Positions 1 through 64,000 of a DNA stretch of 64,000 bases are shown in pieces (positions within the stretch are counted from its first letter, which is position 1; every line of letters begins with the position of its first letter). Under the pieces are notes generated by a model that saw only the letters and a program-made list of their open reading frames with translations, had not been told where the DNA came from and did not search any database. Location of the stretch: IMG/VR virus record IMGVR_UViG_3300045988_154892. One strand, written 5' to 3'. The position numbers were made by a program, and so were the translations under genes. This DNA comes from a virus.

Positions 1-534
1 ATTTCAGTAAAAACAGTTCAGAAACTGTACGAGATTTTTGGCGGAAGTGTAAATTCCAAAGGGTATAAAGAGCTGAATCCAAAGATTGGTATTATTTATG
101 GAGATGGCTGTCAGTACAGTAAAATCAAAGAAATTTGGACACAGCTTGAAAAACTTGGATTTGCTGCAGATACGATCCTTTTTGGAGTAGGTGCATTCTC
201 ATTTTCAGCAATGTGTACTCCGGAAGATGGAATGGTTTGCCTAACTAGAGACACATTTGGATTTGCTATGAAAAGTACCTATTGTGTAATTGATGGAAAA
301 GAATATACCATTCAGAAAAATCCAAAAACGGATAGAAATAATTTAAAGAAATCACATAAAGGTCTTTGCCGTGTTGTGAAAGAAGGTAATAATTTTGTAT
401 GCCATGATGGATATACAGAAGATACGATTCCAGAAGAAAATGAATTAAAACTTATCTTTAAAAATGGAGAATTAGTAAAAGAGCAGACCTTTGGAGAAAT
501 CAGAGAAAGACTGAATGGAGAAAATCATGATTGA
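1..534 (+). CDS. nadV: nicotinamide phosphoribosyltransferase (NAMPT/NadV), C-terminal part; 5' end outside window
   Basis: Frame 1 is open from nt 1. GYKELNPKIGIIYGDGC...LTRDTFGFAMKSTYCVIDGKEYTIQKNPKTDRNNLKKSHKGL...IFKNGELVKEQTFGEIRERL matches the conserved C-terminal third of NAMPT as I remember it. Confidence 0.8.
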   Translation: MSVKTVQKLYEIFGGSVNSKGYKELNPKIGIIYGDGCQYSKIKEIWTQLEKLGFAADTILFGVGAFSFSAMCTPEDGMVCLTRDTFGFAMKSTYCVIDGKEYTIQKNPKTDRNNLKKSHKGLCRVVKEGNNFVCHDGYTEDTIPEENELKLIFKNGELVKEQTFGEIRERLNGENHD

Positions 535-1033
535 AATTATCGAAGGAAATTTATTTGATACGGATGCAAAATTTATTTGTCATCAGGTAAATTGTATGGG
601 AAAGATGGGATCTGGCGTGGCTTTGCAGGTCAGACAGCGATTTCCACATGTATACGAAGAATATAAAAAGGTAGCATCATCGGATATGCTGGGGAAAGTA
701 CAAATTGTACCAGTCAAGCCAAAATATATTGGATACGACTGTGGATCGATTGCGATTCCAAGTAATGAACAGTGGATTTGTAATTTCTTTGCACAAGATA
801 ACTATGGATATGACGGAAAACAATATACTTCTCTGGAAGCATTAGAAAAGTGTTTTAGAACTATGTGTCGGAAAGCACATGAAAGGAACAATAATTTTAG
901 TGCAACAATTGCTATGCCATATAAGATCGGCTGTGATCGTGGTGGAGCAGATTGGGACGAAGTATATTCAATGATGCAGAAGATTTTTAATGAACTTGAT
1001 ACTCATGTTGAACTGTGGAAATTAAATCAGTAA
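527..1033 (+). CDS. macro domain protein (ADP-ribose binding/hydrolase)
   Basis: MIEIIEGNLFDTDAKFICHQVNCMGKMGSGVALQVRQRFP is a typical macro-domain N-terminus. SD GGAGAAAATC precedes ATG 527. The start overlaps the nadV stop (ATGATTGA). The ORF-track start at 515 is also possible. Confidence 0.75.
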   Translation: MIEIIEGNLFDTDAKFICHQVNCMGKMGSGVALQVRQRFPHVYEEYKKVASSDMLGKVQIVPVKPKYIGYDCGSIAIPSNEQWICNFFAQDNYGYDGKQYTSLEALEKCFRTMCRKAHERNNNFSATIAMPYKIGCDRGGADWDEVYSMMQKIFNELDTHVELWKLNQ

Positions 1034-1050
1034 AGGAGAGGAGAATAGAT

Positions 1051-1809
1051 ATGTATACTTTTGATGCAAAAGAAACAAAAAATAAGATTGTCGAGTGGAT
1101 TAAAATGTTCTTTGAGCAGAATGGGAAAGATTGTATTGCCACAGTAGGTCTTTCAGGGGGTAAAGATTCAAGCATTGTTGCGGCTCTCTGTGTGGAAGCT
1201 CTTGGAAAGAATAGAGTTTTAGGTGTGCTCATGCCAGACGGAGAACAGGCAGATATTGAAGATGCCTATGAAGTTGCTAAACATTTAGGTATTGAATACT
1301 GTACTGTAAATATTCATCCAGCAATTCTTGCGCTAAAGCACGAAATCAGACCACAAATTGGTGATCATTGGTCAAAACAGACATCAATTAATCTGCCTCC
1401 TCGAATCAGAATGACAACACTTTATGCAATTTCACAGAGTATGAATGGACGAGTTGCTAATACATGCAATCTTTCGGAAACACTCTTATCTTGGGAAACT
1501 CGCTGGGGCGATGCAGTAGGAGACTTTGCACCATTAAAGGATTTCACAGTACAGGAAGTAAAAGCTATTGGATATGAGACGATTCTACTGAAAAAGATGG
1601 TTGACAAAACGCCGTCAGACGGATTATGTGGATCTTCTGATGAAAGCGCTCTTGGATTTAAATATTCTGTATTCGATCGGTATGCAAGAACAGGTGAAAT
1701 TGATGATGCTGCAGTAAAAGCTATTATCGATGCAAGGGTTGAAAAATACAGATTCAAGAGAAGACCAATTCCATATTTTGAAAGTGGTCTGAAATCATAT
1801 TTAGACTGA
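1051..1809 (+). CDS. nadE: NH3-dependent NAD+ synthetase (PP-loop ATPase)
   Basis: PP-loop VGLSGGKDSS, PPRIRMTTLY, SETLLSWETRWGDAVGDFAPLKDF, TPSDGL...SDESALGF. SD GGAGAGGAGAATAG lies before ATG 1051. Confidence 0.85.
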   Translation: MYTFDAKETKNKIVEWIKMFFEQNGKDCIATVGLSGGKDSSIVAALCVEALGKNRVLGVLMPDGEQADIEDAYEVAKHLGIEYCTVNIHPAILALKHEIRPQIGDHWSKQTSINLPPRIRMTTLYAISQSMNGRVANTCNLSETLLSWETRWGDAVGDFAPLKDFTVQEVKAIGYETILLKKMVDKTPSDGLCGSSDESALGFKYSVFDRYARTGEIDDAAVKAIIDARVEKYRFKRRPIPYFESGLKSYLD

Positions 1810-1847
1810 TTTGCATTCTAAAATAACCTTAATAATTTGATATCATG

Positions 1848-1902
1848 AGCGTTCTACAATCAATTCTAATTCACTAGGTATATAAATTGTAGAACGCTTT
1901 TT
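1848..1902 (+). terminator. hairpin plus T5, likely intrinsic terminator of the NAD operon
   Basis: 13-bp perfect stem AGCGTTCTACAAT/ATTGTAGAACGCT with a 25-nt loop, followed by TTTTT. Confidence 0.55.
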
Positions 1903-1927
1903 GAAAATGGATTCTAAGAGAATAATC

Positions 1928-1956
1928 TTACATAGAATGATATAACTATTTACATA
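1928..1956 (+). promoter_or_regulatory. candidate sigma-A type promoter
   Basis: TTACAT, 17 nt spacer, TACATA, about 20 nt upstream of GTG 1975. Weak evidence. Confidence 0.25.
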
Positions 1957-1974
1957 AAGAGAGGACAAAAATCA

Positions 1975-2253
1975 GTGACTATTAAAGATGTATTAGATGA
2001 TATTGACTGCATGATCAACACACTTTGCCTTGCAAAACGGGAACTAGGCTATGCAGTAGTATATGAAAGTGAAAGAAACATTCTAAACGAAGATCAGTGG
2101 ATCGGATTTATCAAAGATCATCAGCAGCCAAGCGGAACAATTATCAGAGAGGGATTAAAACAGGTTAGCCGTGTTTCTCGCAAACTGGCTGATGAAGTTG
2201 TGTACGGCAAAGAAGATTCTAATAAAATTTGTAGAGGAGATATGGATGAATAA
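1975..2253 (+). CDS. hypothetical protein
   Basis: GTG-start ORF after GAGAGGACAAAAATCA; first gene after the terminator. Confidence 0.5.
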   Translation: MTIKDVLDDIDCMINTLCLAKRELGYAVVYESERNILNEDQWIGFIKDHQQPSGTIIREGLKQVSRVSRKLADEVVYGKEDSNKICRGDMDE

Positions 2254-2503
2254 GATCATCGAGGAAGATTTCGAATGTCTTGATAAGCATATAACAAAAG
2301 CATTGACATTCGATAAAGACAATTTATATAAAATTTCGGACTTTATCGAACTACTACAGAAAGCGATGGAGAAATATGGTGATAAAGAAATTGCTACACA
2401 TGATATGAATTTTGACGTTATTTCAGGGATTACATGGCCCTATATTTATTTTGATGAGACTGCAGGTGTCGATAATAATGGTATGATTTGTATTTTTGAA
2501 TAG
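2246..2503 (+). CDS. hypothetical protein
   Basis: ATG 2246 lies 6 nt after GAGGAG and overlaps the previous stop. Confidence 0.55.
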   Translation: MNKIIEEDFECLDKHITKALTFDKDNLYKISDFIELLQKAMEKYGDKEIATHDMNFDVISGITWPYIYFDETAGVDNNGMICIFE

Positions 2504-2516
2504 GAGAAAAGGAAAT

Positions 2517-3242
2517 ATGAAAACTCAAATTAGAATGGGTGTGTTTGAGACAAATTCATCAAGTATGCATTCGCTTTGCGTGATGAAAAATGAAGGTAAA
2601 TATACTCCACAAGAAATTACTCATGATATGTGGTTATGGGATGATTCAAAAACAGGAGAGAAAAATTGTATTTGGAGACCATATGAGGAAGATTTATATT
2701 TTGGAAGATCTCCATTTAGGGCATTAGCAAGTTTTTCTGATAAATGGCTATATGCTTGTGCTTCGTTGGTTGAAGAATATAATGATGATACATATAAAGA
2801 ATTATTACGAATTGTTAAGAAATATGTGCCGACATTAAAGAAAATTGAACTTCCAGAAAAATGTAAATATATTCCGAATAAAGATAACGAAGAATATAAT
2901 GCAGACAATTATTACCAGGAAGGAATGACGGAAGAAGAGTTAAACAAGTTTCTTTCTGACAAAGAAGAACAATATGGAATTGAAATTAATTATTGGACTG
3001 ATTCAGAAAATGAATCCTGGAGATTCAATATTCCAGATACTGGTTCTGTGGATGAAGATATCCTTAGTGGATTTTTAAAAAAAGAGAATATCACATTAGA
3101 AGAGTTTATTTCTAACAAAAAATATGTAGTAATTCAGGATGGAGATGAAACATGCTATTTTTCTGGAATGAAAGAAGTAGGTTTAATCAATATGGATGCA
3201 ATTGATCATGAATATCCAGAAGGGGAATGGTGGGAAAGATGA
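2517..3242 (+). CDS. hypothetical protein, FETNSSS-motif family (paralog A)
   Basis: MKTQIRMGVFETNSSSMHS N-terminus is shared with the next ORF. SD AGGAGAAAAGG. Confidence 0.7.
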   Translation: MKTQIRMGVFETNSSSMHSLCVMKNEGKYTPQEITHDMWLWDDSKTGEKNCIWRPYEEDLYFGRSPFRALASFSDKWLYACASLVEEYNDDTYKELLRIVKKYVPTLKKIELPEKCKYIPNKDNEEYNADNYYQEGMTEEELNKFLSDKEEQYGIEINYWTDSENESWRFNIPDTGSVDEDILSGFLKKENITLEEFISNKKYVVIQDGDETCYFSGMKEVGLINMDAIDHEYPEGEWWER

Positions 3243-3640
3243 AAACACAAATTAGAAAAGGAACATTTGAAACAAATAGTAGCTCAGTTCACTCGCTCGT
3301 AATGTGTAATAAAAGCGATTATGATAAATGGGAGCAAGGAAAAGTATTTCTATTTAGAGGAAGTGGCTATGCCTATCCAGATGGCAACAAACCTCAAGTA
3401 AATCATTTTTATACAAAAGAAGAAGCAATCACCTTTGAAAAATCTAGCAAGTATCATCCAAATTTTACATACGACACAGAAGGAGATCTTTTGGATTTTC
3501 TTCATGAAAATGAATGGTATGATTATGACTATTTTTGGAATGAATGGTGCGATAATTATTGGGAAACTTTTGAAGAATTATTCACAACAGAGAATGGGGA
3601 CACTGTTATTGCGTTCGGCTATGATGGATATGACGGCTGA
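3239..3640 (+). CDS. hypothetical protein, FETNSSS-motif family (paralog B)
   Basis: MKTQIRKGTFETNSSSVHS. ATGA overlap with paralog A. Ends with TGA TAA. Confidence 0.7.
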   Translation: MKTQIRKGTFETNSSSVHSLVMCNKSDYDKWEQGKVFLFRGSGYAYPDGNKPQVNHFYTKEEAITFEKSSKYHPNFTYDTEGDLLDFLHENEWYDYDYFWNEWCDNYWETFEELFTTENGDTVIAFGYDGYDG

Positions 3641-3663
3641 TAAAATTTAGGAGGATTATAGGA

Positions 3664-4560
3664 ATGGAATTATTAGGAGCTTATAAAAATGGCAATTATC
3701 GTACTCTTATATTGAGTGATGGGACAAAGATCAGAAAAACAAATGATGATGAGTTTATTCCGGATTTTGCAGAAAATATGGATATCAAAATAACAAATTG
3801 TTGCGATCGAAATTGTCTTATGTGTCATGAAGATAGTATTCCTGATGGGAAACATGGAGATATTATGAACGAAAAGTTTATTGATACTTTACATCCATAT
3901 CAGGAGGTAGCAATCGGTGGCGGTGATATCACTACACATCCTGATTTAATTCCATTCCTACAAAAACTTAAAGAACGAAAAGTAATTGCGAATATTACTG
4001 TAAATCAGATTCATTTTGAACAAAAACAGGATCTGATAAAAAGATTAGTTAATGAAAAACTGATCTACGGTCTTGGTGTATCACTTGTCAATCCAACGGA
4101 AAAATTTATTTCTCTAATTAAGCAATATCCAAATGCAGTAATTCATGTCATTAATGGTATCTTAAAACCATCTGATATCGAAGCATTAGGGAATAATAAT
4201 CTGAAGATGCTGATCCTTGGCTATAAGCAGCTTCGTAGAGGGACTGATTGGTATACAGAAGATCATGAAAATATTGTAGTAAGACAGATGTGGTTGAAAG
4301 AGAACATCTGTAACATTTACGACAAATTCAAAGTTGTGTCATTTGACAATCTAGCCATCGAACAGCTTAATATGCGACGTTTCTTTACGGACAAAGAATG
4401 GGAAGAATTTTACATGGGCGATGACGGAAAATTTACTTATTATATTGACATGGTAGAAAGAAAATTTGCAAAAAGTTCAACAGCGCCAATGGATAAAAGA
4501 TATGATCTGATAGATTCTACAGATGAGATGTTTAGGCGAATTGTGACAGAGAATAAATAA
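3664..4560 (+). CDS. radical SAM enzyme
   Basis: CX3CX2C cluster motif NCCDRNCLMC, glycine-rich AIGGGD SAM motif, SD AGGAGG. Confidence 0.8.
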   Translation: MELLGAYKNGNYRTLILSDGTKIRKTNDDEFIPDFAENMDIKITNCCDRNCLMCHEDSIPDGKHGDIMNEKFIDTLHPYQEVAIGGGDITTHPDLIPFLQKLKERKVIANITVNQIHFEQKQDLIKRLVNEKLIYGLGVSLVNPTEKFISLIKQYPNAVIHVINGILKPSDIEALGNNNLKMLILGYKQLRRGTDWYTEDHENIVVRQMWLKENICNIYDKFKVVSFDNLAIEQLNMRRFFTDKEWEEFYMGDDGKFTYYIDMVERKFAKSSTAPMDKRYDLIDSTDEMFRRIVTENK

Positions 4561-4591
4561 ATGAAATCGAAATTTCAGAGGAGTGAGGAAT

Positions 4592-4873
4592 ATGCAAAAA
4601 GAATTTAAAAACTTATTTTGCGATTTTACAGATAGCGAATTAGAGAAATGTTATTGGAGTCGAATTAGAATTTTAAATAAAACCAATGAGGATTATGAGC
4701 CTTATAAAGATATGGTAAAAAAATGTCAAAAACTTATTGGATATGAATATAATCCCAAAATGGCAGATGCAATTTGCGAGGGACATATGTTTAACGAAAT
4801 TGCTAAACGATTTTTTAAAATTGTAAACATGAGTGATGATTTATGTGAAGTGTACGGGATTAAAAAGAGATAG
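4592..4873 (+). CDS. hypothetical protein
   Basis: ATG after GAGGAGTGAGGAAT. Confidence 0.6.
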   Translation: MQKEFKNLFCDFTDSELEKCYWSRIRILNKTNEDYEPYKDMVKKCQKLIGYEYNPKMADAICEGHMFNEIAKRFFKIVNMSDDLCEVYGIKKR

Positions 4874-4900
4874 GATCGTTCTTGCAAAGGAGTAATTTTT

Positions 4901-5248
4901 ATGGGTAAATTAAAAGATGAATGTTTAAGATCATATTTAGCAGAAAAGAAGATTAATATAGATTACTTCATGAAAATGGCTGGTGTTATTGAATATAAAA
5001 AAGCAATTGATAAATTTATGGAAAAATTTGATAGCTTATATTCTGAAGAATTGTGTTTGCATTTAACTGAAAGAGAGAATAATTGGGGCAATAACTATTA
5101 CAAAAAACATAAGTTCGATAAAAATTGCGAATGTAATAAATGTAAATACTTTTGCAGATGTATGAAAACGGTAGAAAATCCTGTAAGATCTTCAGACGGC
5201 AGATGCAAACAAAAGTACATCTTTGATAGTAAGGAAAAGGGAAAATAA
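4901..5248 (+). CDS. hypothetical protein, Cys-rich C-terminus
   Basis: SD AAAGGAG. C-terminal CECNKCKYFCRC. Confidence 0.6.
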   Translation: MGKLKDECLRSYLAEKKINIDYFMKMAGVIEYKKAIDKFMEKFDSLYSEELCLHLTERENNWGNNYYKKHKFDKNCECNKCKYFCRCMKTVENPVRSSDGRCKQKYIFDSKEKGK

Positions 5249-5251
5249 ACT

Positions 5252-5389
5252 TTGAATGTATATTTAGTAAGTATTAAGCGAAAAAGTTGGTGTCAGGATT
5301 ACGCTATGGTTGTTATAGCAGAAGATAAAATTCTTGAAAAATATGGCATTTTCCCGTTTTTGTGGAGAAAAAGAAAGGTTTGGTTGTGA
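5252..5389 (+). CDS. hypothetical protein, N-terminal paralog of 6906-7109 (possibly frameshifted into 5334-5591)
   Basis: TTG start. (M)NVYLVSIKRKSWCQDYAMVVIAED versus MMNVYLVKIKPTEWCQDYAMVVIAED at 6906. Confidence 0.4.
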   Translation: MNVYLVSIKRKSWCQDYAMVVIAEDKILEKYGIFPFLWRKRKVWL

Positions 5390-5591
5390 TAATAGCCATA
5401 GTTCTAAAGGTGTCTGGGATTGGGAGACTACTTGGTATGGAAAACATGATAAAAATAACAATAAATTTTCGTGGTTGAGATTTTGGGAGAAAAATACAAT
5501 TTGGAAGTATAAAAAATTTGAATGTCATACATGCGGTGCTAAATGGGAATCTCCACCATATCCTAAAAATATTGGTGGATATGAGTCATGA
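5334..5591 (+). CDS. hypothetical protein (half zinc ribbon CHTCG)
   Basis: ORF-track ORF. Weak similarity of GEKERFGCDNSHSSKG to AERKARWSSDDFRKA of the 6906 paralog suggests it may be the shifted continuation of 5252. Confidence 0.4.
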   Translation: MKNMAFSRFCGEKERFGCDNSHSSKGVWDWETTWYGKHDKNNNKFSWLRFWEKNTIWKYKKFECHTCGAKWESPPYPKNIGGYES

Positions 5592-5803
5592 ATTTCACAA
5601 AAGATGATATTACAGAAGAATTCGAAAATAATTTGCTTGAATTATTTTTAGATAAATTATCTGAGACACCTTCAAAGATTTTAAATGATGAAGGAGACTT
5701 AATGTATACGAATTATGAAGCTTTAGAAGTTCTACAGAAAGTTTTTGAAATCATTATGCAAGAGGACGATTTTAAAATTATATCGAAAACATTAGGAGAA
5801 TAA
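5588..5803 (+). CDS. hypothetical acidic protein
   Basis: ATGA overlap with the previous ORF. Confidence 0.6.
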   Translation: MNFTKDDITEEFENNLLELFLDKLSETPSKILNDEGDLMYTNYEALEVLQKVFEIIMQEDDFKIISKTLGE

Positions 5804-5807
5804 TAAA

Positions 5808-5987
5808 ATGCGACGGTTAATCAATTATATTCGATCCTGTTTTTGTAAGCATGAATGGGAATTAATATTCGATACCAATATTTATGGTTATGATTTTTGG
5901 GGAAGGCTAGAATCAATGCCAAGATATCATGAAAAAACATACCGTTGTAAGAAATGTGGTATGGAGAAAAAATATCAATCAAATTAA
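5808..5987 (+). CDS. hypothetical small zinc-ribbon-like protein (59 aa, below ORF-track cutoff)
   Basis: GGAGAATAATAAA then ATG. MRRLINYIRSCFCKHEW...YRCKKCG. Confidence 0.5.
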   Translation: MRRLINYIRSCFCKHEWELIFDTNIYGYDFWGRLESMPRYHEKTYRCKKCGMEKKYQSN

Positions 5988-6001
5988 AGGAGAACAAGAT
6001 T

Positions 6002-6286
6002 ATGGCAGTATTAACAAATTTTGAAGAAGATGAACTGGTTGTAAATTGCAGTTGTGGTTGTGATGAAGGAGTTCATATTAAATTAGATCATGATACTGAA
6101 ACTGATGACTATGCTTTTATGGTATTTACCAATGGTAATTTTTACAAAGAACAAGGTCATACCTTTTCGACAAAGCTGAGAAAAATTTGGGCTGTTATCC
6201 GTAATAAAGATTTTTATTATGCAGATATCTGTATGAGTAAAGAGGATTTCCGAAGATTCAAAGAATGGGTCAACAAAGTAGCATAA
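6002..6286 (+). CDS. hypothetical protein
   Basis: AAAGGAGAACAAGATT then ATG 6002. Confidence 0.6.
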   Translation: MAVLTNFEEDELVVNCSCGCDEGVHIKLDHDTETDDYAFMVFTNGNFYKEQGHTFSTKLRKIWAVIRNKDFYYADICMSKEDFRRFKEWVNKVA

Positions 6287-6301
6287 AAAAGGAGAGCAGT
6301 C

Positions 6302-6694
6302 GTGCGTATGGTAAATAATAGTTTTGAAATTGGAGAAAAATGCTGGACAGTGTGTAAAAAGAGAATACAGCACAAGTGTCCTGTATGTGATGGCAATGGG
6401 TATTTTACTTACAATGGGTATGAAATTCAGTGCAGAAATTGCGGTTCAACTGGTAAAGTAACTGATGCGGCACAATCGGTACTGAGTTCATGTAAAGTTG
6501 TTATTGATAGAATTGATGTAACCTTTTATAGCGATGGATCGGATAAGATTAAGTATAGAGTACATGCTTTAGAAGAAAACAGATATAAAATTCCAGTTCG
6601 AAACCGTTCAGAAAAGAATCTCTTCAAAACACGAGAAGAAGCCGAAGCATATTGTTTTAAAGAAAATACAAAAGAAATAAATATGCCAACTTAA
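6302..6694 (+). CDS. hypothetical protein with DnaJ-type CxxCxGxG zinc finger
   Basis: CPVCDGNGY...CRNCGSTGK. SD AAAGGAGAG. Confidence 0.6.
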   Translation: MRMVNNSFEIGEKCWTVCKKRIQHKCPVCDGNGYFTYNGYEIQCRNCGSTGKVTDAAQSVLSSCKVVIDRIDVTFYSDGSDKIKYRVHALEENRYKIPVRNRSEKNLFKTREEAEAYCFKENTKEINMPT

Positions 6695-6695
6695 T

Positions 6696-6905
6696 ATGAA
6701 AGAAGGGCTAATGTATATGACAGTAGAAGAATTACAGCTGGAAGCATTTCGACAGATCAGGAGAAAAGTATCTGATATTACGGATGAATCATCAAATGAT
6801 GAGATTGCTGGTTATGTCAAAGGTATTGTAAATCTGGAAAGAGAACTGTATAAAAGGATTGAAGAAGACAATAAACCAATGAATAGTGAGGACATAGTAA
6901 GATAA
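6696..6905 (+). CDS. hypothetical protein
   Basis: Co-directional packed ORF; start uncertain (6696 or 6717). Confidence 0.5.
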   Translation: MKEGLMYMTVEELQLEAFRQIRRKVSDITDESSNDEIAGYVKGIVNLERELYKRIEEDNKPMNSEDIVR

Positions 6906-7109
6906 ATGATGAATGTGTATTTGGTGAAAATTAAACCAACTGAATGGTGTCAAGATTATGCCATGGTAGTTATAGCAGAAGACGAAAAACATGCAGAAAG
7001 AAAAGCAAGGTGGAGTTCTGATGATTTTCGAAAAGCTACGGACGTTGTGGTGCAGAAAATAAATTTAGATCAAGAACAGGTCGTATTGATTGCAAATACA
7101 GGAGCATAA
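6906..7109 (+). CDS. hypothetical protein (paralog of 5252)
   Basis: Abuts the previous stop (TAAATG). Confidence 0.6.
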   Translation: MMNVYLVKIKPTEWCQDYAMVVIAEDEKHAERKARWSSDDFRKATDVVVQKINLDQEQVVLIANTGA

Positions 7110-7123
7110 GGAAGAGGTAAGGT

Positions 7124-7372
7124 ATGAGAAATTTAGATGAAAATGATTTAAAGGTATTATTTGAATCGCTTGGACAAATCTTACATAATCAGGATAAAAT
7201 TAATAAACATTTTGGTATTAACAAACATGATTGTGATTGGGGATATGAAGATACAAAAACAGAAGATTTGAGTCAAGAATGTTTTGTTATTACTCAGGAT
7301 TATAAGGATTATATTGATGAGCAGGAAGAAGAGCAAAAGAAAATCCCGATAGATCCAATGGCAATATTTTAA
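7124..7372 (+). CDS. hypothetical acidic protein
   Basis: SD GGAAGAGGTAAGGT then ATG. Confidence 0.6.
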   Translation: MRNLDENDLKVLFESLGQILHNQDKINKHFGINKHDCDWGYEDTKTEDLSQECFVITQDYKDYIDEQEEEQKKIPIDPMAIF

Positions 7373-8055
7373 TGAGTAACTCGATGAAATGTTGTTTTCA
7401 ACAGGAGGAAGAGATGGATAAATATTTGAGTGTGATTACAAACTTTGGCTGCCACTATGCGTGTCCATATTGTATTGTCAAGAATAATAATATGCAGATT
7501 CCTAAAAGTACATTGGAAGGGATTGATTCCTTAGCAGATGAGATTAAGAGGAATAATTGCAATTGGGTTTCTTTGTCGGGTGGCGGAGATCCAATTTGGG
7601 ATTATGAAAATCATAAAGATTGGTATAACAAATTTTTTGATATTGTTAACGCACTAAGGGTAAAAATCGAATTACATACAAGTATTCCTAATCTAAGTAA
7701 TGTTCCATATAACCGCTTCAACAGAGTAGTGTATCATCTGCATAGTCTTAAACAGCTCCGTTCCATCAAAAGAATTGGCAATGAAATTATTAGAGTTGTC
7801 TTTGTGGTAACAAAAGATTTTACGGAAGATCTAATCAATAAAATTGCTGTTTACTGTTATAATTCAGATAATATTGACGAGTTAAGTTTTCGCCAGATGG
7901 TAGATAATCATTATCAGGAGACAGATTACTGCAGAGATTATCTAAGGTCGGGACATCAGAAATTATGGTGGTATATTGAGCAGAGCGACTACAATCTTTA
8001 TTATTGTGAAAATAAAGTATATACGGAATATAGAAAAATTGGAGAAAATATATGA
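7372..8055 (+). CDS. radical SAM enzyme (small, activase/QueE-sized)
   Basis: GCHYACPYC (CX3CX2C) and SLSGGGDP. A stronger SD (AGGAGGAAGAG) precedes the in-frame ATG 7414. Confidence 0.8.
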   Translation: MSNSMKCCFQQEEEMDKYLSVITNFGCHYACPYCIVKNNNMQIPKSTLEGIDSLADEIKRNNCNWVSLSGGGDPIWDYENHKDWYNKFFDIVNALRVKIELHTSIPNLSNVPYNRFNRVVYHLHSLKQLRSIKRIGNEIIRVVFVVTKDFTEDLINKIAVYCYNSDNIDELSFRQMVDNHYQETDYCRDYLRSGHQKLWWYIEQSDYNLYYCENKVYTEYRKIGENI

Positions 8056-8558
8056 GAGTAGCATTAACAGGACATAGAGCTGAAAGACTTGGACTCCCAG
8101 AAAACGAAGCGGATGATGCTTGGAAAAAGATTGAAGAATGGATTGTAAAACAGCTCTTTCAAATGATTGAAGTTTGTTATTTGGAGAGAGAGAATTTAGA
8201 TATCTATTGTGGTATGGCTTCAGGAAGCGATTTTGCATTTGGAACAGTAGCTATGTTAGTGAAGGTGTACGAAATCATTCCGTTGCGATTGCATTGTGTT
8301 CTACCATGTAAAGATTATAATTCGTCACATGCATTATATGATTACATGAAAAAATATGCAGACGAATGGATTGAATTATCTGATGAATTTTACAAAGGTT
8401 GCGACAATGCAAGAGATCAATATATGGTTGACCACTGTGATGTATTGTTGGCAATTTGGGATGGTAAAAAATCTGGTGGTGTATGGTCTACGATTCGCAA
8501 AGCGCAAAAGGCGGGTAAACAGATTGTGTATTGTCCTAAAGAAGTATTAGAGGGTTAA
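8052..8558 (+). CDS. SLOG-superfamily protein, DUF1273/YpsA-like
   Basis: ALTGHRAERLG, GMASGSDFAF, ARDQYMVDHCDVLLAIWDGKKSGGV. ATGA overlap with the radical SAM gene. Confidence 0.7.
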   Translation: MRVALTGHRAERLGLPENEADDAWKKIEEWIVKQLFQMIEVCYLERENLDIYCGMASGSDFAFGTVAMLVKVYEIIPLRLHCVLPCKDYNSSHALYDYMKKYADEWIELSDEFYKGCDNARDQYMVDHCDVLLAIWDGKKSGGVWSTIRKAQKAGKQIVYCPKEVLEG

Positions 8559-8705
8559 TTATATGTTAAAAACGGTCGAAAACAAAGAAGAATTAGAAAA
8601 TTTGATGAGACTGCGAACGCACACTCGTGGCTTCAGTCATGAGTAAGTGAGCGCAAAACAACAAAAATCAAACAGAGGATCTTATATCAGAAAGATGGTG
8701 ATATT

Positions 8706-9812
8706 GTGTCAGAAAAAGCTTATAAGTATAGAATCTATCCAAATAAAAAACAGCAAGAATTAATCCAGAAAACATTCGGATGCTGCAGATTTGTATATAA
8801 CTATTTCTTAGATAAAAGAAAATCAGAATATGAGAAAGATAAAACATCTTTATCTTACAACGATACAAGTAAACTGCTTACGAAATTAAAGCAAGAATTA
8901 AGCTGGTTAAAAGAGCCAGACAAAGATTCTCTACAGAAAACGCTAAAAGATTTAGATATGGCTTACCAAAAGTTTTTCAAAGAGTATGCTGGTTATCCAA
9001 AGTTCAAGAGTAAAAAGAACAGATACAAGTCATATAGAACCAGTTGTACAAACAACAACATTTCTTTTCAGAACAAACATATTAAGTTGCCAAAGCTTGG
9101 TTTGATTAAAATCCGAGATAGACAAATTACGCAAGGAAGAATCTTAAACGCCACTATCTCACAGGAACCAAATGGACACTACTATTGTTCTTTATGTTGT
9201 ACTGATGTAGATTTTCCACAATATCAGAAAACCAATCAGAATATTGGGATTGACTTAGGTTTAGTAGATTTTGCAATTACGTCTGATGGAATAAAAATTG
9301 AAAATCCTCAGTTTTATGAAAAATCAGAACAGAAACTTGCTAGATTACAGAGAGAACTTTCGAGAAAAACAATCGGTGGTTCCAACTGGAATAAAGTACG
9401 AATCAAAGTTGCGAATCTACAGAAACACGTAGCTAATCAACGCAAGGATTTCTTACAAAAGCTTACTACTCGGATTATAAAACAGAATGACATTATTTGT
9501 ATTGAGGATTTAGATGTGAAATCTATGAAAGAAACAGATACTTCCATTCGTAATAAACGGGTAGGAGATGTATCTTGGTCAGAATTTCGTAGAATGCTTA
9601 CATATAAATCTCAGTGGTATGGAAAAACATTATCTGTTGTAGACAGATATTTCTCATCATCTCAGATTTGTCATTGTTGCGGTTATAGAGACGGTAAGAA
9701 AACAGAAGATATTCGTGAGTGGACATGTTCTGAATGTGGAACTATTCATGACAGAGATATAAACGCTGCGATTAATATTCTTAATGAAGGATTAAGGCTT
9801 TTAAATGTCTAA
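8706..9812 (+). CDS. tnpB: TnpB (RuvC-like RNA-guided nuclease, OrfB)
   Basis: YKYRIYPNKKQ N-terminus. RuvC motifs GIDLGL, CIEDL, HDRDINAAINI. Zinc finger CHCCG...CSECG. Confidence 0.9.
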   Translation: MSEKAYKYRIYPNKKQQELIQKTFGCCRFVYNYFLDKRKSEYEKDKTSLSYNDTSKLLTKLKQELSWLKEPDKDSLQKTLKDLDMAYQKFFKEYAGYPKFKSKKNRYKSYRTSCTNNNISFQNKHIKLPKLGLIKIRDRQITQGRILNATISQEPNGHYYCSLCCTDVDFPQYQKTNQNIGIDLGLVDFAITSDGIKIENPQFYEKSEQKLARLQRELSRKTIGGSNWNKVRIKVANLQKHVANQRKDFLQKLTTRIIKQNDIICIEDLDVKSMKETDTSIRNKRVGDVSWSEFRRMLTYKSQWYGKTLSVVDRYFSSSQICHCCGYRDGKKTEDIREWTCSECGTIHDRDINAAINILNEGLRLLNV

Positions 9813-9913
9813 ATAATATAAGAACCGTAGGAACTACGGGGATAGCTCGGTGATACTTAACTCAATGGAGTTATTGACCGAGAACCCTGCGACTTTAGTC
9901 GTGGGAGGTTCAG
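9813..9913 (+). ncRNA. 3' part of predicted omega/reRNA scaffold (probably starts inside the tnpB 3' end)
   Basis: Hairpins CCGTAG-gaa-CTACGG (9825-9839), CTCGGT...ACCGAG (9846-9882) and CCTGCGAC-ttta-GTCGTGGG (9886-9905) directly after the tnpB stop. Confidence 0.5.
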
Positions 9914-10172
9914 AATTAAAGATATAGATAAAATTGTATTATACACAACTACAAAAGACGTTAAAACAGGTGAAGAAAGTGAAATACAAATTGATATTAC
10001 AAATTGTCATGATGCAGCAATTACTATAGATAAATGGGAAGAATTGAATATCAAAAAAATGAGGAATGAAATGAAAAAGAAAATATCTATTGAATGTTTA
10101 AATTATAATATGGAATTTAAAAAAGATGATAATAAGAATAATTTTCTTACATATATGTGGGAAAATAAGTAA

Positions 10173-10502
10173 ATGGGTATAAAGATGTCAGTAGGATTTA
10201 ATTGGTTCAAATCGTACAAAATACATATCCATAAAGGAACCACGATGTTTGACTATGATGATTCAGACATCGAATATATTGGCGGAGGCAGCACATCACA
10301 TTCTGGATATAATATTGGCTTGGTACAAGATTTGATCGAAAAATATAGTGGAAAGAGAATGCCTATTATACAAGGAGAATGGTTTGATTCAGAAGATCAA
10401 GATTTACATCTGATTGATCCAGCAGAGATGACTGAGATTTGCCAGAGAATTTTAGACGGAAGCGAGGTAGATAAGGTTAATATGAGATCTCGCATTGAAT
10501 GA
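10173..10502 (+). CDS. hypothetical protein
   Basis: ATG abuts the preceding TAA. Confidence 0.6.
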   Translation: MGIKMSVGFNWFKSYKIHIHKGTTMFDYDDSDIEYIGGGSTSHSGYNIGLVQDLIEKYSGKRMPIIQGEWFDSEDQDLHLIDPAEMTEICQRILDGSEVDKVNMRSRIE

Positions 10503-10570
10503 TTTAAAAAATTGTCTGATCAAGGATACTATTTATCTTATGACTATGCGTAATTGAGGAAGGATGCAGC

Positions 10571-10846
10571 GTGGAAATTAAAGAAGAAAAAGTTACTCAA
10601 ACAGTCAAGACTTATACTTTTACAGAAGACGAATATCACGAACTAATTTATAACCAGAGAAAATATGGGTACAACAAAGCATTAGAATATATTGGATTCT
10701 GTGTAGGAAACTATAAATACAAGGTTAGTACTCTTGGAGGAATAGCACAATTCATTGAAGATTTATTGGATTATCTCAAGAATGGATACAGGATGAATAA
10801 TATGTATGATTTAAGTTTTAACGAATGGATTAAAAAGAATAGATAA
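10571..10846 (+). CDS. hypothetical protein
   Basis: GTG start after GAGGAAGG. Confidence 0.55.
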   Translation: MEIKEEKVTQTVKTYTFTEDEYHELIYNQRKYGYNKALEYIGFCVGNYKYKVSTLGGIAQFIEDLLDYLKNGYRMNNMYDLSFNEWIKKNR

Positions 10847-10879
10847 TATTTCAGGAGAGAATATATTTTTAGAACGAAA

Positions 10880-10895
10880 GAGAGACTGGAGAGAC
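10880..10895 (+). repeat. 16-nt purine-rich repeat GAGAGACTGGAGAGAC, copy 1
   Basis: Exact copy at 11261-11276; lies 7 nt before ATG 10903. Confidence 0.7.
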
Positions 10896-10902
10896 GAAAC
10901 AA

Positions 10903-11109
10903 ATGTATATATGTAGAAAAATGAGACTTTGCACATTTTTGTTGGAAAAAGGATTTAAATATAAAAAAGAAGTTCCAGATAGATATAACCCAAATTATAA
11001 ATGTTGGCTGTTTGATAACACACCAGAATTAAGAAACGAAATAGAAAATTATTATTCTCAAATTAAAAAGAAAAATACATATTTGAACAGACGCTCTAAC
11101 TTTAGTTAG
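10903..11109 (+). CDS. hypothetical protein
   Basis: ORF-track ORF preceded by repeat copy 1. Confidence 0.5.
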   Translation: MYICRKMRLCTFLLEKGFKYKKEVPDRYNPNYKCWLFDNTPELRNEIENYYSQIKKKNTYLNRRSNFS

Positions 11110-11260
11110 AGTGATATATATTATCTTTACTTATATTATTATCTATAATTATTCTCTCGGCGCAACCACAGAAATGTGTGGTACTTTTCGAGAGAGACTC
11201 GATACAACAACATCAAAATGTGTTGCTATCAACTATGGAAAATAAGAAAGAAATTTTTAG

Positions 11261-11276
11261 GAGAGACTGGAGAGAC
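11261..11276 (+). repeat. 16-nt purine-rich repeat GAGAGACTGGAGAGAC, copy 2
   Basis: Exact copy of 10880-10895; lies 11 nt before GTG 11288. An 8-nt partial copy GAGAGACT is at 11192-11199. Confidence 0.7.
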
Positions 11277-11287
11277 AGAGAGACGGA

Positions 11288-12214
11288 GTGAAAAATTTAT
11301 TCATTATCAAAAGGATTTTAGAAGATATGAATTTATCAGACGAAGCGTTTACCGTATGGTGTGGATTACGAAATATTTTACAAAAAGATAGAGAAAAATA
11401 TTTTGTATCTTACAGTTCTATTGGCTTTGAAATATTTGACCGTCAAGTTAATAGATACGAGACAAATGCAATTAAAAAAGGATTTAATGAACTTACAAAA
11501 AGAGAATATATCAATGTAATTACATCGTGCAATACAACAGATTTTATAATTGACTTATCTGCATTGTTTTATAATGGGAACGAATTTTTCTCGGATATTA
11601 CAAGAGAAGAAATGCATAAGATTATGAATATTGATAGCAAATGCGATAAATATAAATTATTAAGGTATTTTGCATGTCAAGTAGGGACATTTAACCGTAG
11701 TGATGATATGAGAAGATATAAAGGAAAAATTGGAGGAATAAGTATAGATTATTTCGAAAAATTAATTCCGATTAATAAATCTACGGTCATTTCTTTCAAT
11801 CGCATCTTAGAGCAAAATGAATTGCTTTTCGTAATTAGGCATAAAGACTTTTATCAAAGTAAATTTCAAAATGGTTCCAGTGAGATCAGGGAAATCCCAA
11901 ATACATATAGTCGTTGGAAAGATAGAAAACTCGCCCAGGAATTTGCAGAAGAGCAACATGGATATAAATATGAAGTAACAGAAAAAGGTTTACGCACTGA
12001 CGCAGCGAATAAAAATCGTTCACTAGGTCAGAAGCTTAACAACTACATTTGCAATCATATTGAATATGATGATGCTACAGTCGAAGAAATGCGAGAATAT
12101 GCAGAAAAGAAAAACACAAGACTGAAGAATAAATATGAAGACGAGATATCTAAAGGTTATCATCCTGAAGAGCCGGTGTATATTGACATGACTGTGTTTA
12201 GAGCAGTCGGATGA
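11288..12214 (+). CDS. hypothetical protein (308 aa)
   Basis: Long ORF; start uncertain (GTG 11288 or ATG 11327); no motif I can name. Confidence 0.6.
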   Translation: MKNLFIIKRILEDMNLSDEAFTVWCGLRNILQKDREKYFVSYSSIGFEIFDRQVNRYETNAIKKGFNELTKREYINVITSCNTTDFIIDLSALFYNGNEFFSDITREEMHKIMNIDSKCDKYKLLRYFACQVGTFNRSDDMRRYKGKIGGISIDYFEKLIPINKSTVISFNRILEQNELLFVIRHKDFYQSKFQNGSSEIREIPNTYSRWKDRKLAQEFAEEQHGYKYEVTEKGLRTDAANKNRSLGQKLNNYICNHIEYDDATVEEMREYAEKKNTRLKNKYEDEISKGYHPEEPVYIDMTVFRAVG

Positions 12215-12260
12215 AATATGTCTTTCAGAGGAGAGAATAAATATTCGAGGAGGTGATAAT

Positions 12261-12431
12261 GTGAATCCAATTTTGATCTTTGGAGCAGTATTAGTTACAG
12301 TAATTTTATGGTTTCTGTTGACTTTTCTGTTCCAGCCATTAGGAAAATTCCTACTTCGTATCATAGACGATACGATAGAAACAATGGAAGACGATGAAAA
12401 ACATAAAGAAAAGGAGAAGAAAGAAAAATGA
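12261..12431 (+). CDS. small membrane protein (56 aa) coupled to the SPFH gene
   Basis: GTG after GAGGAGG. Hydrophobic NPILIFGAVLVTVILWFLLTFLF then a charged tail. Stop overlaps the SPFH ATG (ATGA). Confidence 0.55.
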   Translation: MNPILIFGAVLVTVILWFLLTFLFQPLGKFLLRIIDDTIETMEDDEKHKEKEKKEK

Positions 12432-13354
12432 AAAATGGTAAATTAGGTGGAATTGTTTTAGGAGTAGTTCTTGCAGCAGGTTTGATCGTTGGTATCAAAT
12501 GTATGGAAAGAGTTCCAGCAGGATATGTAGGAGTTGTGTATAACTTCTCAAGCGGAATTTCCGATCAGGTGCTAACACAGGGATGGCATTTTGTATCTCC
12601 TACGAAAAAAGTAACTACATATTCGGTTGGTATTGAGCAGTCATACCTTACATCCGAAGATAAGGGTGATTCTCCAAAAGATGAGAGTTTTTCTACACCA
12701 ACATCTGACGGAAAATCTCTTACTGTAGATCTGGAGTTTTCATACAAATTTGATCCAGATAGAATCACAAAGACATTTACGATGTTTAAAGGTCAGTCTG
12801 GAGAGACTGTAAAAAATACGTTTATCAAGCCAAAGATGAGAGCTTGGACACAGGAAGTTACAGCAAAATTCCCTGTTACTGATGTATTTGGGGACAAACG
12901 TCAGGAATTAAATGAAGCTCTTGATGTATATCTGAAACAAAAATTTGAGCCATATGGTATTGTTATTGACACTGTTAATTTTACCAATATTGTAACGGAT
13001 TCGGAGACGTCTGCAGCGATCCAGAGAAAAGTAACTGCACAGCAGGAACTTGAGCTGGCAAATATCGAAGCAAAGACAGCTAAGGTACAGGCCGATAAAG
13101 ATAAAGAAGTGGCTCTTATTGCTGCAGAACAGGAAAAAGAAAAGGCTACAATCGAAGCAGAGCAGAAGAAGATCCAGGCTGAAGGTGAAGCGGAAGCTAC
13201 AAGAATCAAAGCAGAGGCGGAAGCTGAAGCGAATAAAAAGATTGCAGAATCTCTTACTCCAGAGCTGATTGAAAAGCAGAAGATTGAAAAGTGGAGCGGC
13301 GAGGTTCCGCAGGTACAGGGAAGTAATACTCCTATCGTAAGTATTGGAGAATAA
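12428..13354 (+). CDS. SPFH/band-7 (prohibitin/HflC-like) membrane protein
   Basis: N-terminal TM segment, ERVPAGYVGVVYNF...GWHF core, long EAEAEA coiled-coil tail. Confidence 0.85.
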   Translation: MKNGKLGGIVLGVVLAAGLIVGIKCMERVPAGYVGVVYNFSSGISDQVLTQGWHFVSPTKKVTTYSVGIEQSYLTSEDKGDSPKDESFSTPTSDGKSLTVDLEFSYKFDPDRITKTFTMFKGQSGETVKNTFIKPKMRAWTQEVTAKFPVTDVFGDKRQELNEALDVYLKQKFEPYGIVIDTVNFTNIVTDSETSAAIQRKVTAQQELELANIEAKTAKVQADKDKEVALIAAEQEKEKATIEAEQKKIQAEGEAEATRIKAEAEAEANKKIAESLTPELIEKQKIEKWSGEVPQVQGSNTPIVSIGE

Positions 13355-13360
13355 TATTTT

Positions 13361-13390
13361 GTCATCCGTGGTGTCATAGCTACGGATGAC
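13361..13390 (+). terminator. 9-bp hairpin with 12-nt loop GGTGTCATAGCT
   Basis: GTCATCCGT/ACGGATGAC. Only a weak T-run follows, so terminator function is not certain. Confidence 0.45.
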
Positions 13391-13420
13391 ATTTATAAAA
13401 ATATAAAGGAGAAAATACAT

Positions 13421-14050
13421 ATGAAGAAAAAATTAGTGGCAGGAATTCTAATGGCAGCACTTGCGGTATCATGTCTTACTGGATGTGAAGGGTTGAATAG
13501 CGAAGTAAACGATCTAAATGGGTCTATTACGGGTAATACATATAATGCTTCATTTTATACGAATGAAGGTGAAAAGTTCATGGATATGAGCGGACAGAAA
13601 ATTGACCTGGATTCCAATATTGTAGAAGAAGAAACGTATTCAGATGGCAGTTGGGGTTATACGAAAAAATTGTCCAGCGTAGTTACAGTCACAATTGATG
13701 GTAAAGAAGTGGAGAACTGCGGTACTACAATGATCTTTGCGGAAAAAGGACTAAATCCTGATGTGGATTTTCAAAGTCCAGAAGTAATTAATAGTAAAAC
13801 TGATGGCAGTCTTGGAGAGAATGTTATCATTGCAAGCGTTGTCAATAGATTTAAGAATTATTTTGGAAAGGCTCGTGTAGTAGTTATCCAGTCTCAGCTT
13901 GGTGATCCGATTTATGCTTATTCTGGCGATAGTGTGTATTATGAGGTATGCGAAGATTTACCGAAAACGACAAAATTAATGATTGATGGAAAGGCGCTGT
14001 ATATTCACAGAGCTAATTTCCAGATTATCGACAAAGAACTATTGAATTGA
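13421..14050 (+). CDS. lipoprotein
   Basis: MKKKLVAGILMAALAVSCLTGC signal peptide with lipobox. Confidence 0.75.
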   Translation: MKKKLVAGILMAALAVSCLTGCEGLNSEVNDLNGSITGNTYNASFYTNEGEKFMDMSGQKIDLDSNIVEEETYSDGSWGYTKKLSSVVTVTIDGKEVENCGTTMIFAEKGLNPDVDFQSPEVINSKTDGSLGENVIIASVVNRFKNYFGKARVVVIQSQLGDPIYAYSGDSVYYEVCEDLPKTTKLMIDGKALYIHRANFQIIDKELLN

Positions 14051-14063
14051 GGGAGAACATAAT

Positions 14064-14357
14064 ATGGATAAATCAGTATTAGTCATGGATACGCCTAAAA
14101 CATGTTTAGACTGTATGTTTTGTTTCGAATTAGATGAAGGAATTGAAGCTTGCTGTTCTGTGGCAGCAGACGAGGAAGATAAAAGTTTATGCAAAGAAAT
14201 TATCTGTGAAAATGGTTATTGTAACAATAAACCAGATTGGTGTCCGTTAAAGGAACTACCAAAAGAAGAAAACGGATATGCAGATCTATGTAGTTTCGAT
14301 CGTGGTTGGACAGCAGGTTTTAATACATGTCTGCAAAGAATTAATGGAGAAAAGTAA
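14064..14357 (+). CDS. hypothetical Cys-rich protein
   Basis: Packed ORF with 11 Cys. Confidence 0.6.
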   Translation: MDKSVLVMDTPKTCLDCMFCFELDEGIEACCSVAADEEDKSLCKEIICENGYCNNKPDWCPLKELPKEENGYADLCSFDRGWTAGFNTCLQRINGEK

Positions 14358-14983
14358 TGTATAGATATATTGCAGATTTACATATAGGATGTACGAATTC
14401 TTTTGAACATCGTACATTGGAGCATGATGAAATTCTTGTGAAGAATTGGAATTCTGTTGTCAATAATAATGACGTGACGTTCATTCTAGGCGATATTGGA
14501 AGATGTGGAACTAACAAAGACAATGAATATTTGTGTTCTGTTATATCAAGACTTAAATCTAAAAAAATTTTAGTGGTCGGAAATCATGACGAGTCAGGAT
14601 TGAAAGATTATAGGGTAAAACAGTTATTTGAAACTGTGGTTGATTATTTTGAACTTACTGATAATTACAATGATATCAATCAAAAACTTGTGCTTTCTCA
14701 TTATCCTATCTTCTCGTGGAATGGTTGTTATAAAGATACAGTTCTTCTTTATGGTCATACACATGGTAATTTCGATGACACTATCTATCAGGATTCTCTG
14801 GAAAAACTCAGATATAAAGTAAGACAATTAAATATAGAGAATAAAGAAGTGAAGAAATTCAAAAACCTTCCTTATGCTTATAACGTTGGTGCAATGATGG
14901 GTTGGATCAATTATTGCCCTAGAACATGGGAAGAAATTAAGGATCAAATATTTATAAGAAAGGTTGAAGGGCGAAATGAATAA
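14357..14983 (+). CDS. metallophosphoesterase (calcineurin-like)
   Basis: IADLHIG, ILGDIG, VVGNHD, YGHTHG. Confidence 0.75.
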   Translation: MYRYIADLHIGCTNSFEHRTLEHDEILVKNWNSVVNNNDVTFILGDIGRCGTNKDNEYLCSVISRLKSKKILVVGNHDESGLKDYRVKQLFETVVDYFELTDNYNDINQKLVLSHYPIFSWNGCYKDTVLLYGHTHGNFDDTIYQDSLEKLRYKVRQLNIENKEVKKFKNLPYAYNVGAMMGWINYCPRTWEEIKDQIFIRKVEGRNE

Positions 14984-15389
14984 AGTATATATTGTTACAT
15001 CTGGAACGTATTCAGATTACGCAATTGAAGAAGTGTTTGACAATCGTGAAGATGCAGAAAAATATATTTGTTTACACGACAATGACAGTTATTTGGATAT
15101 GCGTGTAGAAGAATATGATATTTACAAAAATGCAGAATTAAAAAATGTAAAAGTTCATTACGGTATTTATTTTATTATGCGTGAAAATGGAATCAACTTT
15201 TTTGATATTGTATACGACAACAAACCTATTGAAACAAATATTAATAGATCTAAACATAACTATTCAAAAAGTTACGATGGTACATTGCCGTTATCCAATA
15301 GAAATATTTTTAAAGATAAAGATGTTGTAAAGAAAATCGTATATGATGCGGTCGCAAAATTTAAAGCTGAAGAAGCTGGAATCTGTTAG
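14976..15389 (+). CDS. hypothetical protein
   Basis: ATG 14976 overlaps the previous stop. Confidence 0.6.
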   Translation: MNKVYIVTSGTYSDYAIEEVFDNREDAEKYICLHDNDSYLDMRVEEYDIYKNAELKNVKVHYGIYFIMRENGINFFDIVYDNKPIETNINRSKHNYSKSYDGTLPLSNRNIFKDKDVVKKIVYDAVAKFKAEEAGIC

Positions 15390-15396
15390 GAGAATT

Positions 15397-15630
15397 ATGC
15401 TTGAGAGATTAAATAAGATTATAGAATCAAAACCATTTAAGAATGCAGCTAGAAAAACGGGCAATGTGGTCAAAGTAACATTATCAGTATATTTTATTCC
15501 TATTATTATATCTGTTGCGCTGATTCCAGTGATACATGAATGGTTCTTTATCTTAGCAATTGTTATGTTGTTTTCAACGTATCCATTTTCTAAATGGTTA
15601 ATTAAGTTACTAGAAGAGGGGAGATTGTAA
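15397..15630 (+). CDS. small membrane protein
   Basis: GGAGAATT then ATG; two hydrophobic segments. Confidence 0.6.
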   Translation: MLERLNKIIESKPFKNAARKTGNVVKVTLSVYFIPIIISVALIPVIHEWFFILAIVMLFSTYPFSKWLIKLLEEGRL

Positions 15631-15671
15631 TGTTCTATTCAGTTAATGTTTATTTTGATGGAGAATAAAAT

Positions 15672-16064
15672 ATGGTAGTTAGTTTTAGCAGAAACATCTT
15701 TTTGAAGTTGTATTGCAGAATTGAAAATAAAATCATAAACATAGACGGTAAAAGATGAAGAAATGGCAGACATAAATGTAGATGTCATGTATGTGGCAAG
15801 GTTTTGTATTCTAAGAAAGATAAGTATAGTCCAAAAGAATGCGGTTGGATGAGATTAAAAGACAAGAAAATTTACGATCCATGGATTTGTCATTCATGTT
15901 TGGAACATTATAAACATGGTAAATGGAATGTTTTAGATAATTGTAGTAATACAGGTGTGTGTTGTTCTGAATGCGGAAAGAAGGTGTACAGGTCTGGTTA
16001 TGCGAATCAGAAAGTAAAATCAAACTTCTGTCCGAACTGTGGAGCGAAAATGGATGTGAATTGA
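15672..16064 (+). CDS. double zinc-ribbon protein containing an in-frame TGA at 15756-15758
   Basis: GGAGAATAAAAT then ATG 15672. The first CxxC (CHVCG) lies upstream of the only later start (TTG 15804). Confidence 0.45.
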
Positions 16065-16078
16065 TTGGAGGAATAACG

Positions 16079-16471
16079 ATGGAGAACAAGACATTGACGG
16101 ATATCTATCTGATTTGTAAGGGTTGGTATAACAAGAGTCTACATAAAAACGAACTAGAAGCAATGAATTCATATTATCATAAACACTATGGATGCGATGA
16201 TATTACAGTTGACGTACCGTTTGTACTTCATTTGTTTCTTTATCCTTTAACATTGGAAATTATAAAAAGAGATCCTGATAAAGCAAAATTTCTTTTTATG
16301 GACGTGCAATTCGGAGAAAATAATCAATTATTTGTTAATGTCATGTATAGGCGAATTATACATATGATTATTCAATGTACCATTGGAACATTCAATCTGT
16401 CAGAATACGAAGAAATGTTTGACGCAGCAAAAGAGTGTAATTATGAAGATGAAACACTTGGGATTATATAA
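16079..16471 (+). CDS. hypothetical protein
   Basis: GGAGGAATAACG then ATG. Confidence 0.6.
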   Translation: MENKTLTDIYLICKGWYNKSLHKNELEAMNSYYHKHYGCDDITVDVPFVLHLFLYPLTLEIIKRDPDKAKFLFMDVQFGENNQLFVNVMYRRIIHMIIQCTIGTFNLSEYEEMFDAAKECNYEDETLGII

Positions 16472-16597
16472 TGAAAGCGATATTTCGTTAGGAGAATAAA
16501 TATTGTGTATGGTCAGGGAAATCGTATGAAAGAATATTATAAAAATATACCAAAAGCAAAATTGATGAGAAAATTATGGATGGAAGTGTGAAAGAAT

Positions 16598-16903
16598 ATG
16601 AAGGAATCTAATTATATCAAATACAGTAAGCCATATCCTACCATTGGAGAATTAATCAAGGACAATGATTATGATTATGTGTCTTATAGAATCGATTATC
16701 CAGGCTGTGATGAAGAACATGGGACGTTTGCAGGTTGTTTCGCTGCTGTAGATGGAAGAATTGTTCCGCTGGATGGAGATAGCTATAGTCTCGAAGAAGA
16801 GGTTATAGAATCTTATGAGTGGAATGATCCAGACGAAGGAATTGAGAATGGATTTCTGGTAGTGGTTATTGGAGATGTAATGAGGATGAATTATAAGAGG
16901 TAG
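16598..16903 (+). CDS. hypothetical acidic protein
   Basis: ORF-track ORF. Confidence 0.6.
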   Translation: MKESNYIKYSKPYPTIGELIKDNDYDYVSYRIDYPGCDEEHGTFAGCFAAVDGRIVPLDGDSYSLEEEVIESYEWNDPDEGIENGFLVVVIGDVMRMNYKR

Positions 16904-16909
16904 AAAAAG

Positions 16910-17326
16910 ATGTTAAATAAAGAAAAATATAGAGAAAAAATTTTTGAGATTGCTGTTAATCATGATACATGTGGAGTCAAAAATGGAGAAGTGCGTTCAT
17001 GTGGAGAATTAAGTTGTTATGATTGTGATTTTTATAGTTCAGATCATTGCGATATGGATTTTCAAAAATGGGCAAATTCTGGATATAAGGAACCAGAAAT
17101 TGACTGGTCAAAAGTTCCAGTGGATACGCCCGTGTTGGTAGGAAATGACAAAAATGATCTATGGATGCGAAGATACTTTTGTAAATATTGTAATTTAGCT
17201 AATGATTATAAATTCGAAGTTTTTTCTGAAGGTAGAACATCTTGGTCTTCTAAAGGAGACAGTTATTGTTATCCATATTGTAAATTTGCGAGAGAAGAAG
17301 ACATTGAAAAATACAGAAAGGTATAA
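16910..17326 (+). CDS. hypothetical Cys-rich protein
   Basis: ORF-track ORF. Confidence 0.6.
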   Translation: MLNKEKYREKIFEIAVNHDTCGVKNGEVRSCGELSCYDCDFYSSDHCDMDFQKWANSGYKEPEIDWSKVPVDTPVLVGNDKNDLWMRRYFCKYCNLANDYKFEVFSEGRTSWSSKGDSYCYPYCKFAREEDIEKYRKV

Positions 17327-17386
17327 ATATGAATCAAAAAAATATGAATACGTTATAGTGTTTAATAATTGATAGGAGTGATAAAC

Positions 17387-17608
17387 ATGATTAATATCAA
17401 AGAAAAAGAATTAAAACCATGCCCGTTCTGCGGGTGGACTAAATTAAGAATTGGTCAAAAGACAAGATATTCGAAAGTTGCATATTTTGTGATTTGCAAT
17501 AAGTGTCATGCTAGAGGCGGAACGTGTAGTGTAGATACTTATAGAAAAGAAGAGGAACACGATAAAACAAAATGCGAAGCAATTCGAAAATGGAATGAGA
17601 GAATATAA
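17387..17608 (+). CDS. Lar-family restriction alleviation protein
   Basis: KPCPFCG...CNKCHARG...EAIRKWNER is the Lar-family signature. SD GGAGTG. Confidence 0.75.
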   Translation: MINIKEKELKPCPFCGWTKLRIGQKTRYSKVAYFVICNKCHARGGTCSVDTYRKEEEHDKTKCEAIRKWNERI

Positions 17609-17610
17609 TT

Positions 17611-18054
17611 ATGAATCAATTGGAAGAGGCATTGAGAGAGCAAATTGATTATTGTGTAAAGATGGAACATTTCCATAGTGCAGTTTTCTGTTCTACACAG
17701 GAGAAAAAAATAATTGTAGAAAAATCATTAGATAAGATTTTAGAAAACATTCCAAAAGAATCACATTTATTTCTTTCTCGGCGTGATAACACATCTGTTT
17801 TATTCTTTTCAAATTCAAGTGTCTTGAGAGTTTTCAATTTGTCGGATTTAAAAACTAATCGAGGTTATAAGTGCAATGGATGCATCATCGACAAAGAAAT
17901 GCCACAGGAATTAAAAGAAATTTTGGTGTATGCTCGAATAATTCCTAGGACATTTACTATGAACGGAGAATATGACTACGAAACATGGGACGCTGTTAAA
18001 GAGAGGGTTAAAGAAGTATGGTGGCCAGATACGATAGATGAATTAAGTTGTTAG
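17611..18054 (+). CDS. hypothetical protein
   Basis: ORF-track ORF. Confidence 0.6.
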   Translation: MNQLEEALREQIDYCVKMEHFHSAVFCSTQEKKIIVEKSLDKILENIPKESHLFLSRRDNTSVLFFSNSSVLRVFNLSDLKTNRGYKCNGCIIDKEMPQELKEILVYARIIPRTFTMNGEYDYETWDAVKERVKEVWWPDTIDELSC

Positions 18055-18404
18055 AAGAAAACGGATATGTTATTTTGTCGTATATCCAAATAAATGGGGT
18101 AGATATGGAATTTGAAAGACATTATCATAAGAGTGAGAAACTTTATATTGAATATTTAAATGTATATGGAACCGTGCATTTTGATTGTAATGAGTGTTTC
18201 TGTGGTAGATCATGGGTTCTTCTGACGGCAAGTAAAGGCGATGATTGGCATAAGCCATATACCATTACTGTGACTATTTGTGATCAGGATGACTATGATA
18301 TTGGACAAATTTATTATTGTAGTGAAGAAAATTTTATACAGGTTCTAAGGAAATTGATCAACTGGATGAATGATTTGGAACACGGAATGTGTTTTTTACG
18401 ATGA
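18048..18404 (+). CDS. hypothetical protein
   Basis: TTG 18048 or ATG 18105. Confidence 0.5.
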   Translation: MLEENGYVILSYIQINGVDMEFERHYHKSEKLYIEYLNVYGTVHFDCNECFCGRSWVLLTASKGDDWHKPYTITVTICDQDDYDIGQIYYCSEENFIQVLRKLINWMNDLEHGMCFLR

Positions 18405-18467
18405 ATTAATTGTAGATGTAGAAAACTTCTTTCCAGATTGTGGTTGTAGAAAAGAGTGGAGGTAATT

Positions 18468-18782
18468 ATGGAACATATAGTTCAGTTTGGGATCAGTATT
18501 GATGATGATCAAATTAAGAAAACGATAGAGAACAATGTTAGATCTCAAGTTGTAGCGGAAATTAAAAAAGATTGTATGAAACAATTAATTGGAAATGACA
18601 ATGCAAGTGCTTATCAATATTCTCAGAAAATTAAAGACATGGTAAATGATAACATCAAGTCATTTTTAGAAGAAAATAAGGAAACTATTATTAAAGAAGC
18701 AGTGAATCAGTTAGCAGAAAAATTATCAAGAACGAAAGCTGCGAAGGAAGCTTTAAGTAAGACGATTGGAGACATGTTTTAA
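18468..18782 (+). CDS. hypothetical protein
   Basis: GGAGGTAATT then ATG. Confidence 0.6.
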   Translation: MEHIVQFGISIDDDQIKKTIENNVRSQVVAEIKKDCMKQLIGNDNASAYQYSQKIKDMVNDNIKSFLEENKETIIKEAVNQLAEKLSRTKAAKEALSKTIGDMF

Positions 18783-18784
18783 CA

Positions 18785-19045
18785 ATGAAAACCAATATAC
18801 ATAAAGTAAATTACGATGGAACTCCAAACACGAATGGGAATTGGTGGGTATGGAGAGAAACATGTGATAGGTGTCAAAAATTGATATATGATGAGACAAC
18901 GCAGCATTCGGATTTTGAGGAAGCAGATGTGGATTTTTGTGCTGAATGTATCAGATATTTTATGAAAAAACATATTTCTTATAAAGAAGCTGAAATGAAA
19001 TACACAAAGAAGAATTTGAATTTCAATTCAGATGAAAAATTTTAA
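18785..19045 (+). CDS. hypothetical zinc-ribbon protein
   Basis: CDRC...CAEC. Confidence 0.6.
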   Translation: MKTNIHKVNYDGTPNTNGNWWVWRETCDRCQKLIYDETTQHSDFEEADVDFCAECIRYFMKKHISYKEAEMKYTKKNLNFNSDEKF

Positions 19046-19075
19046 CTAAGAAATTGCACTTTCATAGGAGAAAAT

Positions 19076-19297
19076 ATGGTCAAAGAATATTGTGATATTT
19101 GTGGTAAAAAAGCGAAAACCACGAAGTACGTACTACCTTTTCGGTACAAAGAAAAAGCGAATGATAAATTTAACAATACAATCTTGTGTTTTGATGTGGT
19201 AAAACCAACGGAAGTAGATTTATGTACAAATTGTGCTTGGGATATAAATTCGTTAATATGTTATGATATTAAACAGGTCTTAGATAGAAATAAATAA
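19076..19297 (+). CDS. hypothetical zinc-ribbon protein
   Basis: CDICG...CTNC. SD AGGAGAAAAT. Confidence 0.6.
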   Translation: MVKEYCDICGKKAKTTKYVLPFRYKEKANDKFNNTILCFDVVKPTEVDLCTNCAWDINSLICYDIKQVLDRNK

Positions 19298-19344
19298 TTT
19301 ATGAGTGTTCGCTCAAATAATTTCACAGAATAGGAAAATTAAAT

Positions 19345-20211
19345 ATGGGAATTACAGCAAAGAGTTATTTTAGTGGAGCTGGTGGCATGGATCTTGGGAT
19401 TAAAGAAGCCGGTATCAACATTTTAGAGTCATTTGAAATTGACAAGAAATGTTGTGATACTTTGCGAAAAAATTTTAATCATAAGGTTAACGAATGTGAT
19501 ATTGCCAAAATAACAGTATTAGATCAGCAGGATGCGGACGTTTACATTGGGACATTTCCGTGTACTAAATATTCAACTGCTGCAGACATTAATGGAACAC
19601 GAACAGGCGATGATTTGTTTTTACATTTCTTTCGACATATTGTATTAGCAAAACCAGAAATGTATGTTGTTGAGAATGTGCCTGGAATGCTTAAGTTTAG
19701 AGTTGTTATGGAAGCACTGACAAAACTTCCGGATTATTACGTTCGAATTGAATGTCCAGTTAATGCGAATATGTGGTCGCCACAGGAAAGAAAGCGACTG
19801 ATTCTAATTGGCAGTAAAAAGCCTTTTAGTCGTTTTGAATATCCAGAAAGAAAACCATTGAGATTGAAAGATATTCTGGAAAAAGATAGTGAAGTAGATA
19901 TTCCGCAATATGTTTTGAATCGTATTAATGGAAAATACAGGGACAACCCAATTGTATCTGATCCAGAAAATGATGATCTTGCACCAACATGTGTTGCTCA
20001 CTATGCAAAGGATAAAGGGACAAGATTAATTAAGGATGGAAAGAGAATAAGACCATATACGGTTAGAGAATATGCGAGACTACAAGGATTTCCTGATTGG
20101 TTTCAGTTTTGCGGAACTGATAATGATGCTTATCGTCAAATTGGTAATGCAGTGGCGGTACCTATGGGTAGATGGATTGGAGAACAGATTGTAAGATATT
20201 TCGAACAATAG
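19345..20211 (+). CDS. dcm: DNA (cytosine-5) methyltransferase
   Basis: Motifs FSGAGGMDLG (I), TFPCTKYS (IV), ENVPGM (VI), QERKRL (VIII), GNAVAVP (X). Confidence 0.9.
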   Translation: MGITAKSYFSGAGGMDLGIKEAGINILESFEIDKKCCDTLRKNFNHKVNECDIAKITVLDQQDADVYIGTFPCTKYSTAADINGTRTGDDLFLHFFRHIVLAKPEMYVVENVPGMLKFRVVMEALTKLPDYYVRIECPVNANMWSPQERKRLILIGSKKPFSRFEYPERKPLRLKDILEKDSEVDIPQYVLNRINGKYRDNPIVSDPENDDLAPTCVAHYAKDKGTRLIKDGKRIRPYTVREYARLQGFPDWFQFCGTDNDAYRQIGNAVAVPMGRWIGEQIVRYFEQ

Positions 20212-20262
20212 GAGATAGGTATGGAAGAAGTTTTGTTTCATTTGGAGGGTAAAAAATAAATA

Positions 20263-20424
20263 ATGACTACAAAAGAAAAAGAACTTAAAGAGGAATACGA
20301 AAAATTCATACTAACAAAAGAAGGTAAGGAATGGATAAATCATTGGCAGAAGATAATTGGTTCTGATACTGGCGGAGACTTTGGAGATTATTTATATGAT
20401 TTCTATCCTGAAATGATTTCTTAG
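20263..20424 (+). CDS. hypothetical protein (53 aa)
   Basis: Unlisted ORF MTTKEKELKEEYEKF... Confidence 0.5.
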   Translation: MTTKEKELKEEYEKFILTKEGKEWINHWQKIIGSDTGGDFGDYLYDFYPEMIS

Positions 20425-20437
20425 GAAGGAGAATATT

Positions 20438-20945
20438 ATGAAGAAAACGAAAATTATTAGTGCATTTCCTGCTTGTGGCAAGACATATGCTTTTAAAAAA
20501 ATTAAATGAAAAAGGTTATAAGATTCTCGATAGCGATAGCAGTCGGTTCAGTTGGTGTTATGATTATGATCCAACCATTTCAGATCAAATTGAAGAGTAT
20601 CGTAATCCAGAATTTCCAAGTAATTATATTCAGCACATTAAAGAGAATATTGAGAAAGCTGATTATATTTTCGTAAGCAGCCACAAAGAAGTAAGAGATG
20701 CTTTAATTGAAAATGGAATCTATTTTACATTGGTTTATCCAGATAGAAGCATGAAAGCTGAATGGGTTGGCAGATGTTTCTTGCGTGGAAGTGGCGAAAA
20801 GTTCTGTCAGCTCATTGCAGACAATTGGGATAAATGGATTAATGAAATGGAAGAAGTTGAGTGCGACAAATGGATTCTTGGAGATAAGGAATCAATTGAC
20901 AGATATTATTATCTTGATGAATTAGTAGAGAACAAATTGATTTAA
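20438..20945 (+). pseudogene. P-loop NTPase split by a +1 frameshift in an A7 run (20495-20501)
   Basis: MKKTKIISAFPACGKTYAF (Walker A) stops at 20507-20509. Removing one A joins it to ...KKLNEKGYKILDSDSS (ORF 20460-20945). Confidence 0.5.
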
Positions 20946-20960
20946 CATGAGGTGAAAATT

Positions 20961-21308
20961 ATGTATCAAAATTGCTGTAGAAAGTGTGGAAGTACATCTT
21001 TGCATACGAAAGAAAAGGGTAACAACACAGGGTTATATTGTGATGATTGCGGTGCTTGGATAAAATGGCTTGGAAAAGATGAATTGAGAGCATTTGAGCA
21101 TTCACAGAAATCGCAATTACCAAAAACAAGTTGCGACATTCCGATGTCTGAAGTTGTAACAGCTTGCTCACCAAAAACAATTGCAAGAATCAAACTGTGT
21201 GGAGTGATGGTTTTTTATGTTACAGATATGATGCCATGGAAGAAACCGACAGAAGAACAGATTAAGAACCTTCATGATATGTTATGTATCGATGTTGAAA
21301 TTTTTTGA
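20961..21308 (+). CDS. hypothetical zinc-ribbon protein
   Basis: CRKCGS...CDDCG. Confidence 0.6.
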   Translation: MYQNCCRKCGSTSLHTKEKGNNTGLYCDDCGAWIKWLGKDELRAFEHSQKSQLPKTSCDIPMSEVVTACSPKTIARIKLCGVMVFYVTDMMPWKKPTEEQIKNLHDMLCIDVEIF

Positions 21309-21352
21309 AGATGGAGAATAAGTATTATGCATGGAAAGATGGTGAAGAATAA

Positions 21353-21775
21353 ATGGAAGTATTAGTAAATACGGAGTATCAAGATGTTTATAGAATTGTA
21401 GATGGTGTGCTGCTTATTGTAAATAAATTCTTATACAAAGATTATTCTAAGAAAACAAATCGTATTGTGGAAGTCAATAATACAGGAAGAGACAATTGTA
21501 AAACATACAATAAAGGATGTCAGTCTTGTCTGAAAGAGTTAAAAAGAGATTATCTTAACACATATGCAACAGTAACAATTCCTAAAGGTACAGTTCTGTA
21601 TCATGGCTATCCAGTAGAATATACAATTAAACCAGAGAATTATATTTACGAGATCAAAACCACAGGTAATGCCTTTGGTGGTGATTATGGTGAAGTGATG
21701 GATATGATTAAGAATATCCGTGAAGTCATGGATGGTAATAATTTTGCTAACGATTCATGTTTAAAAGGAGAATAA
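21353..21775 (+). CDS. hypothetical protein
   Basis: ORF-track ORF. Confidence 0.6.
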   Translation: MEVLVNTEYQDVYRIVDGVLLIVNKFLYKDYSKKTNRIVEVNNTGRDNCKTYNKGCQSCLKELKRDYLNTYATVTIPKGTVLYHGYPVEYTIKPENYIYEIKTTGNAFGGDYGEVMDMIKNIREVMDGNNFANDSCLKGE

Positions 21776-21779
21776 TATA

Positions 21780-22328
21780 ATGTCTGATTTATATGTATAT
21801 CTAATTCGTTCAAGAAATAAAGACAACAAAGATGTTCCTAATTTCAAGGAACGTGCAAAGACTATCTTGGAATACAAAGAAAATGAAGATAGAGTAATCA
21901 AAGAATTTCATAGATTTGCAGCAGATGGAGTTCCTGGCGAACAGACAAGATTGTATCGGTCTGTAAATTCAAGAAATGAAGAAAAGATAATGAAAGAACT
22001 TATTATTAGATTGCTTAGAGATAAACCAAGTGTGACAAAGCTGAATCGTACATTAGCTTCTGTTGCGCAGCAAGTAGAGAATCGGGATGAGAGTAAATGG
22101 TTGTTTGATTTCGATGTGGACGATGAAGAAAAAGTAAATGATTTTATCGATGATATTTACTTTTATTCTGAACTAGAAAATCATGAATTATATAAAACTC
22201 CACATGGTTATGCGATTGTGGTTCCTCATAAATTTGATATAAGAGAATTAATGGAGAAGTGGAAAGATTATGATATCACATTAAAAAAAGATAGATTGTT
22301 GTTCTTGGATATGATTACAAAGGAGTGA
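21780..22328 (+). CDS. hypothetical protein
   Basis: GGAGAATAATATA then ATG. Confidence 0.65.
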   Translation: MSDLYVYLIRSRNKDNKDVPNFKERAKTILEYKENEDRVIKEFHRFAADGVPGEQTRLYRSVNSRNEEKIMKELIIRLLRDKPSVTKLNRTLASVAQQVENRDESKWLFDFDVDDEEKVNDFIDDIYFYSELENHELYKTPHGYAIVVPHKFDIRELMEKWKDYDITLKKDRLLFLDMITKE

Positions 22329-22334
22329 AGCGAA

Positions 22335-22718
22335 TTGACGTTTGAAGAAAGAATACGTGAATATTGTCTACGATCAGACATAGTGTATGAAAGAATCCTT
22401 TCATCTCCATGTGAAAAAGACTTGTATGTTTTGTATCCATCAGAATTAGCAAATGAACAGATCCTCCAAGACAATATTCCAAAGATGTTAAAGGTTATAA
22501 AGGAATATATCAGTGAGTTGGAATTATGTGCATATTGTATGCGTAAAGTTGATAATCTTTATTTTGATTCTCAAAAAACAGTTATAATAAATGAAGCACA
22601 TAACCGTCAAGAAAAAGCAGATGAGCTGGCAGAAATTATGAATGAAGGAATTAGTCCTTATGCTTGGTATTATTATGATACTGCGGAAGGATATGTTGTG
22701 TATTTAGACAATATTTAA
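22335..22718 (+). CDS. hypothetical protein
   Basis: TTG after AAGGAG. Confidence 0.6.
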   Translation: MTFEERIREYCLRSDIVYERILSSPCEKDLYVLYPSELANEQILQDNIPKMLKVIKEYISELELCAYCMRKVDNLYFDSQKTVIINEAHNRQEKADELAEIMNEGISPYAWYYYDTAEGYVVYLDNI

Positions 22719-22732
22719 GGAGGGAACTAACA

Positions 22733-22889
22733 ATGGCAGAAGCAACAAGATTATGTCCTGTTTGTAGGACAATCATGAAATCAGCAGCTTACAAAGTTGG
22801 AAAATAATATTTTTACACCTGATGGTGTTGGTATTATTGGAAAACTTTTAGTATGTCCGAAATGTGGGAATTTAGCAGTGGTGAAATAA
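22733..22889 (+). pseudogene. small zinc-ribbon ORF split by a +1 frameshift at an A4 run (22801-22804)
   Basis: MAEATRLCPVCRT...YKVGK stop. The second half, NNIFTPDGVGIIGKLLVCPKCGNLAVVK, is in the +1 frame. Confidence 0.4.
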
Positions 22890-22892
22890 ATT

Positions 22893-23309
22893 ATGGAGAA
22901 AGTAATTAGATATATATGCGATTACTGCGGTGAATTGTTTAGTTTAGAAGAATGGTGTTTGGAACATGAAGAGTCGCACAGAAAATCAGAAAAAGCTAAT
23001 GAGATGCTTAGTGGCGGTAAAACATTAAAAGAGATTAATAACGAATGTCATCTTTGGTCTGAAGTTCCAGATTATTTAAAGAATGTGACAAAAGATAATT
23101 GCTTTGTCGTTAGTTACTGGCAATGTTGTGACAAGCCAGCTTATAGAATTGTTTCTATTACTCATAAAGGACGATTAGAACTTTGGGGTTGTGGTTCTTG
23201 GAATGGTTATTACGGTGGTGAGTTTAAGATTGGCAATGATAATCTTAAAGATCCAAGACCTAAAGAAGAATTGTTTATTGATCCGAGATATGAAGAATTA
23301 TATTGGTAG
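22893..23309 (+). CDS. hypothetical protein with CxxC...HxxxxH finger
   Basis: CDYCGELFSLEEWCLEHEESH. Confidence 0.6.
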   Translation: MEKVIRYICDYCGELFSLEEWCLEHEESHRKSEKANEMLSGGKTLKEINNECHLWSEVPDYLKNVTKDNCFVVSYWQCCDKPAYRIVSITHKGRLELWGCGSWNGYYGGEFKIGNDNLKDPRPKEELFIDPRYEELYW

Positions 23310-23349
23310 GGTAACTTTGTAATAGAGAATAATTAAAGGAGGAAAACGA

Positions 23350-24474
23350 TTGAGAAGTAGTATTTTTATTCCTAAAACAATTAATGTTGGTTATCAGAAT
23401 CGTTCAGGAACATATACAGGAAAGCTTGCTTATGTAATTTACTATGACGAAAAGGGTAAGTTGCGAAAAGAGACTTCATGGAATGGTTGGCGAGATAAGG
23501 ATATTCCAAATAACGAATATGATAATATTCCAACCGAAGGATTTGTGCTTAATAAAAAAGCAGGTGATTATTCTACGGATTGGGATCATAGACATGCATA
23601 TTGTAGAGTATACGATCCACGAGGATTTGAATTTGAGATTACCATTGAGAATTTATTATACATTCTTGAAAATGCAAATTGCATCAGAGGTAAAGGACTT
23701 GAAGGAGAATTTGTATATGGATGGGATGGAAAAGATTTAGTTCTTATGCCAGTAGAATCACCTGATTATAAAGAGATTGGTGAGTTTAATAAGATTATCC
23801 ATAATAATGAATGTGTTAAGGCAAAAGACCTTATTATAGGTGCTACATATTTAACTAAAGATAATGAAAATTGGATTTATATGGGTAAATTTGATGTCTA
23901 TGATAGATATAAAAATTGGAAAAATAAAGGTAAACATTTTTGGTTTTGGAAAGATAGTTATTTTGAGCATTATAGGTCGATGCCAAAGAATAAATTTATC
24001 AAATGTATTGATGATAAGTGCAATGAAAAGTATGCAGACATTTTTGATAAATTGGAAGGAGAATCTGAGTATTCTCCATATGATAGTAGCAAAGACGAAT
24101 ATAAATACTTTACACTTGATGAATTTAAAAAAGACGCTTACTGGGAAAGAATTCGTTTTATAAGCGAATATTATAGTGGGAATAAATATGTATTTGAGAC
24201 TTATAAACGGGATGATAATTTATATATTATCTATAAAATACAAATGGAATATATGCATTACGGTCCATATGAAGAACGTGTTAAAGTAACTGACATATTT
24301 CCTACCACATCTAAAATGGTTAAGTCAAACCGATATCCATATAATGATAAAGAAGAAAAACATATGAATCCTGTTACTATTGAACAGATTTTTGAAACAA
24401 TGAAGCCAATGTATATTCAGAAACATTTAGCAAACGGCAGAGAATATGAAAGGAGTACGAAATCAAATGAGTAA
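23350..24474 (+). CDS. hypothetical protein (374 aa)
   Basis: TTG after AAAGGAGG. Confidence 0.7.
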   Translation: MRSSIFIPKTINVGYQNRSGTYTGKLAYVIYYDEKGKLRKETSWNGWRDKDIPNNEYDNIPTEGFVLNKKAGDYSTDWDHRHAYCRVYDPRGFEFEITIENLLYILENANCIRGKGLEGEFVYGWDGKDLVLMPVESPDYKEIGEFNKIIHNNECVKAKDLIIGATYLTKDNENWIYMGKFDVYDRYKNWKNKGKHFWFWKDSYFEHYRSMPKNKFIKCIDDKCNEKYADIFDKLEGESEYSPYDSSKDEYKYFTLDEFKKDAYWERIRFISEYYSGNKYVFETYKRDDNLYIIYKIQMEYMHYGPYEERVKVTDIFPTTSKMVKSNRYPYNDKEEKHMNPVTIEQIFETMKPMYIQKHLANGREYERSTKSNE

Positions 24475-24874
24475 GAATGATGATAGAATTTTAGAATTAA
24501 AGAAACAGATTGAGGATAAGAGAAAAGCTATCTCTGAGAAGAAGATTAGATTTGTTCCTGAGACAAATTGTGTTCTCAATATGGATGGAATAACTATCAA
24601 CCTTAATGTATGTTCAGATGATGCATTAGTGTTGTTACTTATTAGACTTAATTCATATCTTATGTCAGCAGTTGACCTTGGAATGCCTGATTTTGAGATT
24701 TCGGGCTACAGTGTAACGGATTGGATTAAGGACATTAAGAGTAAATTAGAAGTGTCTAGTCTAAAGAAAGAGGAAACAGATTTGAAGAAGATGGAGAGTA
24801 AACTGGACAAACTGCTATCTAATGACAAGAAAACTGAGATTGAAATTGATGAGATTGCAAGTCTATTGAGGTAG
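24467..24874 (+). CDS. hypothetical protein
   Basis: ATG overlaps the previous stop. Confidence 0.6.
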   Translation: MSKNDDRILELKKQIEDKRKAISEKKIRFVPETNCVLNMDGITINLNVCSDDALVLLLIRLNSYLMSAVDLGMPDFEISGYSVTDWIKDIKSKLEVSSLKKEETDLKKMESKLDKLLSNDKKTEIEIDEIASLLR

Positions 24875-24891
24875 TATTGGAGAATAAATCA

Positions 24892-25056
24892 ATGGAAGAA
24901 TATATTAAGAGAATTGAACAAATTGCAGCAAGATGCACAGAAAGTCAGTCAGATGGATATTCACAGATTATGAGAATCTGTGATGCCATGAGAGAAGAAC
25001 AGAGATATTGCTTAGGATATGTTTCTGAAAAATGGGATCAAATCCCCACAATTTGA
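24892..25056 (+). CDS. hypothetical protein (54 aa)
   Basis: GGAGAATAAATCA then ATG; unlisted ORF. Confidence 0.5.
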   Translation: MEEYIKRIEQIAARCTESQSDGYSQIMRICDAMREEQRYCLGYVSEKWDQIPTI

Positions 25057-25101
25057 TTAGTAATGAAATTTTTCTTTCAATAGAAGGAGAGAATAAACAT
25101 T

Positions 25102-25296
25102 ATGACAATTAAATTTATTAAAGATGTTGTCTTCAAAGATCAAAAAGAAGACAGTGTAAAGATTAAAAAAGGGAAGATTCTTACAGCAAGAATTGTAACA
25201 AATGAAGATGGGAAAGAAGAATACGAAATAAAACAGAAGAAGAATGTATTTACAATCCCATCAACAATGAAAGATGTAGTGTTTGTAGTTCTGTAG
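25102..25296 (+). CDS. hypothetical protein
   Basis: GGAGAGAATAAACATT then ATG. Confidence 0.55.
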   Translation: MTIKFIKDVVFKDQKEDSVKIKKGKILTARIVTNEDGKEEYEIKQKKNVFTIPSTMKDVVFVVL

Positions 25297-25356
25297 TTTG
25301 GTTGAAAGAAGAAGAGAATATATAGGTGATAATAAAAATTTGAAGGAGATGTTGCT

Positions 25357-26043
25357 ATGTTTAAAGCACAACGAGGATTAAAAATTTGTTACAAAGTAGA
25401 AGATAAAATATTATCTCAACACTTTAAAACAATTGAAGATTTTTTACAAACAGAATTTCCAAAGAGTAATAATCCATTGTCACCTACTCTTGATACAGAG
25501 ATTACAGGAATTAAATGGAACGGCAGTACTATTTCTATTCCCAATAAAATTCACACAGTAAGAGATTTGTCTGACTTATTAAGCAAAGAAAATGTAGAAA
25601 ATATTTTTATTTCAAATAGAGATGTTAGGCTGCATAAGATTAAACCAAAATATGATGATCTTATCAGAAAGTCCACATATTCCATAGAATATGTGGACAG
25701 TAAGGTTAAAGATGTTTTGTTTGAAAAAGACAAGCGAAATGCAAAAGTTGATTTTGATGGAGATTTGATTAAAGGCAATAGTCAACGATATCAGACATTT
25801 TTTACAAAAGGCTGTAAATGCTCAGTTTGTGGAATTGAAGGACAATATTTTGCGAAAGAAAGACATTTGCAGGATAAAAGTTATCATCTGAATTTGTATG
25901 CAGTTGATGATAATGGTGATGAAATATTAATGACAAAAGATCATATTTTACCACGTTCAAAAGGTGGGATTGATGATATTAGTAACTATCAAACAATGTG
26001 TAAGCCTTGTAATGAAGCAAAAGGTAACAAATTAGAAGATTAA
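25357..26043 (+). CDS. HNH endonuclease
   Basis: C-terminal CSVCG...KDHILPRSKGGIDDISNYQTMCKPCNEAKGNK. Confidence 0.8.
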   Translation: MFKAQRGLKICYKVEDKILSQHFKTIEDFLQTEFPKSNNPLSPTLDTEITGIKWNGSTISIPNKIHTVRDLSDLLSKENVENIFISNRDVRLHKIKPKYDDLIRKSTYSIEYVDSKVKDVLFEKDKRNAKVDFDGDLIKGNSQRYQTFFTKGCKCSVCGIEGQYFAKERHLQDKSYHLNLYAVDDNGDEILMTKDHILPRSKGGIDDISNYQTMCKPCNEAKGNKLED

Positions 26044-26068
26044 ATAAGAAAGGACAAAATAGAAAAGT

Positions 26069-26091
26069 TCCTATAGGATAAAGTGCGCACT
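26069..26091. promoter_or_regulatory. two adjacent perfect 10-bp palindromes TCCTATAGGA and AGTGCGCACT
   Basis: At 26069-26078 and 26082-26091, 23 nt upstream of the RNA ligase start. GTGCGCAC recurs at 55473-55480. Confidence 0.3.
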
Positions 26092-26113
26092 ACTTACTAA
26101 TGGTAAGAGGGAC

Positions 26114-27283
26114 TTGGAGAATAAGGAAAGAGCATTAGCCCATATTGAAAAAATTGAATGGGTAAAACCAATTGAAGGAGCAAATAATATTGAACTCATT
26201 GGAGTGTTAGGATGGGTTTGTGTAGCAAAGAAAGGTGAGTTTCAGACTGGTGATTTAGCAGTTTATATTGAAATTGATAGCAAGTGTCCTGAAAATGATG
26301 AACGTTTCGAGTTTCTGGCAAACAAGAAATACAAAGTCAAGACGATGAAACTTGGAAAGTTTAAAGTAATTAGTCAAGGATTAGCACTTCCATTATCTCT
26401 ATTTCCAGAACTAGATGGAAAAAATATTGGTGATGATGTCAGCAAAGATCTCAAAATTACATATTCTTCTGAAGAAGATGTCAAACGAAAAAGCAATTCT
26501 ATTGATCCCAATGCAAAATTCAAATCTATGGCAGCTCGCCATAAAAATCTCGCAAAGAAAAAATGGTTCAGATGGTTAATGAAACGTGAGTGGGGGAAGA
26601 AATTATTATTCTTCTTTCTTGGAAAGAAACGTGATAATCCAAAGGAGTTTCCAAAATGGATTGTTAAAACCGACGAAACGAGAATTGAAAATGCTCCTTT
26701 TTACTTGCAGAATAAAAACCCATGGATTAAGACAGAAAAATTAGATGGTACTTCCTGTACATTCGCTATAGACCGGCAGAAGAAAGGTAAGGATAAATTC
26801 GAATTTATTGTTTGTAGCAGAAATGTCAGACAAGCAGATAAAAATCAGGAATGCTATCATGACTCTAATATTTATTGGGAACTTGCTGATAAATACGGTA
26901 TTGAAAGCGTATTAACAAAATTGGCAATTGAGAATAATTATGATCGAGTTGTGCTACAGGGTGAAGGAGTTGGATACGTACAGGGTAATCCATATAAATT
27001 TAAAGAGAATAGATTGTATGTATTTAATCTTATTATTGAAGGTAATCGTGTAGGGACGAAAGAGATGGCAGATTTTTGTGATGGTAATAATCTGTTACAT
27101 GTGCCGATTATTTCTACAGAATATTATTTACCTAAAACAATGGAAGAAATGAAACTCGAAGCTGATGGATATAGTGAGATTAATCCAAAAGTTCGAAGAG
27201 AAGGATACGTCTATAGATCTCAGGATGGACAGCAGAGTTTTAAAAATGTCAGTCGAGAATATTTATTAAAACATAATGGATAG
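26114..27283 (+). CDS. ATP-dependent RNA ligase (N-terminal OB, DraRnl/Rnl5-like)
   Basis: N-terminal IEKIEWVKPIEGANNIELIGVLGWVCVAKKGEFQTGDLAVYIEIDS. Motif I EKLDGTS, motif IV LQGEGVG, C-terminal SFKNVSREYLLKH. Confidence 0.8.
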   Translation: MENKERALAHIEKIEWVKPIEGANNIELIGVLGWVCVAKKGEFQTGDLAVYIEIDSKCPENDERFEFLANKKYKVKTMKLGKFKVISQGLALPLSLFPELDGKNIGDDVSKDLKITYSSEEDVKRKSNSIDPNAKFKSMAARHKNLAKKKWFRWLMKREWGKKLLFFFLGKKRDNPKEFPKWIVKTDETRIENAPFYLQNKNPWIKTEKLDGTSCTFAIDRQKKGKDKFEFIVCSRNVRQADKNQECYHDSNIYWELADKYGIESVLTKLAIENNYDRVVLQGEGVGYVQGNPYKFKENRLYVFNLIIEGNRVGTKEMADFCDGNNLLHVPIISTEYYLPKTMEEMKLEADGYSEINPKVRREGYVYRSQDGQQSFKNVSREYLLKHNG

Positions 27284-27292
27284 GAGAATTGG

Positions 27293-28183
27293 ATGAATAG
27301 ACCTACGCTTTGGGTTATGTGCGGGCTGAGTGGAAGCGGAAAATCTACCATTGCCAAGCAATTAGCACAGGAACATGAAAATACAGTTATCGTATCGTCA
27401 GATTCGGTCAGAGAAGAATTAACTGGCGATTATGAAAATCAGGATCATAATGAAGAAGTATTTAAAATATTTCATAAAAAAATTCGTGAGAACTTAGAGA
27501 ATAATAAAAATGTGATTGCTGATGCAACCAATATTACTATGAAATCAAGACGTGCAATTCTTGAGAATGTAAAAGGAATTGATTGCCATAAGGTTGCTTA
27601 TTTGATTCCAAAACCATTTAGGCAATGTAAGATTGATAACCTAGACAGACAACATCCTGTGCCTGAAGAAGTGTTGGATAAGCAGATTAGAAAATTCCAG
27701 ATTCCGTTCATAAAAGAGGGGTTTGACGAGGGGATTATTCATTACATACATAATAAAAATAGATTAGATTCGTTAAAAATGTTTGATAATATGGAAGGCT
27801 TCAATCAGCAAAATCCACATCATACTTCGACACTTGCAGACCATTGTAAGAATACACATGAATTATTCTCAAGATATGGTTATCCGTCAAAATATAATCT
27901 GGCAGCGTTATTGCATGATTATGGGAAATTGTACTGTAAAGAATTAGATAATGATGGAGTTGCGCATTATTACGGGCATGATTCAATTGGTTCATATATG
28001 ATTTTAGAAAATTTTGCAGAAATATTTTATAAAGACGTTGCAGATATGTGTTTTCTAATTAATTATCATATGATGCCATTTGCCTGGAATACAGAAAAAA
28101 TTAAACGACGATGGAAAGAACGTTTTGGAGAATATAAATATCAGATGTTATTAGACTTCCATGAATGTGACATTGCTCGATAG
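27293..28183 (+). CDS. polynucleotide kinase (P-loop) fused to an HD phosphohydrolase domain
   Basis: GLSGSGKST, ADATN; HD part HHTSTLADH, LLHDYGK, YYGHD. Confidence 0.75.
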   Translation: MNRPTLWVMCGLSGSGKSTIAKQLAQEHENTVIVSSDSVREELTGDYENQDHNEEVFKIFHKKIRENLENNKNVIADATNITMKSRRAILENVKGIDCHKVAYLIPKPFRQCKIDNLDRQHPVPEEVLDKQIRKFQIPFIKEGFDEGIIHYIHNKNRLDSLKMFDNMEGFNQQNPHHTSTLADHCKNTHELFSRYGYPSKYNLAALLHDYGKLYCKELDNDGVAHYYGHDSIGSYMILENFAEIFYKDVADMCFLINYHMMPFAWNTEKIKRRWKERFGEYKYQMLLDFHECDIAR

Positions 28184-28276
28184 AGAATAAAAATTAAGAT
28201 GACTGAGATGGTCATTATTATTTTTGGACTATCTTTGTTATAGATATTCTAAAACAAATAGAAAAGGAGTGTAAAA

Positions 28277-30904
28277 TTGAAAGGACTAACAAACGAACAA
28301 GTAAAAATGAGTCGGGAAAAATATGGCTCAAACAAACTACCAGAACCAAAGCTTAAGAAATGGTATGAATTTGCGATTGAAAATATCTTTGGTGATAAAA
28401 CGCTGATGCTGTTATTAGCATTATCTGCATATGAGATTTTCGCTGCAGTATTTGGATTGGCATCATTTTCAGAACCAATCATGGTGATTTTAGTTATTTC
28501 ATTATGTACATATATTGGTGTAAAAATGGCGCTTGGTATTCAAAAATCAACACAAGAACTAAGAGCAAAGACATCAACTAGGTATTGTGATGTTATCAGA
28601 GATGGGCAAGTTCAGACAATCAACAAAGATAATTTAGTTGTTGGTGATGTGGTTTGTATTGGAACTGGACAGGAAATTTACGCGGATGGATATATTATTG
28701 AGGGTAAAATTTCTGTAAGCAATGCTGCTATCAACGGAGAAAGTAAAGAATGTCAGAAAATTCCAATTAATGGTTATGTATACAAAAAATCAACATCCAC
28801 CGATGATTTTACGAATCAAAATAGCTTATTTGCTGGAACAACGATTCTGTCTGGCGAAGGAAAGATGATCGTAGGCGAAGTTGGCGTAAACACCATAAAT
28901 GGTGACACACTTGTAAAAATGCAGACACTTGAGCCACCTAAAACAGCACTTCAGATTGCGATCGATAAACTTTGTGATACAATTTCGAGATATGGAACTA
29001 TTGCTGCAGTCGTCACGTTTATTGCACTTATGGTAACGGATATTGCGTATATTGGATTCAGAGAATATATCAATGGTGGTGTGCTAGAAGTTATCCAAAA
29101 GATTGCACAGAACATTTCGGTTGCTCTAACAATCATTGTAGCTGCTGTTCCAGAAGGACTTCCATTAATTATCAAGCTTGTTACAAAACAGAATGTTAAG
29201 ACAATGGAACAGTTCAACATTCTTGCTAAAAATCCTAATAAGATTCCTGAGTTAGCATACGTTGATCTTATTTGTACTGATAAAACAGGGACTCTTACGA
29301 CTGGTGTTATGACGCCTGTAACTATTATTGATGGACAAGGTAATGAAGTAGATCATGGTTCTGATCTTTGGAAAAATATTGTAAATAATATTTGCTTAAA
29401 CAACAGTGCTACATATGATTCAGAGAATAATATCACAGGTGGAAATTCCATTGACAGAGCGGTTTTAAGTCTTGTTAATCCAAAAGAATGTGAAGATATT
29501 TTTGGAAAGTATCCATTAGTTCAGAAGCAAACTTTTAGTAGTGAAAATAAGTATTCTGCTTTTGAGAGCAAATATAACTGGGGCGAATCGTTTACATATT
29601 ATAAAGGAGCACCTGAAAAACTGATCGAGCATTGTACGCATTGGCTAGATTTAGAAGCCATTCCATTTGGTGGGGATGACAAGAAAAAGCTGTATGACAA
29701 AATTAAGGCTTTAACTGAAAAGTCTATGCGTTGTATCGCTCTTACATTTTCTAATTCACCGCTGGTGGAGAATACATTACCAGACAACATGGTACTTCTC
29801 GGAATCATCGGTGTCATTGACCCAGTAAGAAAAGAGGTTCCAAAGGCTGTGCAGGTCGCTCATGAAGCTGGCATTCAGGTTATCGAGATTACCGGTGATT
29901 GTCATGAAACTGCAGTAGCCGTTGCTACGGAAGCTGGCATTTATAAAGAAGGTGATCTTGCCCTTACAAATGCACAGTTTGAAGCGATGTCTGACGATGA
30001 AGTCAAGAAAATTATTCCTGTACTTCGAGTAATTTCCAGATGCTCACCTAATACAAAACTGAGACTTGTAACATTAGCACAGGAGCTTGGTAGATCAGTA
30101 GCTATGACAGGTGACGGGGTTAATGATAGTCCAGCATTAAAACGAGCTGATGTAGGTTTCGGTATGAATGCTGGATCTGATGTAGCAAAAGAAGCATCCG
30201 ATATTATTCTAACAGACAATAACTTCGCAAGTATTATTAGAGGTGTGGAACTTGGCAGAACATTTATGCACGATATCATGATGTTTTTGGAGTTTCAGTT
30301 GCCAATTAACTTTTCACTTCTTATTTTAAGTATTCTATTTCCTATTTTATCTGGCGGAGTATTACTAGCTTCCGTTCAAATTCTGATTATCAATATTATC
30401 ATGGACTCACTTAATTCCTTATCATTTGGCGGTGAACCTCCGAAAGCTGAATATATGACAGAGAATCCAATTAAGAAGGGTTCTGGATTGTTTATTCGAG
30501 GTGCAAAGAAACGAATTGCTATTAGCACAGTAACATTTATTGTACTATATGGAATTCTTATGTTTTCACCAGTATCAAAATTATTTACAACAGATGTCGA
30601 AGCTATGACTGCAAGATTTGCAATGCTTTGCATCATGTCTGTATGCAATGGATTTGGTATTCGTACAGAACATATTAATTTGCTCAATGGACTGAAAAAC
30701 AATAAAACATTTGTATATATTGCAGCAGGTATTGTACTTGGAACTATTGCCTTATGTAATGTACTCGGTGGACTTATCCAGGTAACAGCAATGAATATGA
30801 GTCAGTGGATCGCAATCATTGGACTATCACTCACGGTAATCGTGGTTGATGTTATTCGAAAATTATTTATCAAAGGAGAGAATAAAAATCATGGGACTAT
30901 TTGA
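28277..30904 (+). CDS. P-type (P2, Ca2+-type) cation-transporting ATPase
   Basis: ICTDKTGTLT, PEGLP (TM4), KGAPE, TGDGVNDSPALKRADVG, NIIMDSLNSLSFGGEPP (TM6-like). TTG start after AAAAGGAG. Confidence 0.9.
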   Translation: MKGLTNEQVKMSREKYGSNKLPEPKLKKWYEFAIENIFGDKTLMLLLALSAYEIFAAVFGLASFSEPIMVILVISLCTYIGVKMALGIQKSTQELRAKTSTRYCDVIRDGQVQTINKDNLVVGDVVCIGTGQEIYADGYIIEGKISVSNAAINGESKECQKIPINGYVYKKSTSTDDFTNQNSLFAGTTILSGEGKMIVGEVGVNTINGDTLVKMQTLEPPKTALQIAIDKLCDTISRYGTIAAVVTFIALMVTDIAYIGFREYINGGVLEVIQKIAQNISVALTIIVAAVPEGLPLIIKLVTKQNVKTMEQFNILAKNPNKIPELAYVDLICTDKTGTLTTGVMTPVTIIDGQGNEVDHGSDLWKNIVNNICLNNSATYDSENNITGGNSIDRAVLSLVNPKECEDIFGKYPLVQKQTFSSENKYSAFESKYNWGESFTYYKGAPEKLIEHCTHWLDLEAIPFGGDDKKKLYDKIKALTEKSMRCIALTFSNSPLVENTLPDNMVLLGIIGVIDPVRKEVPKAVQVAHEAGIQVIEITGDCHETAVAVATEAGIYKEGDLALTNAQFEAMSDDEVKKIIPVLRVISRCSPNTKLRLVTLAQELGRSVAMTGDGVNDSPALKRADVGFGMNAGSDVAKEASDIILTDNNFASIIRGVELGRTFMHDIMMFLEFQLPINFSLLILSILFPILSGGVLLASVQILIINIIMDSLNSLSFGGEPPKAEYMTENPIKKGSGLFIRGAKKRIAISTVTFIVLYGILMFSPVSKLFTTDVEAMTARFAMLCIMSVCNGFGIRTEHINLLNGLKNNKTFVYIAAGIVLGTIALCNVLGGLIQVTAMNMSQWIAIIGLSLTVIVVDVIRKLFIKGENKNHGTI

Positions 30905-31664
30905 CAAACTTTTTGGAAAAAAGACTTCAACAACAAATACTATGGCGGATAATACATCCGCTGTGGTACATGAAGAAAATGCAGCGCAGCCAGTTGTAAT
31001 TGACATGTCTAAGTCAGCAGAAAATCTAAATAATGTGCTAATTAATATGTCGAAATCAAGCAAGATTGATATGACCAAGCATCAAGCAAGGGTTGCGCTC
31101 GCTATGGACTATTCTGGAAGTATGGGTAATCTTTTTGGAAACGGATCTGTACAAGATGTAATTACAAGACTTTTGCCAATCGCTCTTAAATTTGATGATG
31201 ATGGTAAGTTAGAATCTTGGCTATTTTCAAATGATTTTGATTTTCTGAAACCAGTGACAATTGATAATTATAAGAACTATGTTCGAAAAATTATGATGAA
31301 TTCTCGTATGAGCATGGGTGGAACTAATTACGCTCCAGTCTTGAAAGATATTGTTTCCTATTATAAGGACATTGAGCCAAGTACAATTCCAGCATTTATC
31401 ATTTTTATTACAGATGGTGAAAATTGGGATACAGACGAAACAAATAAAATTGTGAGAGAGCTTTCTAATTACAATATGTTTGTACAGTTTGTTGGCATTG
31501 GAAATGAGAATTTTAGTTATCTGAGATCTCTGGATGATATGAAGGGTAGAAAATGTGACAACACTGGATTTATCGCAGTCAAAAACATGAATAGAATGAT
31601 TGACGAAGAACTATATACAGAGCTTTTGAGACCATACAAAGATTGGCTAAATAACAAACAGTAA
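30891..31664 (+). CDS. vWA domain protein (TerF C-terminal-like)
   Basis: MIDAS AMDYSGSMG, FIIFITDGEN. ATG overlaps the ATPase 3' end by 14 nt. Confidence 0.8.
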   Translation: MGLFDKLFGKKTSTTNTMADNTSAVVHEENAAQPVVIDMSKSAENLNNVLINMSKSSKIDMTKHQARVALAMDYSGSMGNLFGNGSVQDVITRLLPIALKFDDDGKLESWLFSNDFDFLKPVTIDNYKNYVRKIMMNSRMSMGGTNYAPVLKDIVSYYKDIEPSTIPAFIIFITDGENWDTDETNKIVRELSNYNMFVQFVGIGNENFSYLRSLDDMKGRKCDNTGFIAVKNMNRMIDEELYTELLRPYKDWLNNKQ

Positions 31665-31683
31665 AAAAGGAGAATATAAAACT

Positions 31684-32322
31684 ATGGCAAACGTAATTAA
31701 TATGAGTAAAAACCAGAAAATCAGCATGACAAAAGAAGATGGAACTGCAATTAAAAACTTTTTCATCGGTGTAAATTGGGATCAGAACCGTTATGCTGGC
31801 GAAGCAGATATTGATTTTGATATTAACGGATTTCTTACAAACGCTGACCGAAAGGTAACTTATCCAAAAGATATCGTAAACTATAATACATATGGTGATG
31901 GTAGCGGATATCCGTGGGTAGAATATTCTGGAGACAATCTTACGGGCGATGATTCTCAAGGGATTACTTTTGACGGACATCATTATGATGAATATTTTAT
32001 TATTCATGCAGATACATTTCCATCAGATAAAACAGACTTCACAATTTGCCTTACTATTTTCAGAGCTGTACAGAGACTACAGAATTTTGGAATGGTTAAT
32101 AACGCAACTATGATGATCTGTGATTATGACAATCCGACAACAAAATGGGAATATGATCTTTCTGAAAATGAGAATTTTGAAAAACTGAACGCTGTAGAAA
32201 TGGGAAGATTATATAAATATGGTAACGGATTCAAATTTCAAGCACTAGGATCTGGTTATATGGGTGGAATGACAGAGCTATTCAAAAATTTTGGACTTGA
32301 TATTGATGAAGGTAGGGACTAA
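31684..32322 (+). CDS. terD: TerD-family Ca2+-binding stress protein
   Basis: IGVNWD, DIDFDINGF, SGDNLTGDD, QNFGMVNNA, FKFQALG. Confidence 0.85.
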   Translation: MANVINMSKNQKISMTKEDGTAIKNFFIGVNWDQNRYAGEADIDFDINGFLTNADRKVTYPKDIVNYNTYGDGSGYPWVEYSGDNLTGDDSQGITFDGHHYDEYFIIHADTFPSDKTDFTICLTIFRAVQRLQNFGMVNNATMMICDYDNPTTKWEYDLSENENFEKLNAVEMGRLYKYGNGFKFQALGSGYMGGMTELFKNFGLDIDEGRD

Positions 32323-32324
32323 TT

Positions 32325-33059
32325 ATGGCAACGTTCATGATCGTAATTCTTGTAATTGCAGCAGTTATATTCTTTACAACAACTAAAACAGGTAAGAGAC
32401 TAAAAATGAGAGCATCAGGAACTGCTGACGAAATGATTAGCAATGATGCGTCTACTCCAGATGGAGCTAAAGCGTATTATAATTCTATAATCTCCAAAAA
32501 AGGAGATAGTTATATAAAAGCAAATTCTTTATATACTCAAATTGAAGGTAAAATCCAGAATTATGAAACACAATTAAGACAGTTGCAGAAAGAGAATATG
32601 CAGATGGATCTTAGTGTTGCATCCTGTATTGATAGAAATGATGACGAAGGTGCAAAAGCATATTTGGCGAAACAACAGGAAGTCGCAGACAAAATCGAAA
32701 CGATTAAAACAACGCTAAAGGAATTAAAAGAGAATAGAGATGTACAGAAAGAAAATTTAACAGCTCTACAGGAAGAAATCAAATCTTTAAAAGCAGAAAA
32801 GGATAAAGCAGTATTCACACTCGAAGCTGCCGAAACTGTGAAATCTTTGCAATCTATTCCAAATACATCAACGCAGGAAGAAAATAAGATGCTTGAGAAA
32901 GTACGCGAAGGTGTCCAGAAAACAAAAGAGCAAGCTGACGGCACAAGAATTGCTTATGAGAATTCCACTGACGTCCAGATGAAACGTTTGGATAAAAAGA
33001 TGAAAGACGAAGAACTTCAGAAAAAATTAGATGCGCTGAAAGCAGCTCAGAAAAAATAA
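32325..33059 (+). CDS. PspA/IM30-like coiled-coil protein with N-terminal TM helix
   Basis: TM MATFMIVILVIAAVIFF, then a long heptad region with DDEGAKAYLAKQQEV...LQEEIKSLKAEKDKA resembling the PspA helices. Starts 2 nt after terD. Confidence 0.55.
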   Translation: MATFMIVILVIAAVIFFTTTKTGKRLKMRASGTADEMISNDASTPDGAKAYYNSIISKKGDSYIKANSLYTQIEGKIQNYETQLRQLQKENMQMDLSVASCIDRNDDEGAKAYLAKQQEVADKIETIKTTLKELKENRDVQKENLTALQEEIKSLKAEKDKAVFTLEAAETVKSLQSIPNTSTQEENKMLEKVREGVQKTKEQADGTRIAYENSTDVQMKRLDKKMKDEELQKKLDALKAAQKK

Positions 33060-33066
33060 TATATTT

Positions 33067-33098
33067 TACTTCGTGCGGTGTAATAGCTGCACGGAGTA
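33067..33098 (+). terminator. 10-bp hairpin with 12-nt loop GGTGTAATAGCT
   Basis: TACTTCGTGC/GCACGGAGTA (one G-T pair). Loop nearly identical to the hairpin at 13361-13390. Confidence 0.45.
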
Positions 33099-33143
33099 CT
33101 AAGTGAAATAACACTATACAGCAAGAGAGAATATGGAGGTGTA

Positions 33144-33362
33144 ATGATGCGAAATCTAGATATATTGAGAGTTATGCCAGTTGAGGATTTAGCTGAATTT
33201 CTGGTTCGTTTAGATATCAAATCAACAGCTAATATTTTGGATGAAAATTTATGTTTGGCTGGAAATCTCGTTTGGCAATCACCGTCTAGAAAACATTTTG
33301 AGCATAGAGATGAGGCAATTGAAGATTGTATTCAGTGGCTAAATGAAGAGATTGGAGAATAA
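33144..33362 (+). CDS. hypothetical protein
   Basis: GGAGGTGTA then ATG. Confidence 0.6.
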   Translation: MMRNLDILRVMPVEDLAEFLVRLDIKSTANILDENLCLAGNLVWQSPSRKHFEHRDEAIEDCIQWLNEEIGE

Positions 33363-33366
33363 AACA

Positions 33367-33777
33367 ATGGGTAAAAATATTAATGAGATTCTTGATAAAA
33401 TCATTAGAAAAGAAGATCAGACACCGTACATTATTAAAAATGTTGAAGATGGATTAAAAAAGCGTGATGAAGAAATTGCTCGATTGAGAGAAGAGAATAA
33501 AAGATTAAGAGATGAAGTTTATAAAGATTCTGAATTACAGATGATGAAAAGCAAATGCGAAGCAATGCAGGAAGAATTAAATCGAGGGTTCACAATTTCA
33601 GAGGATGAAGAATCAATGATTAATATATGGGTGATGAACCATATGAGAAACAAGCATCAGACAGTTGGATATTCTAACGGTCAATTCAAGTATGAATTTC
33701 AAGAATTTGCAGAAGTTGAATTTGGAACAATTATTTGTACAAAGTGTGGTGAAAGGTTTAATTTTAGACAGTCTTAG
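33367..33777 (+). CDS. hypothetical coiled-coil protein
   Basis: GGAGAATAAAACA then ATG. Confidence 0.6.
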   Translation: MGKNINEILDKIIRKEDQTPYIIKNVEDGLKKRDEEIARLREENKRLRDEVYKDSELQMMKSKCEAMQEELNRGFTISEDEESMINIWVMNHMRNKHQTVGYSNGQFKYEFQEFAEVEFGTIICTKCGERFNFRQS

Positions 33778-33790
33778 AAGGAGAGTACAT

Positions 33791-34006
33791 ATGAATGAAT
33801 ATTGGTTAATGTTATTTTTAACGTTAGTATTAGAAATTGTTGCGATTGCAGTTGTGTCTGTATTTGGAATGACATTTATCGCAAAATCATATGATAAAAT
33901 TATTGCTTATGTTGAAAAACGATGGGGAGAGGATGTAAGTTTTGGAGTATCATGCGGAATCATTTTGACTTTCTTGTTTATCACGTTAGCTGTGATTTTT
34001 TGTTAG
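33791..34006 (+). CDS. small membrane protein
   Basis: GGAGAGTACAT then ATG; two TM segments. Confidence 0.6.
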   Translation: MNEYWLMLFLTLVLEIVAIAVVSVFGMTFIAKSYDKIIAYVEKRWGEDVSFGVSCGIILTFLFITLAVIFC

Positions 34007-34162
34007 AGAATAAATAATTGTCCAAGCATGAAAGACATAAAACTTATCATGTATCGCAATACAAGCTTCCACTTGTAATAAACTGATCACTTAAGCGATG
34101 GGTTTGGATCAGCATCCTTGTTAGGAAACATCCTAAACTGATGAAGCAACTATCGCACACAT

Positions 34163-34243
34163 GCTGGCGTGGCGGAATTGGTATACGCACTGGCTTCAAA
34201 TACCAGGATCACAGATATGTGGGTTCGAGTCCCACCGTCAGTA
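34163..34243 (+). tRNA. tRNA-Leu (anticodon CAA), class II with long variable arm
   Basis: Acceptor GCTGGCG/CGTCAGT (two G-T pairs). D arm GCGGAATTGGTATACGC. Anticodon loop TTCAAAT (CAA at 34197-34199; 31-39 C/A mismatch). T arm GTGGG-TTCGAGT-CCCAC. No encoded CCA. Confidence 0.8.
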
Positions 34244-34247
34244 TTTA

Positions 34248-34394
34248 GCACCATGAAGTATGCAACTTTGTTTAGTTGGAAGTAAAAGAATATCGCAACA
34301 CAAAAATCGTATGTTTTGTGTAACTAAATGCAGCGAAAAGGTATTATGAAAGGCTAATTCATTGGAGGTCGTGCATGGCTTCGCTTCATGGTGC
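34248..34394 (+). ncRNA. structured inter-tRNA spacer closed by an 11-bp long-range helix
   Basis: GCACCATGAAG (34248-34258) pairs with CTTCATGGTGC (34384-34394). Internal hairpins include ACACAAAA/TTTTGTGT. Confidence 0.3.
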
Positions 34395-34399
34395 GATCA

Positions 34400-34473
34400 G
34401 GATCATTAGTTCAGTAGGTTAGAACGCCCAGCTCATAACTGGGAAGTCACTGGTTCAAGTCCAGTATGATCCA
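34400..34473 (+). tRNA. tRNA-Met or tRNA-Ile2 (anticodon CAT), elongator type
   Basis: Perfect cloverleaf: GGATCAT/ATGATCC, D arm GTTC-AGTAGGTTA-GAAC, anticodon arm CCCAG-CTCATAA-CTGGG, T arm ACTGG-TTCAAGT-CCAGT. Confidence 0.9.
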
Positions 34474-34563
34474 CTTTACTTTTCTGAAGGAATATAATGG
34501 ATGATTGTATCATTTGACTTGATGAAAAGTTAATTTCATAAGTTTTAAAGAAAGGAAGTAGTT

Positions 34564-34953
34564 ATGAAATTAGTGGATGAAGTTGTTTTGCATGGTGAAG
34601 ATAATCGACCAGAATGCTGCAAAGTCCATGACAAATATTTTTTTACTTGCGATACATGTGAGTATGGAGAATACGATGAAGAGGAAGAAGATTCAGCGGC
34701 AATAGACTTTTACACTGGAATTGCGAACAGAGAATGGTATGACTTTGATAATATATGGAAGAAAAGTCCGTTAATTAAAAAAATCGTTGTTTGTGCAGAG
34801 AATAAGGAAGTAGCAAAAGAAAAACTAATACTTTCTGTTAATAGTATTAATGAAGAAATGAAAATGGCAGGTGAAAGATATGTATTAGACGAAAACTCAA
34901 TCAAAAAAGCATATGGATTCATATCTATTACAAATACATTTTTAGAGGAATGA
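34564..34953 (+). CDS. hypothetical protein
   Basis: ORF-track ORF; SD AAAGGAAG. Confidence 0.6.
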   Translation: MKLVDEVVLHGEDNRPECCKVHDKYFFTCDTCEYGEYDEEEEDSAAIDFYTGIANREWYDFDNIWKKSPLIKKIVVCAENKEVAKEKLILSVNSINEEMKMAGERYVLDENSIKKAYGFISITNTFLEE

Positions 34954-35078
34954 GAAAATAATCTCATGTGGAAGTACAAAAAAACAAAACAAGCCGAATC
35001 CTGTGCTGGTACACAAAATCCGACTTGCCACATTATAAAAAGTTATTGATTAAAAGGAGAAAATAAATAATAAACAGA

Positions 35079-35276
35079 TTATTTTGGTAGCTTTTTCAAG
35101 AACGGGATATCCCGATGTTGTTTGGAAATCATGTTGGTAATACATTCCACTTTCTTATCTGATAATTCAGATGAGTACCTGCAAATCATATCGACTGCAT
35201 GGTTTTTGGAATGATAATACATACCAACGGCGATTAGTCCAACAACTGCACATATAATTGTTGCTAATATGTACAA
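35079..35276 (-). CDS. small membrane protein; only plausible minus-strand gene
   Basis: TTG start 5 nt after GGAGGT on the minus strand. N-terminal TM ILATIICAVVGLIAVGMYY. Confidence 0.5.
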   Translation of the reverse strand: MYILATIICAVVGLIAVGMYYHSKNHAVDMICRYSSELSDKKVECITNMISKQHRDIPFLKKLPK

Positions 35277-35473
35277 TATTTACCTCCAATCTGAGATTTA
35301 TTTTCTCATGTTTTATACGCACTACATAAGTAGTACTTCCGCATGAGTTATTTTATAAACCCAAGGCATAGCCGTGCAGTTGAGTCAGTATGCGGCGAAC
35401 CAGGCTGCTATGACCTGTATGGGTATTATAGCAGAAAACCCAAATATTTCAAGAGTCAAAGGAGAATAAAAGA

Positions 35474-35695
35474 ATGAAGCCAATTGTATTTTACGATTTC
35501 AAACCAGATAAGGATGATCCGAATAATAAGATCGTTATTAAGAAAACCGATCTTGAAGAGCTTTTGAATAAAACATATGAAGCTGGATATCAAGATGGAC
35601 AGAAAGAATTAAGACAGACTCCCGTTTGGACGACAACGAAAAGAGATTTTGATATTGTTCCAACAATTATGACGACAGGTAATGAAAAATGGTAA
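35474..35695 (+). CDS. hypothetical protein
   Basis: GGAGAATAAAAGA then ATG. Confidence 0.6.
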   Translation: MKPIVFYDFKPDKDDPNNKIVIKKTDLEELLNKTYEAGYQDGQKELRQTPVWTTTKRDFDIVPTIMTTGNEKW

Positions 35696-36000
35696 AAATT
35701 ATCGAAATAAATCTTTCAGTCAATGGAGAGAATAATATTAAGGATCATCAAGCAAGATTGGTATTAATTGACGATTGGAAAGATTACTGTCAAGAATATC
35801 AAAATTATAGTGGACGTCGTGTTTATTATAGTATTGCGAGTAGTATGCCTGGTGCAGATATTCCAGCAGATGCAAAAATAACAAATTTGCAGTTCGATGA
35901 ACGTCATTTGTCATGTGACATTACAAATCGAGATCATTTTACTACAAAACGTCTTGTGTATAACATAGATGCAGTACCAGCACATCTATTAAATAATTAA
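35689..36000 (+). CDS. hypothetical protein
   Basis: Overlaps the previous stop. Confidence 0.6.
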   Translation: MVKIIEINLSVNGENNIKDHQARLVLIDDWKDYCQEYQNYSGRRVYYSIASSMPGADIPADAKITNLQFDERHLSCDITNRDHFTTKRLVYNIDAVPAHLLNN

Positions 36001-36224
36001 TCTAGGCTATTCAGCCGATAAATTCCAAATTTTCAAATATTTTCGAAAACAGAATAGATAAATTTTGAGGTGGCTAACAGCATACCTTGGGTTTGTGCGC
36101 CCTGAATCACTGTTTACATAGTTAAACATAGATTTAATTCTGTGTTCCGTCCATGTATTGGGCGTTAAAATAGATTGTTTTATTTAACAATAATATAAAT
36201 TTTAATTTTAGGAGGACAAAAATT

Positions 36225-37418
36225 TTGGCTAAAACTAAAGAACCAAAAGCACTAAAAAAAGGAAAAGCATCTTTCAATTTAATCGGTAGAGTAAAACGTA
36301 CCGATAAATCATTCAACCTCAATAATACATATGATTCTGGTTGGACAGATAACAGCATGTATATCGGCGTTGATTGCGGTAATGGCAATGTAATCTATTC
36401 AGAGATGAGAAGCGGATTTTTCCCTGACAATGAATCTACCATTAGAGCATACAGCAAAGATGATAAAGATGAAAATGGAAAGAGTAAATCTGTAGAGATT
36501 GCATGGGAAGATCGTCTTGATGAATCAATTCTCGATACTGTGGCGGACACATCTCTAATTACTGTTGGAGTTGAAAAAGATGTGCATGGTAAAACCGTTT
36601 ATAAAAAATTTCTACAGGCGTATGACGCGGTAGAATACCTCGATGAATATCTAGAAGATAATGTTGTAGTAAATGTAAAAGGGAATATTGGATACAGCGA
36701 ATATGATGGAAATGTTTCTGTAAAAAAAGATATCACTTCTATCGTTCTTTCTAAAGTAGAAGATGAAAACGATTTTAAAGCAACGTTTTCTCAGACAATT
36801 CTTATTGAGCCAAAATGTATTGGTAAAACACTGGAAGAAAAAGGAACAATTGAGCTAGATGCTTATGTTGTTGACTATGTTGGAAAACCAAAAGTTGACG
36901 GCAAAAAAGTGGAAGTTAAAAAGAATGTTGTATTTCCAAAAACATTCGAAATTGAAGTCAATGAAAATCCGGAAATCACTGCAAAAATGATTAAAAGATT
37001 TTTTGATCCTAAGAAAAAAGGACAAGTTAACGAAATCACTGTAGCAGGAAAACTTGTAGAAGGTGGAACTACAGTAACTATTACCAAGGATGATATTCCA
37101 GATGATATTAAAGAGTTGATCGAAATGGGTATCTATTCTGAGGACGAAGCAGTAAAGAAAATTGCCGTTGGTGGTGGTAATCGTGAAAGAAGAATGATTG
37201 TCGTTAAACCAGATATTGTTTATGTCGGACAAGATGATGATAGAAAGCCATCTGTAGCATTTGAAGAAGGAAAATATGAGGAAGATGATCTTATCTTCTA
37301 TGAACAAGCACTTTTAGCTGCAGGAGATGGTAGTGAAGATACTGACTCTGACGCGGATTCGTCTGAAATGACAGATGAAGACGATGAACTGGTAAAAATG
37401 TTAGCAGATATGGCCTAA
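36225..37418 (+). CDS. putative ssDNA-binding protein (acidic C-terminal tail)
   Basis: TTG after AGGAGG. First gene of the replication block. C-terminus DSDADSSEMTDEDDELVKMLADMA resembles SSB or gp2.5-type acidic tails. The function call is an inference. Confidence 0.45.
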   Translation: MAKTKEPKALKKGKASFNLIGRVKRTDKSFNLNNTYDSGWTDNSMYIGVDCGNGNVIYSEMRSGFFPDNESTIRAYSKDDKDENGKSKSVEIAWEDRLDESILDTVADTSLITVGVEKDVHGKTVYKKFLQAYDAVEYLDEYLEDNVVVNVKGNIGYSEYDGNVSVKKDITSIVLSKVEDENDFKATFSQTILIEPKCIGKTLEEKGTIELDAYVVDYVGKPKVDGKKVEVKKNVVFPKTFEIEVNENPEITAKMIKRFFDPKKKGQVNEITVAGKLVEGGTTVTITKDDIPDDIKELIEMGIYSEDEAVKKIAVGGGNRERRMIVVKPDIVYVGQDDDRKPSVAFEEGKYEEDDLIFYEQALLAAGDGSEDTDSDADSSEMTDEDDELVKMLADMA

Positions 37419-37429
37419 GTAAATAAAAT

Positions 37430-37457
37430 GTCTTGCCAACTATAATGCTGGCAAGAC
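37430..37457 (+). terminator. 9-bp hairpin GTCTTGCCA/TGGCAAGAC, 10-nt loop
   Basis: Immediately after the stop at 37418; no T-run follows. Confidence 0.4.
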
Positions 37458-37491
37458 ACATAAAAATAAATATATATTTGGAGGATATTGA

Positions 37492-38472
37492 ATGTTTAGA
37501 AAAGCAAAAGCAGCAAAAATCGGAGGAAAATTTCTAAGTTATGGAGAATCTGGATCTGGAAAATCAACATTCCAGCTTACATTCCCAAAAGTAGCATGTA
37601 TTGATTCAGAGACAGGTATCGCTCATTATGAGGGTAAAGATATTGAACTGAATAATGGCAAAACATATAATAATCTGGTTATGGTAGATAATACATCAGA
37701 TCTTGATGAGTTAGAGAGCGATCTTGATGATTTTATCAACGGAGAATACGATGGACAGATTGAGACATTATCCATTGACTCCGAAACAAAATTTTATAAC
37801 ACCATGCAGATTGGTGCAACAGAAGTTGAGGAAAGAAGAGCACGAAAAAAAGGTGGCGATGTTGATGATGCCGGTATCAGTGTAAAACAGTGGGGCCGTA
37901 TCAAGATTATCAACATGAAGCTACAGCAGGCTAAAATCGACCTTTCTTCCAAAGGTACTCATGTTGTATCTGTGGCTCAGGAAATTGAACTCAAAGATGA
38001 TGATGGAAAAAAAGTAATTGGATATAAACCAGATATGCATAAATCTGTAAAATTCGATTACGATACAATTCTTAGACATTATACTAAGAAAGAAAAAGAT
38101 GGCAGCGTGTCATTCTGGGCAGAAGTTATTAAAGACAGAACTAACGTGACAAAAGTAGGTCAGCAGATCGAAAACCCATGCTTCGATATTTGGAAAGACT
38201 ATTATGATTCTATGAATGGTCTGGAGACAAATACCACATCTTATAAGAATGATCTTAAAACTTCTACAGAATCTATGATTGATCAGGCAGACAAATCTGA
38301 AGCTCTCGCAGCGGAATTCAAAGATATTCTCAAAACATTCAAAGACAAAGATACACTACTCAAAGTAAATAAGCTCATGAAAGATAAAGGTGTATCTATT
38401 AAAGAGCTAGAAATGCAGACTCCTGAAGTACTTACTGAGCTAATTGACTTTGCAAAACTTCAGTTAGCGTAA
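37492..38472 (+). CDS. AAA/RecA-like ATPase (Sak4-like)
   Basis: Walker A YGESGSGKST near the N-terminus; position in the replication/recombination block. Confidence 0.65.
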   Translation: MFRKAKAAKIGGKFLSYGESGSGKSTFQLTFPKVACIDSETGIAHYEGKDIELNNGKTYNNLVMVDNTSDLDELESDLDDFINGEYDGQIETLSIDSETKFYNTMQIGATEVEERRARKKGGDVDDAGISVKQWGRIKIINMKLQQAKIDLSSKGTHVVSVAQEIELKDDDGKKVIGYKPDMHKSVKFDYDTILRHYTKKEKDGSVSFWAEVIKDRTNVTKVGQQIENPCFDIWKDYYDSMNGLETNTTSYKNDLKTSTESMIDQADKSEALAAEFKDILKTFKDKDTLLKVNKLMKDKGVSIKELEMQTPEVLTELIDFAKLQLA

Positions 38473-38479
38473 TACATAA

Positions 38480-38510
38480 TTTCTCCGGTGGATTATCTCT
38501 GCCGGAGAAA
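38480..38510 (+). terminator. 9-bp hairpin TTTCTCCGG/CCGGAGAAA, 13-nt loop
   Basis: Follows the stop at 38472; followed by ATTTAT. Confidence 0.4.
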
Positions 38511-38527
38511 ATTTATAGGAGATCTAT

Positions 38528-38983
38528 ATGGCAAAGAAAAAAGAAGAAAAAAGTTCCTGGAACGAGTTATGCGATTATGTAAAAAGAGAAATCTTAGAGT
38601 ATGACGAAAATATGAAATTTCCAAAATATCTTGCACTTAAATTGCAAGGCCTTAAAAAAGGTGAACATATTGCAAATAAAAACATTAGGGCATCTGCATC
38701 ATATGATGATTTTACAATTTTGTGTGCGTTTAAATTAAACAAGAATAAGATTGTAAAATATTTACATGATAACGAAACAAAAATCAATGGGGAAGATCAT
38801 AGGATTAATCTTATTATAAAAATGATCGAACCGGAAATTAACGATGTTTATCTGAGACTTCAAAATACTAAAAAAGTACAAGAGCGTGTAGCGGATAAGG
38901 ACTTTGAAAATCAAGTATATGAAGGTGCAATGTATACGCCCAAAACAACAGAAGTATCAGAAAAGATGAAGAGTTTGTTTTAG
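38528..38983 (+). CDS. hypothetical protein
   Basis: AGGAGATCTAT then ATG. Confidence 0.6.
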   Translation: MAKKKEEKSSWNELCDYVKREILEYDENMKFPKYLALKLQGLKKGEHIANKNIRASASYDDFTILCAFKLNKNKIVKYLHDNETKINGEDHRINLIIKMIEPEINDVYLRLQNTKKVQERVADKDFENQVYEGAMYTPKTTEVSEKMKSLF

Positions 38984-38995
38984 GAGAATTAAATA

Positions 38996-40489
38996 TTGGC
39001 AGAAAAGAAAAAACTAACTCCATACCAAGAAGAAAAACTAAAATGCGCCAAACAGGTTAAAGAATATAAAGTTGCTTGTGAAGCAAATATCGTTAGCATT
39101 TTTTATAAGAAACCTGAGTTAATGTATGATTACCAACTAAAATTGGAAGATTTTTCTGAAAATACTTGGAGAGTATATTGGCAAATCGCATACGATATCA
39201 TTGTTAAAGAAAAGAAATCGGTTCTAGATGATATTACAGTTGGGTTATATCTAGAAAAGCATTCAAAATTAAAGCAAAAATATGATGAATATGGTGGATA
39301 TGACACGATTGACAAAGCAACTGAGTATATCAAGACAAGCAATATTTCAGGATATGTAAATGAACTAAAAAAATGGGAAACTGTCATCAGAATGATTGCA
39401 TCAGGGTTTCCTGTAACTGATCGTATCAAAGAATTTGTTGATATGTCATTGGATGAAATATATAAAGAATACGATGCACTTCTCAATCATATCTTTATTA
39501 ACGCTGAAGAAGATGTTATGTCTTATTCTTTATCAGATGGTATTTATGATCTCATTGAACAATTGAATGAAGGTATTGCAGTAGGATTACCATACGATAA
39601 CATGCCAACACTAACAAAAGAGACGGGTGGACAGCTTCCAGGCAATATCACTTTAGTTGGTGGATTATCCAATATGGGTAAAACCACATTGACAAGAACA
39701 ATGCTAATTCCAAGTGCTGTTAAATACGGTGAACGACTTGTTATTTTAGTTAACGAGGAAGGAAAAGCTAAGTGGCAGCGAGAACTTATTGTTTGGGTTG
39801 CAAATAATATTTACAAGACAGATCTGCAAAAATTTGTTGTTAGGGATGGAAAATTCTCTGACGAAGTTAAAGAACTTTTGTATAAGTGTGCAGATTGGAT
39901 TGCCGAAAAATCAGAGAATAATATGTTAACTATTATTCCATTCTCGAGATATGAAACACAGAAAGCGATTAGAGTAATAAAAAAATATGCTAGTCTTGGT
40001 GTAAAGTATTTTATTCTTGATACATATAAAGCTGATGCCGGTAGTCGGTCTGATCGTATGTGGTTAGATATGCAACAGAACATGGTTGATATCTATGACA
40101 CTGTAAAAGCAGAAGGTGGTAAAAACGTGCATATTACCATCACATTTCAGTTGGCAAAATCATCTGCAAGACAAAGATTTTATAGTCAGGATAACATTGG
40201 TATGGCAAAATCAATCATTGATCCAGCAAGTACATGTCTAATGTTGCGCGATGTGTTTGAGGATGAATATACTGGTGAAAGGAATGAATTAAAAGTGTAT
40301 AGGCTTGATGGTAAAAATAATAAATCTAAGATTCCAGTTAAATTGGATCATGATAAACATTATCAACTTATTTTCATTGTAAAAAATAGAGAAGGAGCTG
40401 CTAATAACATCCAAATTGTGTGCGAACATGATATGAGCAGAAATCTATTGAAAGAGGTTGGATTTACATCTGTTCCAGTTGATTTTTAA
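38996..40489 (+). CDS. DnaB-like replicative helicase
   Basis: Walker A GGLSNMGKTT in the C-terminal RecA-like half. TTG after GGAGAATTAAATA. Confidence 0.75.
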   Translation: MAEKKKLTPYQEEKLKCAKQVKEYKVACEANIVSIFYKKPELMYDYQLKLEDFSENTWRVYWQIAYDIIVKEKKSVLDDITVGLYLEKHSKLKQKYDEYGGYDTIDKATEYIKTSNISGYVNELKKWETVIRMIASGFPVTDRIKEFVDMSLDEIYKEYDALLNHIFINAEEDVMSYSLSDGIYDLIEQLNEGIAVGLPYDNMPTLTKETGGQLPGNITLVGGLSNMGKTTLTRTMLIPSAVKYGERLVILVNEEGKAKWQRELIVWVANNIYKTDLQKFVVRDGKFSDEVKELLYKCADWIAEKSENNMLTIIPFSRYETQKAIRVIKKYASLGVKYFILDTYKADAGSRSDRMWLDMQQNMVDIYDTVKAEGGKNVHITITFQLAKSSARQRFYSQDNIGMAKSIIDPASTCLMLRDVFEDEYTGERNELKVYRLDGKNNKSKIPVKLDHDKHYQLIFIVKNREGAANNIQIVCEHDMSRNLLKEVGFTSVPVDF

Positions 40490-40503
40490 TATTAAGTAAG
40501 GCG

Positions 40504-41586
40504 GTGAGTACAATTAATGCGGATAAATTAAAAGAATACATTATTGAAAATAATTGTGTAGAACAAATTTTAGAATCCTTAGATTGTCATTCAATAAAAG
40601 AATATCCAAAAGAATGGCGAGCCGCTTTACCAAATGGAACAAACAAAACAGCGGTATCTGTAAAGAAGGATACATTATCTATTGCAATTCGAAGTTCAGA
40701 TCAAAATGCACATGGAGATATCTTTACGCTTGTTATGACGTTAAAAAATATGTCTTTTGGTCAAGCGAATAAATACATACATAGTATTTTAGGGTTAAAG
40801 TATTCTTTCAAAAGAAATGAGAAAGAGAATGTTACAAAAGGCCCATTAGCTATTTTCAAAAAAGTAAAAAGAACAAAAAGAATAATCAATAAAGACGTTC
40901 CTCTATATGATGATTCATGTTTAAAAGAATATGTAAATTTGCCATATATTGGATGGGTACGAGAAGGTATTATGCCTGATACGTGCAAGCGTTTTAATAT
41001 AGGTTATTCTTATGATAAACGTAGAATTATTATTCCTTGGAGAAAATGGGATGGTGATGAAAATGAGTATTTGGGGATTGTTGGAAGAACTACAGTCCCT
41101 AAATATGAATTATTGGATATCCCAAAATATTTTGGAATCATTCCATTTTCTAAAGGAATTAATATATATGGATTAAATGAAAATTATAAATATATTCAAG
41201 AAGCAGGTTATATTGTAGTATTTGAAGCTGAGAAATCAACATTGAAAAGAGCGTCAAGACTTGACAATACAGGATCTTCATTAGGGAATTGTGAAATTAC
41301 AGATGAACAAGTTAGAATTCTAATCAGTCTAGATGTGGAAATAGTGATTGCTTTAGATGAAGGTATTGATATAAACCATATTCGAAAAGAATGCGAAAAA
41401 TTTTATCCGATCCGGAAAGTAAGTTATATCTATGATAAATGGGATTTAATACCTAAAGGTAGTAAAAATTCGCCAGCAGATATGCCGAATAAAATTTATA
41501 ATTTTTTATTTAAACACAGAACAGTATATGACGAAAAAGAAAGGAAATTATATAAAGATTGGCTAGAAAAACAAAGCAAGAATTAA
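40504..41586 (+). CDS. DNA primase (Toprim domain)
   Basis: Toprim Glu VVFEAEKS and DxD-like IALDEG; lies between helicase and nuclease. Confidence 0.65.
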   Translation: MSTINADKLKEYIIENNCVEQILESLDCHSIKEYPKEWRAALPNGTNKTAVSVKKDTLSIAIRSSDQNAHGDIFTLVMTLKNMSFGQANKYIHSILGLKYSFKRNEKENVTKGPLAIFKKVKRTKRIINKDVPLYDDSCLKEYVNLPYIGWVREGIMPDTCKRFNIGYSYDKRRIIIPWRKWDGDENEYLGIVGRTTVPKYELLDIPKYFGIIPFSKGINIYGLNENYKYIQEAGYIVVFEAEKSTLKRASRLDNTGSSLGNCEITDEQVRILISLDVEIVIALDEGIDINHIRKECEKFYPIRKVSYIYDKWDLIPKGSKNSPADMPNKIYNFLFKHRTVYDEKERKLYKDWLEKQSKN

Positions 41587-42719
41587 ATGAGTTATGCAAG
41601 ACGCTCCATGTGGATACATTATGGTCTTGGTCTAGATATCATTGCTATAAGCAAGATACATATGAATATTTTCTAAAATATGTACTTCATGAGCCAGAAG
41701 ATCGTACCAATAGTATTTACTGTGTTTCTGGCGGAAATGTACATGAAATTATTGAACAGCTATATACCGATCAGATCAAATATGAAGATATGGCAGAACT
41801 ATATGAAGATAGTCTATTCACAATGAATTGTGCAGAGTTAAAGTATAATCGTAGCGATTCTGAGAAGAATGAAGCGATTGCTGATAAATATGAAAATTGT
41901 ATTCGACATTTCTTTAAACATCATAATATGATCACGTCTCCTCATTTCGTAGAAAAATTCATTACAATTAAAATTTCTGACGATATTTACATGCAAGGAT
42001 ATATTGATATGCTTGTTGTTGAAAAATATTTTGATGAGAATAAAAAAGAAAAAGCAAAAGTACGAGTGTTAGATTGGAAAACTTCTACATTATATCGTGG
42101 AGAAAAAATCAATAAAGAATGTGGTCAGCTCGTTTTATATGCAGAGGGTATTCGCCAATTACTCAATATTCCACTTGAAAATATTGAGTGTGAATGGAAT
42201 TTTCTCAAATATGTAACAGTTACAATTGAACAGAAGAATGGAAAGAAAAAAGATCGTTACATTGAGAGAAATTCAATTGGAGAAAGTCTGATCAATACCG
42301 CAAAGATGTGGTTAAAATATTTTGGTTATGAAGAAAATTTGGATGAATATGTTGATAAAATGGTTTTAGATAATGATGTGGAATGTCTGCCAGACGAAGT
42401 TAGAGAGAAGATCCAAATTCATGATTGTTATGTGCAGGTTCCATTGTCAGAAGAAAAGATTACAGATTTAAAAAATGACATCATTTCAACGATTCATGAT
42501 ATCCATAAAAAAGAGGAAGAGTATCGTGACACACATGATGAAAAAACTTTTTGGCAGGAGGTAACTGCTGCAGATGAGTTTAGGTTGGCAACTCTTTCAG
42601 GATATTCCAGGCAAAAACATAAACCATATGATTCGTATTTAAAACAGAAAGAATTGTTTCTAAATAAAGAAAATAATACAGAAGATGATGAACTGATAGA
42701 TTTCATTAATAGCTTATAA
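41559..42719 (+). CDS. PD-(D/E)XK (RecB/Cas4-like) nuclease
   Basis: GYIDMLVVEK, VLDWKTS, QLVLYA motifs. Confidence 0.65.
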   Translation: MARKTKQELNELCKTLHVDTLWSWSRYHCYKQDTYEYFLKYVLHEPEDRTNSIYCVSGGNVHEIIEQLYTDQIKYEDMAELYEDSLFTMNCAELKYNRSDSEKNEAIADKYENCIRHFFKHHNMITSPHFVEKFITIKISDDIYMQGYIDMLVVEKYFDENKKEKAKVRVLDWKTSTLYRGEKINKECGQLVLYAEGIRQLLNIPLENIECEWNFLKYVTVTIEQKNGKKKDRYIERNSIGESLINTAKMWLKYFGYEENLDEYVDKMVLDNDVECLPDEVREKIQIHDCYVQVPLSEEKITDLKNDIISTIHDIHKKEEEYRDTHDEKTFWQEVTAADEFRLATLSGYSRQKHKPYDSYLKQKELFLNKENNTEDDELIDFINSL

Positions 42720-42730
42720 GAGGTGGCTTA

Positions 42731-45700
42731 GTGGTAGCATTTAATCATATACATTTACATAGCATGGATTCTAATCCATATAGCGGATTGGAAGTAGATT
42801 CTGTTGTGCCATTTCAAAAATATATTGATCAAGCCGTAAAAGATGGGATGACTGCAATTGCTTTCACGGAACATGGTGCGGTGTTACACAATATTGCTAA
42901 ACGTCAAGCTTGTGAAAAGGCTGGAATTAAATACATTAATGCAGAGGAGTTCTATGTAACTGAAACAATTGATGAAAATAATTTAGTGAGAGACAATTAT
43001 CATTGTTGTTTATTTGCTAAAAATTATCAAGGTGTGCTAGAGTTGAATTATTTGTCTTCAATATCGTTTAATCGTAAAGACGGACATTTCTATTACAATC
43101 CACGAATTACATTAGATGAGCTTATTAATACTTCGGATAATATTTTAGTTAGCACTGCTTGTGTCGGTGGTATTTTGTGTAAAGGTACAAAAGATGCACA
43201 AGAAAAATTTTTAAAGTTTATTATTGAAAATAAACATAGATGCTGGTTGGAGATCCAGCCACACAATTTTGACTTACAAATTCGATATAACCAATATTTA
43301 TATAGAATAGCAAATGAATATGGATTGAAACTTATTGCAACAAATGACGTTCATGCTCTAAATCAAGATTATGCTGATGGTCGTGCAATTATGCAGCAAT
43401 CTAAAAAAGTTATTTTTCATGATGAGGATCAATGTGATCTTAATTGGAAAAATGGAGATGAAATGGTAGAAGCATTCAAAAAACAATGCTCATTACCAGA
43501 TTTTGTATATATGGCTGCGATCCAAGAGACAGTGGATTTTGTCGATCAGATAGAATCATATGAACTTGATTATAGTAATAAATATCCACGATTATATAAA
43601 GACGCGAAAGGCGAATTTGTAAAACGTATTGTAGAAGGTGTAGAAAAAAGAGGCATAAACAAGCTTCCTAATTATAAGACGGAATACATTCCAAGAATTC
43701 AAGAGGAACTAAAAACATATGAACATAACGATGCAATTGATTTTATGTTGTTAGATTCTGATTATAAAAATTGGCTTTTAAAAAATAATATGCATTATGG
43801 CCCATCTCGTGGATCTGTTTCAGGTAGTGAAATAGCATATCTAATTAATTGTACAGATGTAGATTCTGTAAAGTACAATCTTAATTTTTCTCGATTTATG
43901 AATCCAGAGAGAATGTCACTTGCTGATGTTGATACAGATATTTATGCAGAGGACAGATATCGAGTAAGAGAATATCTTTTTAACCGCGAAGGATTATATT
44001 GTTGCAATATTCTTACATTCAATACGATTCAGTTAAAAGGGGCTATTAAGGATGTAGGTCGTGCGCTAGGTATGACACCAGAAGAAACTCAAACATTATC
44101 TGATTTGACACAAGTTGATGAAAAAGGGCATGATTTTATGCCAAAGGATATTAGAGAAAAATATCCGGAACTTTTCAAATATGTAGATATTGTTATCGGC
44201 ACAACGACATCTTTGGGAAGACATGCTGCAGGTATTGTTTGTAGTCCAACAGATATTCGTTATGATTTTGGAACCTTATCAATTACTTCTGATCCGCGTC
44301 CCGTAAGTCAAATTGACATGCACGAAATAGACTCACTAAATTTTGTCAAGCTAGATTTGTTAGGGCTAAATGCTATTGGCTTAATTGATGGTGCTTGTAA
44401 GCTTGCAGGAATTGATTTTTTGACACCGGATAAGATTAATTTCTCAGATGAGAATGTTATTAGTTCAATCGCTCAAGATACAACGTTAATTTTTCAGTTT
44501 GAAAGTGGGTTTGCAAGCGATTCGTTAAAAAGAACACTTAGTAAAGAAACGTTGGCGAATATTAAAGCACAGAATGATAATATTTCATATCTTGACATTA
44601 TGGCTATGGTTAGTGGAGCAATTAGACCTGCCGGTGAATCTTATAGGGAACAGTTATTTGCTGGTGTTTACAACGATAACGGAAATGCTGCGTTGAATGA
44701 ATTCTTAAAACCTACATTGGGATATTTAGTATATCAGGAACAAATCATTGATTTCTTACATGAATTCTGTGGATTTACGATGGGACAAGCAGATATTGTT
44801 CGAAGACACTTCGCAAAGAAGACTGGTACAGAAGCAGACATCCCTATTATCGAAAATGGCGGTTATATGCTTGATATTCATGGAGATAAAGATTCACGAT
44901 ATATAAAAGGTTTCATCGCTGTAGCACAAGAAAAATATGGGATGACAGAAGAAGAAGCAAGAAGCGCTATTAAATCATTCCTTGTTGTTATTGCTGATGC
45001 ATCGAACTATCTCTTCTCTCGAAATCACTCGATTCCATACAGTATGATTGGTTTATTTATTGGTTGGTTGCGTTATTATCATAAAATTGAATTATTGACA
45101 GCAGCTCTAAATGTATATGTTGACAATAATGAAAAAATGTCAAACATCAAGGAGTATATTAAGTCACAAGGGATTAATATTGCTGGTATTAAATTTGGAA
45201 AATCAAAAGCACAATATTTTATGGATAAAAATGAGAATACGATTTATCAAGGAATTGGTTCAATTAAATATTGCAATAATCAAATTGCTGATGAACTTTA
45301 TGAATTATCCAAAAATCAATACGATAGTTTTATCGACTTGCTTATAGATATTATTAACAAAACTTCCGTGGATGATCGACAGTTACATATTCTTACCACT
45401 CTTAATTTCTTTTCTGAATTTGGTAAAAATAAATATTTGCTTGAAATTATTGATCTGTATAATTCACTAGGTACTTGTAAAACATTTAAAAAAGATAAAA
45501 TTGCAGCAATGGGAATTGATGAAAATATTGTACGAGAATGTGCAGAGAAGGAAACACCAAAACAATATAGTACGGTTAACAAAAGAAAACTTGTTAAAAT
45601 GCTTATTGGAATGTTTGAAAACAAATCTTTGTCAGTTAAAGAGCAAATATTAAAAGAACAAGAATATCTCGGGAATATCACATACAAAAATCCAAGTGCT

Positions 45701-45964
45701 CCAGAGAATATGTTTTATGTAATAGAGTGTAAGTTCTACAAAGATAAAACAAAACCATATCTTCAACTTTATGATCTTAAAAACGGCGAATATTTAAAAA
45801 CTAAAATCACATCTGGAAAATCTTTTATTGAAAATCCATTTGATACAAATAATGTAATTCATGTAAAAGAATTTGGAGAAAAAAATAAAATGAAAAAAAT
45901 AAATGGATCATGGGTAAAAACGGATGAAACTGAAAAAATCGTAAAAAAATGGACGGTTTACTAA
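42731..45964 (+). CDS. dnaE: DNA polymerase III alpha subunit (PHP plus polymerase core)
   Basis: PHP HIHLHSMDS, GPSRGSVSGS, LADVDTDI. Confidence 0.9.
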   Translation: MVAFNHIHLHSMDSNPYSGLEVDSVVPFQKYIDQAVKDGMTAIAFTEHGAVLHNIAKRQACEKAGIKYINAEEFYVTETIDENNLVRDNYHCCLFAKNYQGVLELNYLSSISFNRKDGHFYYNPRITLDELINTSDNILVSTACVGGILCKGTKDAQEKFLKFIIENKHRCWLEIQPHNFDLQIRYNQYLYRIANEYGLKLIATNDVHALNQDYADGRAIMQQSKKVIFHDEDQCDLNWKNGDEMVEAFKKQCSLPDFVYMAAIQETVDFVDQIESYELDYSNKYPRLYKDAKGEFVKRIVEGVEKRGINKLPNYKTEYIPRIQEELKTYEHNDAIDFMLLDSDYKNWLLKNNMHYGPSRGSVSGSEIAYLINCTDVDSVKYNLNFSRFMNPERMSLADVDTDIYAEDRYRVREYLFNREGLYCCNILTFNTIQLKGAIKDVGRALGMTPEETQTLSDLTQVDEKGHDFMPKDIREKYPELFKYVDIVIGTTTSLGRHAAGIVCSPTDIRYDFGTLSITSDPRPVSQIDMHEIDSLNFVKLDLLGLNAIGLIDGACKLAGIDFLTPDKINFSDENVISSIAQDTTLIFQFESGFASDSLKRTLSKETLANIKAQNDNISYLDIMAMVSGAIRPAGESYREQLFAGVYNDNGNAALNEFLKPTLGYLVYQEQIIDFLHEFCGFTMGQADIVRRHFAKKTGTEADIPIIENGGYMLDIHGDKDSRYIKGFIAVAQEKYGMTEEEARSAIKSFLVVIADASNYLFSRNHSIPYSMIGLFIGWLRYYHKIELLTAALNVYVDNNEKMSNIKEYIKSQGINIAGIKFGKSKAQYFMDKNENTIYQGIGSIKYCNNQIADELYELSKNQYDSFIDLLIDIINKTSVDDRQLHILTTLNFFSEFGKNKYLLEIIDLYNSLGTCKTFKKDKIAAMGIDENIVRECAEKETPKQYSTVNKRKLVKMLIGMFENKSLSVKEQILKEQEYLGNITYKNPSAPENMFYVIECKFYKDKTKPYLQLYDLKNGEYLKTKITSGKSFIENPFDTNNVIHVKEFGEKNKMKKINGSWVKTDETEKIVKKWTVY

Positions 45965-45974
45965 GGAGGATAAT

Positions 45975-48224
45975 TTGAGTAATATTGTAGAATTTAAATG
46001 CGTCCCAGAACGATGTGTTTACAACTCTGAAAACTTTAAAATCTATGGCGTATCAATTAACCCATTTGATTATCCAGATATTAAAGTAAATAAATATAAT
46101 AATGTCACTATTAAAGGAAACATTTCCGAATTAAATCTTGGTGTAGATTATTCTGTTAAGGCAAAGGAGGTATCCGATTCCTATGGAGTCGGATACGAAG
46201 TTTTAAATGTGAAACGAGAGAAGCCTACAACATTAGATGCGACAAAGAATTTCTTATACGAGATTTTAACACCAAATCAAACAGATACATTATTGGCGGT
46301 ATATCCAGATATTGTTGACAGAGTTATTCATAATCGTTTGGATGATATTGATTTATCCAAAACAAAGGGTATTAAAGAATATACATTCAATGTCATTAAA
46401 AGAAAAATTATTGAAAATTTTAAGTTGGCAGATATTGTAGAAGAGTTTAAAGGATTATTTAACATGTCTGTTGTAAAAAAACTTTATGAAAAATATACAT
46501 CTGTAGATAAAATCAAAGAAAAGCTTCGAGAAGAACCATATCAATGCTTGTGCAGGTTAGGTGGAATTGGATTCAAAACGGCTGATTCACTGCTTTTGAC
46601 ATTAGATAAAGAAGCAAAAAAATGTGCCGAAACAGGCGAAAAACCAATCTTGTATTTTGGATTCGATTTAGTAACATCTTACCAAAGGGCGAAAGCATGT
46701 GTTGATTTCATCTTAGATGAGAATGAAATATCTGGAAATACATATATGGACGTTGGGGAATTAAAAAGAAAGTTTGATGTCCTAGTTCCAGAAGCAAAAA
46801 ATAATTTAGGAGTAATTCTAAAAGGCGATAATGATGTAATTTTTAATCGTGATCTCATGTGCGTATGTAGGGAAGAAACTTATGACACTGAGCAATATGT
46901 TGCGGATAGGATTAAAGAGGCTGTCCAAATTAATATAAAATGGGATTATGACCTGGAGCAATTTAAAGAACTGGATGGATTTACATTAACAGAGGAACAA
47001 TGTAAAACATCAAAATATATGTGTGATCATAATATTGTGTTATTAGTCGGTTATGCTGGATCGGGAAAGAGCAGTTCTACACAAGCATTTGTAAATTTGC
47101 TTGATACATACCATAAATCATATATGTTATTAGCACCTACAGGAAGAGCTGCCAAAGTGCTAACTGGATATACAGGAAAAGAAGCTCAAACAATTCATAG
47201 AGGATTATGTTATATGCCACCAGGGAGATGGGAATATAATTCAGAAAATAAATTACCGCATGATGTAATTATTGTAGATGAATTTTCTATGGTTGATATT
47301 TTTCTGTTTAAGCATTTGGTTGAAGCAATTGATTTTTCACGCACAAAATTATTATTGATTGGAGACGATGCGCAGATCCCATCTGTAGGAGCAGGAAACG
47401 TACTTTACGATTTACTCAAATGGGAACATGTGCCAACAGTAACGTTGAATAAAATCTTCAGATACGGAGCAGGTGGTTTGTCAAGCGTGGCTACGGATAT
47501 TCGTCAAGGCAAGGAATACTTAGATAAAACTAAAACAGGAATTCAAATTTTTGGAGATGATCAAGCATATGTATTTGTACCGTTAGATCAAACAAAGATA
47601 ATTGATTATACAGTTAAACTGTACCAAACACTTTTGACCAAAGGATATTCATTAGAAGACATTGGTGTATTATCTTGTTACAACGTTGGCGATTATGGAA
47701 CTATCGTTTTAAATCAGAAGCTTCAAGAAGTGATAAATGATACAACGGAATATATTAAGTTCGGAGAGAATGAATATCGCCTTAATGATATTGTTATGAA
47801 TTATTCAAATGACTACAAGGCTGTACTATATTCAGAAGAGAATATTAGCAAGGATGATAAAGGACAAGAAAAAACATTTATTGCAAATGGTGAAGCAGGT
47901 ATTGTAAAGCATGTAAACAAAGATAATATTGTTGTGGATTATGATGGTACCTTGATTTACTATGAAAAAGGACAGTTGAAAAATATTAAACTTGCCTATG
48001 CAATTAGTACGCATAAATCACAGGGAGGATCTTTTAAAGTTGTAATTATGCTTACACCTAAGAGCCATACATTTATGCTTAATTCGAATCTTCTATATGT
48101 TGGAGTAAGTAGAGCAAAAGAACGTTGCTATCACCTTGGAGAAATTCGAACAGTTAATATGGCTTTAAAGAAAAAAGAAAATTTTGATAGAAAAACTTTA
48201 TTATTAACTCTATTAAATCAATAA
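45975..48224 (+). CDS. RecD-like SF1 helicase
   Basis: GYAGSGKSS, IIVDEFSMVD, THKSQGGSF, YVGVSRAKE. Confidence 0.85.
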   Translation: MSNIVEFKCVPERCVYNSENFKIYGVSINPFDYPDIKVNKYNNVTIKGNISELNLGVDYSVKAKEVSDSYGVGYEVLNVKREKPTTLDATKNFLYEILTPNQTDTLLAVYPDIVDRVIHNRLDDIDLSKTKGIKEYTFNVIKRKIIENFKLADIVEEFKGLFNMSVVKKLYEKYTSVDKIKEKLREEPYQCLCRLGGIGFKTADSLLLTLDKEAKKCAETGEKPILYFGFDLVTSYQRAKACVDFILDENEISGNTYMDVGELKRKFDVLVPEAKNNLGVILKGDNDVIFNRDLMCVCREETYDTEQYVADRIKEAVQINIKWDYDLEQFKELDGFTLTEEQCKTSKYMCDHNIVLLVGYAGSGKSSSTQAFVNLLDTYHKSYMLLAPTGRAAKVLTGYTGKEAQTIHRGLCYMPPGRWEYNSENKLPHDVIIVDEFSMVDIFLFKHLVEAIDFSRTKLLLIGDDAQIPSVGAGNVLYDLLKWEHVPTVTLNKIFRYGAGGLSSVATDIRQGKEYLDKTKTGIQIFGDDQAYVFVPLDQTKIIDYTVKLYQTLLTKGYSLEDIGVLSCYNVGDYGTIVLNQKLQEVINDTTEYIKFGENEYRLNDIVMNYSNDYKAVLYSEENISKDDKGQEKTFIANGEAGIVKHVNKDNIVVDYDGTLIYYEKGQLKNIKLAYAISTHKSQGGSFKVVIMLTPKSHTFMLNSNLLYVGVSRAKERCYHLGEIRTVNMALKKKENFDRKTLLLTLLNQ

Positions 48225-48241
48225 GCATAGGAGGAGAATAT

Positions 48242-48478
48242 ATGTTTACAGCACAAGAAGCAAGAAATATATCGAACAAAGCATACAAAGAGCAAATAGA
48301 TGCCGAATTAGCGTCTATTGTGCCTGAAATCGAGGCAGCAATGCGTAAGGGTGAGTACAGTTGTTGGATTTATGAAACTAACATTTCATCAGCCACAATT
48401 GCTTATCTGAAAGAACTAGGATACAAAATTACATCTTCAACACAGTATAATGAAACAGAATACAAGATTACGTGGTAG
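48242..48478 (+). CDS. hypothetical protein
   Basis: GGAGGAGAATAT then ATG. Confidence 0.6.
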   Translation: MFTAQEARNISNKAYKEQIDAELASIVPEIEAAMRKGEYSCWIYETNISSATIAYLKELGYKITSSTQYNETEYKITW

Positions 48479-48490
48479 GAGAATGAAAAT

Positions 48491-48949
48491 ATGAAGTTAA
48501 GTGAAATAACGGAATACATTGCAGACAATTATCCAGAATCTAATATCGCATATAACAACGATGTCATAAAGGGATGCAGAGAAGAATGGTACGAAGAAAG
48601 TCTTATCGATCCACTGCTAGATTTTTACATGCACGAAGAATTAGGTCTATGCGGATGTGGAAATCCAGAATTTACATATGAGACGATAAGAAGATATCTA
48701 AATATACGAAACGAATTTGTAATATCAAAAATTGATTATCAGGAGGTTATTGATAGATACAAAAATGATCTTTTGCTTGATTATTATAACGACATTCAAT
48801 ATGGTCTATTACAATTCATGATGTATATTCTTGATGACAAAGATTTTACAACACATGGGAGTAGTATTGATGGATGCTGGTTAACTAAAAAAGGACAAAG
48901 ATTATTGACAGTTCTGGAAGCATGGAGAACAAGAGAAGATAAAGAATAA
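48491..48949 (+). CDS. hypothetical protein
   Basis: GGAGAATGAAAAT then ATG. Confidence 0.6.
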   Translation: MKLSEITEYIADNYPESNIAYNNDVIKGCREEWYEESLIDPLLDFYMHEELGLCGCGNPEFTYETIRRYLNIRNEFVISKIDYQEVIDRYKNDLLLDYYNDIQYGLLQFMMYILDDKDFTTHGSSIDGCWLTKKGQRLLTVLEAWRTREDKE

Positions 48950-48986
48950 TTTGTCAGGATGATAAAAGATGGAAGGCTGATGAGCT

Positions 48987-49760
48987 ATGGCAGTATATGT
49001 GACTGGTGATATACATGGAGATCCTACCAGGTTAAGTAAAAATAGTTTCTACGAACAAAAGGATTTTTCTAATAACAAAGATGAAAATGTAGTTATTATT
49101 CTTGGAGATTTCGGTCTTGTTTGGAATAGAAATAAGGAAAGTAAACAAGAAAAGTACTGGTTAGATTGGCTTAACAAAAAACCGTTTACAACAGTATTTG
49201 TAGATGGGAATCATGAAAATCACAAAAGACTTTCAACTTATCCTATAAAAGAATGGCATGGTGGCAAAGTACATGAGATAAGAACCCATGTATTACATCT
49301 TATACGAGGAGAAGTATTTACAATTGATGAAACAAAGTTCTTCGCTTTTGGTGGAGCAAGCAGCCATGATATTCAAGATGGCATTCTTGATTGCGATGAT
49401 TCTAATTGGCAGGAAAAAGCAAAGAAACTTGATAAACAAGGTAAATATATGTATCGTGTTAAGGATTTATCTTGGTGGGAAGAGGAATTGCCAACTGATG
49501 AGGAAATGCGGCATGGAATTAATGTATTAAAAGAGAATAACAATATGGTCGATTTTATTATTACCCACAGTCCTTCGACGTCAGAATTATATCTTATGAG
49601 TGGTAATAATTTATATGAACCAGATGTCCTTACAAATTATCTAGAAGATATAAAAGTTACGACAAAATATAAAAGGCATTTATTTGGACATATGCATATT
49701 AATAAAGCTATTAATGACAAAGATATTTGCTTATATGAACAAATTATTAGACTATTATAA
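48987..49760 (+). CDS. metallophosphatase (lambda Ser/Thr phosphatase-like)
   Basis: VTGDIHGD, ILGDFG, DGNHENH, FGHMH. Confidence 0.8.
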   Translation: MAVYVTGDIHGDPTRLSKNSFYEQKDFSNNKDENVVIILGDFGLVWNRNKESKQEKYWLDWLNKKPFTTVFVDGNHENHKRLSTYPIKEWHGGKVHEIRTHVLHLIRGEVFTIDETKFFAFGGASSHDIQDGILDCDDSNWQEKAKKLDKQGKYMYRVKDLSWWEEELPTDEEMRHGINVLKENNNMVDFIITHSPSTSELYLMSGNNLYEPDVLTNYLEDIKVTTKYKRHLFGHMHINKAINDKDICLYEQIIRLL

Positions 49761-49775
49761 GGAAGTGATTATGTA

Positions 49776-49954
49776 ATGTGCAGATATTGTAACTATGAAT
49801 CTGATGACAATCGAATTTTTATTGATCCACTGATTAATGAATATTATTTGGATATCGAAACGATGGTATGTGATAGTTATGATGATGGTTTTTTCATGAT
49901 AAAGAATATATCAATTATTGTCCATGGTGCGGAAGAAAATTGACGAAAGAATGA
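49776..49954 (+). pseudogene. small zinc-ribbon ORF split by a -1 frameshift at a T6 run (49889-49894)
   Basis: MCRYCNYESDD...DDGFF, then HDKEYINYCPWCGRKLTKE in the -1 frame. Confidence 0.4.
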
Positions 49955-49963
49955 GATATCGTT

Positions 49964-50155
49964 ATGGAAAAGAAAATTGTTGACTATAGAAAAAGACATA
50001 GACGATGTAAATACTGTAAATATAATGTGCTTGTAATGCCAAAGGACATGTATACACCAGACTACTATGTATGCAAAGTGAAAGATAAAATTATAGAAGA
50101 TTGGTTTGTCGAGTATTTACCAAGAATATTTTGTTCATGTTATGAATTAAAATAA
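49964..50155 (+). CDS. hypothetical small protein
   Basis: ORF-track ORF. Confidence 0.55.
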   Translation: MEKKIVDYRKRHRRCKYCKYNVLVMPKDMYTPDYYVCKVKDKIIEDWFVEYLPRIFCSCYELK

Positions 50156-50159
50156 ATAA

Positions 50160-50316
50160 TGTGTGGTGGCGGAATATGTAGACGCTAATGACAGATAGGT
50201 TGCTCTAACGGTTCAATTCCGTCGGTATCTGAAACAGTGAAATAGCTGATGATACTGGGTCTGATTAGGCAGAAGGGTGTGAGTAGCTATGTATGGTGAA
50301 AATCCATACCCACATA
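50160..50316 (+). ncRNA. aberrant tRNA-like RNA (~157 nt) without a recognisable anticodon arm
   Basis: Acceptor-like TGTGTGG (50160-66) pairs with CCACATA (50310-16). Class-II-like D arm GCGGAATATGTAGACGC. Internal canonical T arm ACGG-TTCAATT-CCGT (50208-22) inside stem CAGATA/TATCTG. Second T-like arm GTATGG-TGAAAAT-CCATAC (50291-309). Confidence 0.4.
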
Positions 50317-50348
50317 TTATAGAAAAATTGAAAGGAAGAAACTAAAAG

Positions 50349-50810
50349 ATGAATAAAGAATTAGAAAATAAAGCATTAGAGATTATTCAGAAATTGCAAA
50401 CATATAATCCAGCAGCGGGAGATGATTCTAGATGGTTTAAACAATGTTTATTAGATTTAGAAGATATAATTATTGATGATGAAATTTCGCCAAAAGAGCG
50501 CGAAAGATTGAAACGCATTGAAAATCGTAAAAAGCTTGGCACAAATATGGATAATACACTTTATGTTAATATGAATAAAAATAATATTCAAATTGCAGTG
50601 TCTGCACCGCAAGCTGAAATCGCATATTCAAAATGGTGTTCTAAAACAGACGCTGCAGCAGATATTATTATAGAAATGTGTTCCAGATATGGTGTAAAAC
50701 AGATTTTCATTCAAGATGATCATTTTGGAACTAATCTTCTCGATCTGCTTAGTCAAAAAGGGATGGATGATTCTATGGATATTGTCAAATTTAATTATAT
50801 GGAAGCATAA
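50349..50810 (+). CDS. hypothetical protein
   Basis: SD AAAGGAAG. Confidence 0.6.
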   Translation: MNKELENKALEIIQKLQTYNPAAGDDSRWFKQCLLDLEDIIIDDEISPKERERLKRIENRKKLGTNMDNTLYVNMNKNNIQIAVSAPQAEIAYSKWCSKTDAAADIIIEMCSRYGVKQIFIQDDHFGTNLLDLLSQKGMDDSMDIVKFNYMEA

Positions 50811-50918
50811 AGTATCTTAATTAAGTGTATGTGTTTAAATCTAGAGAAATTCATGAAAGATAATTAATGAATCTTGATTTATTGAGGATCTGAAAAAAAA
50901 TGGAGACAGTAGAAGATT

Positions 50919-51362
50919 ATGAATAGAGAAATACTTTTTAGAGGGAAACGTGTCGATAATGGTGAATGGGTAGATGGATATTTGTTTGACGATGGTTATC
51001 AAAAACCTAGGCACGTTTTTGTCGGTGATTTGGTGATTGCCGAGTATAATGGAATGGCTTGTGACGAATGGGACATTGAAGGCATTGGTTTTTATGATGT
51101 TGACCCGAATACAGTTTGCCAGTACACAGGGCTGACCGACAAGATCGGAAAGAAAATCTTTGAGGGAGATATTGTTCAGGTTGGATGGTATAAGGGAACA
51201 GTTGTGTATGAAAACGGATGCTTCGCAATTAAGTGGAACAATATTAAGTTTCTCGGAAAAGACTTGGGATATTGGGCGGATTTAGATGGTTTCCATACTG
51301 TAGGCAACATATTTGACAATCCTGAACTGTTGGAAGATGAAAATGAAAAAACGCAAAGATAA
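50919..51362 (+). CDS. YopX-family protein
   Basis: REILFRGKRVDNGEWVDGY ... GNIFDNPELLE. Confidence 0.8.
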   Translation: MNREILFRGKRVDNGEWVDGYLFDDGYQKPRHVFVGDLVIAEYNGMACDEWDIEGIGFYDVDPNTVCQYTGLTDKIGKKIFEGDIVQVGWYKGTVVYENGCFAIKWNNIKFLGKDLGYWADLDGFHTVGNIFDNPELLEDENEKTQR

Positions 51363-51379
51363 TAAAGGAAGGAAAAAGA

Positions 51380-51964
51380 ATGATGAAATATAAAGTTGGA
51401 GATAAAATTAAAATTGTCAGAGCAACTACTGGTTGTTATGGCGCAGAAGGAAAAATTGGTATTATTACTAATAGACCTTCTACAGATGGTCTTACTTGTT
51501 ACCAAGACGGTTTTAACGTAGATTGTGGCGATGAACATGTTTGGAGAATTGGTTTTGAATCAGAATTCGAACTATTAGACGAATTGACAGCAGCGGAAGC
51601 AACTAAGATTTTAGGCGAAATTTGTTGCGAACATAAATGCCTTAATGGATGTCCTATTGGTAAAGTAAAAGGGAAGATAACGTGTCAAGATTTCCGAAAA
51701 GATAAACCTGAACAAGTTATTGAAATCCTTAAACAGTGGAAGAAAGACCATGAGAAAAAAGAAATAGAGACTGAAATCGTAGACCTTATTCGAGTTATGA
51801 AAGAAGTATATGATGACGAAACATGTATATATGCTTATGAAATTGACGTAAATAAGGAAGACATTAACGAGAAAATGAAAGAGTTGGTAAAAAAGTATTC
51901 TAACGAACAAAACGGAAAAATTTACGCCAAATATGAGCGTATTTGTAGAGTAATACGAGCATGA
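51380..51964 (+). CDS. hypothetical protein
   Basis: SD AAAGGAAGG. Confidence 0.6.
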   Translation: MMKYKVGDKIKIVRATTGCYGAEGKIGIITNRPSTDGLTCYQDGFNVDCGDEHVWRIGFESEFELLDELTAAEATKILGEICCEHKCLNGCPIGKVKGKITCQDFRKDKPEQVIEILKQWKKDHEKKEIETEIVDLIRVMKEVYDDETCIYAYEIDVNKEDINEKMKELVKKYSNEQNGKIYAKYERICRVIRA

Positions 51965-52083
51965 AATGTCGATTTCAATTGAGTGATGATATAACAGTGT
52001 AGTTTAAATAGTTATCTACCATGTGAGCCTAATAGCAGCATCTCAAGGATAGAACAGCCATCAACAGAAAGGATTAAAAATAA

Positions 52084-52275
52084 ATGTGTGATTTTTGCAA
52101 TAAAATATACAATGAAGATGAATTGAACAGTCAATATTGCCGTGAAGTATGTGATTGTATTACATATGATGAAAATAACAATCATTATAACTTTTGGCAC
52201 GAGTGTTATGATGATTATTACACTGGCAATATTATGGAAATTAAGTATTGTCCTGTATGTGGAAGGAAATTATGA
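52084..52275 (+). CDS. hypothetical zinc-ribbon protein
   Basis: CDFC...CPVCG. Confidence 0.6.
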   Translation: MCDFCNKIYNEDELNSQYCREVCDCITYDENNNHYNFWHECYDDYYTGNIMEIKYCPVCGRKL

Positions 52276-52490
52276 AAATTATTGTAGATGAGATGCCAAG
52301 ATGTGCAAGTGAATGTCCTTTATCAAGAATGGAATGTGGTAGCGATTGGTTTTGTAGTAAATATAGATCTGAGTGTAATGTAGACATGTGTGACCTGCTT
52401 AAACCAATTACAGATTATGTTTTTGAGGAACGTATTGCAGAGAATATTACTAAGAGAATTCCGTTGGTAGATATTAAAAATGAGAGGTAA
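52272..52490 (+). CDS. hypothetical Cys-rich protein
   Basis: ATGA overlap. Confidence 0.55.
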   Translation: MKIIVDEMPRCASECPLSRMECGSDWFCSKYRSECNVDMCDLLKPITDYVFEERIAENITKRIPLVDIKNER

Positions 52491-52498
52491 AGTAAGTT

Positions 52499-52729
52499 AT
52501 GAGTGGTTTTGATTTTTCCAACAAAATATTAATTGATTCTACAGAATTTCAACAGAAAGTTTTAGATTATATTTATTCTGGTGAAATTGATAAGATGATT
52601 GATACGACAGTGTTCAAAGACAATCAAGAATGCAAACAAGCTATAATTCATGGGATGGTAATAGCTTCGATGCTGACAAGTAGATGCACATTTTATGAAT
52701 TAACGGGAGAACAGATAAATGAAAATTAA
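52499..52729 (+). CDS. hypothetical protein
   Basis: ORF-track ORF. Confidence 0.55.
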   Translation: MSGFDFSNKILIDSTEFQQKVLDYIYSGEIDKMIDTTVFKDNQECKQAIIHGMVIASMLTSRCTFYELTGEQINEN

Positions 52730-53006
52730 TTTAGAAAACATATATATCCCATGTATGAATTGTATAATGCGAAGACATTCATACTCACCTGATGATAAGT
52801 TGTGTCAAAGTTGCGAATATAATATTTCTATCCAGATGTTAAAAGAAGTATTAAAACAGAATGATTACTGTAATCTATGCAAATATGTAGAGCGTATTAA
52901 AGGTGGATATACAGATTGTAGTGTAGGTCGTGAAGGATGGAGAGATTGTCAAAATTATACAATTGACTGGAATGCAGTAGCGAAAGAATATTTAGAGAAA
53001 GAATAA
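52719..53006 (+). CDS. hypothetical Cys-rich protein
   Basis: Overlaps the previous ORF. Confidence 0.55.
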   Translation: MKINLENIYIPCMNCIMRRHSYSPDDKLCQSCEYNISIQMLKEVLKQNDYCNLCKYVERIKGGYTDCSVGREGWRDCQNYTIDWNAVAKEYLEKE

Positions 53007-53048
53007 CGAAATCACTCTTTCATTTGGAAAATTTAAGGAGATAATAAT

Positions 53049-53312
53049 ATGATTGGTATGCACGAAGATTATAATTATCACAATATTTTCAAAGAATATG
53101 CAGAAAATATTTCGGGAAAATGGTTTAAAGAAAACTATCTTCAGATTGTTGGAACTAAAACTGTAGATGATTATATGTATGTAAAAGGATTTGATGGTGG
53201 ATTTCCACATACAAGTGCTTATGTAAAAATTGACATGAAAGAGAATAAGATTGTTGATTATTATAACGCACATAGCTGCCCTGTTGAAGTAAAGGATGGA
53301 ATATATGAATAA
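53049..53312 (+). CDS. hypothetical protein
   Basis: AAGGAGATAATAAT then ATG. Confidence 0.55.
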   Translation: MIGMHEDYNYHNIFKEYAENISGKWFKENYLQIVGTKTVDDYMYVKGFDGGFPHTSAYVKIDMKENKIVDYYNAHSCPVEVKDGIYE

Positions 53313-53586
53313 GGCAATTTTATTAGTATTTTGTCACTTGGTTGGTGATTATGTTTTACAAAATGATTTTATTGCAAAGACCAAGGGAAGTAATTGGTAT
53401 CATTTGTTCGTACATTGTGCGTTGTATTGTTTACCATTTTATCTTGCCTTTGGATTAACTTGGCAGCTTGGAGTTGTTTTTTTGACACACTGTATTATTG
53501 ATCCGCTAAAGGCGAGATATCAAAAAATATCATATGTAACAGATCAAGTTTTGCATTATTTGGTATCATTCGTTTATTTTTTGTAA
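53296..53586 (+). CDS. membrane protein, DUF3307-like
   Basis: HLVGDYVLQNDFIAKTKG plus hydrophobic segments. Start 53296 or 53305. Confidence 0.55.
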   Translation: MEYMNKAILLVFCHLVGDYVLQNDFIAKTKGSNWYHLFVHCALYCLPFYLAFGLTWQLGVVFLTHCIIDPLKARYQKISYVTDQVLHYLVSFVYFL

Positions 53587-53611
53587 AAACAGAAACGAAG
53601 TGAGTAAAACT

Positions 53612-53875
53612 ATGAAACATGATAAATTTACAATTACAACAAAAGAATTAGATTTTATGAAACTGAATAAAAAGATCCACACTTATGAATTTGAGAATGG
53701 ATATAAACCATATTTGTTTATGAATGAAGATACAATTGACGAATTAGTAAACATAATTGGACTTTCTTGTAACGGATTAACAGGCGTTCAGTCAAATGGT
53801 TTGTGCGGAACATATTGTGGAATGAAAACTTTTTGTGATAATACAATGCAATTTGGTGATGTAGAAATGAGGTGA
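53612..53875 (+). CDS. hypothetical protein
   Basis: ORF-track ORF (GTG 53600 also possible). Confidence 0.55.
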   Translation: MKHDKFTITTKELDFMKLNKKIHTYEFENGYKPYLFMNEDTIDELVNIIGLSCNGLTGVQSNGLCGTYCGMKTFCDNTMQFGDVEMR

Positions 53876-53880
53876 GAATT

Positions 53881-54291
53881 ATGCATTATAAAATACCGTA
53901 TATAACAGGTTTTATTGATAAGTATACAGTTCCAATCAATCATGATATCGATTTAGACAGTATAAAAATTTACAAAAGAAACAAAGATAGAACATTAGGT
54001 GAAATGGTTTATAACTTTAAAGTAGATTGTAATTCTACGCCAGCAACAATTTTTGTTGAAGATTCTTTTGGACAAGAATATTTTTTAAAATATAGTTATT
54101 TAACAAAATACACATCGTTCAACAAAATTAAACTTATAACAGCAGATGGTTATGCAGTTCTTCGTTATAAAGATTTCATTAGAGAAGGACATAGAATTGA
54201 CAATGATGATTGGATGGATCTTTTTAAATATCTCGGATATGAAGTAGAATATAAAGAGATTTCTGATGAAGAGGTGGAGGAAATGTTATAA
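53881..54291 (+). CDS. hypothetical protein
   Basis: GAGGTGAGAATT then ATG. Confidence 0.55.
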   Translation: MHYKIPYITGFIDKYTVPINHDIDLDSIKIYKRNKDRTLGEMVYNFKVDCNSTPATIFVEDSFGQEYFLKYSYLTKYTSFNKIKLITADGYAVLRYKDFIREGHRIDNDDWMDLFKYLGYEVEYKEISDEEVEEML

Positions 54292-54507
54292 ATGATAGAT
54301 AGCAATGAAACAATGTCTTACATGAACGGGAAAGACATTGGATACGTAGAAGGATTTGATGATTGTAAAACCGAGCTTATGGAAGTCATCCGTTCTCTTG
54401 CTTGGCGTATTGCGCAATACCAATATCCGAATGTATATGATTTTGATGACAAAACGTTAGAGAATATCATGGTAGATGCGGGATTGAATAGAGAATATTT
54501 GGAGTGA
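54292..54507 (+). CDS. hypothetical protein
   Basis: Abuts the previous stop. Confidence 0.55.
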   Translation: MIDSNETMSYMNGKDIGYVEGFDDCKTELMEVIRSLAWRIAQYQYPNVYDFDDKTLENIMVDAGLNREYLE

Positions 54508-54513
54508 TGAAAT

Positions 54514-54909
54514 ATGGACGAAAATTATATGAAAGAATTTAATAAGCTTAGAATCTTGCCGCGTGATAATCTATCAAAACATGATTATATCAAACGATAC
54601 TTTTATCAAAATGAAATGATGAGAAAATTATATGACAGCGAAGAGTTTTCGGATGATCAGCTCTTATATATTTTTAACAATAATACATTAAAAAGACTTG
54701 GTTTTCCTCTTAAGCGATGTGGTAAGAAAAGAAGAAAACAGAGAAAAGAACGTATTATTTGCAATCCGGTATTTTTCGATATTGTATACAAAACTATGGA
54801 AAAGGTTTGGGATCAGTACACACTGGCAGAGTTTATTGATCCTTCTAAAAATTTTGTTGATTGTAAAGATCTTCATTTGGGAGATAAAAATATAGAGGTA
54901 TTATTATGA
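54514..54909 (+). CDS. hypothetical protein
   Basis: ORF-track ORF. Confidence 0.55.
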   Translation: MDENYMKEFNKLRILPRDNLSKHDYIKRYFYQNEMMRKLYDSEEFSDDQLLYIFNNNTLKRLGFPLKRCGKKRRKQRKERIICNPVFFDIVYKTMEKVWDQYTLAEFIDPSKNFVDCKDLHLGDKNIEVLL

Positions 54910-55121
54910 GTTGGATTATTACATATTTAAAGTGTGATCACTGTGGCAAAGAATATAAAGATGTTTATGTCAGCTTTGGACATCCAGAGAAAGATCTTGT
55001 ATGGAAATGGAAATGTGATGGCTGCAAACATGTTAATGAAAAACTAATTAAAGCTTGGCCACATAAAGAGATTGATTTTATAGCATTAAAAAACTTGGAT
55101 TTAAATAAAGAGGAAATATAG
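54906..55121 (+). CDS. hypothetical zinc-ribbon protein
   Basis: CDHCG...CDGC; ATGA overlap. Confidence 0.55.
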   Translation: MSWIITYLKCDHCGKEYKDVYVSFGHPEKDLVWKWKCDGCKHVNEKLIKAWPHKEIDFIALKNLDLNKEEI

Positions 55122-55126
55122 CACGA

Positions 55127-55354
55127 ATGAAATTTCAAAAATATAATTACTTCTCAAACGCCTTAAACAAAAAGTATAAAGTTACTTTCGAAGTTTATAA
55201 AGGATACGAGGAAAATATTGTTGGGATATTGTTAAATTATAATTCTGGCAATCTTGACTTATATAATGAAGAAAAAGGTGAATTATATCATATTCCATTT
55301 TCGGGATTAAAATGGCTTTTGCCTGTAAAAGATAAAAACAAAATAAATTCTTAG
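55127..55354 (+). CDS. hypothetical protein
   Basis: ORF-track ORF. Confidence 0.55.
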   Translation: MKFQKYNYFSNALNKKYKVTFEVYKGYEENIVGILLNYNSGNLDLYNEEKGELYHIPFSGLKWLLPVKDKNKINS

Positions 55355-55471
55355 AGCGTTTCAGCTCAAAAATTTCCAATTGGACAAGAGAATAATATAT
55401 TAGATGGTTGCAAACATCTAGTTATGAAATTGAATTTTCATTATATTAAATAAAGAAAGGAGTATGAGATT

Positions 55472-55481
55472 TGTGCGCACA
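55472..55481. promoter_or_regulatory. perfect 10-bp palindrome TGTGCGCACA upstream of dam
   Basis: Shares the GC-rich core GTGCGCAC with 26083-26090. Lies 32 nt upstream of TTG 55513. Confidence 0.3.
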
Positions 55482-55512
55482 TTAAAGAATTCTTTACTCT
55501 TAGTAGTTACTA

Positions 55513-56247
55513 TTGAAATACATGGGATCAAAATCTCGAATATCGAAATATATAATTCCGATTATTCAAAAGAGGATAAAAGATTATAATATAAAAACGT
55601 ACATAGAGCCGTTCTGTGGTGGATGTAATATTGTTGATAAGATTCAATGTGATACGAAGATTGCATCCGATAATCATAAGTATCTTATAGAAATGTTCAA
55701 GAATCTAAATCAGATTCAAAGACTTCCAGAGTTTATTACAAAAGAACACTATTCAAATGTAAGAGAATGTTTTAATAAAGGTTTAACTACATATCCAGAT
55801 TGGTATATTGGAGCTATTGGTTTTCTTGCAAGTTACAATGGACGCTTTTTCGATGGCGGATACTCAGGTATTGTACATACAAAAGCTGGAACTGAGAGAA
55901 ATTATTATGATGAAGCAAGAAGAAATTTATTAATGCAGATTTCACAGTTAAAAGACATACAGTTCCAATATGGAGATTATGAAGAATTGTATTCAGATAA
56001 AATTGATTGTTTACTTTACTGTGATATTCCATATTACGGGGTAAAACAATATGGTACAAGCAAAAACTTTGATTATGATAGATTTTGGAATTGGGCTGAA
56101 AAAATGAGCGAAAAGAATATTATTCTGGTTAGTGAACATAAAGCACCTTCAGGATGGGATTGTATTTGGGAACAGGAAGTAAAAAGAACAATTGATAATA
56201 ACAAGCGTGTAAAAGCAGTAGAAAAATTATTTGAGATAAGAGAATAA
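55513..56247 (+). CDS. dam: DNA N6-adenine methyltransferase (D12 class, Dam/T4 Dam-like)
   Basis: KYMGSKS, EPFCGGCN (FxGxG), CDIPYY (DPPY-like). Start uncertain: no SD before TTG 55513, and the SD AAGGAG at 55457-62 serves another frame. Confidence 0.8.
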   Translation: MKYMGSKSRISKYIIPIIQKRIKDYNIKTYIEPFCGGCNIVDKIQCDTKIASDNHKYLIEMFKNLNQIQRLPEFITKEHYSNVRECFNKGLTTYPDWYIGAIGFLASYNGRFFDGGYSGIVHTKAGTERNYYDEARRNLLMQISQLKDIQFQYGDYEELYSDKIDCLLYCDIPYYGVKQYGTSKNFDYDRFWNWAEKMSEKNIILVSEHKAPSGWDCIWEQEVKRTIDNNKRVKAVEKLFEIRE

Positions 56248-56269
56248 ATAACCAGGAGATGAAGTTGTA

Positions 56270-56593
56270 ATGAAGATATCAGAATTACAAGCAGTTTGTA
56301 AGTACGATGACAGTGAAATGGAAGAAGTTAAAAACTGCCATCCAAAACAGATTGCAAGTGAAGTAATTCCTATTCCAACTTGGAAGATTAAATATAAGTA
56401 TACAACTGCTCGTGGAAATCCAAAAGAAGCAGTAAAGTATATGTTCTTAGATAAGAATGCCTGGGATTCTGTCGATCAGGAATTCATGAATTATATAAAA
56501 GAACTTAATGAAAAACATCCGGAAAGAATAGCATCAAACGTAGAAATTCTTGACGCAGTTTATTTCGGAAAACTTTATTTAGAACTTGAATAA
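56270..56593 (+). CDS. hypothetical protein, module small ORF copy 1
   Basis: KNCHPKQIASEVIPIPTWKIKYKYTTARGNPKEAVKYMFLD aligns with KNVHPKNFLKTKITLPVYKVNLSYLTEKGNYKTVDRYAVMD of 58099-58455. Confidence 0.6.
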   Translation: MKISELQAVCKYDDSEMEEVKNCHPKQIASEVIPIPTWKIKYKYTTARGNPKEAVKYMFLDKNAWDSVDQEFMNYIKELNEKHPERIASNVEILDAVYFGKLYLELE

Positions 56594-56788
56594 TAAATAT
56601 TTTTCAATTGTAATCAAATCCCTGTAATCAGGGTTGTATAGCGAGATGGCTTGTATTACCCATGCAGCATAGTGACATGAGGTTAAAACGTAAAATCTTA
56701 CACCATGACCTAAAATAATTGGTTTCTAAGCATAAGATAGACTCCTTTAACTAATTGGTAAAATCCAAAAGTTAAAGGAAGATTACAA
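56594..56788 (+). promoter_or_regulatory. ~195-nt structured leader 1, SD-sequestering hairpin
   Basis: Hairpin CCCTG-taat-CAGGG then GTTGT. AGTGAC...CGTAAAA...ACACC...TAAAAT block. CCTTTAACT (56744-52) pairs with AGTTAAAGG (56770-78), which covers the SD. Confidence 0.45.
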
Positions 56789-57835
56789 TTGAATCCGATA
56801 TTCAATGAATATATCAAATTTTTAAGAGACACTTTTGGAGAAGAATTACCTTATTTAAAAGAAGGATTCTTTTGGCTTGATAAACAGATTATAAAAGGCT
56901 TTGATAGTCAACTTGTAGAACATAAATTTTACAGAGTTAAAGTATCAGATAACCTAAAAAAAGTAGAAATTCTAAAATTAAAATCTTATGAAGATCCATC
57001 TGAAGTTGACATAATAAATTGGAATACGATGGTTAGCATCAAAGAGAATCAATTGATAGAACTTGAGCATGAATCCTTATATCTGATACGTGAGAAAATC
57101 AAAGACTATAATGCATATACTCCAATAATACCTGTTTCTATGGGTAAAGATTCTATGGTTACATGTCATTTAGTTCGAAAACTATATCCAAACACAAAAG
57201 CAATATTCAATAATACATCACTTGACTGTGCTGATACATATAAGATGGTTAAACGATTTCCGAATTGCGAAATTATGAATCCAGACAAAGGATTTTATCA
57301 ATATGTAAAATCTGATTCTATGATTCCGTCAAGATTTTCAAGATTCTGTTGTAGGATTTTTAAAGTTGGAGTTATGGTTTCTCAGCTTGATAATAAGCAT
57401 CCGTATTTAATTTTTATGGGAATGAGAAATGAAGAATCAAACACAAGAAGCAATTATCAAGATGAATGGGTTAATACTTCCGAATGGGGAGACACATGTT
57501 GGCAAGGAATACTTCCTATTAGAAAGTGGACAGAGTTAGATGTTTGGCTTTATACATTTTGGAGAGATATTGAAGTCAATTCAAAATATAAAAAAGGATA
57601 TTCAAGAGTTGGATGCCATTGTGCTTGTCCGTATTATGCGAAGTCAACATGGATTCTTGATAAATATTGGTATCCAAAAGCATATAAAAGATGGAGAGAT
57701 ATTCTAAGAGAAGATTTTATTAACAATCAGAAATGGCTGATTATGAATTGCACTATCAAAGAGTATCTTACTCAAGCATGGAATGGTGGTGTGTTTAGAA
57801 GTGAGCCACACAAGAAGTTATTGATGAATTTGTAG
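56789..57835 (+). CDS. PAPS-reductase-like PP-loop ATPase, copy 1
   Basis: PVSMGKDSMV, FCCRIFK, GCHCACPYY. TTG start. The reading frame appears to continue in the -1 frame to 58068. Confidence 0.8.
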   Translation: MNPIFNEYIKFLRDTFGEELPYLKEGFFWLDKQIIKGFDSQLVEHKFYRVKVSDNLKKVEILKLKSYEDPSEVDIINWNTMVSIKENQLIELEHESLYLIREKIKDYNAYTPIIPVSMGKDSMVTCHLVRKLYPNTKAIFNNTSLDCADTYKMVKRFPNCEIMNPDKGFYQYVKSDSMIPSRFSRFCCRIFKVGVMVSQLDNKHPYLIFMGMRNEESNTRSNYQDEWVNTSEWGDTCWQGILPIRKWTELDVWLYTFWRDIEVNSKYKKGYSRVGCHCACPYYAKSTWILDKYWYPKAYKRWRDILREDFINNQKWLIMNCTIKEYLTQAWNGGVFRSEPHKKLLMNL

Positions 57836-58068
57836 AACATACAGGAATTGATAAACAGATTGCGCTGCAATATTTTAATAAGAAATGTTGTGAGTGCAAT
57901 AAGAGAATAAAACATAAGGAAGTTCTTTCAATGAACTTAAAAATACATGGAAGACAAGTTAATAAATTCTATTGTAAGAAATGTTTGATGAAAGAATTCG
58001 ATTGGACAAAAGAAGATTGGGACAAACAGGTGGAAGCGTTTAAGGCTCAAGGTTGTGCGTTGTTCTAG
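57805..58068 (+). other. -1 frame continuation encoding a zinc ribbon (no own start codon)
   Basis: ATQEVIDEFVEHTGIDKQIALQYFNKKCCECNKRI...FYCKKCLMKEFDWTKEDWDKQVEAFKAQGCALF, open from 57805. Confidence 0.5.
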
Positions 58069-58098
58069 GTTTTATTGGTAGAAAGGTGGTGAAAAGTA

Positions 58099-58455
58099 GT
58101 GCATCCGAGTGAGTTTTTTAAGAATTGTTCTCTAAGGACAGGAATTGATATATTTGAAATCTACGATACAGATTTAAAAGAAAAATTAAAAAATGTGCAT
58201 CCAAAGAATTTCCTGAAAACAAAAATTACATTGCCAGTATATAAAGTCAATTTATCTTATCTTACAGAAAAAGGTAATTACAAAACAGTTGACAGATATG
58301 CGGTAATGGATTCAAGTGCAGATGATGAGTATTTTGATTTCTGGCTCGATATGTTTATGAGAGATTATAATAATGATAATCCAAATCACAAGATGATAAA
58401 TTGTGAAATAAACAACATAGAAAGACTTTGCGAAGCTGTACTACCAATTGGTTAG
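58099..58455 (+). CDS. hypothetical protein, module small ORF copy 2
   Basis: Paralog of 56270-56593. GTG after GGTGGTG. Confidence 0.6.
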   Translation: MHPSEFFKNCSLRTGIDIFEIYDTDLKEKLKNVHPKNFLKTKITLPVYKVNLSYLTEKGNYKTVDRYAVMDSSADDEYFDFWLDMFMRDYNNDNPNHKMINCEINNIERLCEAVLPIG

Positions 58456-58662
58456 CTTTTCACCATATGTATTTAATACCTTTGTGCAGCAAAGGTTGTC
58501 ACGATGATTTATAGAAGACGGATCATTGGTTAATATAAATCGAAAAAGCAATGTGGTAGTGACGTAAAAAGACACCCACGATAAAAATGAATAAGTCTCA
58601 TTTTTAAAGAGTATGGCTTTACCTCATTGAAATGAAATAATTTTCAGTGAGGAAAGTACATA
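58456..58662 (+). promoter_or_regulatory. ~205-nt structured leader 2, SD-sequestering hairpin
   Basis: Hairpin ACCTTTG-tgcag-CAAAGGT then TGT. AGTGACGTAAAAAGACACCCACGATAAAAAT. About 15-bp stem, 58617-32 with 58641-56, covers the SD GAGGAAAG. Confidence 0.45.
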
Positions 58663-59676
58663 TTGGTACAGAAAGCTAATACAATTGAGGAACTATTAAA
58701 TGATTGTCCTGTAAATCAAACGATTTGTGACAACTTAATTCGTGCATGGGTAATTATTAATAATACAAAATATAAGAAAATCATTTGTTCAATCTCAGGC
58801 GGTTCTGACAGTGATGTAATGTTAGATATCGTTTGGAGATGTGACAAAGATAATAAAGTAGATTATGTGTGGTTTGATACTGGACTGGAATATCAAGCAA
58901 CAAAAGATCATTTGAAATTTCTTGAAGGAAAATACGATATTGCATTTCATTCTTACAAGGCTATAAAACCTATTCCTACATCTTGCAAGGAATATGGACA
59001 ACCATTCTTATCAAAACAAGTCAGTGAATTTATCCAAAGATTACAAAAGTATAACTTTCAATGGGAAGATGAAGATTTTGACACATTATATAAGAAATAT
59101 CTAAAATGTAAGTCTGCCTTGGAATGGTGGTGTTGCAGCAAAGGTAACGACAGTTGTTTCAATATTACAAGAAACAAATGGTTGAAAGAATTTATGATTG
59201 CAAATCCTCCAACGTTTAATATTTCAAACAAGTGTTGTAAATATGCAAAGAAAAATGTTGCGCATAACATTGTAAAGTATGGAATAGATGGCAAATTATT
59301 TGACTTACAGATTATAGGTATCAGGAAAGCTGAAGGTGGTGCTAGATCAACAGCATACAAATCATGCTTTGATGATAATAACGACATTGACAATTATAGA
59401 CCTTTGTTCTGGTATAAAAATTCAGATAAAGAAGATTATGAGAAAGCATATGGAATTATTCATAGTGATTGTTACTTGGAATATGGTTTAAAACGTACAG
59501 GATGTTGTGGTTGTCCTTATGGAAGAGATTTTGAGAATGAATTAGATGTAATTGAGAAGTATGAACCTAAACTATATAAAGCAGTAACGAATATTTTCAA
59601 AGATTCTTATGAATATACAAGAAAGTACGTGGAGTTTAGAAAAATGATGGATGAGAAGGAGAGAATCAAACAATGA
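58663..59676 (+). CDS. PAPS-reductase-like PP-loop ATPase, copy 2
   Basis: SISGGSDSDV (SGGxDS), KCCKYAKK, GCCGCPYG. TTG start. Confidence 0.8.
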   Translation: MVQKANTIEELLNDCPVNQTICDNLIRAWVIINNTKYKKIICSISGGSDSDVMLDIVWRCDKDNKVDYVWFDTGLEYQATKDHLKFLEGKYDIAFHSYKAIKPIPTSCKEYGQPFLSKQVSEFIQRLQKYNFQWEDEDFDTLYKKYLKCKSALEWWCCSKGNDSCFNITRNKWLKEFMIANPPTFNISNKCCKYAKKNVAHNIVKYGIDGKLFDLQIIGIRKAEGGARSTAYKSCFDDNNDIDNYRPLFWYKNSDKEDYEKAYGIIHSDCYLEYGLKRTGCCGCPYGRDFENELDVIEKYEPKLYKAVTNIFKDSYEYTRKYVEFRKMMDEKERIKQ

Positions 59677-59942
59677 GAATATTAGCAGTACATAATGACC
59701 ATATAAAGAAACCAGATCCAGAAAGAAAGTATGGTTGTGTTTGTAACAAATGTGGTACAGTATTTATTTTTGCAAGGTCTGAAGCTTGTATTCCAAGATG
59801 TATTAACCCAAAACCTAGTCAATGCACAGTTAGATGTCCAAATTCTAGTTGTCAGAACGTTATGACATTTGATTTGTGTAAGGAATTAAAAACTCTTACA
59901 GATGAGAATGATTTTTGCGATTTCTATGCAGATGATAAATAA
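59673..59942 (+). CDS. zinc-ribbon protein coupled to PP-loop ATPase copy 2
   Basis: ATGA overlap. CVCNKCG...CPNSSC. Confidence 0.6.
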   Translation: MRILAVHNDHIKKPDPERKYGCVCNKCGTVFIFARSEACIPRCINPKPSQCTVRCPNSSCQNVMTFDLCKELKTLTDENDFCDFYADDK

Positions 59943-60014
59943 ATATATGAATTTTGGGTTTCATTTATCTTTGCTATTATAACCAAAATAAGGTAATACA
60001 CTGAGGAATCGACT

Positions 60015-60230
60015 ATGGAAGAAATGATTGAAAAATTAAAAGAATGGGTTAATAAAAACTATGATCCATATGCATGTGGATTTACACCACAGCGTTCAGA
60101 AGGAAATTATTATGATTGTTTCTTTGATGGAGAATCTTGTGGTACATCGTATGCTGCATATGAAGTAGGACAAATCTTAGGTTTAGAGCTTGCTCCACCA
60201 GAAGATGACGGAGAGAATAATGAATATTAA
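60015..60230 (+). CDS. hypothetical protein
   Basis: ORF-track ORF. Confidence 0.55.
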   Translation: MEEMIEKLKEWVNKNYDPYACGFTPQRSEGNYYDCFFDGESCGTSYAAYEVGQILGLELAPPEDDGENNEY

Positions 60231-60326
60231 TTATTGAATGAATGAGCGTGTATGTGGTGGGATTACCATGGTAGACCCAAAATCAAAGAAAAAATATGTT
60301 TCTTTAATGACATACAAGAGATTAAT

Positions 60327-60584
60327 ATGACACGAAATACAGTCGAACAATGTCATGATTATATAAGGTATAAACCAATCATTACAAAAGATGAAAGAAC
60401 TCTTTCGTTTTCAGCAAATATATCAAAGATCAATCCAGCAATTCTTAGCGCTGATCTTTCTAAGACGCCAGATCAAGTTAATATTTTGTATGTCAAGAAA
60501 ATCCAAGCAAGAAAACATCATAAGAAGAGAATTAATAAAAAATGGCTTAAACGTTATGGGTACAAAGAGCAGTTGTTTAATTAG
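60327..60584 (+). CDS. hypothetical basic protein
   Basis: The first ATG (60327) sits 75 nt downstream of the track's longest-ORF start, same frame. C-terminal ARKHHKKRINKKWLKRYGY. Confidence 0.5.
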   Translation: MTRNTVEQCHDYIRYKPIITKDERTLSFSANISKINPAILSADLSKTPDQVNILYVKKIQARKHHKKRINKKWLKRYGYKEQLFN

Positions 60585-60650
60585 GACGATGGAATTGTAA
60601 ATCAACTGATCAATTTGGTGAAGAATATAAATTTACAAGAAAGGTAATAG

Positions 60651-60935
60651 ATGATGCTAATTCCGACAGTACCAGCAAAAGAATTTGAAAAATTCGGATT
60701 TAAAAAATGTAAAGGAATGCCAAAAGATACAGAGTGTTATTATCTTTGTGTAGCACGAGGGTCTAAGATGTTATTTGTTAGTAATATATATTTTGGAGTA
60801 AATGATTGGATAAAGGACGATCAAAGAATTCATAAAAATGCCAATTGCAGATATAGCGATAAAAGAGATTATCTTGATATTGTTTATGAATTAATTAAAG
60901 AAGGTATGTTAAAAAGCAGTTTTTATAAGAGGTAA
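60651..60935 (+). CDS. hypothetical protein
   Basis: ORF-track ORF. Confidence 0.55.
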   Translation: MMLIPTVPAKEFEKFGFKKCKGMPKDTECYYLCVARGSKMLFVSNIYFGVNDWIKDDQRIHKNANCRYSDKRDYLDIVYELIKEGMLKSSFYKR

Positions 60936-60939
60936 AACC

Positions 60940-61248
60940 ATGAAAAACAAATTACTAATATTTTTGTGTGTCAGTATTTTACTATCATTTTCAGGATGTA
61001 GAGTAGAATCAGCACAAGCAAATGTAAAAACGAACGATACTGTAACAGTAAAATCTCTTGGAACCGATAATTTAATTAACATTGGTGGATATTTATATTA
61101 TGATAGTACAACAAAAATCGTGTATTTTTGGAACGGATCAATTGGATATGGTCGAGCTTCAACAACACCATCACCATATTTTGCGCCAAATGGTCTTCCA
61201 TATAAGTATGAACCAGAAACAAATACATTTGTAGAAATCACAGAATAG
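60940..61248 (+). CDS. lipoprotein
   Basis: MKNKLLIFLCVSILLSFSGC lipobox. Confidence 0.7.
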   Translation: MKNKLLIFLCVSILLSFSGCRVESAQANVKTNDTVTVKSLGTDNLINIGGYLYYDSTTKIVYFWNGSIGYGRASTTPSPYFAPNGLPYKYEPETNTFVEITE

Positions 61249-61265
61249 TCGAGAGGAAAGAAAAT

Positions 61266-61475
61266 ATGAGAGATCCAAATAGATTATATAATTTTTATAA
61301 TGAAGTAACAAGATTACACATGACATATAGACCAGATTGGAGAATTGGTCAATTTTGGGATGGTTTTAAAAAATGGCTGGATGGATGTAAACATATTGAT
61401 ATTTATTATCTGGAAGACAATGAATTGCTTGAATATTTAAAAGAAATGTGTGGGGAGAAATCGGTAAATGGATAA
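61266..61475 (+). CDS. hypothetical protein
   Basis: SD GAGAGGAAAG. Confidence 0.55.
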   Translation: MRDPNRLYNFYNEVTRLHMTYRPDWRIGQFWDGFKKWLDGCKHIDIYYLEDNELLEYLKEMCGEKSVNG

Positions 61476-63432
61476 GATCAAACGAATGAAAGAACTGATT
61501 CATGATCTGAATAAGGCATCAAAATCATATTATACTGGAGAACCTATTATGTCAGATTATGATTGGGATCGAAAATATGAAGAACTATCTCGGTTAGAAA
61601 AAGAGTTAGGTATTACTTTGAATGATAGTCCTACCCTGCATGTTGGATATAAAGTGTCCAAAGAATTAAAAGAAGTACGGCATAATCATTCTATGCTTTC
61701 TCTTGATAAAACAAAAAACGTAAATGAACTAAAACAATTTGCGGGAAATAAAAATTGTTTTCTGTCTGTCAAATGTGATGGCTTAACTTTATCATTATAC
61801 TATAAAAACGGTAAATTAATTGCAGCAGAAACCAGAGGTGACGGTGAAAATGGTATCTCTGTATTAGAGAATGCACTAACAATTCGAAACATTCCACAAA
61901 CGATCCCATACAAAGATGAATTGATTATTGATGGTGAAACTATCATTGGATGGGAAACATTTCGACAAATTAATGAAGATCTTCCTGCAGATAAAAGATA
62001 TAAACATCCAAGGAATTTAGTTTCTGGATCATTACAGTTACTAGATAGTTATGAAGCGTCTAAACGTAATATGAGATTTATTGCATGGCGTGTTATTAAA
62101 GGATTTTATCATAAATCAGTATCTTTGGACTTAAAAGAAGCTGAACGAAATGGTTTTGAAGTGGTTCCGATGATTACATATTCAAATAATACCGAAAATA
62201 ATCTATCAAAACAGCTCGAACAACTTCGTACAATGGCAGATGAACACAATATTCCATATGATGGAGCAGTTATGGCAGTCGATGATTATAACACTGCAGA
62301 GGAAATGGGAAGAACAGACAAATTCTTTCGACATTCTATGGCCTATAAGTACGAAGACGAGCTATTTGAAACAGTATTAAGAGGTATTGAATGGAATACT
62401 TCCAAAACAGGCCTGATTAATCCTGTAGCAATTTTTGATCCTGTAGATATGAATGGAGCAATTACAACCAGGGCAACACTTCATAATATTACATATATTA
62501 AAGATATGATGCTTGGAATCGGAGATCGTATTAGAGTATATCGTTCTAATATGGTTATTCCAAAAGTACACGACAGTATTGATAAGAGTGGTAAATTTGA
62601 TATTCCTGATAAATGTCCAGTATGCGGCGAACCAACTAAAATAATTAAAGAAAACGATTCAGAAGTTCTATGGTGTACAAACCCTGAATGTAAGGGCAAA
62701 TTACTTGGCAAACTAACTCATGCAGTTAGTAGAAATGCTCTAAACATTGATGGTTTATCTGAAGCAACAATTCAAAAATTCATTTCTTTAGGATGGTTAA
62801 AATCTATCCAAGACATCTATTATCTCACTAAGTACGAAAAACAAATGAAAACGCTTGATGGTTTCGGTTCGAAATCAGTTTCCAAACTATTTAATTCAAT
62901 TGAAAAAAGTAGAAATACAACGTTTGATCGTTTTATTTATGCGCTTTCTATTCCTCTTGTTGGTAAAACAGCAAGCAAAGCTATTGCAAAAGCTGAAGCT
63001 TATCAGTTCGAAAATTTTATGCGTGATATGACACGTACAGGCGCGAAATTCTTTTCATCTATTCCTGGAATTGGAGATTCTATTACTGATTCACTTGATG
63101 AATATTTCAATAAAGAATGTAGTAACGTGTGGGAACTTGGTAAAGAATTTACATTCGAAACGCCAAAGAAAGTATCTCTCAAAACAAGTAGCGGAAAAGA
63201 TTTGACGGGACAAACATTTGTTGTTACCGGTAGTTTGAAACATTTCGAAAATCGAGATGCGCTTAAAGAGAATATTGAATCATTGGGTGGGAAAGTATCT
63301 GGTTCAATATCGAAGAAGGTTACTGCATTGATCAATAATGATGTTAATTCTACGTCAAGTAAAAATACGAAAGCAAAGAGCCTTGGTGTAAAAATCATGA
63401 GCGAAGATGAATTCCTAGAATACATCAACTAA
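61468..63432 (+). CDS. ligA: NAD+-dependent DNA ligase
   Basis: KxDG VKCDGLTLS, zinc finger CPVCGEP...CTNPEC, HhH region, BRCT GQTFVVTGSL. Confidence 0.9.
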   Translation: MDKIKRMKELIHDLNKASKSYYTGEPIMSDYDWDRKYEELSRLEKELGITLNDSPTLHVGYKVSKELKEVRHNHSMLSLDKTKNVNELKQFAGNKNCFLSVKCDGLTLSLYYKNGKLIAAETRGDGENGISVLENALTIRNIPQTIPYKDELIIDGETIIGWETFRQINEDLPADKRYKHPRNLVSGSLQLLDSYEASKRNMRFIAWRVIKGFYHKSVSLDLKEAERNGFEVVPMITYSNNTENNLSKQLEQLRTMADEHNIPYDGAVMAVDDYNTAEEMGRTDKFFRHSMAYKYEDELFETVLRGIEWNTSKTGLINPVAIFDPVDMNGAITTRATLHNITYIKDMMLGIGDRIRVYRSNMVIPKVHDSIDKSGKFDIPDKCPVCGEPTKIIKENDSEVLWCTNPECKGKLLGKLTHAVSRNALNIDGLSEATIQKFISLGWLKSIQDIYYLTKYEKQMKTLDGFGSKSVSKLFNSIEKSRNTTFDRFIYALSIPLVGKTASKAIAKAEAYQFENFMRDMTRTGAKFFSSIPGIGDSITDSLDEYFNKECSNVWELGKEFTFETPKKVSLKTSSGKDLTGQTFVVTGSLKHFENRDALKENIESLGGKVSGSISKKVTALINNDVNSTSSKNTKAKSLGVKIMSEDEFLEYIN

Positions 63433-63449
63433 GAAAGAAGGTGAAAAAT

Positions 63450-63695
63450 ATGAATGATCATAAAATTAGAATCTGTCTTAGAACAGTAAACAACGCTAGT
63501 CTATTCGTTGCCAAGTGTGGAGAATATAAAGATTGGGATATCAATTATATTCACGGAAGACTTGTTCTTGATGCTAAATCTCTGATGGGCGTACTAAGCG
63601 TTGCCATTGACGCACCTGCGTATGTAGAGATTTTAACATATGATGAAAAAGTTCTTGAAAATTTTAAAAATGATATGACATTATGGGAGGTATAA
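63450..63695 (+). CDS. HPr-like protein lacking the catalytic His
   Basis: LVLDAKSLMGVLSVAI resembles the HPr Ser46 region. The His15 region GIHARPA is replaced by TVNNASL. Confidence 0.5.
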   Translation: MNDHKIRICLRTVNNASLFVAKCGEYKDWDINYIHGRLVLDAKSLMGVLSVAIDAPAYVEILTYDEKVLENFKNDMTLWEV

Positions 63696-63697
63696 AA

Positions 63698-64000
63698 ATG
63701 GGAACAATTACAATTTTACCAGAAACACCAAAAGATCCACTTGCATTAATTGGCAGAAGAGCTGGCATTTGTTGGAATGCTGATATTACAAACGAAGAAA
63801 AAAATATCAAACGAGGTATTGATTGTATTAAATCAGGACATGGAAGAACACTTGAATTTGTAGATGTTCATATGATTATTGATGGATTTTCTGCGAGGGT
63901 TATGCGCGAATATTATCGTCATGTCGGCGGTATGACACCATATTTACAGGCATCTACTAGATATATCAATTATAAAGACTTTGATATTATTGTACCAAAA
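63698..64000 (+). CDS. thyX: FAD-dependent thymidylate synthase ThyX, N-terminal part (3' end outside window)
   Basis: SGHGRTLEF, FSARVMREYYRHVGG....QASTRY (ThyX RHR..S....S.RY-like motif). Confidence 0.75.
   Translation, partial: MGTITILPETPKDPLALIGRRAGICWNADITNEEKNIKRGIDCIKSGHGRTLEFVDVHMIIDGFSARVMREYYRHVGGMTPYLQASTRYINYKDFDIIVPK

Follow-up and report, generated by a model that had tools for sequence, protein, structure and literature searches.

The window, a 64,000-nucleotide stretch of viral DNA (IMG/VR record IMGVR_UViG_3300045988_154892), contains at 28277-33059 a cassette of four tightly coupled genes, all on the + strand. The start of the vWA gene overlaps the 3′ end of the ATPase gene by 14 nt, the terD gene follows the vWA gene after 19 nt, and a gene for a PspA-like protein follows terD after 2 nt. 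This co-directional coupling, described in an earlier note made from the sequence alone, is borne out, as are all four of its family assignments, including the guess that the last gene encodes a PspA homologue (by Pfam, with profile, hhalign and fold evidence for the PspA-like protein). The genome belongs to a large temperate phage, SPbeta/c-st-like, whose hosts are gut Clostridia. The same-strand surroundings are early, replication and tRNA-repair genes, and Pfam identifies the neighbours of the cassette as RNA ligase and AAA_33/HD kinase-phosphatase genes, plausibly a tRNA-repair and anti-defence pair. The features at the locus are:

28199..28225, + strand, short hairpin (ATGAC/GTCAT) and, after it, a T-rich run, TATTATTTTT; lies between the cassette and the kinase gene upstream of it
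28235..28245, + strand, conserved TTGTTATAGAT element, candidate extended -10 promoter of the cassette
28277..30904, + strand, P2-type cation ATPase, PMCA/LMCA1-like, 875 aa, with a single (site II) Ca2+-type ion site (from Pfam, PDB, NCBIfam and motifs)
30891..31664, + strand, vWA-TerF-like (copine-related) protein, 257 aa, with intact MIDAS (from Pfam and the translation)
31684..32322, + strand, TerD-domain protein of 212 aa; its subtype carries an insertion within the acidic Ca2+ loop (from Pfam, PDB and alignment)
32325..33059, + strand, membrane-anchored PspA/IM30 (ESCRT-III superfamily) homologue, 244 aa (from profile, hhalign and fold searches)
33067..33098, + strand, covarying 13-bp RNA hairpin at the end of the cassette, without a U-tract

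The ATPase gene begins with TTG, with AGGAG 8 nt upstream, and the same start codon position is TTG, ATG or GTG among relatives. Pfam matches are to E1-E2_ATPase (5.5e-32), Cation_ATPase_C (1.2e-28), Cation_ATPase_N and Hydrolase, the best PDB matches are ACA8, LMCA1 and SPCA1 (1e-82 to 1e-89), and hydropathy is compatible with about 10 transmembrane (TM) segments. The best NCBIfam family is TIGR01517 (PMCA-type), ahead of the PMR1, SERCA, H+ and Mg types, with a score of 455.4 bits that lies below the equivalog cut-off of 507. The P2 signatures reported earlier are all present (the phosphorylation motif DKTGTLT at 335-341, PEGLP at 292-296 and the hinge motif TGDGVNDSPAL at 611-621) and are kept across 12 family members. 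Two features characterise the ion site. First, the site II residues are kept, namely the PEGLP Glu in M4 and N..D in M6 (INIIMD, which aligns with VNLIMD of ACA8), and an Asn in M5 is conserved as well. Second, the site-I Glu residues of M5 and M8 are missing, as in single-site pumps. Judged from these aligned residues the ion site matches the single-site Ca2+ exporters PMCA, LMCA1 and SPCA, and the pump is probably specific for Ca2+. It resembles LMCA1, PMCA/ACA8 and SPCA1 in domain order as well, but is about 30% identical to them, falls short of the equivalog cut-off, and has NGES in place of TGES. This A-domain variant, absent from the earlier note, is NGES or NGET in all 12 family members, the Glu being kept and the Thr replaced by Asn, a change in the dephosphorylation loop that could alter turnover.

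The vWA protein matches vWA-TerF-like (PF10138; 4.1e-59, 200.5 bits against a cut-off of 29.4) and Copine (2.5e-10), its N-terminus MG[LF]F.KLF is conserved, and the translation confirms an intact MIDAS, D73-x-S75-x-S77, with GGT and TDG downstream. The TerD protein matches Pfam TerD (PF02342; 1e-35, 123.3 bits against a cut-off of 25.3) and the structure of Klebsiella TerD (PDB 2kxt; E 7e-25). The Klebsiella protein binds Ca2+, a property established for the TerD family, and the reference acidic Ca2+-binding loop is GDN(R/L)TGEGDGDDE. The GDNLTGDD portion of this loop is kept in the window, as had been observed, but in alignment the canonical GDGDDE part is broken by an insertion of 7-8 residues (SQGITFDGHHYDE); because the loop is interrupted, Ca2+ binding by this TerD subtype is uncertain. 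Cassette variants with three TerD genes retain the canonical loop.

Assignment of the fourth protein required profile, hhalign and fold evidence, because the single sequence scores 23.1 bits against PF04012 (PspA_IM30), below the Pfam cut-off of 33.9. First, when the family profile is compared with the PDB the top seven matches are all Vipp1, PspA or IM30 (E 8e-5 to 4e-3), with alignments spanning 106-159 residues in register. Second, six of eight family members match PF04012 (best 7.8e-11), the family HMM also reaches proteins that pass PF04012, and hhalign gives 99.5% between the family and PF04012-positive proteins, the comparators having been picked up by the same family's own profile. Third, the AF2 model has helices at 45-103, 107-176 and 183-243, with pLDDT above 90 in the hairpin, and contains the ESCRT-III fold (a long alpha1/alpha2-3 hairpin, then alpha4 and alpha5). 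The top ten Foldseek matches are all Vipp1/PspA with probability 1.0, and E. coli PspA (4whe) superposes on the model at an rmsd of 2.0 Å. Profile and structure-prediction checks thus both match the last ORF to PspA/IM30. The N-terminus lacks the amphipathic membrane-binding helix alpha0; residues 1-19 form a hydrophobic TM helix instead, and KTGKRLKMR comes next. This TM helix and the basic residues after it should orient the PspA part towards the cytoplasm.

A survey for the same gene adjacency showed that it recurs, more than by chance, in about 160 viral loci with the fixed order pump, vWA (where present), TerD (one or three copies) and PspA-like. The vWA gene is dispensable in the variant with three TerD genes. 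The pump is always accompanied by one or more TerD genes and by the PspA-like gene, in unchanging order, across loci whose identity falls to 47% (ATPase) and 33% (PspA-like) and whatever the position of the cassette relative to the RNA ligase and kinase genes. All four genes are under purifying selection (dN/dS 0.02-0.21), with terD the lowest at 0.02-0.03, and TerD is triplicated in many variants. The PspA-like family has just 232 representatives among 1.8 billion proteins and was found 10 times in 185,579 species genomes, with every locus whose neighbours were examined being phage-like; this rarity and these neighbourhoods rule out recent capture of a host operon.

The earlier note also linked the cassette to an SPFH module located elsewhere in the window:

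12261-12431, + strand, small TM protein of the module
12428-13354, + strand, SPFH/Band 7 protein
13421-14050, + strand, DUF5052 lipoprotein of the module

The link is real: in 13 of 80 relatives orthologous or homologous SPFH genes are found within about 0.1-3 kb of the cassette, either adjoining it or about 1.4-3 kb downstream. The SPFH gene of the window is 15 kb away, and the module at 12261..14050 is best described as loosely associated. In B. subtilis a connection between SPFH and PspA proteins has been shown by experiment, the SPFH protein YdjI localising PspA (PMC8581546). The phages resemble the B. subtilis pspA-ydjGHI system in encoding both a PspA homologue and an SPFH protein, adjacent in some relatives, but differ in that the phage PspA-like protein has its own TM anchor and in having no identified YdjG or YdjH homologue.

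Several parts of the cassette have precedents. The statement that no phage with a P-type Ca2+ pump was known has been superseded, since Jug (jumbo gut) and other phages, some of them Bacillota-like, encode such pumps, and a few phages of 159-197 kb also carry Ca2+-type ATPases (PMC12880540, 2026). The Jug phages are likewise gut phages with a P2 Ca2+-type pump, but their pump is co-transcribed with an upstream gene of 77-91 aa and their terD gene adjoins a pspA-like gene at a separate locus (PMC12880540), whereas all are joined here in one fixed cassette; the hosts also differ (Bacteroides there, a Clostridia lineage here), and the PspA-like protein here has a TM anchor. The separate loci in Jug phages make the fused operon a new variant built from known parts, and the combination of a calcium pump, two Ter-family proteins and a PspA/ESCRT-III protein has not been described before as a unit. 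The cassette shares with the Ter cluster (terZABCDEF), which is found in jumbo phages among others (PMC7824862), a TerD domain, a TerF-type vWA domain and a proposed sub-membrane function. In contrast to that cluster, vWA and TerD are separate genes with vWA first, PRTase and HAD genes are lacking, and a P-type pump and a PspA homologue replace TerC and TelA; no match to TerC, TerB or TelA-type membrane components was found among the four proteins or the flanking genes.

Most likely, judged from the sequence, the cassette links export of Ca2+ to its sensing and to stabilising the membrane, in cells that are either infected or lysogenic. We give about an even chance to the cassette being a self-contained phage accessory operon that seals the cytoplasmic membrane and keeps cytosolic Ca2+ low in the infected or lysogenic host. 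The gut lumen is rich in Ca2+, and the pump would export the ions that leak in through a perturbed membrane. TerD would bind Ca2+ as a cytoplasmic buffer or sensor, with vWA serving, where present, as an adaptor. The anchored PspA-like protein would polymerise along the inner leaflet and so stabilise the bilayer or reseal it, perhaps helped by the phage SPFH protein as YdjI helps PspA in B. subtilis.

Eukaryotes have both Ca2+-triggered ESCRT-III repair of the plasma membrane and copines. As an analogy only, the cassette brings together a module that binds Ca2+, a vWA of copine type, a polymer with the ESCRT-III fold and a PMCA-like pump, but it has no ALG-2, ALIX or Vps4 homologues. It is possible, though rather unlikely, that it forms a Ca2+-gated ESCRT-III membrane-repair circuit, a phage-borne prokaryotic counterpart of the eukaryotic process, in which TerD, using the copine-like vWA as its adaptor, would sense Ca2+ entering through a lesion, the TM-anchored PspA polymer and SPFH would then be recruited or activated at that site, and the PMCA-like pump would afterwards reset cytosolic Ca2+. 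If so, the long-enigmatic TerD family would have a defined task, sensing Ca2+ for membrane repair of the PspA type in bacteria.

The flanking regions suggest how the cassette may be expressed. Relatives keep the T-rich element at 28199..28225 even when another gene lies upstream; a terminator scan made no call for it, and it may be an upstream terminator or an UP-like element. The TTGTTATAGAT element is kept in all close relatives, across three different upstream neighbours, and also in L023, whose ATPase is 67% identical, and is a putative promoter of the cassette. The 3′ hairpin has a 13-bp stem (-20 kcal/mol), paired in 100% of cells over six distinct sequences and with three compensatory pairs; because the stem relies on G.U pairs, only the + strand transcript can fold into it. 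The hairpin proposed to close the block is therefore a real, covarying stem, but not a canonical intrinsic (rho-independent) terminator, as the stem is followed by ACUAAGUG and not by a U-tract, and the scan made no call.

With what appears to be its own promoter region and with a 3′ RNA hairpin the cassette has a moron-like layout, and one relative (L057) is embedded in a 499-kb Ruminococcus scaffold, indicating a temperate or integrated phage. Both observations would fit a Ter-like prophage operon that protects the lysogen from other phages, pore-forming bacteriocins, bile or antimicrobial peptides. Superinfection exclusion has been proposed as a role of Ter components in jumbo phages (PMC7824862), and Ter operons have been connected with inhibition of phages and with resistance to colicins (PMC8123226). 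Nonetheless, lysogen protection or superinfection exclusion seems unlikely, given the lack of TerC, TerB, TelA and nucleotide-signal enzymes and of any match to the PADLOC defence-system protein models (just weak coiled-coil noise, E about 2e-3), and a location among early, replication and tRNA-repair genes that suits lytic expression equally.

The TM-PspA family also occurs without TerD, paired with an ABC importer and an SBP-OmpA protein, in prophages, gut phages and Bacillus phage G. A homologue of the fourth cassette protein belongs to this ABC-type version in phage G (gp243-gp250) and in gut phage MT835556. [quoted passage not shown] Pairing with two unrelated transporters raises the prospect that the PspA part is a general partner of phage-borne transporters and not a Ca2+-triggered device, which weighs against the membrane-sealing reading given above. 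The pump itself could then be the effector, resetting host Ca2+ (or Mn2+) for replication as proposed for Jug phages, in which the ATPase is highly transcribed (PMC12880540), while TerD, vWA and the PspA-like protein would only buffer the ion and lessen the membrane stress caused when a large foreign transporter is inserted. We regard this transporter-centred reading as distinctly unlikely, since the constraint on TerD and its frequent triplication are beyond expectation for a passive helper, and the Jug pump works without adjacent TerD or PspA genes (PMC12880540).

Whether the operon, as the earlier note suggested, counters abortive-infection effectors that act by depolarising or perforating the membrane is more doubtful still. 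The joining of membrane protection to ion extrusion and the neighbouring RNA ligase and kinase-phosphatase genes are in keeping with such counter-defence, but the cassette has no known anti-defence homology that we could find, and it would have to outpace pore-forming effectors.

The block that the earlier note read as a calcium-linked membrane-protection module consists of four genes on the + strand, and both the ORF listing and direct reading of the sequence bear out the tight coupling claimed for them:

28277-30904, + strand: ATPase (the pump), 875 aa, with a TTG start preceded by AGGAG
30891-31664, + strand: vWA-TerF-like protein, 257 aa, its ATG lying 14 nt within the end of the ATPase gene
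31684-32322, + strand: TerD, 212 aa, after a 19-nt gap from the vWA gene
32325-33059, + strand: PspA-like protein (the fourth protein), 244 aa, after a 2-nt gap from terD

Pfam searches match the pump to E1-E2_ATPase, Cation_ATPase_N, Cation_ATPase_C and Hydrolase, the second protein to vWA-TerF-like (4e-59) and Copine (2.5e-10), and the third to TerD (1e-35); the fourth has a sub-threshold PspA_IM30 match only (23.1 vs 33.9 bits). All four proteins match PHROG families, so relatives are already present in phage collections.

Using the ATPase, the fourth protein and two TerD alignments as queries, we gathered about 160 related loci (numbered L001 onwards) from IMG/VR viral contigs, mostly of ~80–217 kb, and the four-gene adjacency recurs among them. 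Every one of the 80 matches to the window-type TerD has the order pump, vWA, TerD, PspA-like, or a contig-end truncation of that order. The 80 matches to canonical TerD have three TerD genes between the pump and PspA-like genes in 68 cases, the same arrangement with a vWA gene after the pump in seven, a duplicated PspA-like gene in one, and a partial cassette without the pump gene in four. The linkage is fixed, the order staying constant though identity falls to 47% (ATPase) and 33% (PspA-like), and all four genes are under selective constraint, with dN/dS values of 0.10–0.21 for the pump, 0.10 for vWA, 0.02–0.03 for TerD and 0.08–0.10 for the PspA-like gene. Nor is the cassette a common host operon, a possibility that the earlier note had raised: the PspA-like marker was found at ten loci in 185,579 species (one genome each), six of them with the cassette (three of these with phage marker genes too) and four with an ABC-type relative, of which the two examined (L062 and L063) have phage genes around them. 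When the block was searched at the nucleotide level against 50,697 phage records, the only matches were of ~130 nt, in mislabelled Listeria contigs, and a PADLOC scan returned nothing meaningful. We conclude that the cassette is a real, widespread and constrained phage operon built from known families.

Among solved structures, the pump comes closest to ACA8 of plants (PMCA-type), LMCA1 of Listeria and human SPCA1 (E 1e-82 to 1e-89). Among NCBIfam models, it scores highest with that of the PMCA-type Ca2+-ATPase, which ranks above the PMR1, SERCA, H+ and Mg2+ types, although its 455 bits fall short of the equivalog cut-off of 507. The full P2-type signatures previously noticed (DKTGTLT, PEGLP and TGDGVNDSPAL) are indeed present and conserved: 12 family members (49–100% identical) keep DKTGTLT, KGAPE, DPVR, TGD and TGDGVNDSPAL, and likewise the glutamate of PEGLP, an Asn in M5 and the Asn/Asp pair of M6, with INIIMD of M6 aligning with VNLIMD of ACA8. 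Where SERCA has its site-I glutamates (M5 and M8), the pump has non-acidic residues; it therefore resembles the single-site (site II) exporters, among them PMCA and LMCA1, and the ion-site residues suggest that it is specific for Ca2+. Hydropathy is compatible with about 10 TM segments. TGES is near-universal in the A-domain dephosphorylation loop; here that loop (28730-28747, residues 152-157) is NGES or NGET, not TGES, in 12/12 members, a departure that the earlier note does not mention. The best 120 database matches of the pump are all from its own phage family, and tblastn of the ATPase against the 50,697 phage records found mostly host-like contigs deposited as phage, at ~30% identity.

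The vWA protein, read from its translation, has a full MIDAS (D73xS75xS77, GGT and TDG), in agreement with the intact DxSxS previously noted. The window TerD matches the solved structure of Klebsiella TerD at 7e-25; of the acidic Ca2+-binding loop attributed to it, the GDNLTGDD motif is kept but the canonical GDGDDE part is split by a 7–8 residue insertion. This insertion is typical of the single TerD in window-type cassettes, and the TerDs of triple-TerD variants, with or without vWA, retain the canonical loop. Two further ideas were abandoned: that the C-terminal DIDEGRD tail of TerD is a MIDAS ligand of the vWA protein (a variant with vWA and three TerDs is without the tail), and that the vWA N-terminus MGLFDKLFGKK lies on the membrane as an amphipathic helix (a hydrophobic moment of 0.26 is weak).

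The fourth protein is a PspA homologue, and the resemblance first proposed holds in profile, hhalign and fold searches despite the sub-threshold single-sequence Pfam match. A profile of eight family members run against all PDB sequences places Vipp1/PspA/IM30 alone at the top (E 8e-5 to 4e-3), with matches that span 106–159 residues and stay in register; short coiled coils of no relation rank below. PF04012 is matched individually by six of the eight members. When 1.84 billion representatives were searched exhaustively with the family HMM, only 232 relatives came up, part of which pass PF04012 independently (45–115 bits), and hhalign of the family against these passing relatives, themselves retrieved by the family's own HMM, gives 99.5%. 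The AlphaFold2 model (mean pLDDT 77, hairpin >90) has a TM helix at 2-19 followed by helices at 45-103, 107-176 and 183-243, a predicted arrangement that is the ESCRT-III/PspA layout; all ten best Foldseek matches in the PDB are Vipp1/PspA, and E. coli PspA (4whe) superposes at 2.0 Å. Where PspA has its amphipathic helix alpha0, the fourth protein has a hydrophobic helix and then KTGKRLKMR, so that by the positive-inside rule the PspA part would be cytoplasmic.

The ~60 nt before the pump start codon are conserved, with TATTATTTTT followed by TTGTTATA(G/A)AT and then AAAAGGAG, and this conservation holds across three different upstream genes and in L023, a locus whose ATPase is 67% identical. 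We infer that the cassette has here a regulatory region of its own, with a candidate promoter that resembles an extended -10; because a generic promoter scan was not above background (46 sites versus 36 ± 4.5 in shuffled sequence), it is conservation that points to this promoter. At the other end, the hairpin at 33067-33098 said to close the block is well founded, with 100% of cells paired across six distinct sequences, three compensatory pairs and several G.U pairs, because of which it can form solely in the + strand RNA. A terminator scan did not call this hairpin, which has no U-tract. Relatives carry directly after the PspA-like gene a 27–39 aa single-TM micro-protein (consensus MIVLNIGVF...GRK.KK), starting 0–4 nt past the stop codon or overlapping it by 4 nt. 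It is present in most of the diverged variants, of both vWA and triple-TerD types (for example L051 just after 8720, L018 after 13214, L026, L030, L055, L057-L061 and L088-L132) and might pair with the pump in the manner of a regulin or serve as a PspA anchor. No such peptide was found in the window, whose clade has the covarying hairpin in its place. In L026 a LemA-family protein (12895-13437) directly follows the micro-protein ORF.

Elsewhere in the window, 15 kb from the cassette, is an SPFH gene with two neighbors:

12261-12431: small TM protein, 56 aa, overlapping the SPFH gene
12428-13354: SPFH protein
13421-14050: DUF5052 lipoprotein, flanking the SPFH gene

Of 80 relatives, 13 have an SPFH gene that adjoins the PspA-like gene or sits ~1.4–3 kb downstream of it, and L111 has the small-TM and SPFH pair, as in the window, 1.4 kb downstream of the cassette. 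In B. subtilis, PspA reaches the membrane only with the SPFH protein YdjI (PMC8581546).

Homologues of the fourth protein also occur in a second operon, found in Bacillus phage G (gp247), gut phage MT835556, a 266-kb contig and Oscillospiraceae prophages. This operon recurs in large phages and prophages (L001, which is gp243-gp250 of Bacillus phage G, and L002, L062, L063 and L066). It encodes the permease and the ATPase of an ABC system, a coiled-coil protein that is soluble, the TM-PspA-like protein and a solute-binding protein of NMT1 type that carries an OmpA domain. This context is already known from bacteria, in a study from which TerD, vWA and calcium are absent (PMC11237479). This ABC-type sister module raises the possibility that the PspA part is not triggered by Ca2+ but partners phage-borne transporters in general.

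All genes of the window lie on one strand, at ~32% GC. Those around the cassette and elsewhere include:

26114-28183: RNA ligase (PHA02142 OB and RNA_ligase), then an AAA_33 kinase with an HD domain, directly upstream of the cassette
8706-9812: IS605 OrfB/TnpB-type gene (Cas12f-like TNB domain), within the phage early region
1015-1809, 3664-4560 and 56789-59676: auxiliary genes of metabolism or modification, for an NAD synthase, a protein with a weak match to radical SAM and two proteins with PAPS-reductase domains

The ligase and kinase plausibly form a tRNA-repair (anti-anticodon-nuclease) pair; in L051-L053 the cassette lies upstream of both, and in L071 a GIY-YIG homing endonuclease splits the kinase gene. 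Downstream of the cassette are a YorF homologue (41% to Clostridium phage c-st), AAA_24, the helicase and primase region, DNA polymerase III alpha, a RecD-like helicase and an NAD-dependent ligase. From its gene content, the window phage is an SPbeta/c-st-like large phage. Close homologues lie in Blautia sp. AF17-9LB and, inside a 499-kb scaffold, in Ruminococcus sp. AM36-2AA; the host is a member of the gut Clostridia, the phage can be integrated, and cultured lysogens appear to exist, with these two strains as examples.

Together, these components suggest a mechanism in which the pump would export Ca2+, TerD (with or without vWA) would act as a Ca2+ buffer or sensor, and the anchored PspA polymer, with SPFH, would stabilise the inner leaflet, so that the infected or lysogenic cell in the Ca2+-rich gut might keep its membrane sealed and energised and its cytosolic Ca2+ low. 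Candidate purposes are lysogen protection or superinfection exclusion, the latter already proposed where Ter components occur in jumbo phages (PMC7824862), the optimising of host Ca2+, and the countering of membrane-targeting abortive infection. The earlier note knew of no phage with such a fused operon, and our literature search likewise found no paper with pump, TerD/vWA and PspA as one unit, but the novelty is partly pre-empted by the 2025–26 report of phage Ca2+ pumps. Some of the reported ATPases are nearest to Bacillota, and the pump of the jumbo gut (Jug) phages stands in its own operon with a small upstream gene (PMC12880540), whereas that of the window is fused into the cassette. In Clostridia phages, these recently reported pumps are a component of a larger membrane module, one borne by many abundant large gut phages, which could alter lysogen fitness in the Ca2+-rich, bile-rich gut. 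To our knowledge, TerD and the Ter clusters have gone for decades without an agreed mechanism, and there is continuing debate over the trigger of bacterial PspA-type ESCRT-III proteins. The interest of the cassette lies mainly in the tractable link among Ca2+, TerD and PspA/ESCRT-III, as a compact, genetically tractable system for asking whether a Ca2+ signal joins membrane damage to PspA-type repair.

Comparison of the window cassette with those of L004, L011 and L016 shows mosaic identity (L004 shares 100% identity with the window in the ATPase and only 89% in the PspA-like protein; L016 shares 80% in the ATPase and 97% in TerD), which suggests frequent recombination within the cassette among related phages. 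One 250-kb contig (IMGVR_UViG_3300029402_000234) has two cassette copies, L102 and L123, ~190 kb apart in opposite orientation, and may be an assembly concatemer or carry a genuine duplication.

Follow-up and report, generated by a model that had tools for sequence, protein, structure and literature searches.

In phages, PAPS reductases are concentrated in anti-defence hotspots. DNA phosphorothioate is installed by BrxP, SspD and DndC (PMC12914056, PMC12707154). Aca2, a small phage protein, binds structured RNA and blocks the RBS, and PAPS reductases are among the Aca-regulated genes (PMC13551039).

Here we analysed a 64,000-nt stretch of an uncultivated gut phage (IMG/VR record IMGVR_UViG_3300045988_154892; hereafter the window), in which two adjoining cassettes each consist of three parts, namely a small protein gene (s), a non-coding RNA of ~180-210 nt (leader) and a gene for a PAPS-reductase-like enzyme of the [4Fe-4S] type (p). 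We propose, with a probability of roughly 0.55, that the leader switches translation in cis, is OFF by default and is probably run by s, its targets being DndC/SspD/BrxP-like and probably DNA-modifying enzymes. The s protein and the leader constitute a new protein family and a new RNA family of an already known regulatory kind. As in Aca2-type control, a small phage protein is co-operonic with a conserved structured RNA over the RBS of an anti-defence-type gene. Unlike in that system, s lacks an HTH or RHH domain (Pfam search; AF2 model), the leader is ~200 nt long, pseudoknotted, intercistronic and downstream of the putative regulator gene s, and RNA binding, shown for Aca2, is proposed for s. 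With translational riboswitches and ribosomal-protein leaders the RNA shares a multi-helix, pseudoknotted cis element, a closing helix and terminal hairpin that sequester the start codon and SD, and conservation above that of the adjacent coding sequence. However, it lies between two cistrons, always behind the s family, and has no Rfam family (Rfam 15 covariance-model search of both leaders, no match at gathering threshold, nor at E ≤ 10).

Cassette architecture

The genes and RNAs of the locus are as follows.

55513..56247, + strand: Dam-type N6-adenine DNA methyltransferase (PF02086, E 1e-12); context gene, outside the cassette
56270..56593, + strand: s1, 107 aa, new-family small protein (ORF kept at 60-99% aa identity among relatives)
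56594..56795, + strand: leader RNA type 1 (fold z-score, covariation in 21 homologues)
56789..58068, + strand: p1, Fe-S PAPS-reductase-like PP-loop enzyme with C-terminal zinc-ribbon domain (PF01507, E 9e-27)
58099..58455, + strand: s2, 118 aa, GTG start, s1 paralogue (ORF conserved among relatives)
58456..58669, + strand: leader RNA type 2 (fold z-score, covariation in 17 homologues)
58663..59676, + strand: p2, another Fe-S PAPS-reductase-like PP-loop enzyme, distantly related to p1 (PF01507, E 4e-10)
59673..59942, + strand: Cys-rich small ORF of 89 aa that overlaps the stop codon of p2; lineage-specific neighbour

The ORF coordinates agree with those of the original prediction, which was made from the sequence letters and had described a tandemly duplicated module of four parts, the fourth being a zinc ribbon. 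Our analysis leaves three. In the window, p1 is split by a 1-nt deletion after ~57808 into ORFs 56789-57835 and 57805-58068; relatives have CCAACAC at this place and the window CCACAC, one A being missing. The CxxC segment (57805-58068), formerly taken for a separate zinc ribbon in the -1 frame, is fused in frame to p1 in 46/46 related loci (…RSEPTQEVIDEF…); judged from these relatives, it is p1's own C-terminal domain and the two ORFs are one gene. A programmed -1 ribosomal frameshift from p1 into the zinc ribbon was rejected, given the continuous ORF in all of these relatives and the single A absent from the window. The 89-aa ORF behind p2 gave no match in family searches (Pfam, PHROG, NCBIfam and PADLOC models) and is not a part of the module, because a counterpart follows p2 in merely 17/94 p2 loci.

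Since p1 and p2 are ~22% identical across 154 residues and cassettes 1 and 2 are each found singly in other phages, a recent tandem duplication is ruled out, and the two cassettes are best described as old paralogues. Their non-coding gaps of 195 nt (cassette 1) and 207 nt (cassette 2), originally called exceptional, are unusual against a median inter-ORF gap of 17 nt in the window, but ~15 gaps of 150 nt or more, counted from crude ORF calls, make them less than exceptional. The Dam methylase does lie directly 5' of the cassette in the window, as had been pointed out, but this adjacency varies among relatives; a DNA methyltransferase of one of four types occurs within ±3 kb in about a quarter of the loci examined.

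PAPS-reductase-like enzymes

The assignment of both enzymes as PAPS-reductase-like was confirmed, with PF01507 scores of 94.6 bits for p1, 40.5 for p2 and 30.4 for the enzyme of locus L146 against a cut-off of 22.5, and the motifs quoted earlier are present (SMGKDS PP-loop, CC..K and GCHCACP in p1; SGGSDS PP-loop, CC..K and GCCGCP in p2). The PADLOC BrxP HMM matches p1 at E 1.5e-32 over profile positions 79-360 of 779, that is, the PAPS domain alone, while p2 and the third-subfamily enzyme p3 match the SspD/BrxP models weakly (4e-8 to 5e-7). Like DndC, SspD and BrxP, the cassette enzymes carry a PP-loop and CC…CxxC-type Cys motifs and have DNA methyltransferases in their genomic company. Unlike these, they have no DUF4007 domain (Pfam search of p1 and p2), p1 ends in a zinc-ribbon, and the DndC model is absent among their NCBIfam matches at E < 0.01. 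The cassettes also have no DndD, SspC or BrxC ATPase or cysteine desulfurase nearby; such a partner ATPase and a DNA-recognition domain (DndE, SspB or DUF4007) are missing beside p1 and p2 in the window, where 53.8-61.4 kb holds no ORF of at least 300 aa besides these two. The cassettes at related loci are flanked by methyltransferases and small ORFs.

Foldseek comparison of an AF2 model of p2 (pLDDT 80) retrieved CysH, the assimilatory APS/PAPS reductase, as top structural neighbour (E 2e-5), along with TtuA, NcsA, LarE and TilS (E 2e-5 to 1e-3), in agreement with a Rossmann-like fold. CysH shares the Pfam domain, but the cassette enzymes score far under the NCBIfam CysH cut-offs, have extra N- and C-terminal domains, and are encoded in a phage DNA-metabolism region rather than with sulfate assimilation. 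The p2 family comprises 5411 clusters, some of them in Coprococcus genomes. Based on the BrxP/SspD matches, the CysH/TtuA/LarE-like fold, the DNA methyltransferase neighbours and the phase-variable relatives, we infer that the cassette enzymes act in nucleic-acid modification. Two specificities are possible because p1 and p2 belong to very different subfamilies.

The small protein s

The predicted homology of the small ORFs holds (s1 vs s2, 30% identity, pairwise E 2e-12), as does their lack of a recognised family, with no match in Pfam, PHROG or NCBIfam searches. Clustering of the s family gives 265 clusters at 90% identity, or 213 when the threshold is 50%. In s1, the motif HPKQ…IPxWKxxYxYxTxRGNxK marks a conserved basic beta-hairpin. 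As a whole, s is slightly acidic (pI ~5.3). Its AF2 model (pLDDT 95) has an alpha-alpha-beta-beta-alpha-beta topology; a PDB search with this model returned no significant neighbour, the best (E 0.08) being faintly like ribosomal protein eL20/LX.

Leader RNAs

As predicted, the leaders are structured, both folding much more stably than shuffled sequence (z -4.5 for leader 1 and -4.4 for leader 2). Their elements are listed below.

Leader 1
56603-56615 / 56781-56793, + strand: P1, includes the TTG start at 56789
56620-24 / 56629-33, + strand: P2
56635-56677, + strand: P3 domain
56681-83 / 56702-04, + strand: pseudoknot, pair CG:11 / UA:10
56695-56700 / 56733-38, + strand: P4
56707-10 / 56721-24, + strand: P5
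56744-51 / 56771-78, + strand: SD-sequestering hairpin P6

Leader 2
58463-74 / 58654-66, + strand: P1, includes the TTG start at 58663
58478-84 / 58490-96, + strand: P2
58498-58502 / 58559-63, + strand: P3
58506-12 / 58535-41, + strand: P3a
58553-56 / 58576-79, + strand: pseudoknot, 100% paired, 2/4 pairs covary
58582-58609, + strand: optional hairpin insertion
58610-21, + strand: invariant 12-mer AGUAUGGCUUUA
58622-32 / 58642-52, + strand: SD-sequestering hairpin

Among 21 homologues of leader 1, pairing reaches 96.2% of cells, with compensatory changes at 18/50 pairs (1-6 pairs in slid controls), and among 17 homologues of leader 2 the values are 97.4% and 28/46 (5-8 pairs in slid controls), with few lineages contributing to the covariation and alignments fitted to the models in both cases. 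The pseudoknot helices lie outside the covariance models, and in both leaders they pair completely (100%) and show covariation. Numerous G·U pairs identify the sense strand as the structured one. Nucleotide identity of the leaders is equal to or above that of the flanking CDS (84-87% vs 73-77%, and 91% vs 71-80%). The model search lends weak support (12.3 bits, E 0.011 within 2 kb) to homology between leaders 1 and 2, and locus L224 carries a further pseudoknot variant of leader 2. Comparative evidence thus identifies both leaders as genuine conserved pseudoknotted RNAs.

In both leaders, P1 pairs the enzyme start codon with the stretch directly following the stop codon of s, and in every variant the 3' arm of P1 holds the start codon and that of the last hairpin (P6) the SD. 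The start codon remains inside P1 even where AUG replaces UUG (L146, L215, L220, L221), and also where the downstream codons differ among loci. The modelled probability of being paired is 0.85-0.97 at the SD and 0.5-1.0 at the start codon, and with both paired the native fold would block initiation at the enzyme gene. Together with the strong covariation in both leaders, this predicted sequestration supports the RNA-based regulation suggested originally. A search for an ON-state structure in the leaders identified none; the start region of leader 2 has two alternative partners, both inhibitory.

Synteny and distribution

Conservation of the small ORF and leader beside PAPS-reductase-like genes, the test that the original prediction had set itself, was found throughout: an s-profile search of IMG/VR gave a leader and a PAPS_reduct gene in 78/78 loci, and RNA-first searches gave s upstream and the enzyme downstream in 83/83 and 17/17 loci. 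This order spans three barely related enzyme subfamilies, the third represented at L146 and L205, and is kept with a two-domain s at L220 and a remote s at L221 (R2 score 76 bits). The type of s tracks the type of leader, and the enzyme partner changes. Orthologues of p1 and p2 are present in other phages without s or RNA, where they sit behind invertons, promoter/start segments seen in both orientations, in keeping with an accessory and regulatory role of s and the RNA. A split gene, with s as exon 1 and the leader as intron, was rejected, as neither group I nor group II introns were detected in the leaders and the enzymes begin at the same N-terminus in s-less phages.

Control of enzyme expression

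We suggest that the leader RNA acts in cis as a default-OFF switch on enzyme translation, which a trans-factor would open or lock further. The likeliest such factor would be the always co-encoded s, binding the RNA via its conserved basic beta-hairpin, and a small ligand could take its place. As relatives of DndC, SspD and BrxP, the enzymes would most probably act on phage DNA, modifying it to counter restriction. Enzyme expression would have to be tightly limited or heterogeneous, which may explain why s-less sister phages use invertible switches. Several results count against this reading: the mild acidity of s and its lack of a significant structural neighbour, the missing ON state, the small number of lineages behind the covariation with alignments fitted to the models, the weak support for homology between the leader types and, for the DNA-modification role, the absent partner ATPase, DUF4007 domain and DndC match.

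Among the alternatives, it is possible, if unlikely, that the leader is a metabolite-sensing riboswitch independent of s, and that s is a co-operonic partner subunit such as a DndE-like DNA-recognition component. In PT systems, a small protein that recognises DNA accompanies the PAPS reductase (PMC12707154), and the complex fold, with its pseudoknots and its unpaired stretches of high conservation (CGUAAAA and the 12-mer of leader 2), would suit a riboswitch, as would the overlap of the P1 3' strand with the expression platform, a typical riboswitch architecture. The association of the RNA with a single enzyme superfamily, in three of its subfamilies, would likewise be expected for a chemistry-linked ligand. 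However, the RNA always has s directly upstream, however the loci were retrieved, the subtypes of s and RNA co-vary, and neither an Rfam relative nor a candidate ligand is at hand. Riboswitches usually occupy the 5' end of an operon, whereas this RNA lies between two cistrons.

We consider it quite improbable that the RNA is a translational-coupling device, in which ribosomes ending s would melt P1, expose a weak UUG start and fix a low enzyme:s ratio. The 5' arm of P1 does begin ~0-16 nt past the s stop codon and its 3' arm carries the start codon, so that P1 brings stop and start codon side by side, and UUG is the start of most enzyme genes. When a ribosome is placed on the stop codon in the model, however, the SD is still 0.85-0.97 paired and the start codon 0.5-0.9, and the freed arm in leader 2 is predicted to re-pair with the conserved 12-mer. 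In addition, the spacing from stop codon to P1 is too variable for a fixed footprint, and ~165 nt of conserved pseudoknotted interior would be superfluous for simple coupling.

A more far-reaching proposal, likewise with long odds against it, is that s, the RNA and the Fe-S enzyme form one RNP gating DNA modification, or that s founds a new class of RNA-binding regulators. If the former were true, the RNA would act as sensor or as cofactor, licensing a DNA-modifying enzyme solely in one particular cellular or infection state, amounting to an RNA-gated DNA-modification system of phages; if the latter, s would found a class of translational regulators dedicated to this PP-loop enzyme superfamily.

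The RNA could also be a stable, functional ncRNA and not a regulator, joining s, the PP-loop enzyme or both in an RNP where it would be a scaffold, a substrate or a determinant of specificity, which we find improbable too. The leader is more conserved than the neighbouring genes, s, RNA and enzyme stay together as an obligate trio even at deep divergence, and the PP-loop relatives TtuA, NcsA and TilS work on structured RNAs. Against this, close p1 and p2 orthologues occur in phages without s and RNA, so the enzyme is independent of both, the SD and start codon are sequestered in a conserved manner, which argues for a cis role, and no guide-like hypervariable segment was seen in the leaders.

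That the gaps are DNA-level elements, either promoters/operators or segments invertible within an inverted repeat, is very improbable: a perfect 13-bp inverted repeat bounds 165 bp at 56603 / 56781 and similar-sized invertons occupy the same place in s-less relatives, but G·U wobble and compensatory changes maintain ten separate helices as well as pseudoknots, and promoter-like sites are not enriched (29 observed vs 29.0 expected). An inverton reading of the leaders in the window was also rejected, since at all leader-bearing loci the leader matches the + strand relative to the enzyme gene, in a single orientation, whereas s-less loci show both. As when gut bacteria control DNA-modification genes by phase variation through invertons, sister phages place p1 and p2 genes behind invertible segments, whereas the window relies on fixed-orientation RNA structure, without DNA inversion; invertons ahead of the same genes in sister phages point to the same need for switchable expression.

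The s1 and s2 cassettes

ORF calling bore out the coordinates of the two consecutive gene pairs in the original prediction, and the PP-loop and cysteine motifs quoted for the two enzymes are present:

56270-56593: s1, small ORF (107 aa)
56789-57835: p1, PP-loop enzyme of unit 1; PF01507 PAPS_reduct, E 9e-27; motifs SMGKDS, CC..K, GCHCACP
58099-58455: s2, small ORF (118 aa)
58663-59676: p2, PP-loop enzyme of unit 2; PF01507 PAPS_reduct, E 4e-10; motifs SGGSDS, CC..K, GCCGCP

The window has a G+C content of 32.6%, with ORFs almost all on one strand. PHROGs assigns both p1 and p2 as "phosphoadenosine phosphosulfate reductase", and the proposed homology of s1 and s2 holds (30% identity, pairwise E 2e-12). 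The non-coding gaps between s and enzyme, leader 1 (195 nt) and leader 2 (207 nt), had been called exceptional; they are unusual against a median inter-ORF gap of 17 nt, but not unique, since about 15 gaps reach 150 nt. Further long stretches without an ORF of at least 45 aa lie at 30905-31516, 1810-2170, 9813-10172, 36001-36224 and 50156-50348, and none of these is matched by R1 or R2, the covariance models of the two leaders. Both cassette enzyme genes start with TTG. The window also encodes, at 34162-34474, tRNA-Leu(CAA), a reader of UUG, and tRNA-Met(CAT).

The zinc-ribbon segments that had been counted as the fourth part of each unit do not belong to the cassette as separate genes. Protein-guided searches of IMG/VR recovered p1 relatives at 46 loci and p2 relatives at 80, on contigs of ~100-210 kb, and in all 46 p1 relatives the segment read in the -1 frame in the window is fused in frame to the p1 C-terminus (…RSEPTQEVIDEF…). 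At 57806-57811 the window reads CCACAC, against CCAACAC in the relatives; the A missing after 57808 parts p1 from its C-terminal zinc-ribbon domain. The apparent -1-frame segment is thus a 1-nt deletion in the window sequence, either a genuine mutation that would inactivate the gene or a fault of assembly, and the in-frame relatives exclude a programmed frameshift or a separate zinc-ribbon gene in unit 1. The seeming frameshifted zinc ribbon is therefore an annotation trap arising from a 1-nt indel. Of 94 loci, only 17 have a counterpart of the unit 2 ORF (59673-59942) after p2. A recent tandem duplication is also rejected, because p1 and p2 share only ~22% identity over 154 residues and many phages carry a single cassette, in differing neighbourhoods. 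The two units are old paralogues.

The s protein family

Searches with s1 and s2 gave no match in Pfam, PHROGs, NCBIfam or PADLOC. The s family forms 265 clusters at a 90% identity cut and has 213 representatives at 50%; it includes two- and three-repeat forms and never enzyme fusions. Its tandem-repeat members, of ~200-285 aa (P0137, P0140, P0153, P0215, P0254), suggest that s may act as an oligomer. The structure model (pLDDT 95) has the order alpha-alpha-beta-beta-alpha-beta and no significant structural neighbour (Foldseek against PDB, best E 0.08); the best matches (E ~0.1) were ribosomal proteins eL20/LX and the little-finger domain of Pol eta. By sequence, the best PDB match was YycI at E 0.012, and BFVD returned only the family itself. 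None of these resources gave a known family; s constitutes a new small-protein family of ~213 clusters at 50% identity. Overall, s is a mildly acidic protein, and the part of it that is best conserved is a beta-hairpin, basic and rich in aromatic residues (net charge +5), that would be compatible with nucleic-acid binding. Two distant members searched against IMG/VR gave no matches. One s2 homologue (L054, 2465-2821), with intact leader and p2, contains an in-frame stop (…TEK*NYK…) and may be a pseudogene or reflect a sequencing error.

Synteny of s, leader RNA and enzyme

The leader RNA and the s protein were found only together, and only before PAPS-reductase-like enzymes. In an s-profile search of IMG/VR, independent of the enzymes, s was followed by a leader of like orientation and then a PAPS_reduct gene in 78/78 loci, with contig ends and one locus with a truncated p1 (L145) as the only exceptions. 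RNA-first searches with short conserved core patterns, counting loci with complete flanks, found s upstream and an enzyme downstream in 83/83 type-2 and 17/17 type-1 loci. The two approaches agree: the small ORF and leader are conserved beside PP-loop genes, and a lack of such conservation had been named as grounds against the original prediction. Fifteen additional type-1 pattern matches without s or enzyme scored at most 17.8 bits with the model and were discarded as chance; they come from unrelated contigs, where they lie antisense to a conserved coding region.

The association extends beyond p1 and p2. Five loci (L146, L205-L208) have a third PAPS_reduct enzyme (p3; 252 aa, SFGKDS), scarcely alignable with p1 or p2, behind an s1-like protein and an RNA of the leader-1 type. 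Four of these (L205-L208) have the order methyltransferase, s, RNA, p3, s, RNA, p2, methyltransferase, so the tandem recurs with a different first enzyme. Elsewhere, a gap of 213 nt separates a two-domain s from a downstream PAPS_reduct gene (L220), and the RNA behind a remote s (L221) matches the leader-2 model at 76 bits. No cultured phage in INPHARED carries the cassette; the cultured Clostridium phages CS266P1-P4 encode a p2 homologue without s or leader.

Structure and conservation of the leader RNAs

Both leaders fold well below dinucleotide shuffles (z -4.5 for 195 nt, -4.4 for 207 nt), and their conserved, covarying helices and pseudoknots substantiate the earlier suggestion that they are structured RNAs. 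We assessed covariation against controls in which the 3' partners were slid; the samples cover a limited number of lineages, and helices other than the pseudoknots were aligned by means of the model. For type 1 (21 sequences aligned to R1), standard pairs occupied 96.2% of cells (26-44% when slid), compensatory changes were present in 18/50 pairs (1-6 in controls) and the covariation score was 0.209 (0.02-0.04); a MAFFT-only alignment gave the same picture. For type 2 (17 sequences aligned to R2), 97.4% of cells were paired (33-46%), 28/46 pairs were compensatory (5-8) and the score was 0.337 (0.03-0.08). The pseudoknot helices lie outside R1 and R2, hence the alignments were not fitted to them, and both are 100% paired and covarying. 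The type-1 pseudoknot is GGU/ACC or GGC/GCC (UA:10, CG:11), and the type-2 pseudoknot, GUGA/UCAC, has A-U, G-C or C-G at one pair and U-A or C-G at another, with a further GCGG/CUGU variant in one locus (L224). G·U pairs are frequent and therefore identify the sense strand. Nucleotide identity of the leaders is at least that of the flanking genes.

The leaders represent a well-supported new class of structured RNA with two pseudoknotted subtypes and more than 100 instances; neither subtype has an Rfam match at gathering scores or at E ≤ 10, which dismisses a known RNA family. Both types share the order P1, a P2 hairpin and then UUGU, P3 pairing with …AUAGUGAC, CGUAAAA, the pseudoknot and a hairpin containing the Shine-Dalgarno sequence (SD). 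This shared architecture and motif content makes common ancestry likely but not proven, as the leader-1 model scores leader 2 at only 12.3 bits (E 0.011 in 2 kb), too weak to treat the two as one established family. Leader 2 of the window contains an additional 28-nt hairpin (58582-58609) absent from most homologues. It is also present in L151-type loci, and in L205 another insertion occupies this position, which looks like a permissive RNA site.

Start-site sequestration and a proposed translational switch

In every variant, the start codon of the enzyme lies inside the 3' strand of P1, the 5' strand of which starts 0-16 nt past the s stop codon. The start codon stays in P1 where AUG replaces UUG (L146, L215, L220, L221), and where the downstream codons differ, the 5' strand is altered to match and the start codon is still paired. 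The SD pairs with a conserved anti-SD in the last leader hairpin. In partition-function models the SD is paired with a probability of 0.85-0.97 and the start codon with one of 0.5-1.0; with both paired, the folded RNA corresponds to an OFF state. With a ribosome modelled on the s stop codon these probabilities are nearly unchanged, so simple ribosome-footprint coupling does not open the RNA. In leader 2, the P1 arm freed in this model pairs with a 12-mer, AGUAUGGCUUUA (58610-58621), which is invariant in nearly all type-2 leaders and can itself pair with the 3'-strand target of P1, forming an alternative helix that is still inhibitory.

The mechanism with the best support makes the leader a default-OFF translational switch that would act in cis on DndC/SspD/BrxP-like enzymes and be tied in function to the s protein. 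Conserved structure, sequestered initiation region and strict synteny are shown, and we infer which effector (s or a ligand) operates the switch, what its ON state is and what the enzymes act on. Among other readings, an intron, with s, leader and enzyme as exon, intron and exon, is rejected because the enzymes keep their N-terminus where s is absent and no intron model matches. An inverton is rejected on the single orientation of the leader and its G·U covariation, and a promoter or terminator on the lack of enrichment.

A small phage protein, Aca2, binds structured RNA and blocks an RBS (PMC13551039), which provides a precedent for such control. The RNA-protein-enzyme cassette is real and apparently undescribed, a new family of a known regulatory kind; our literature search, with the candidate lists of large RNA catalogues outside its scope, found no paper on this RNA or s protein.

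Invertons in relatives without s

Relatives of p1 that lack s and leader carry an intragenic inverton of ~296 bp, which spans the sequence upstream of p1 together with its first 58 codons and is bounded by 13-14-bp inverted repeats (TGAAAGATTGGATT). Its copies in different phages are exact reverse complements (L016 ~2872-3181 versus L027 2704-3013), forward in 18 loci and inverted in 10; the OFF form provides an alternative short N-terminus. In p2 relatives without s, an inverton of ~157 bp ends at the p2 start and holds a promoter-like region, an RBS, the start codon and the first five p2 codons between AAATAGTATTTT and AAAATACTA, again in both orientations (L114 versus L118, L055 versus L078). 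None of the s-profile matches lies in an inverton-bearing contig, and the p2 homologue of phages CS266P1-P4 has no upstream control region of these kinds.

The enzymes evidently function without s or RNA, which argues that the additional parts of the cassette are regulatory. The RNA/protein device and the invertons both point to switchable or limited enzyme expression, and the investment of phages in either argues that this expression is costly or must be heterogeneous.

Enzymes, genomic context and hosts

The PADLOC BrxP model matches p1 (E 1.5e-32) across the PAPS domain only, and p2 and p3 match the BrxP and SspD models weakly. The p2 structure model (pLDDT 80) is similar to CysH and to three Fe-S sulfurtransferases, TtuA, NcsA and LarE. 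In APS reductase-type enzymes, the CC…CxxC arrangement supplies the Fe-S ligands. DNA phosphorothioate is installed by BrxP, SspD and DndC, which work with an ATPase and a component that recognises DNA (PMC12914056, PMC12707154). The window ORFs near p1 and p2 include neither of these partners, and membership in these systems is therefore not established. DNA methyltransferases (Dam, N6_N4, Dcm) recurrently adjoin the cassettes, and one study lists phage PAPS reductases among genes of anti-defence hotspots (PMC13551039). A role in anti-restriction DNA modification is suspected for phage PAPS reductases, and the cassette offers a handle on these common but uncharacterised enzymes, of interest to both phage anti-defence biology and RNA discovery. 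The presence of p2 relatives in Coprococcus genomes points to Lachnospiraceae hosts.

Some p1 genes are interrupted or reduced. In L145 (3522-4430), p1 is reduced to 79 aa behind an intact s1 and leader 1, with unrelated small ORFs in place of the remainder and an intact s2-leader-p2 cassette thereafter. In L037 (3853-4970), and likewise in L041 and L042, a ~1.1-kb insertion splits p1 at the conserved RxGC…C motif; it encodes a GIY-YIG-type homing endonuclease and matches the group I intron model below threshold (RF00028, E 2e-4 and 1e-3).
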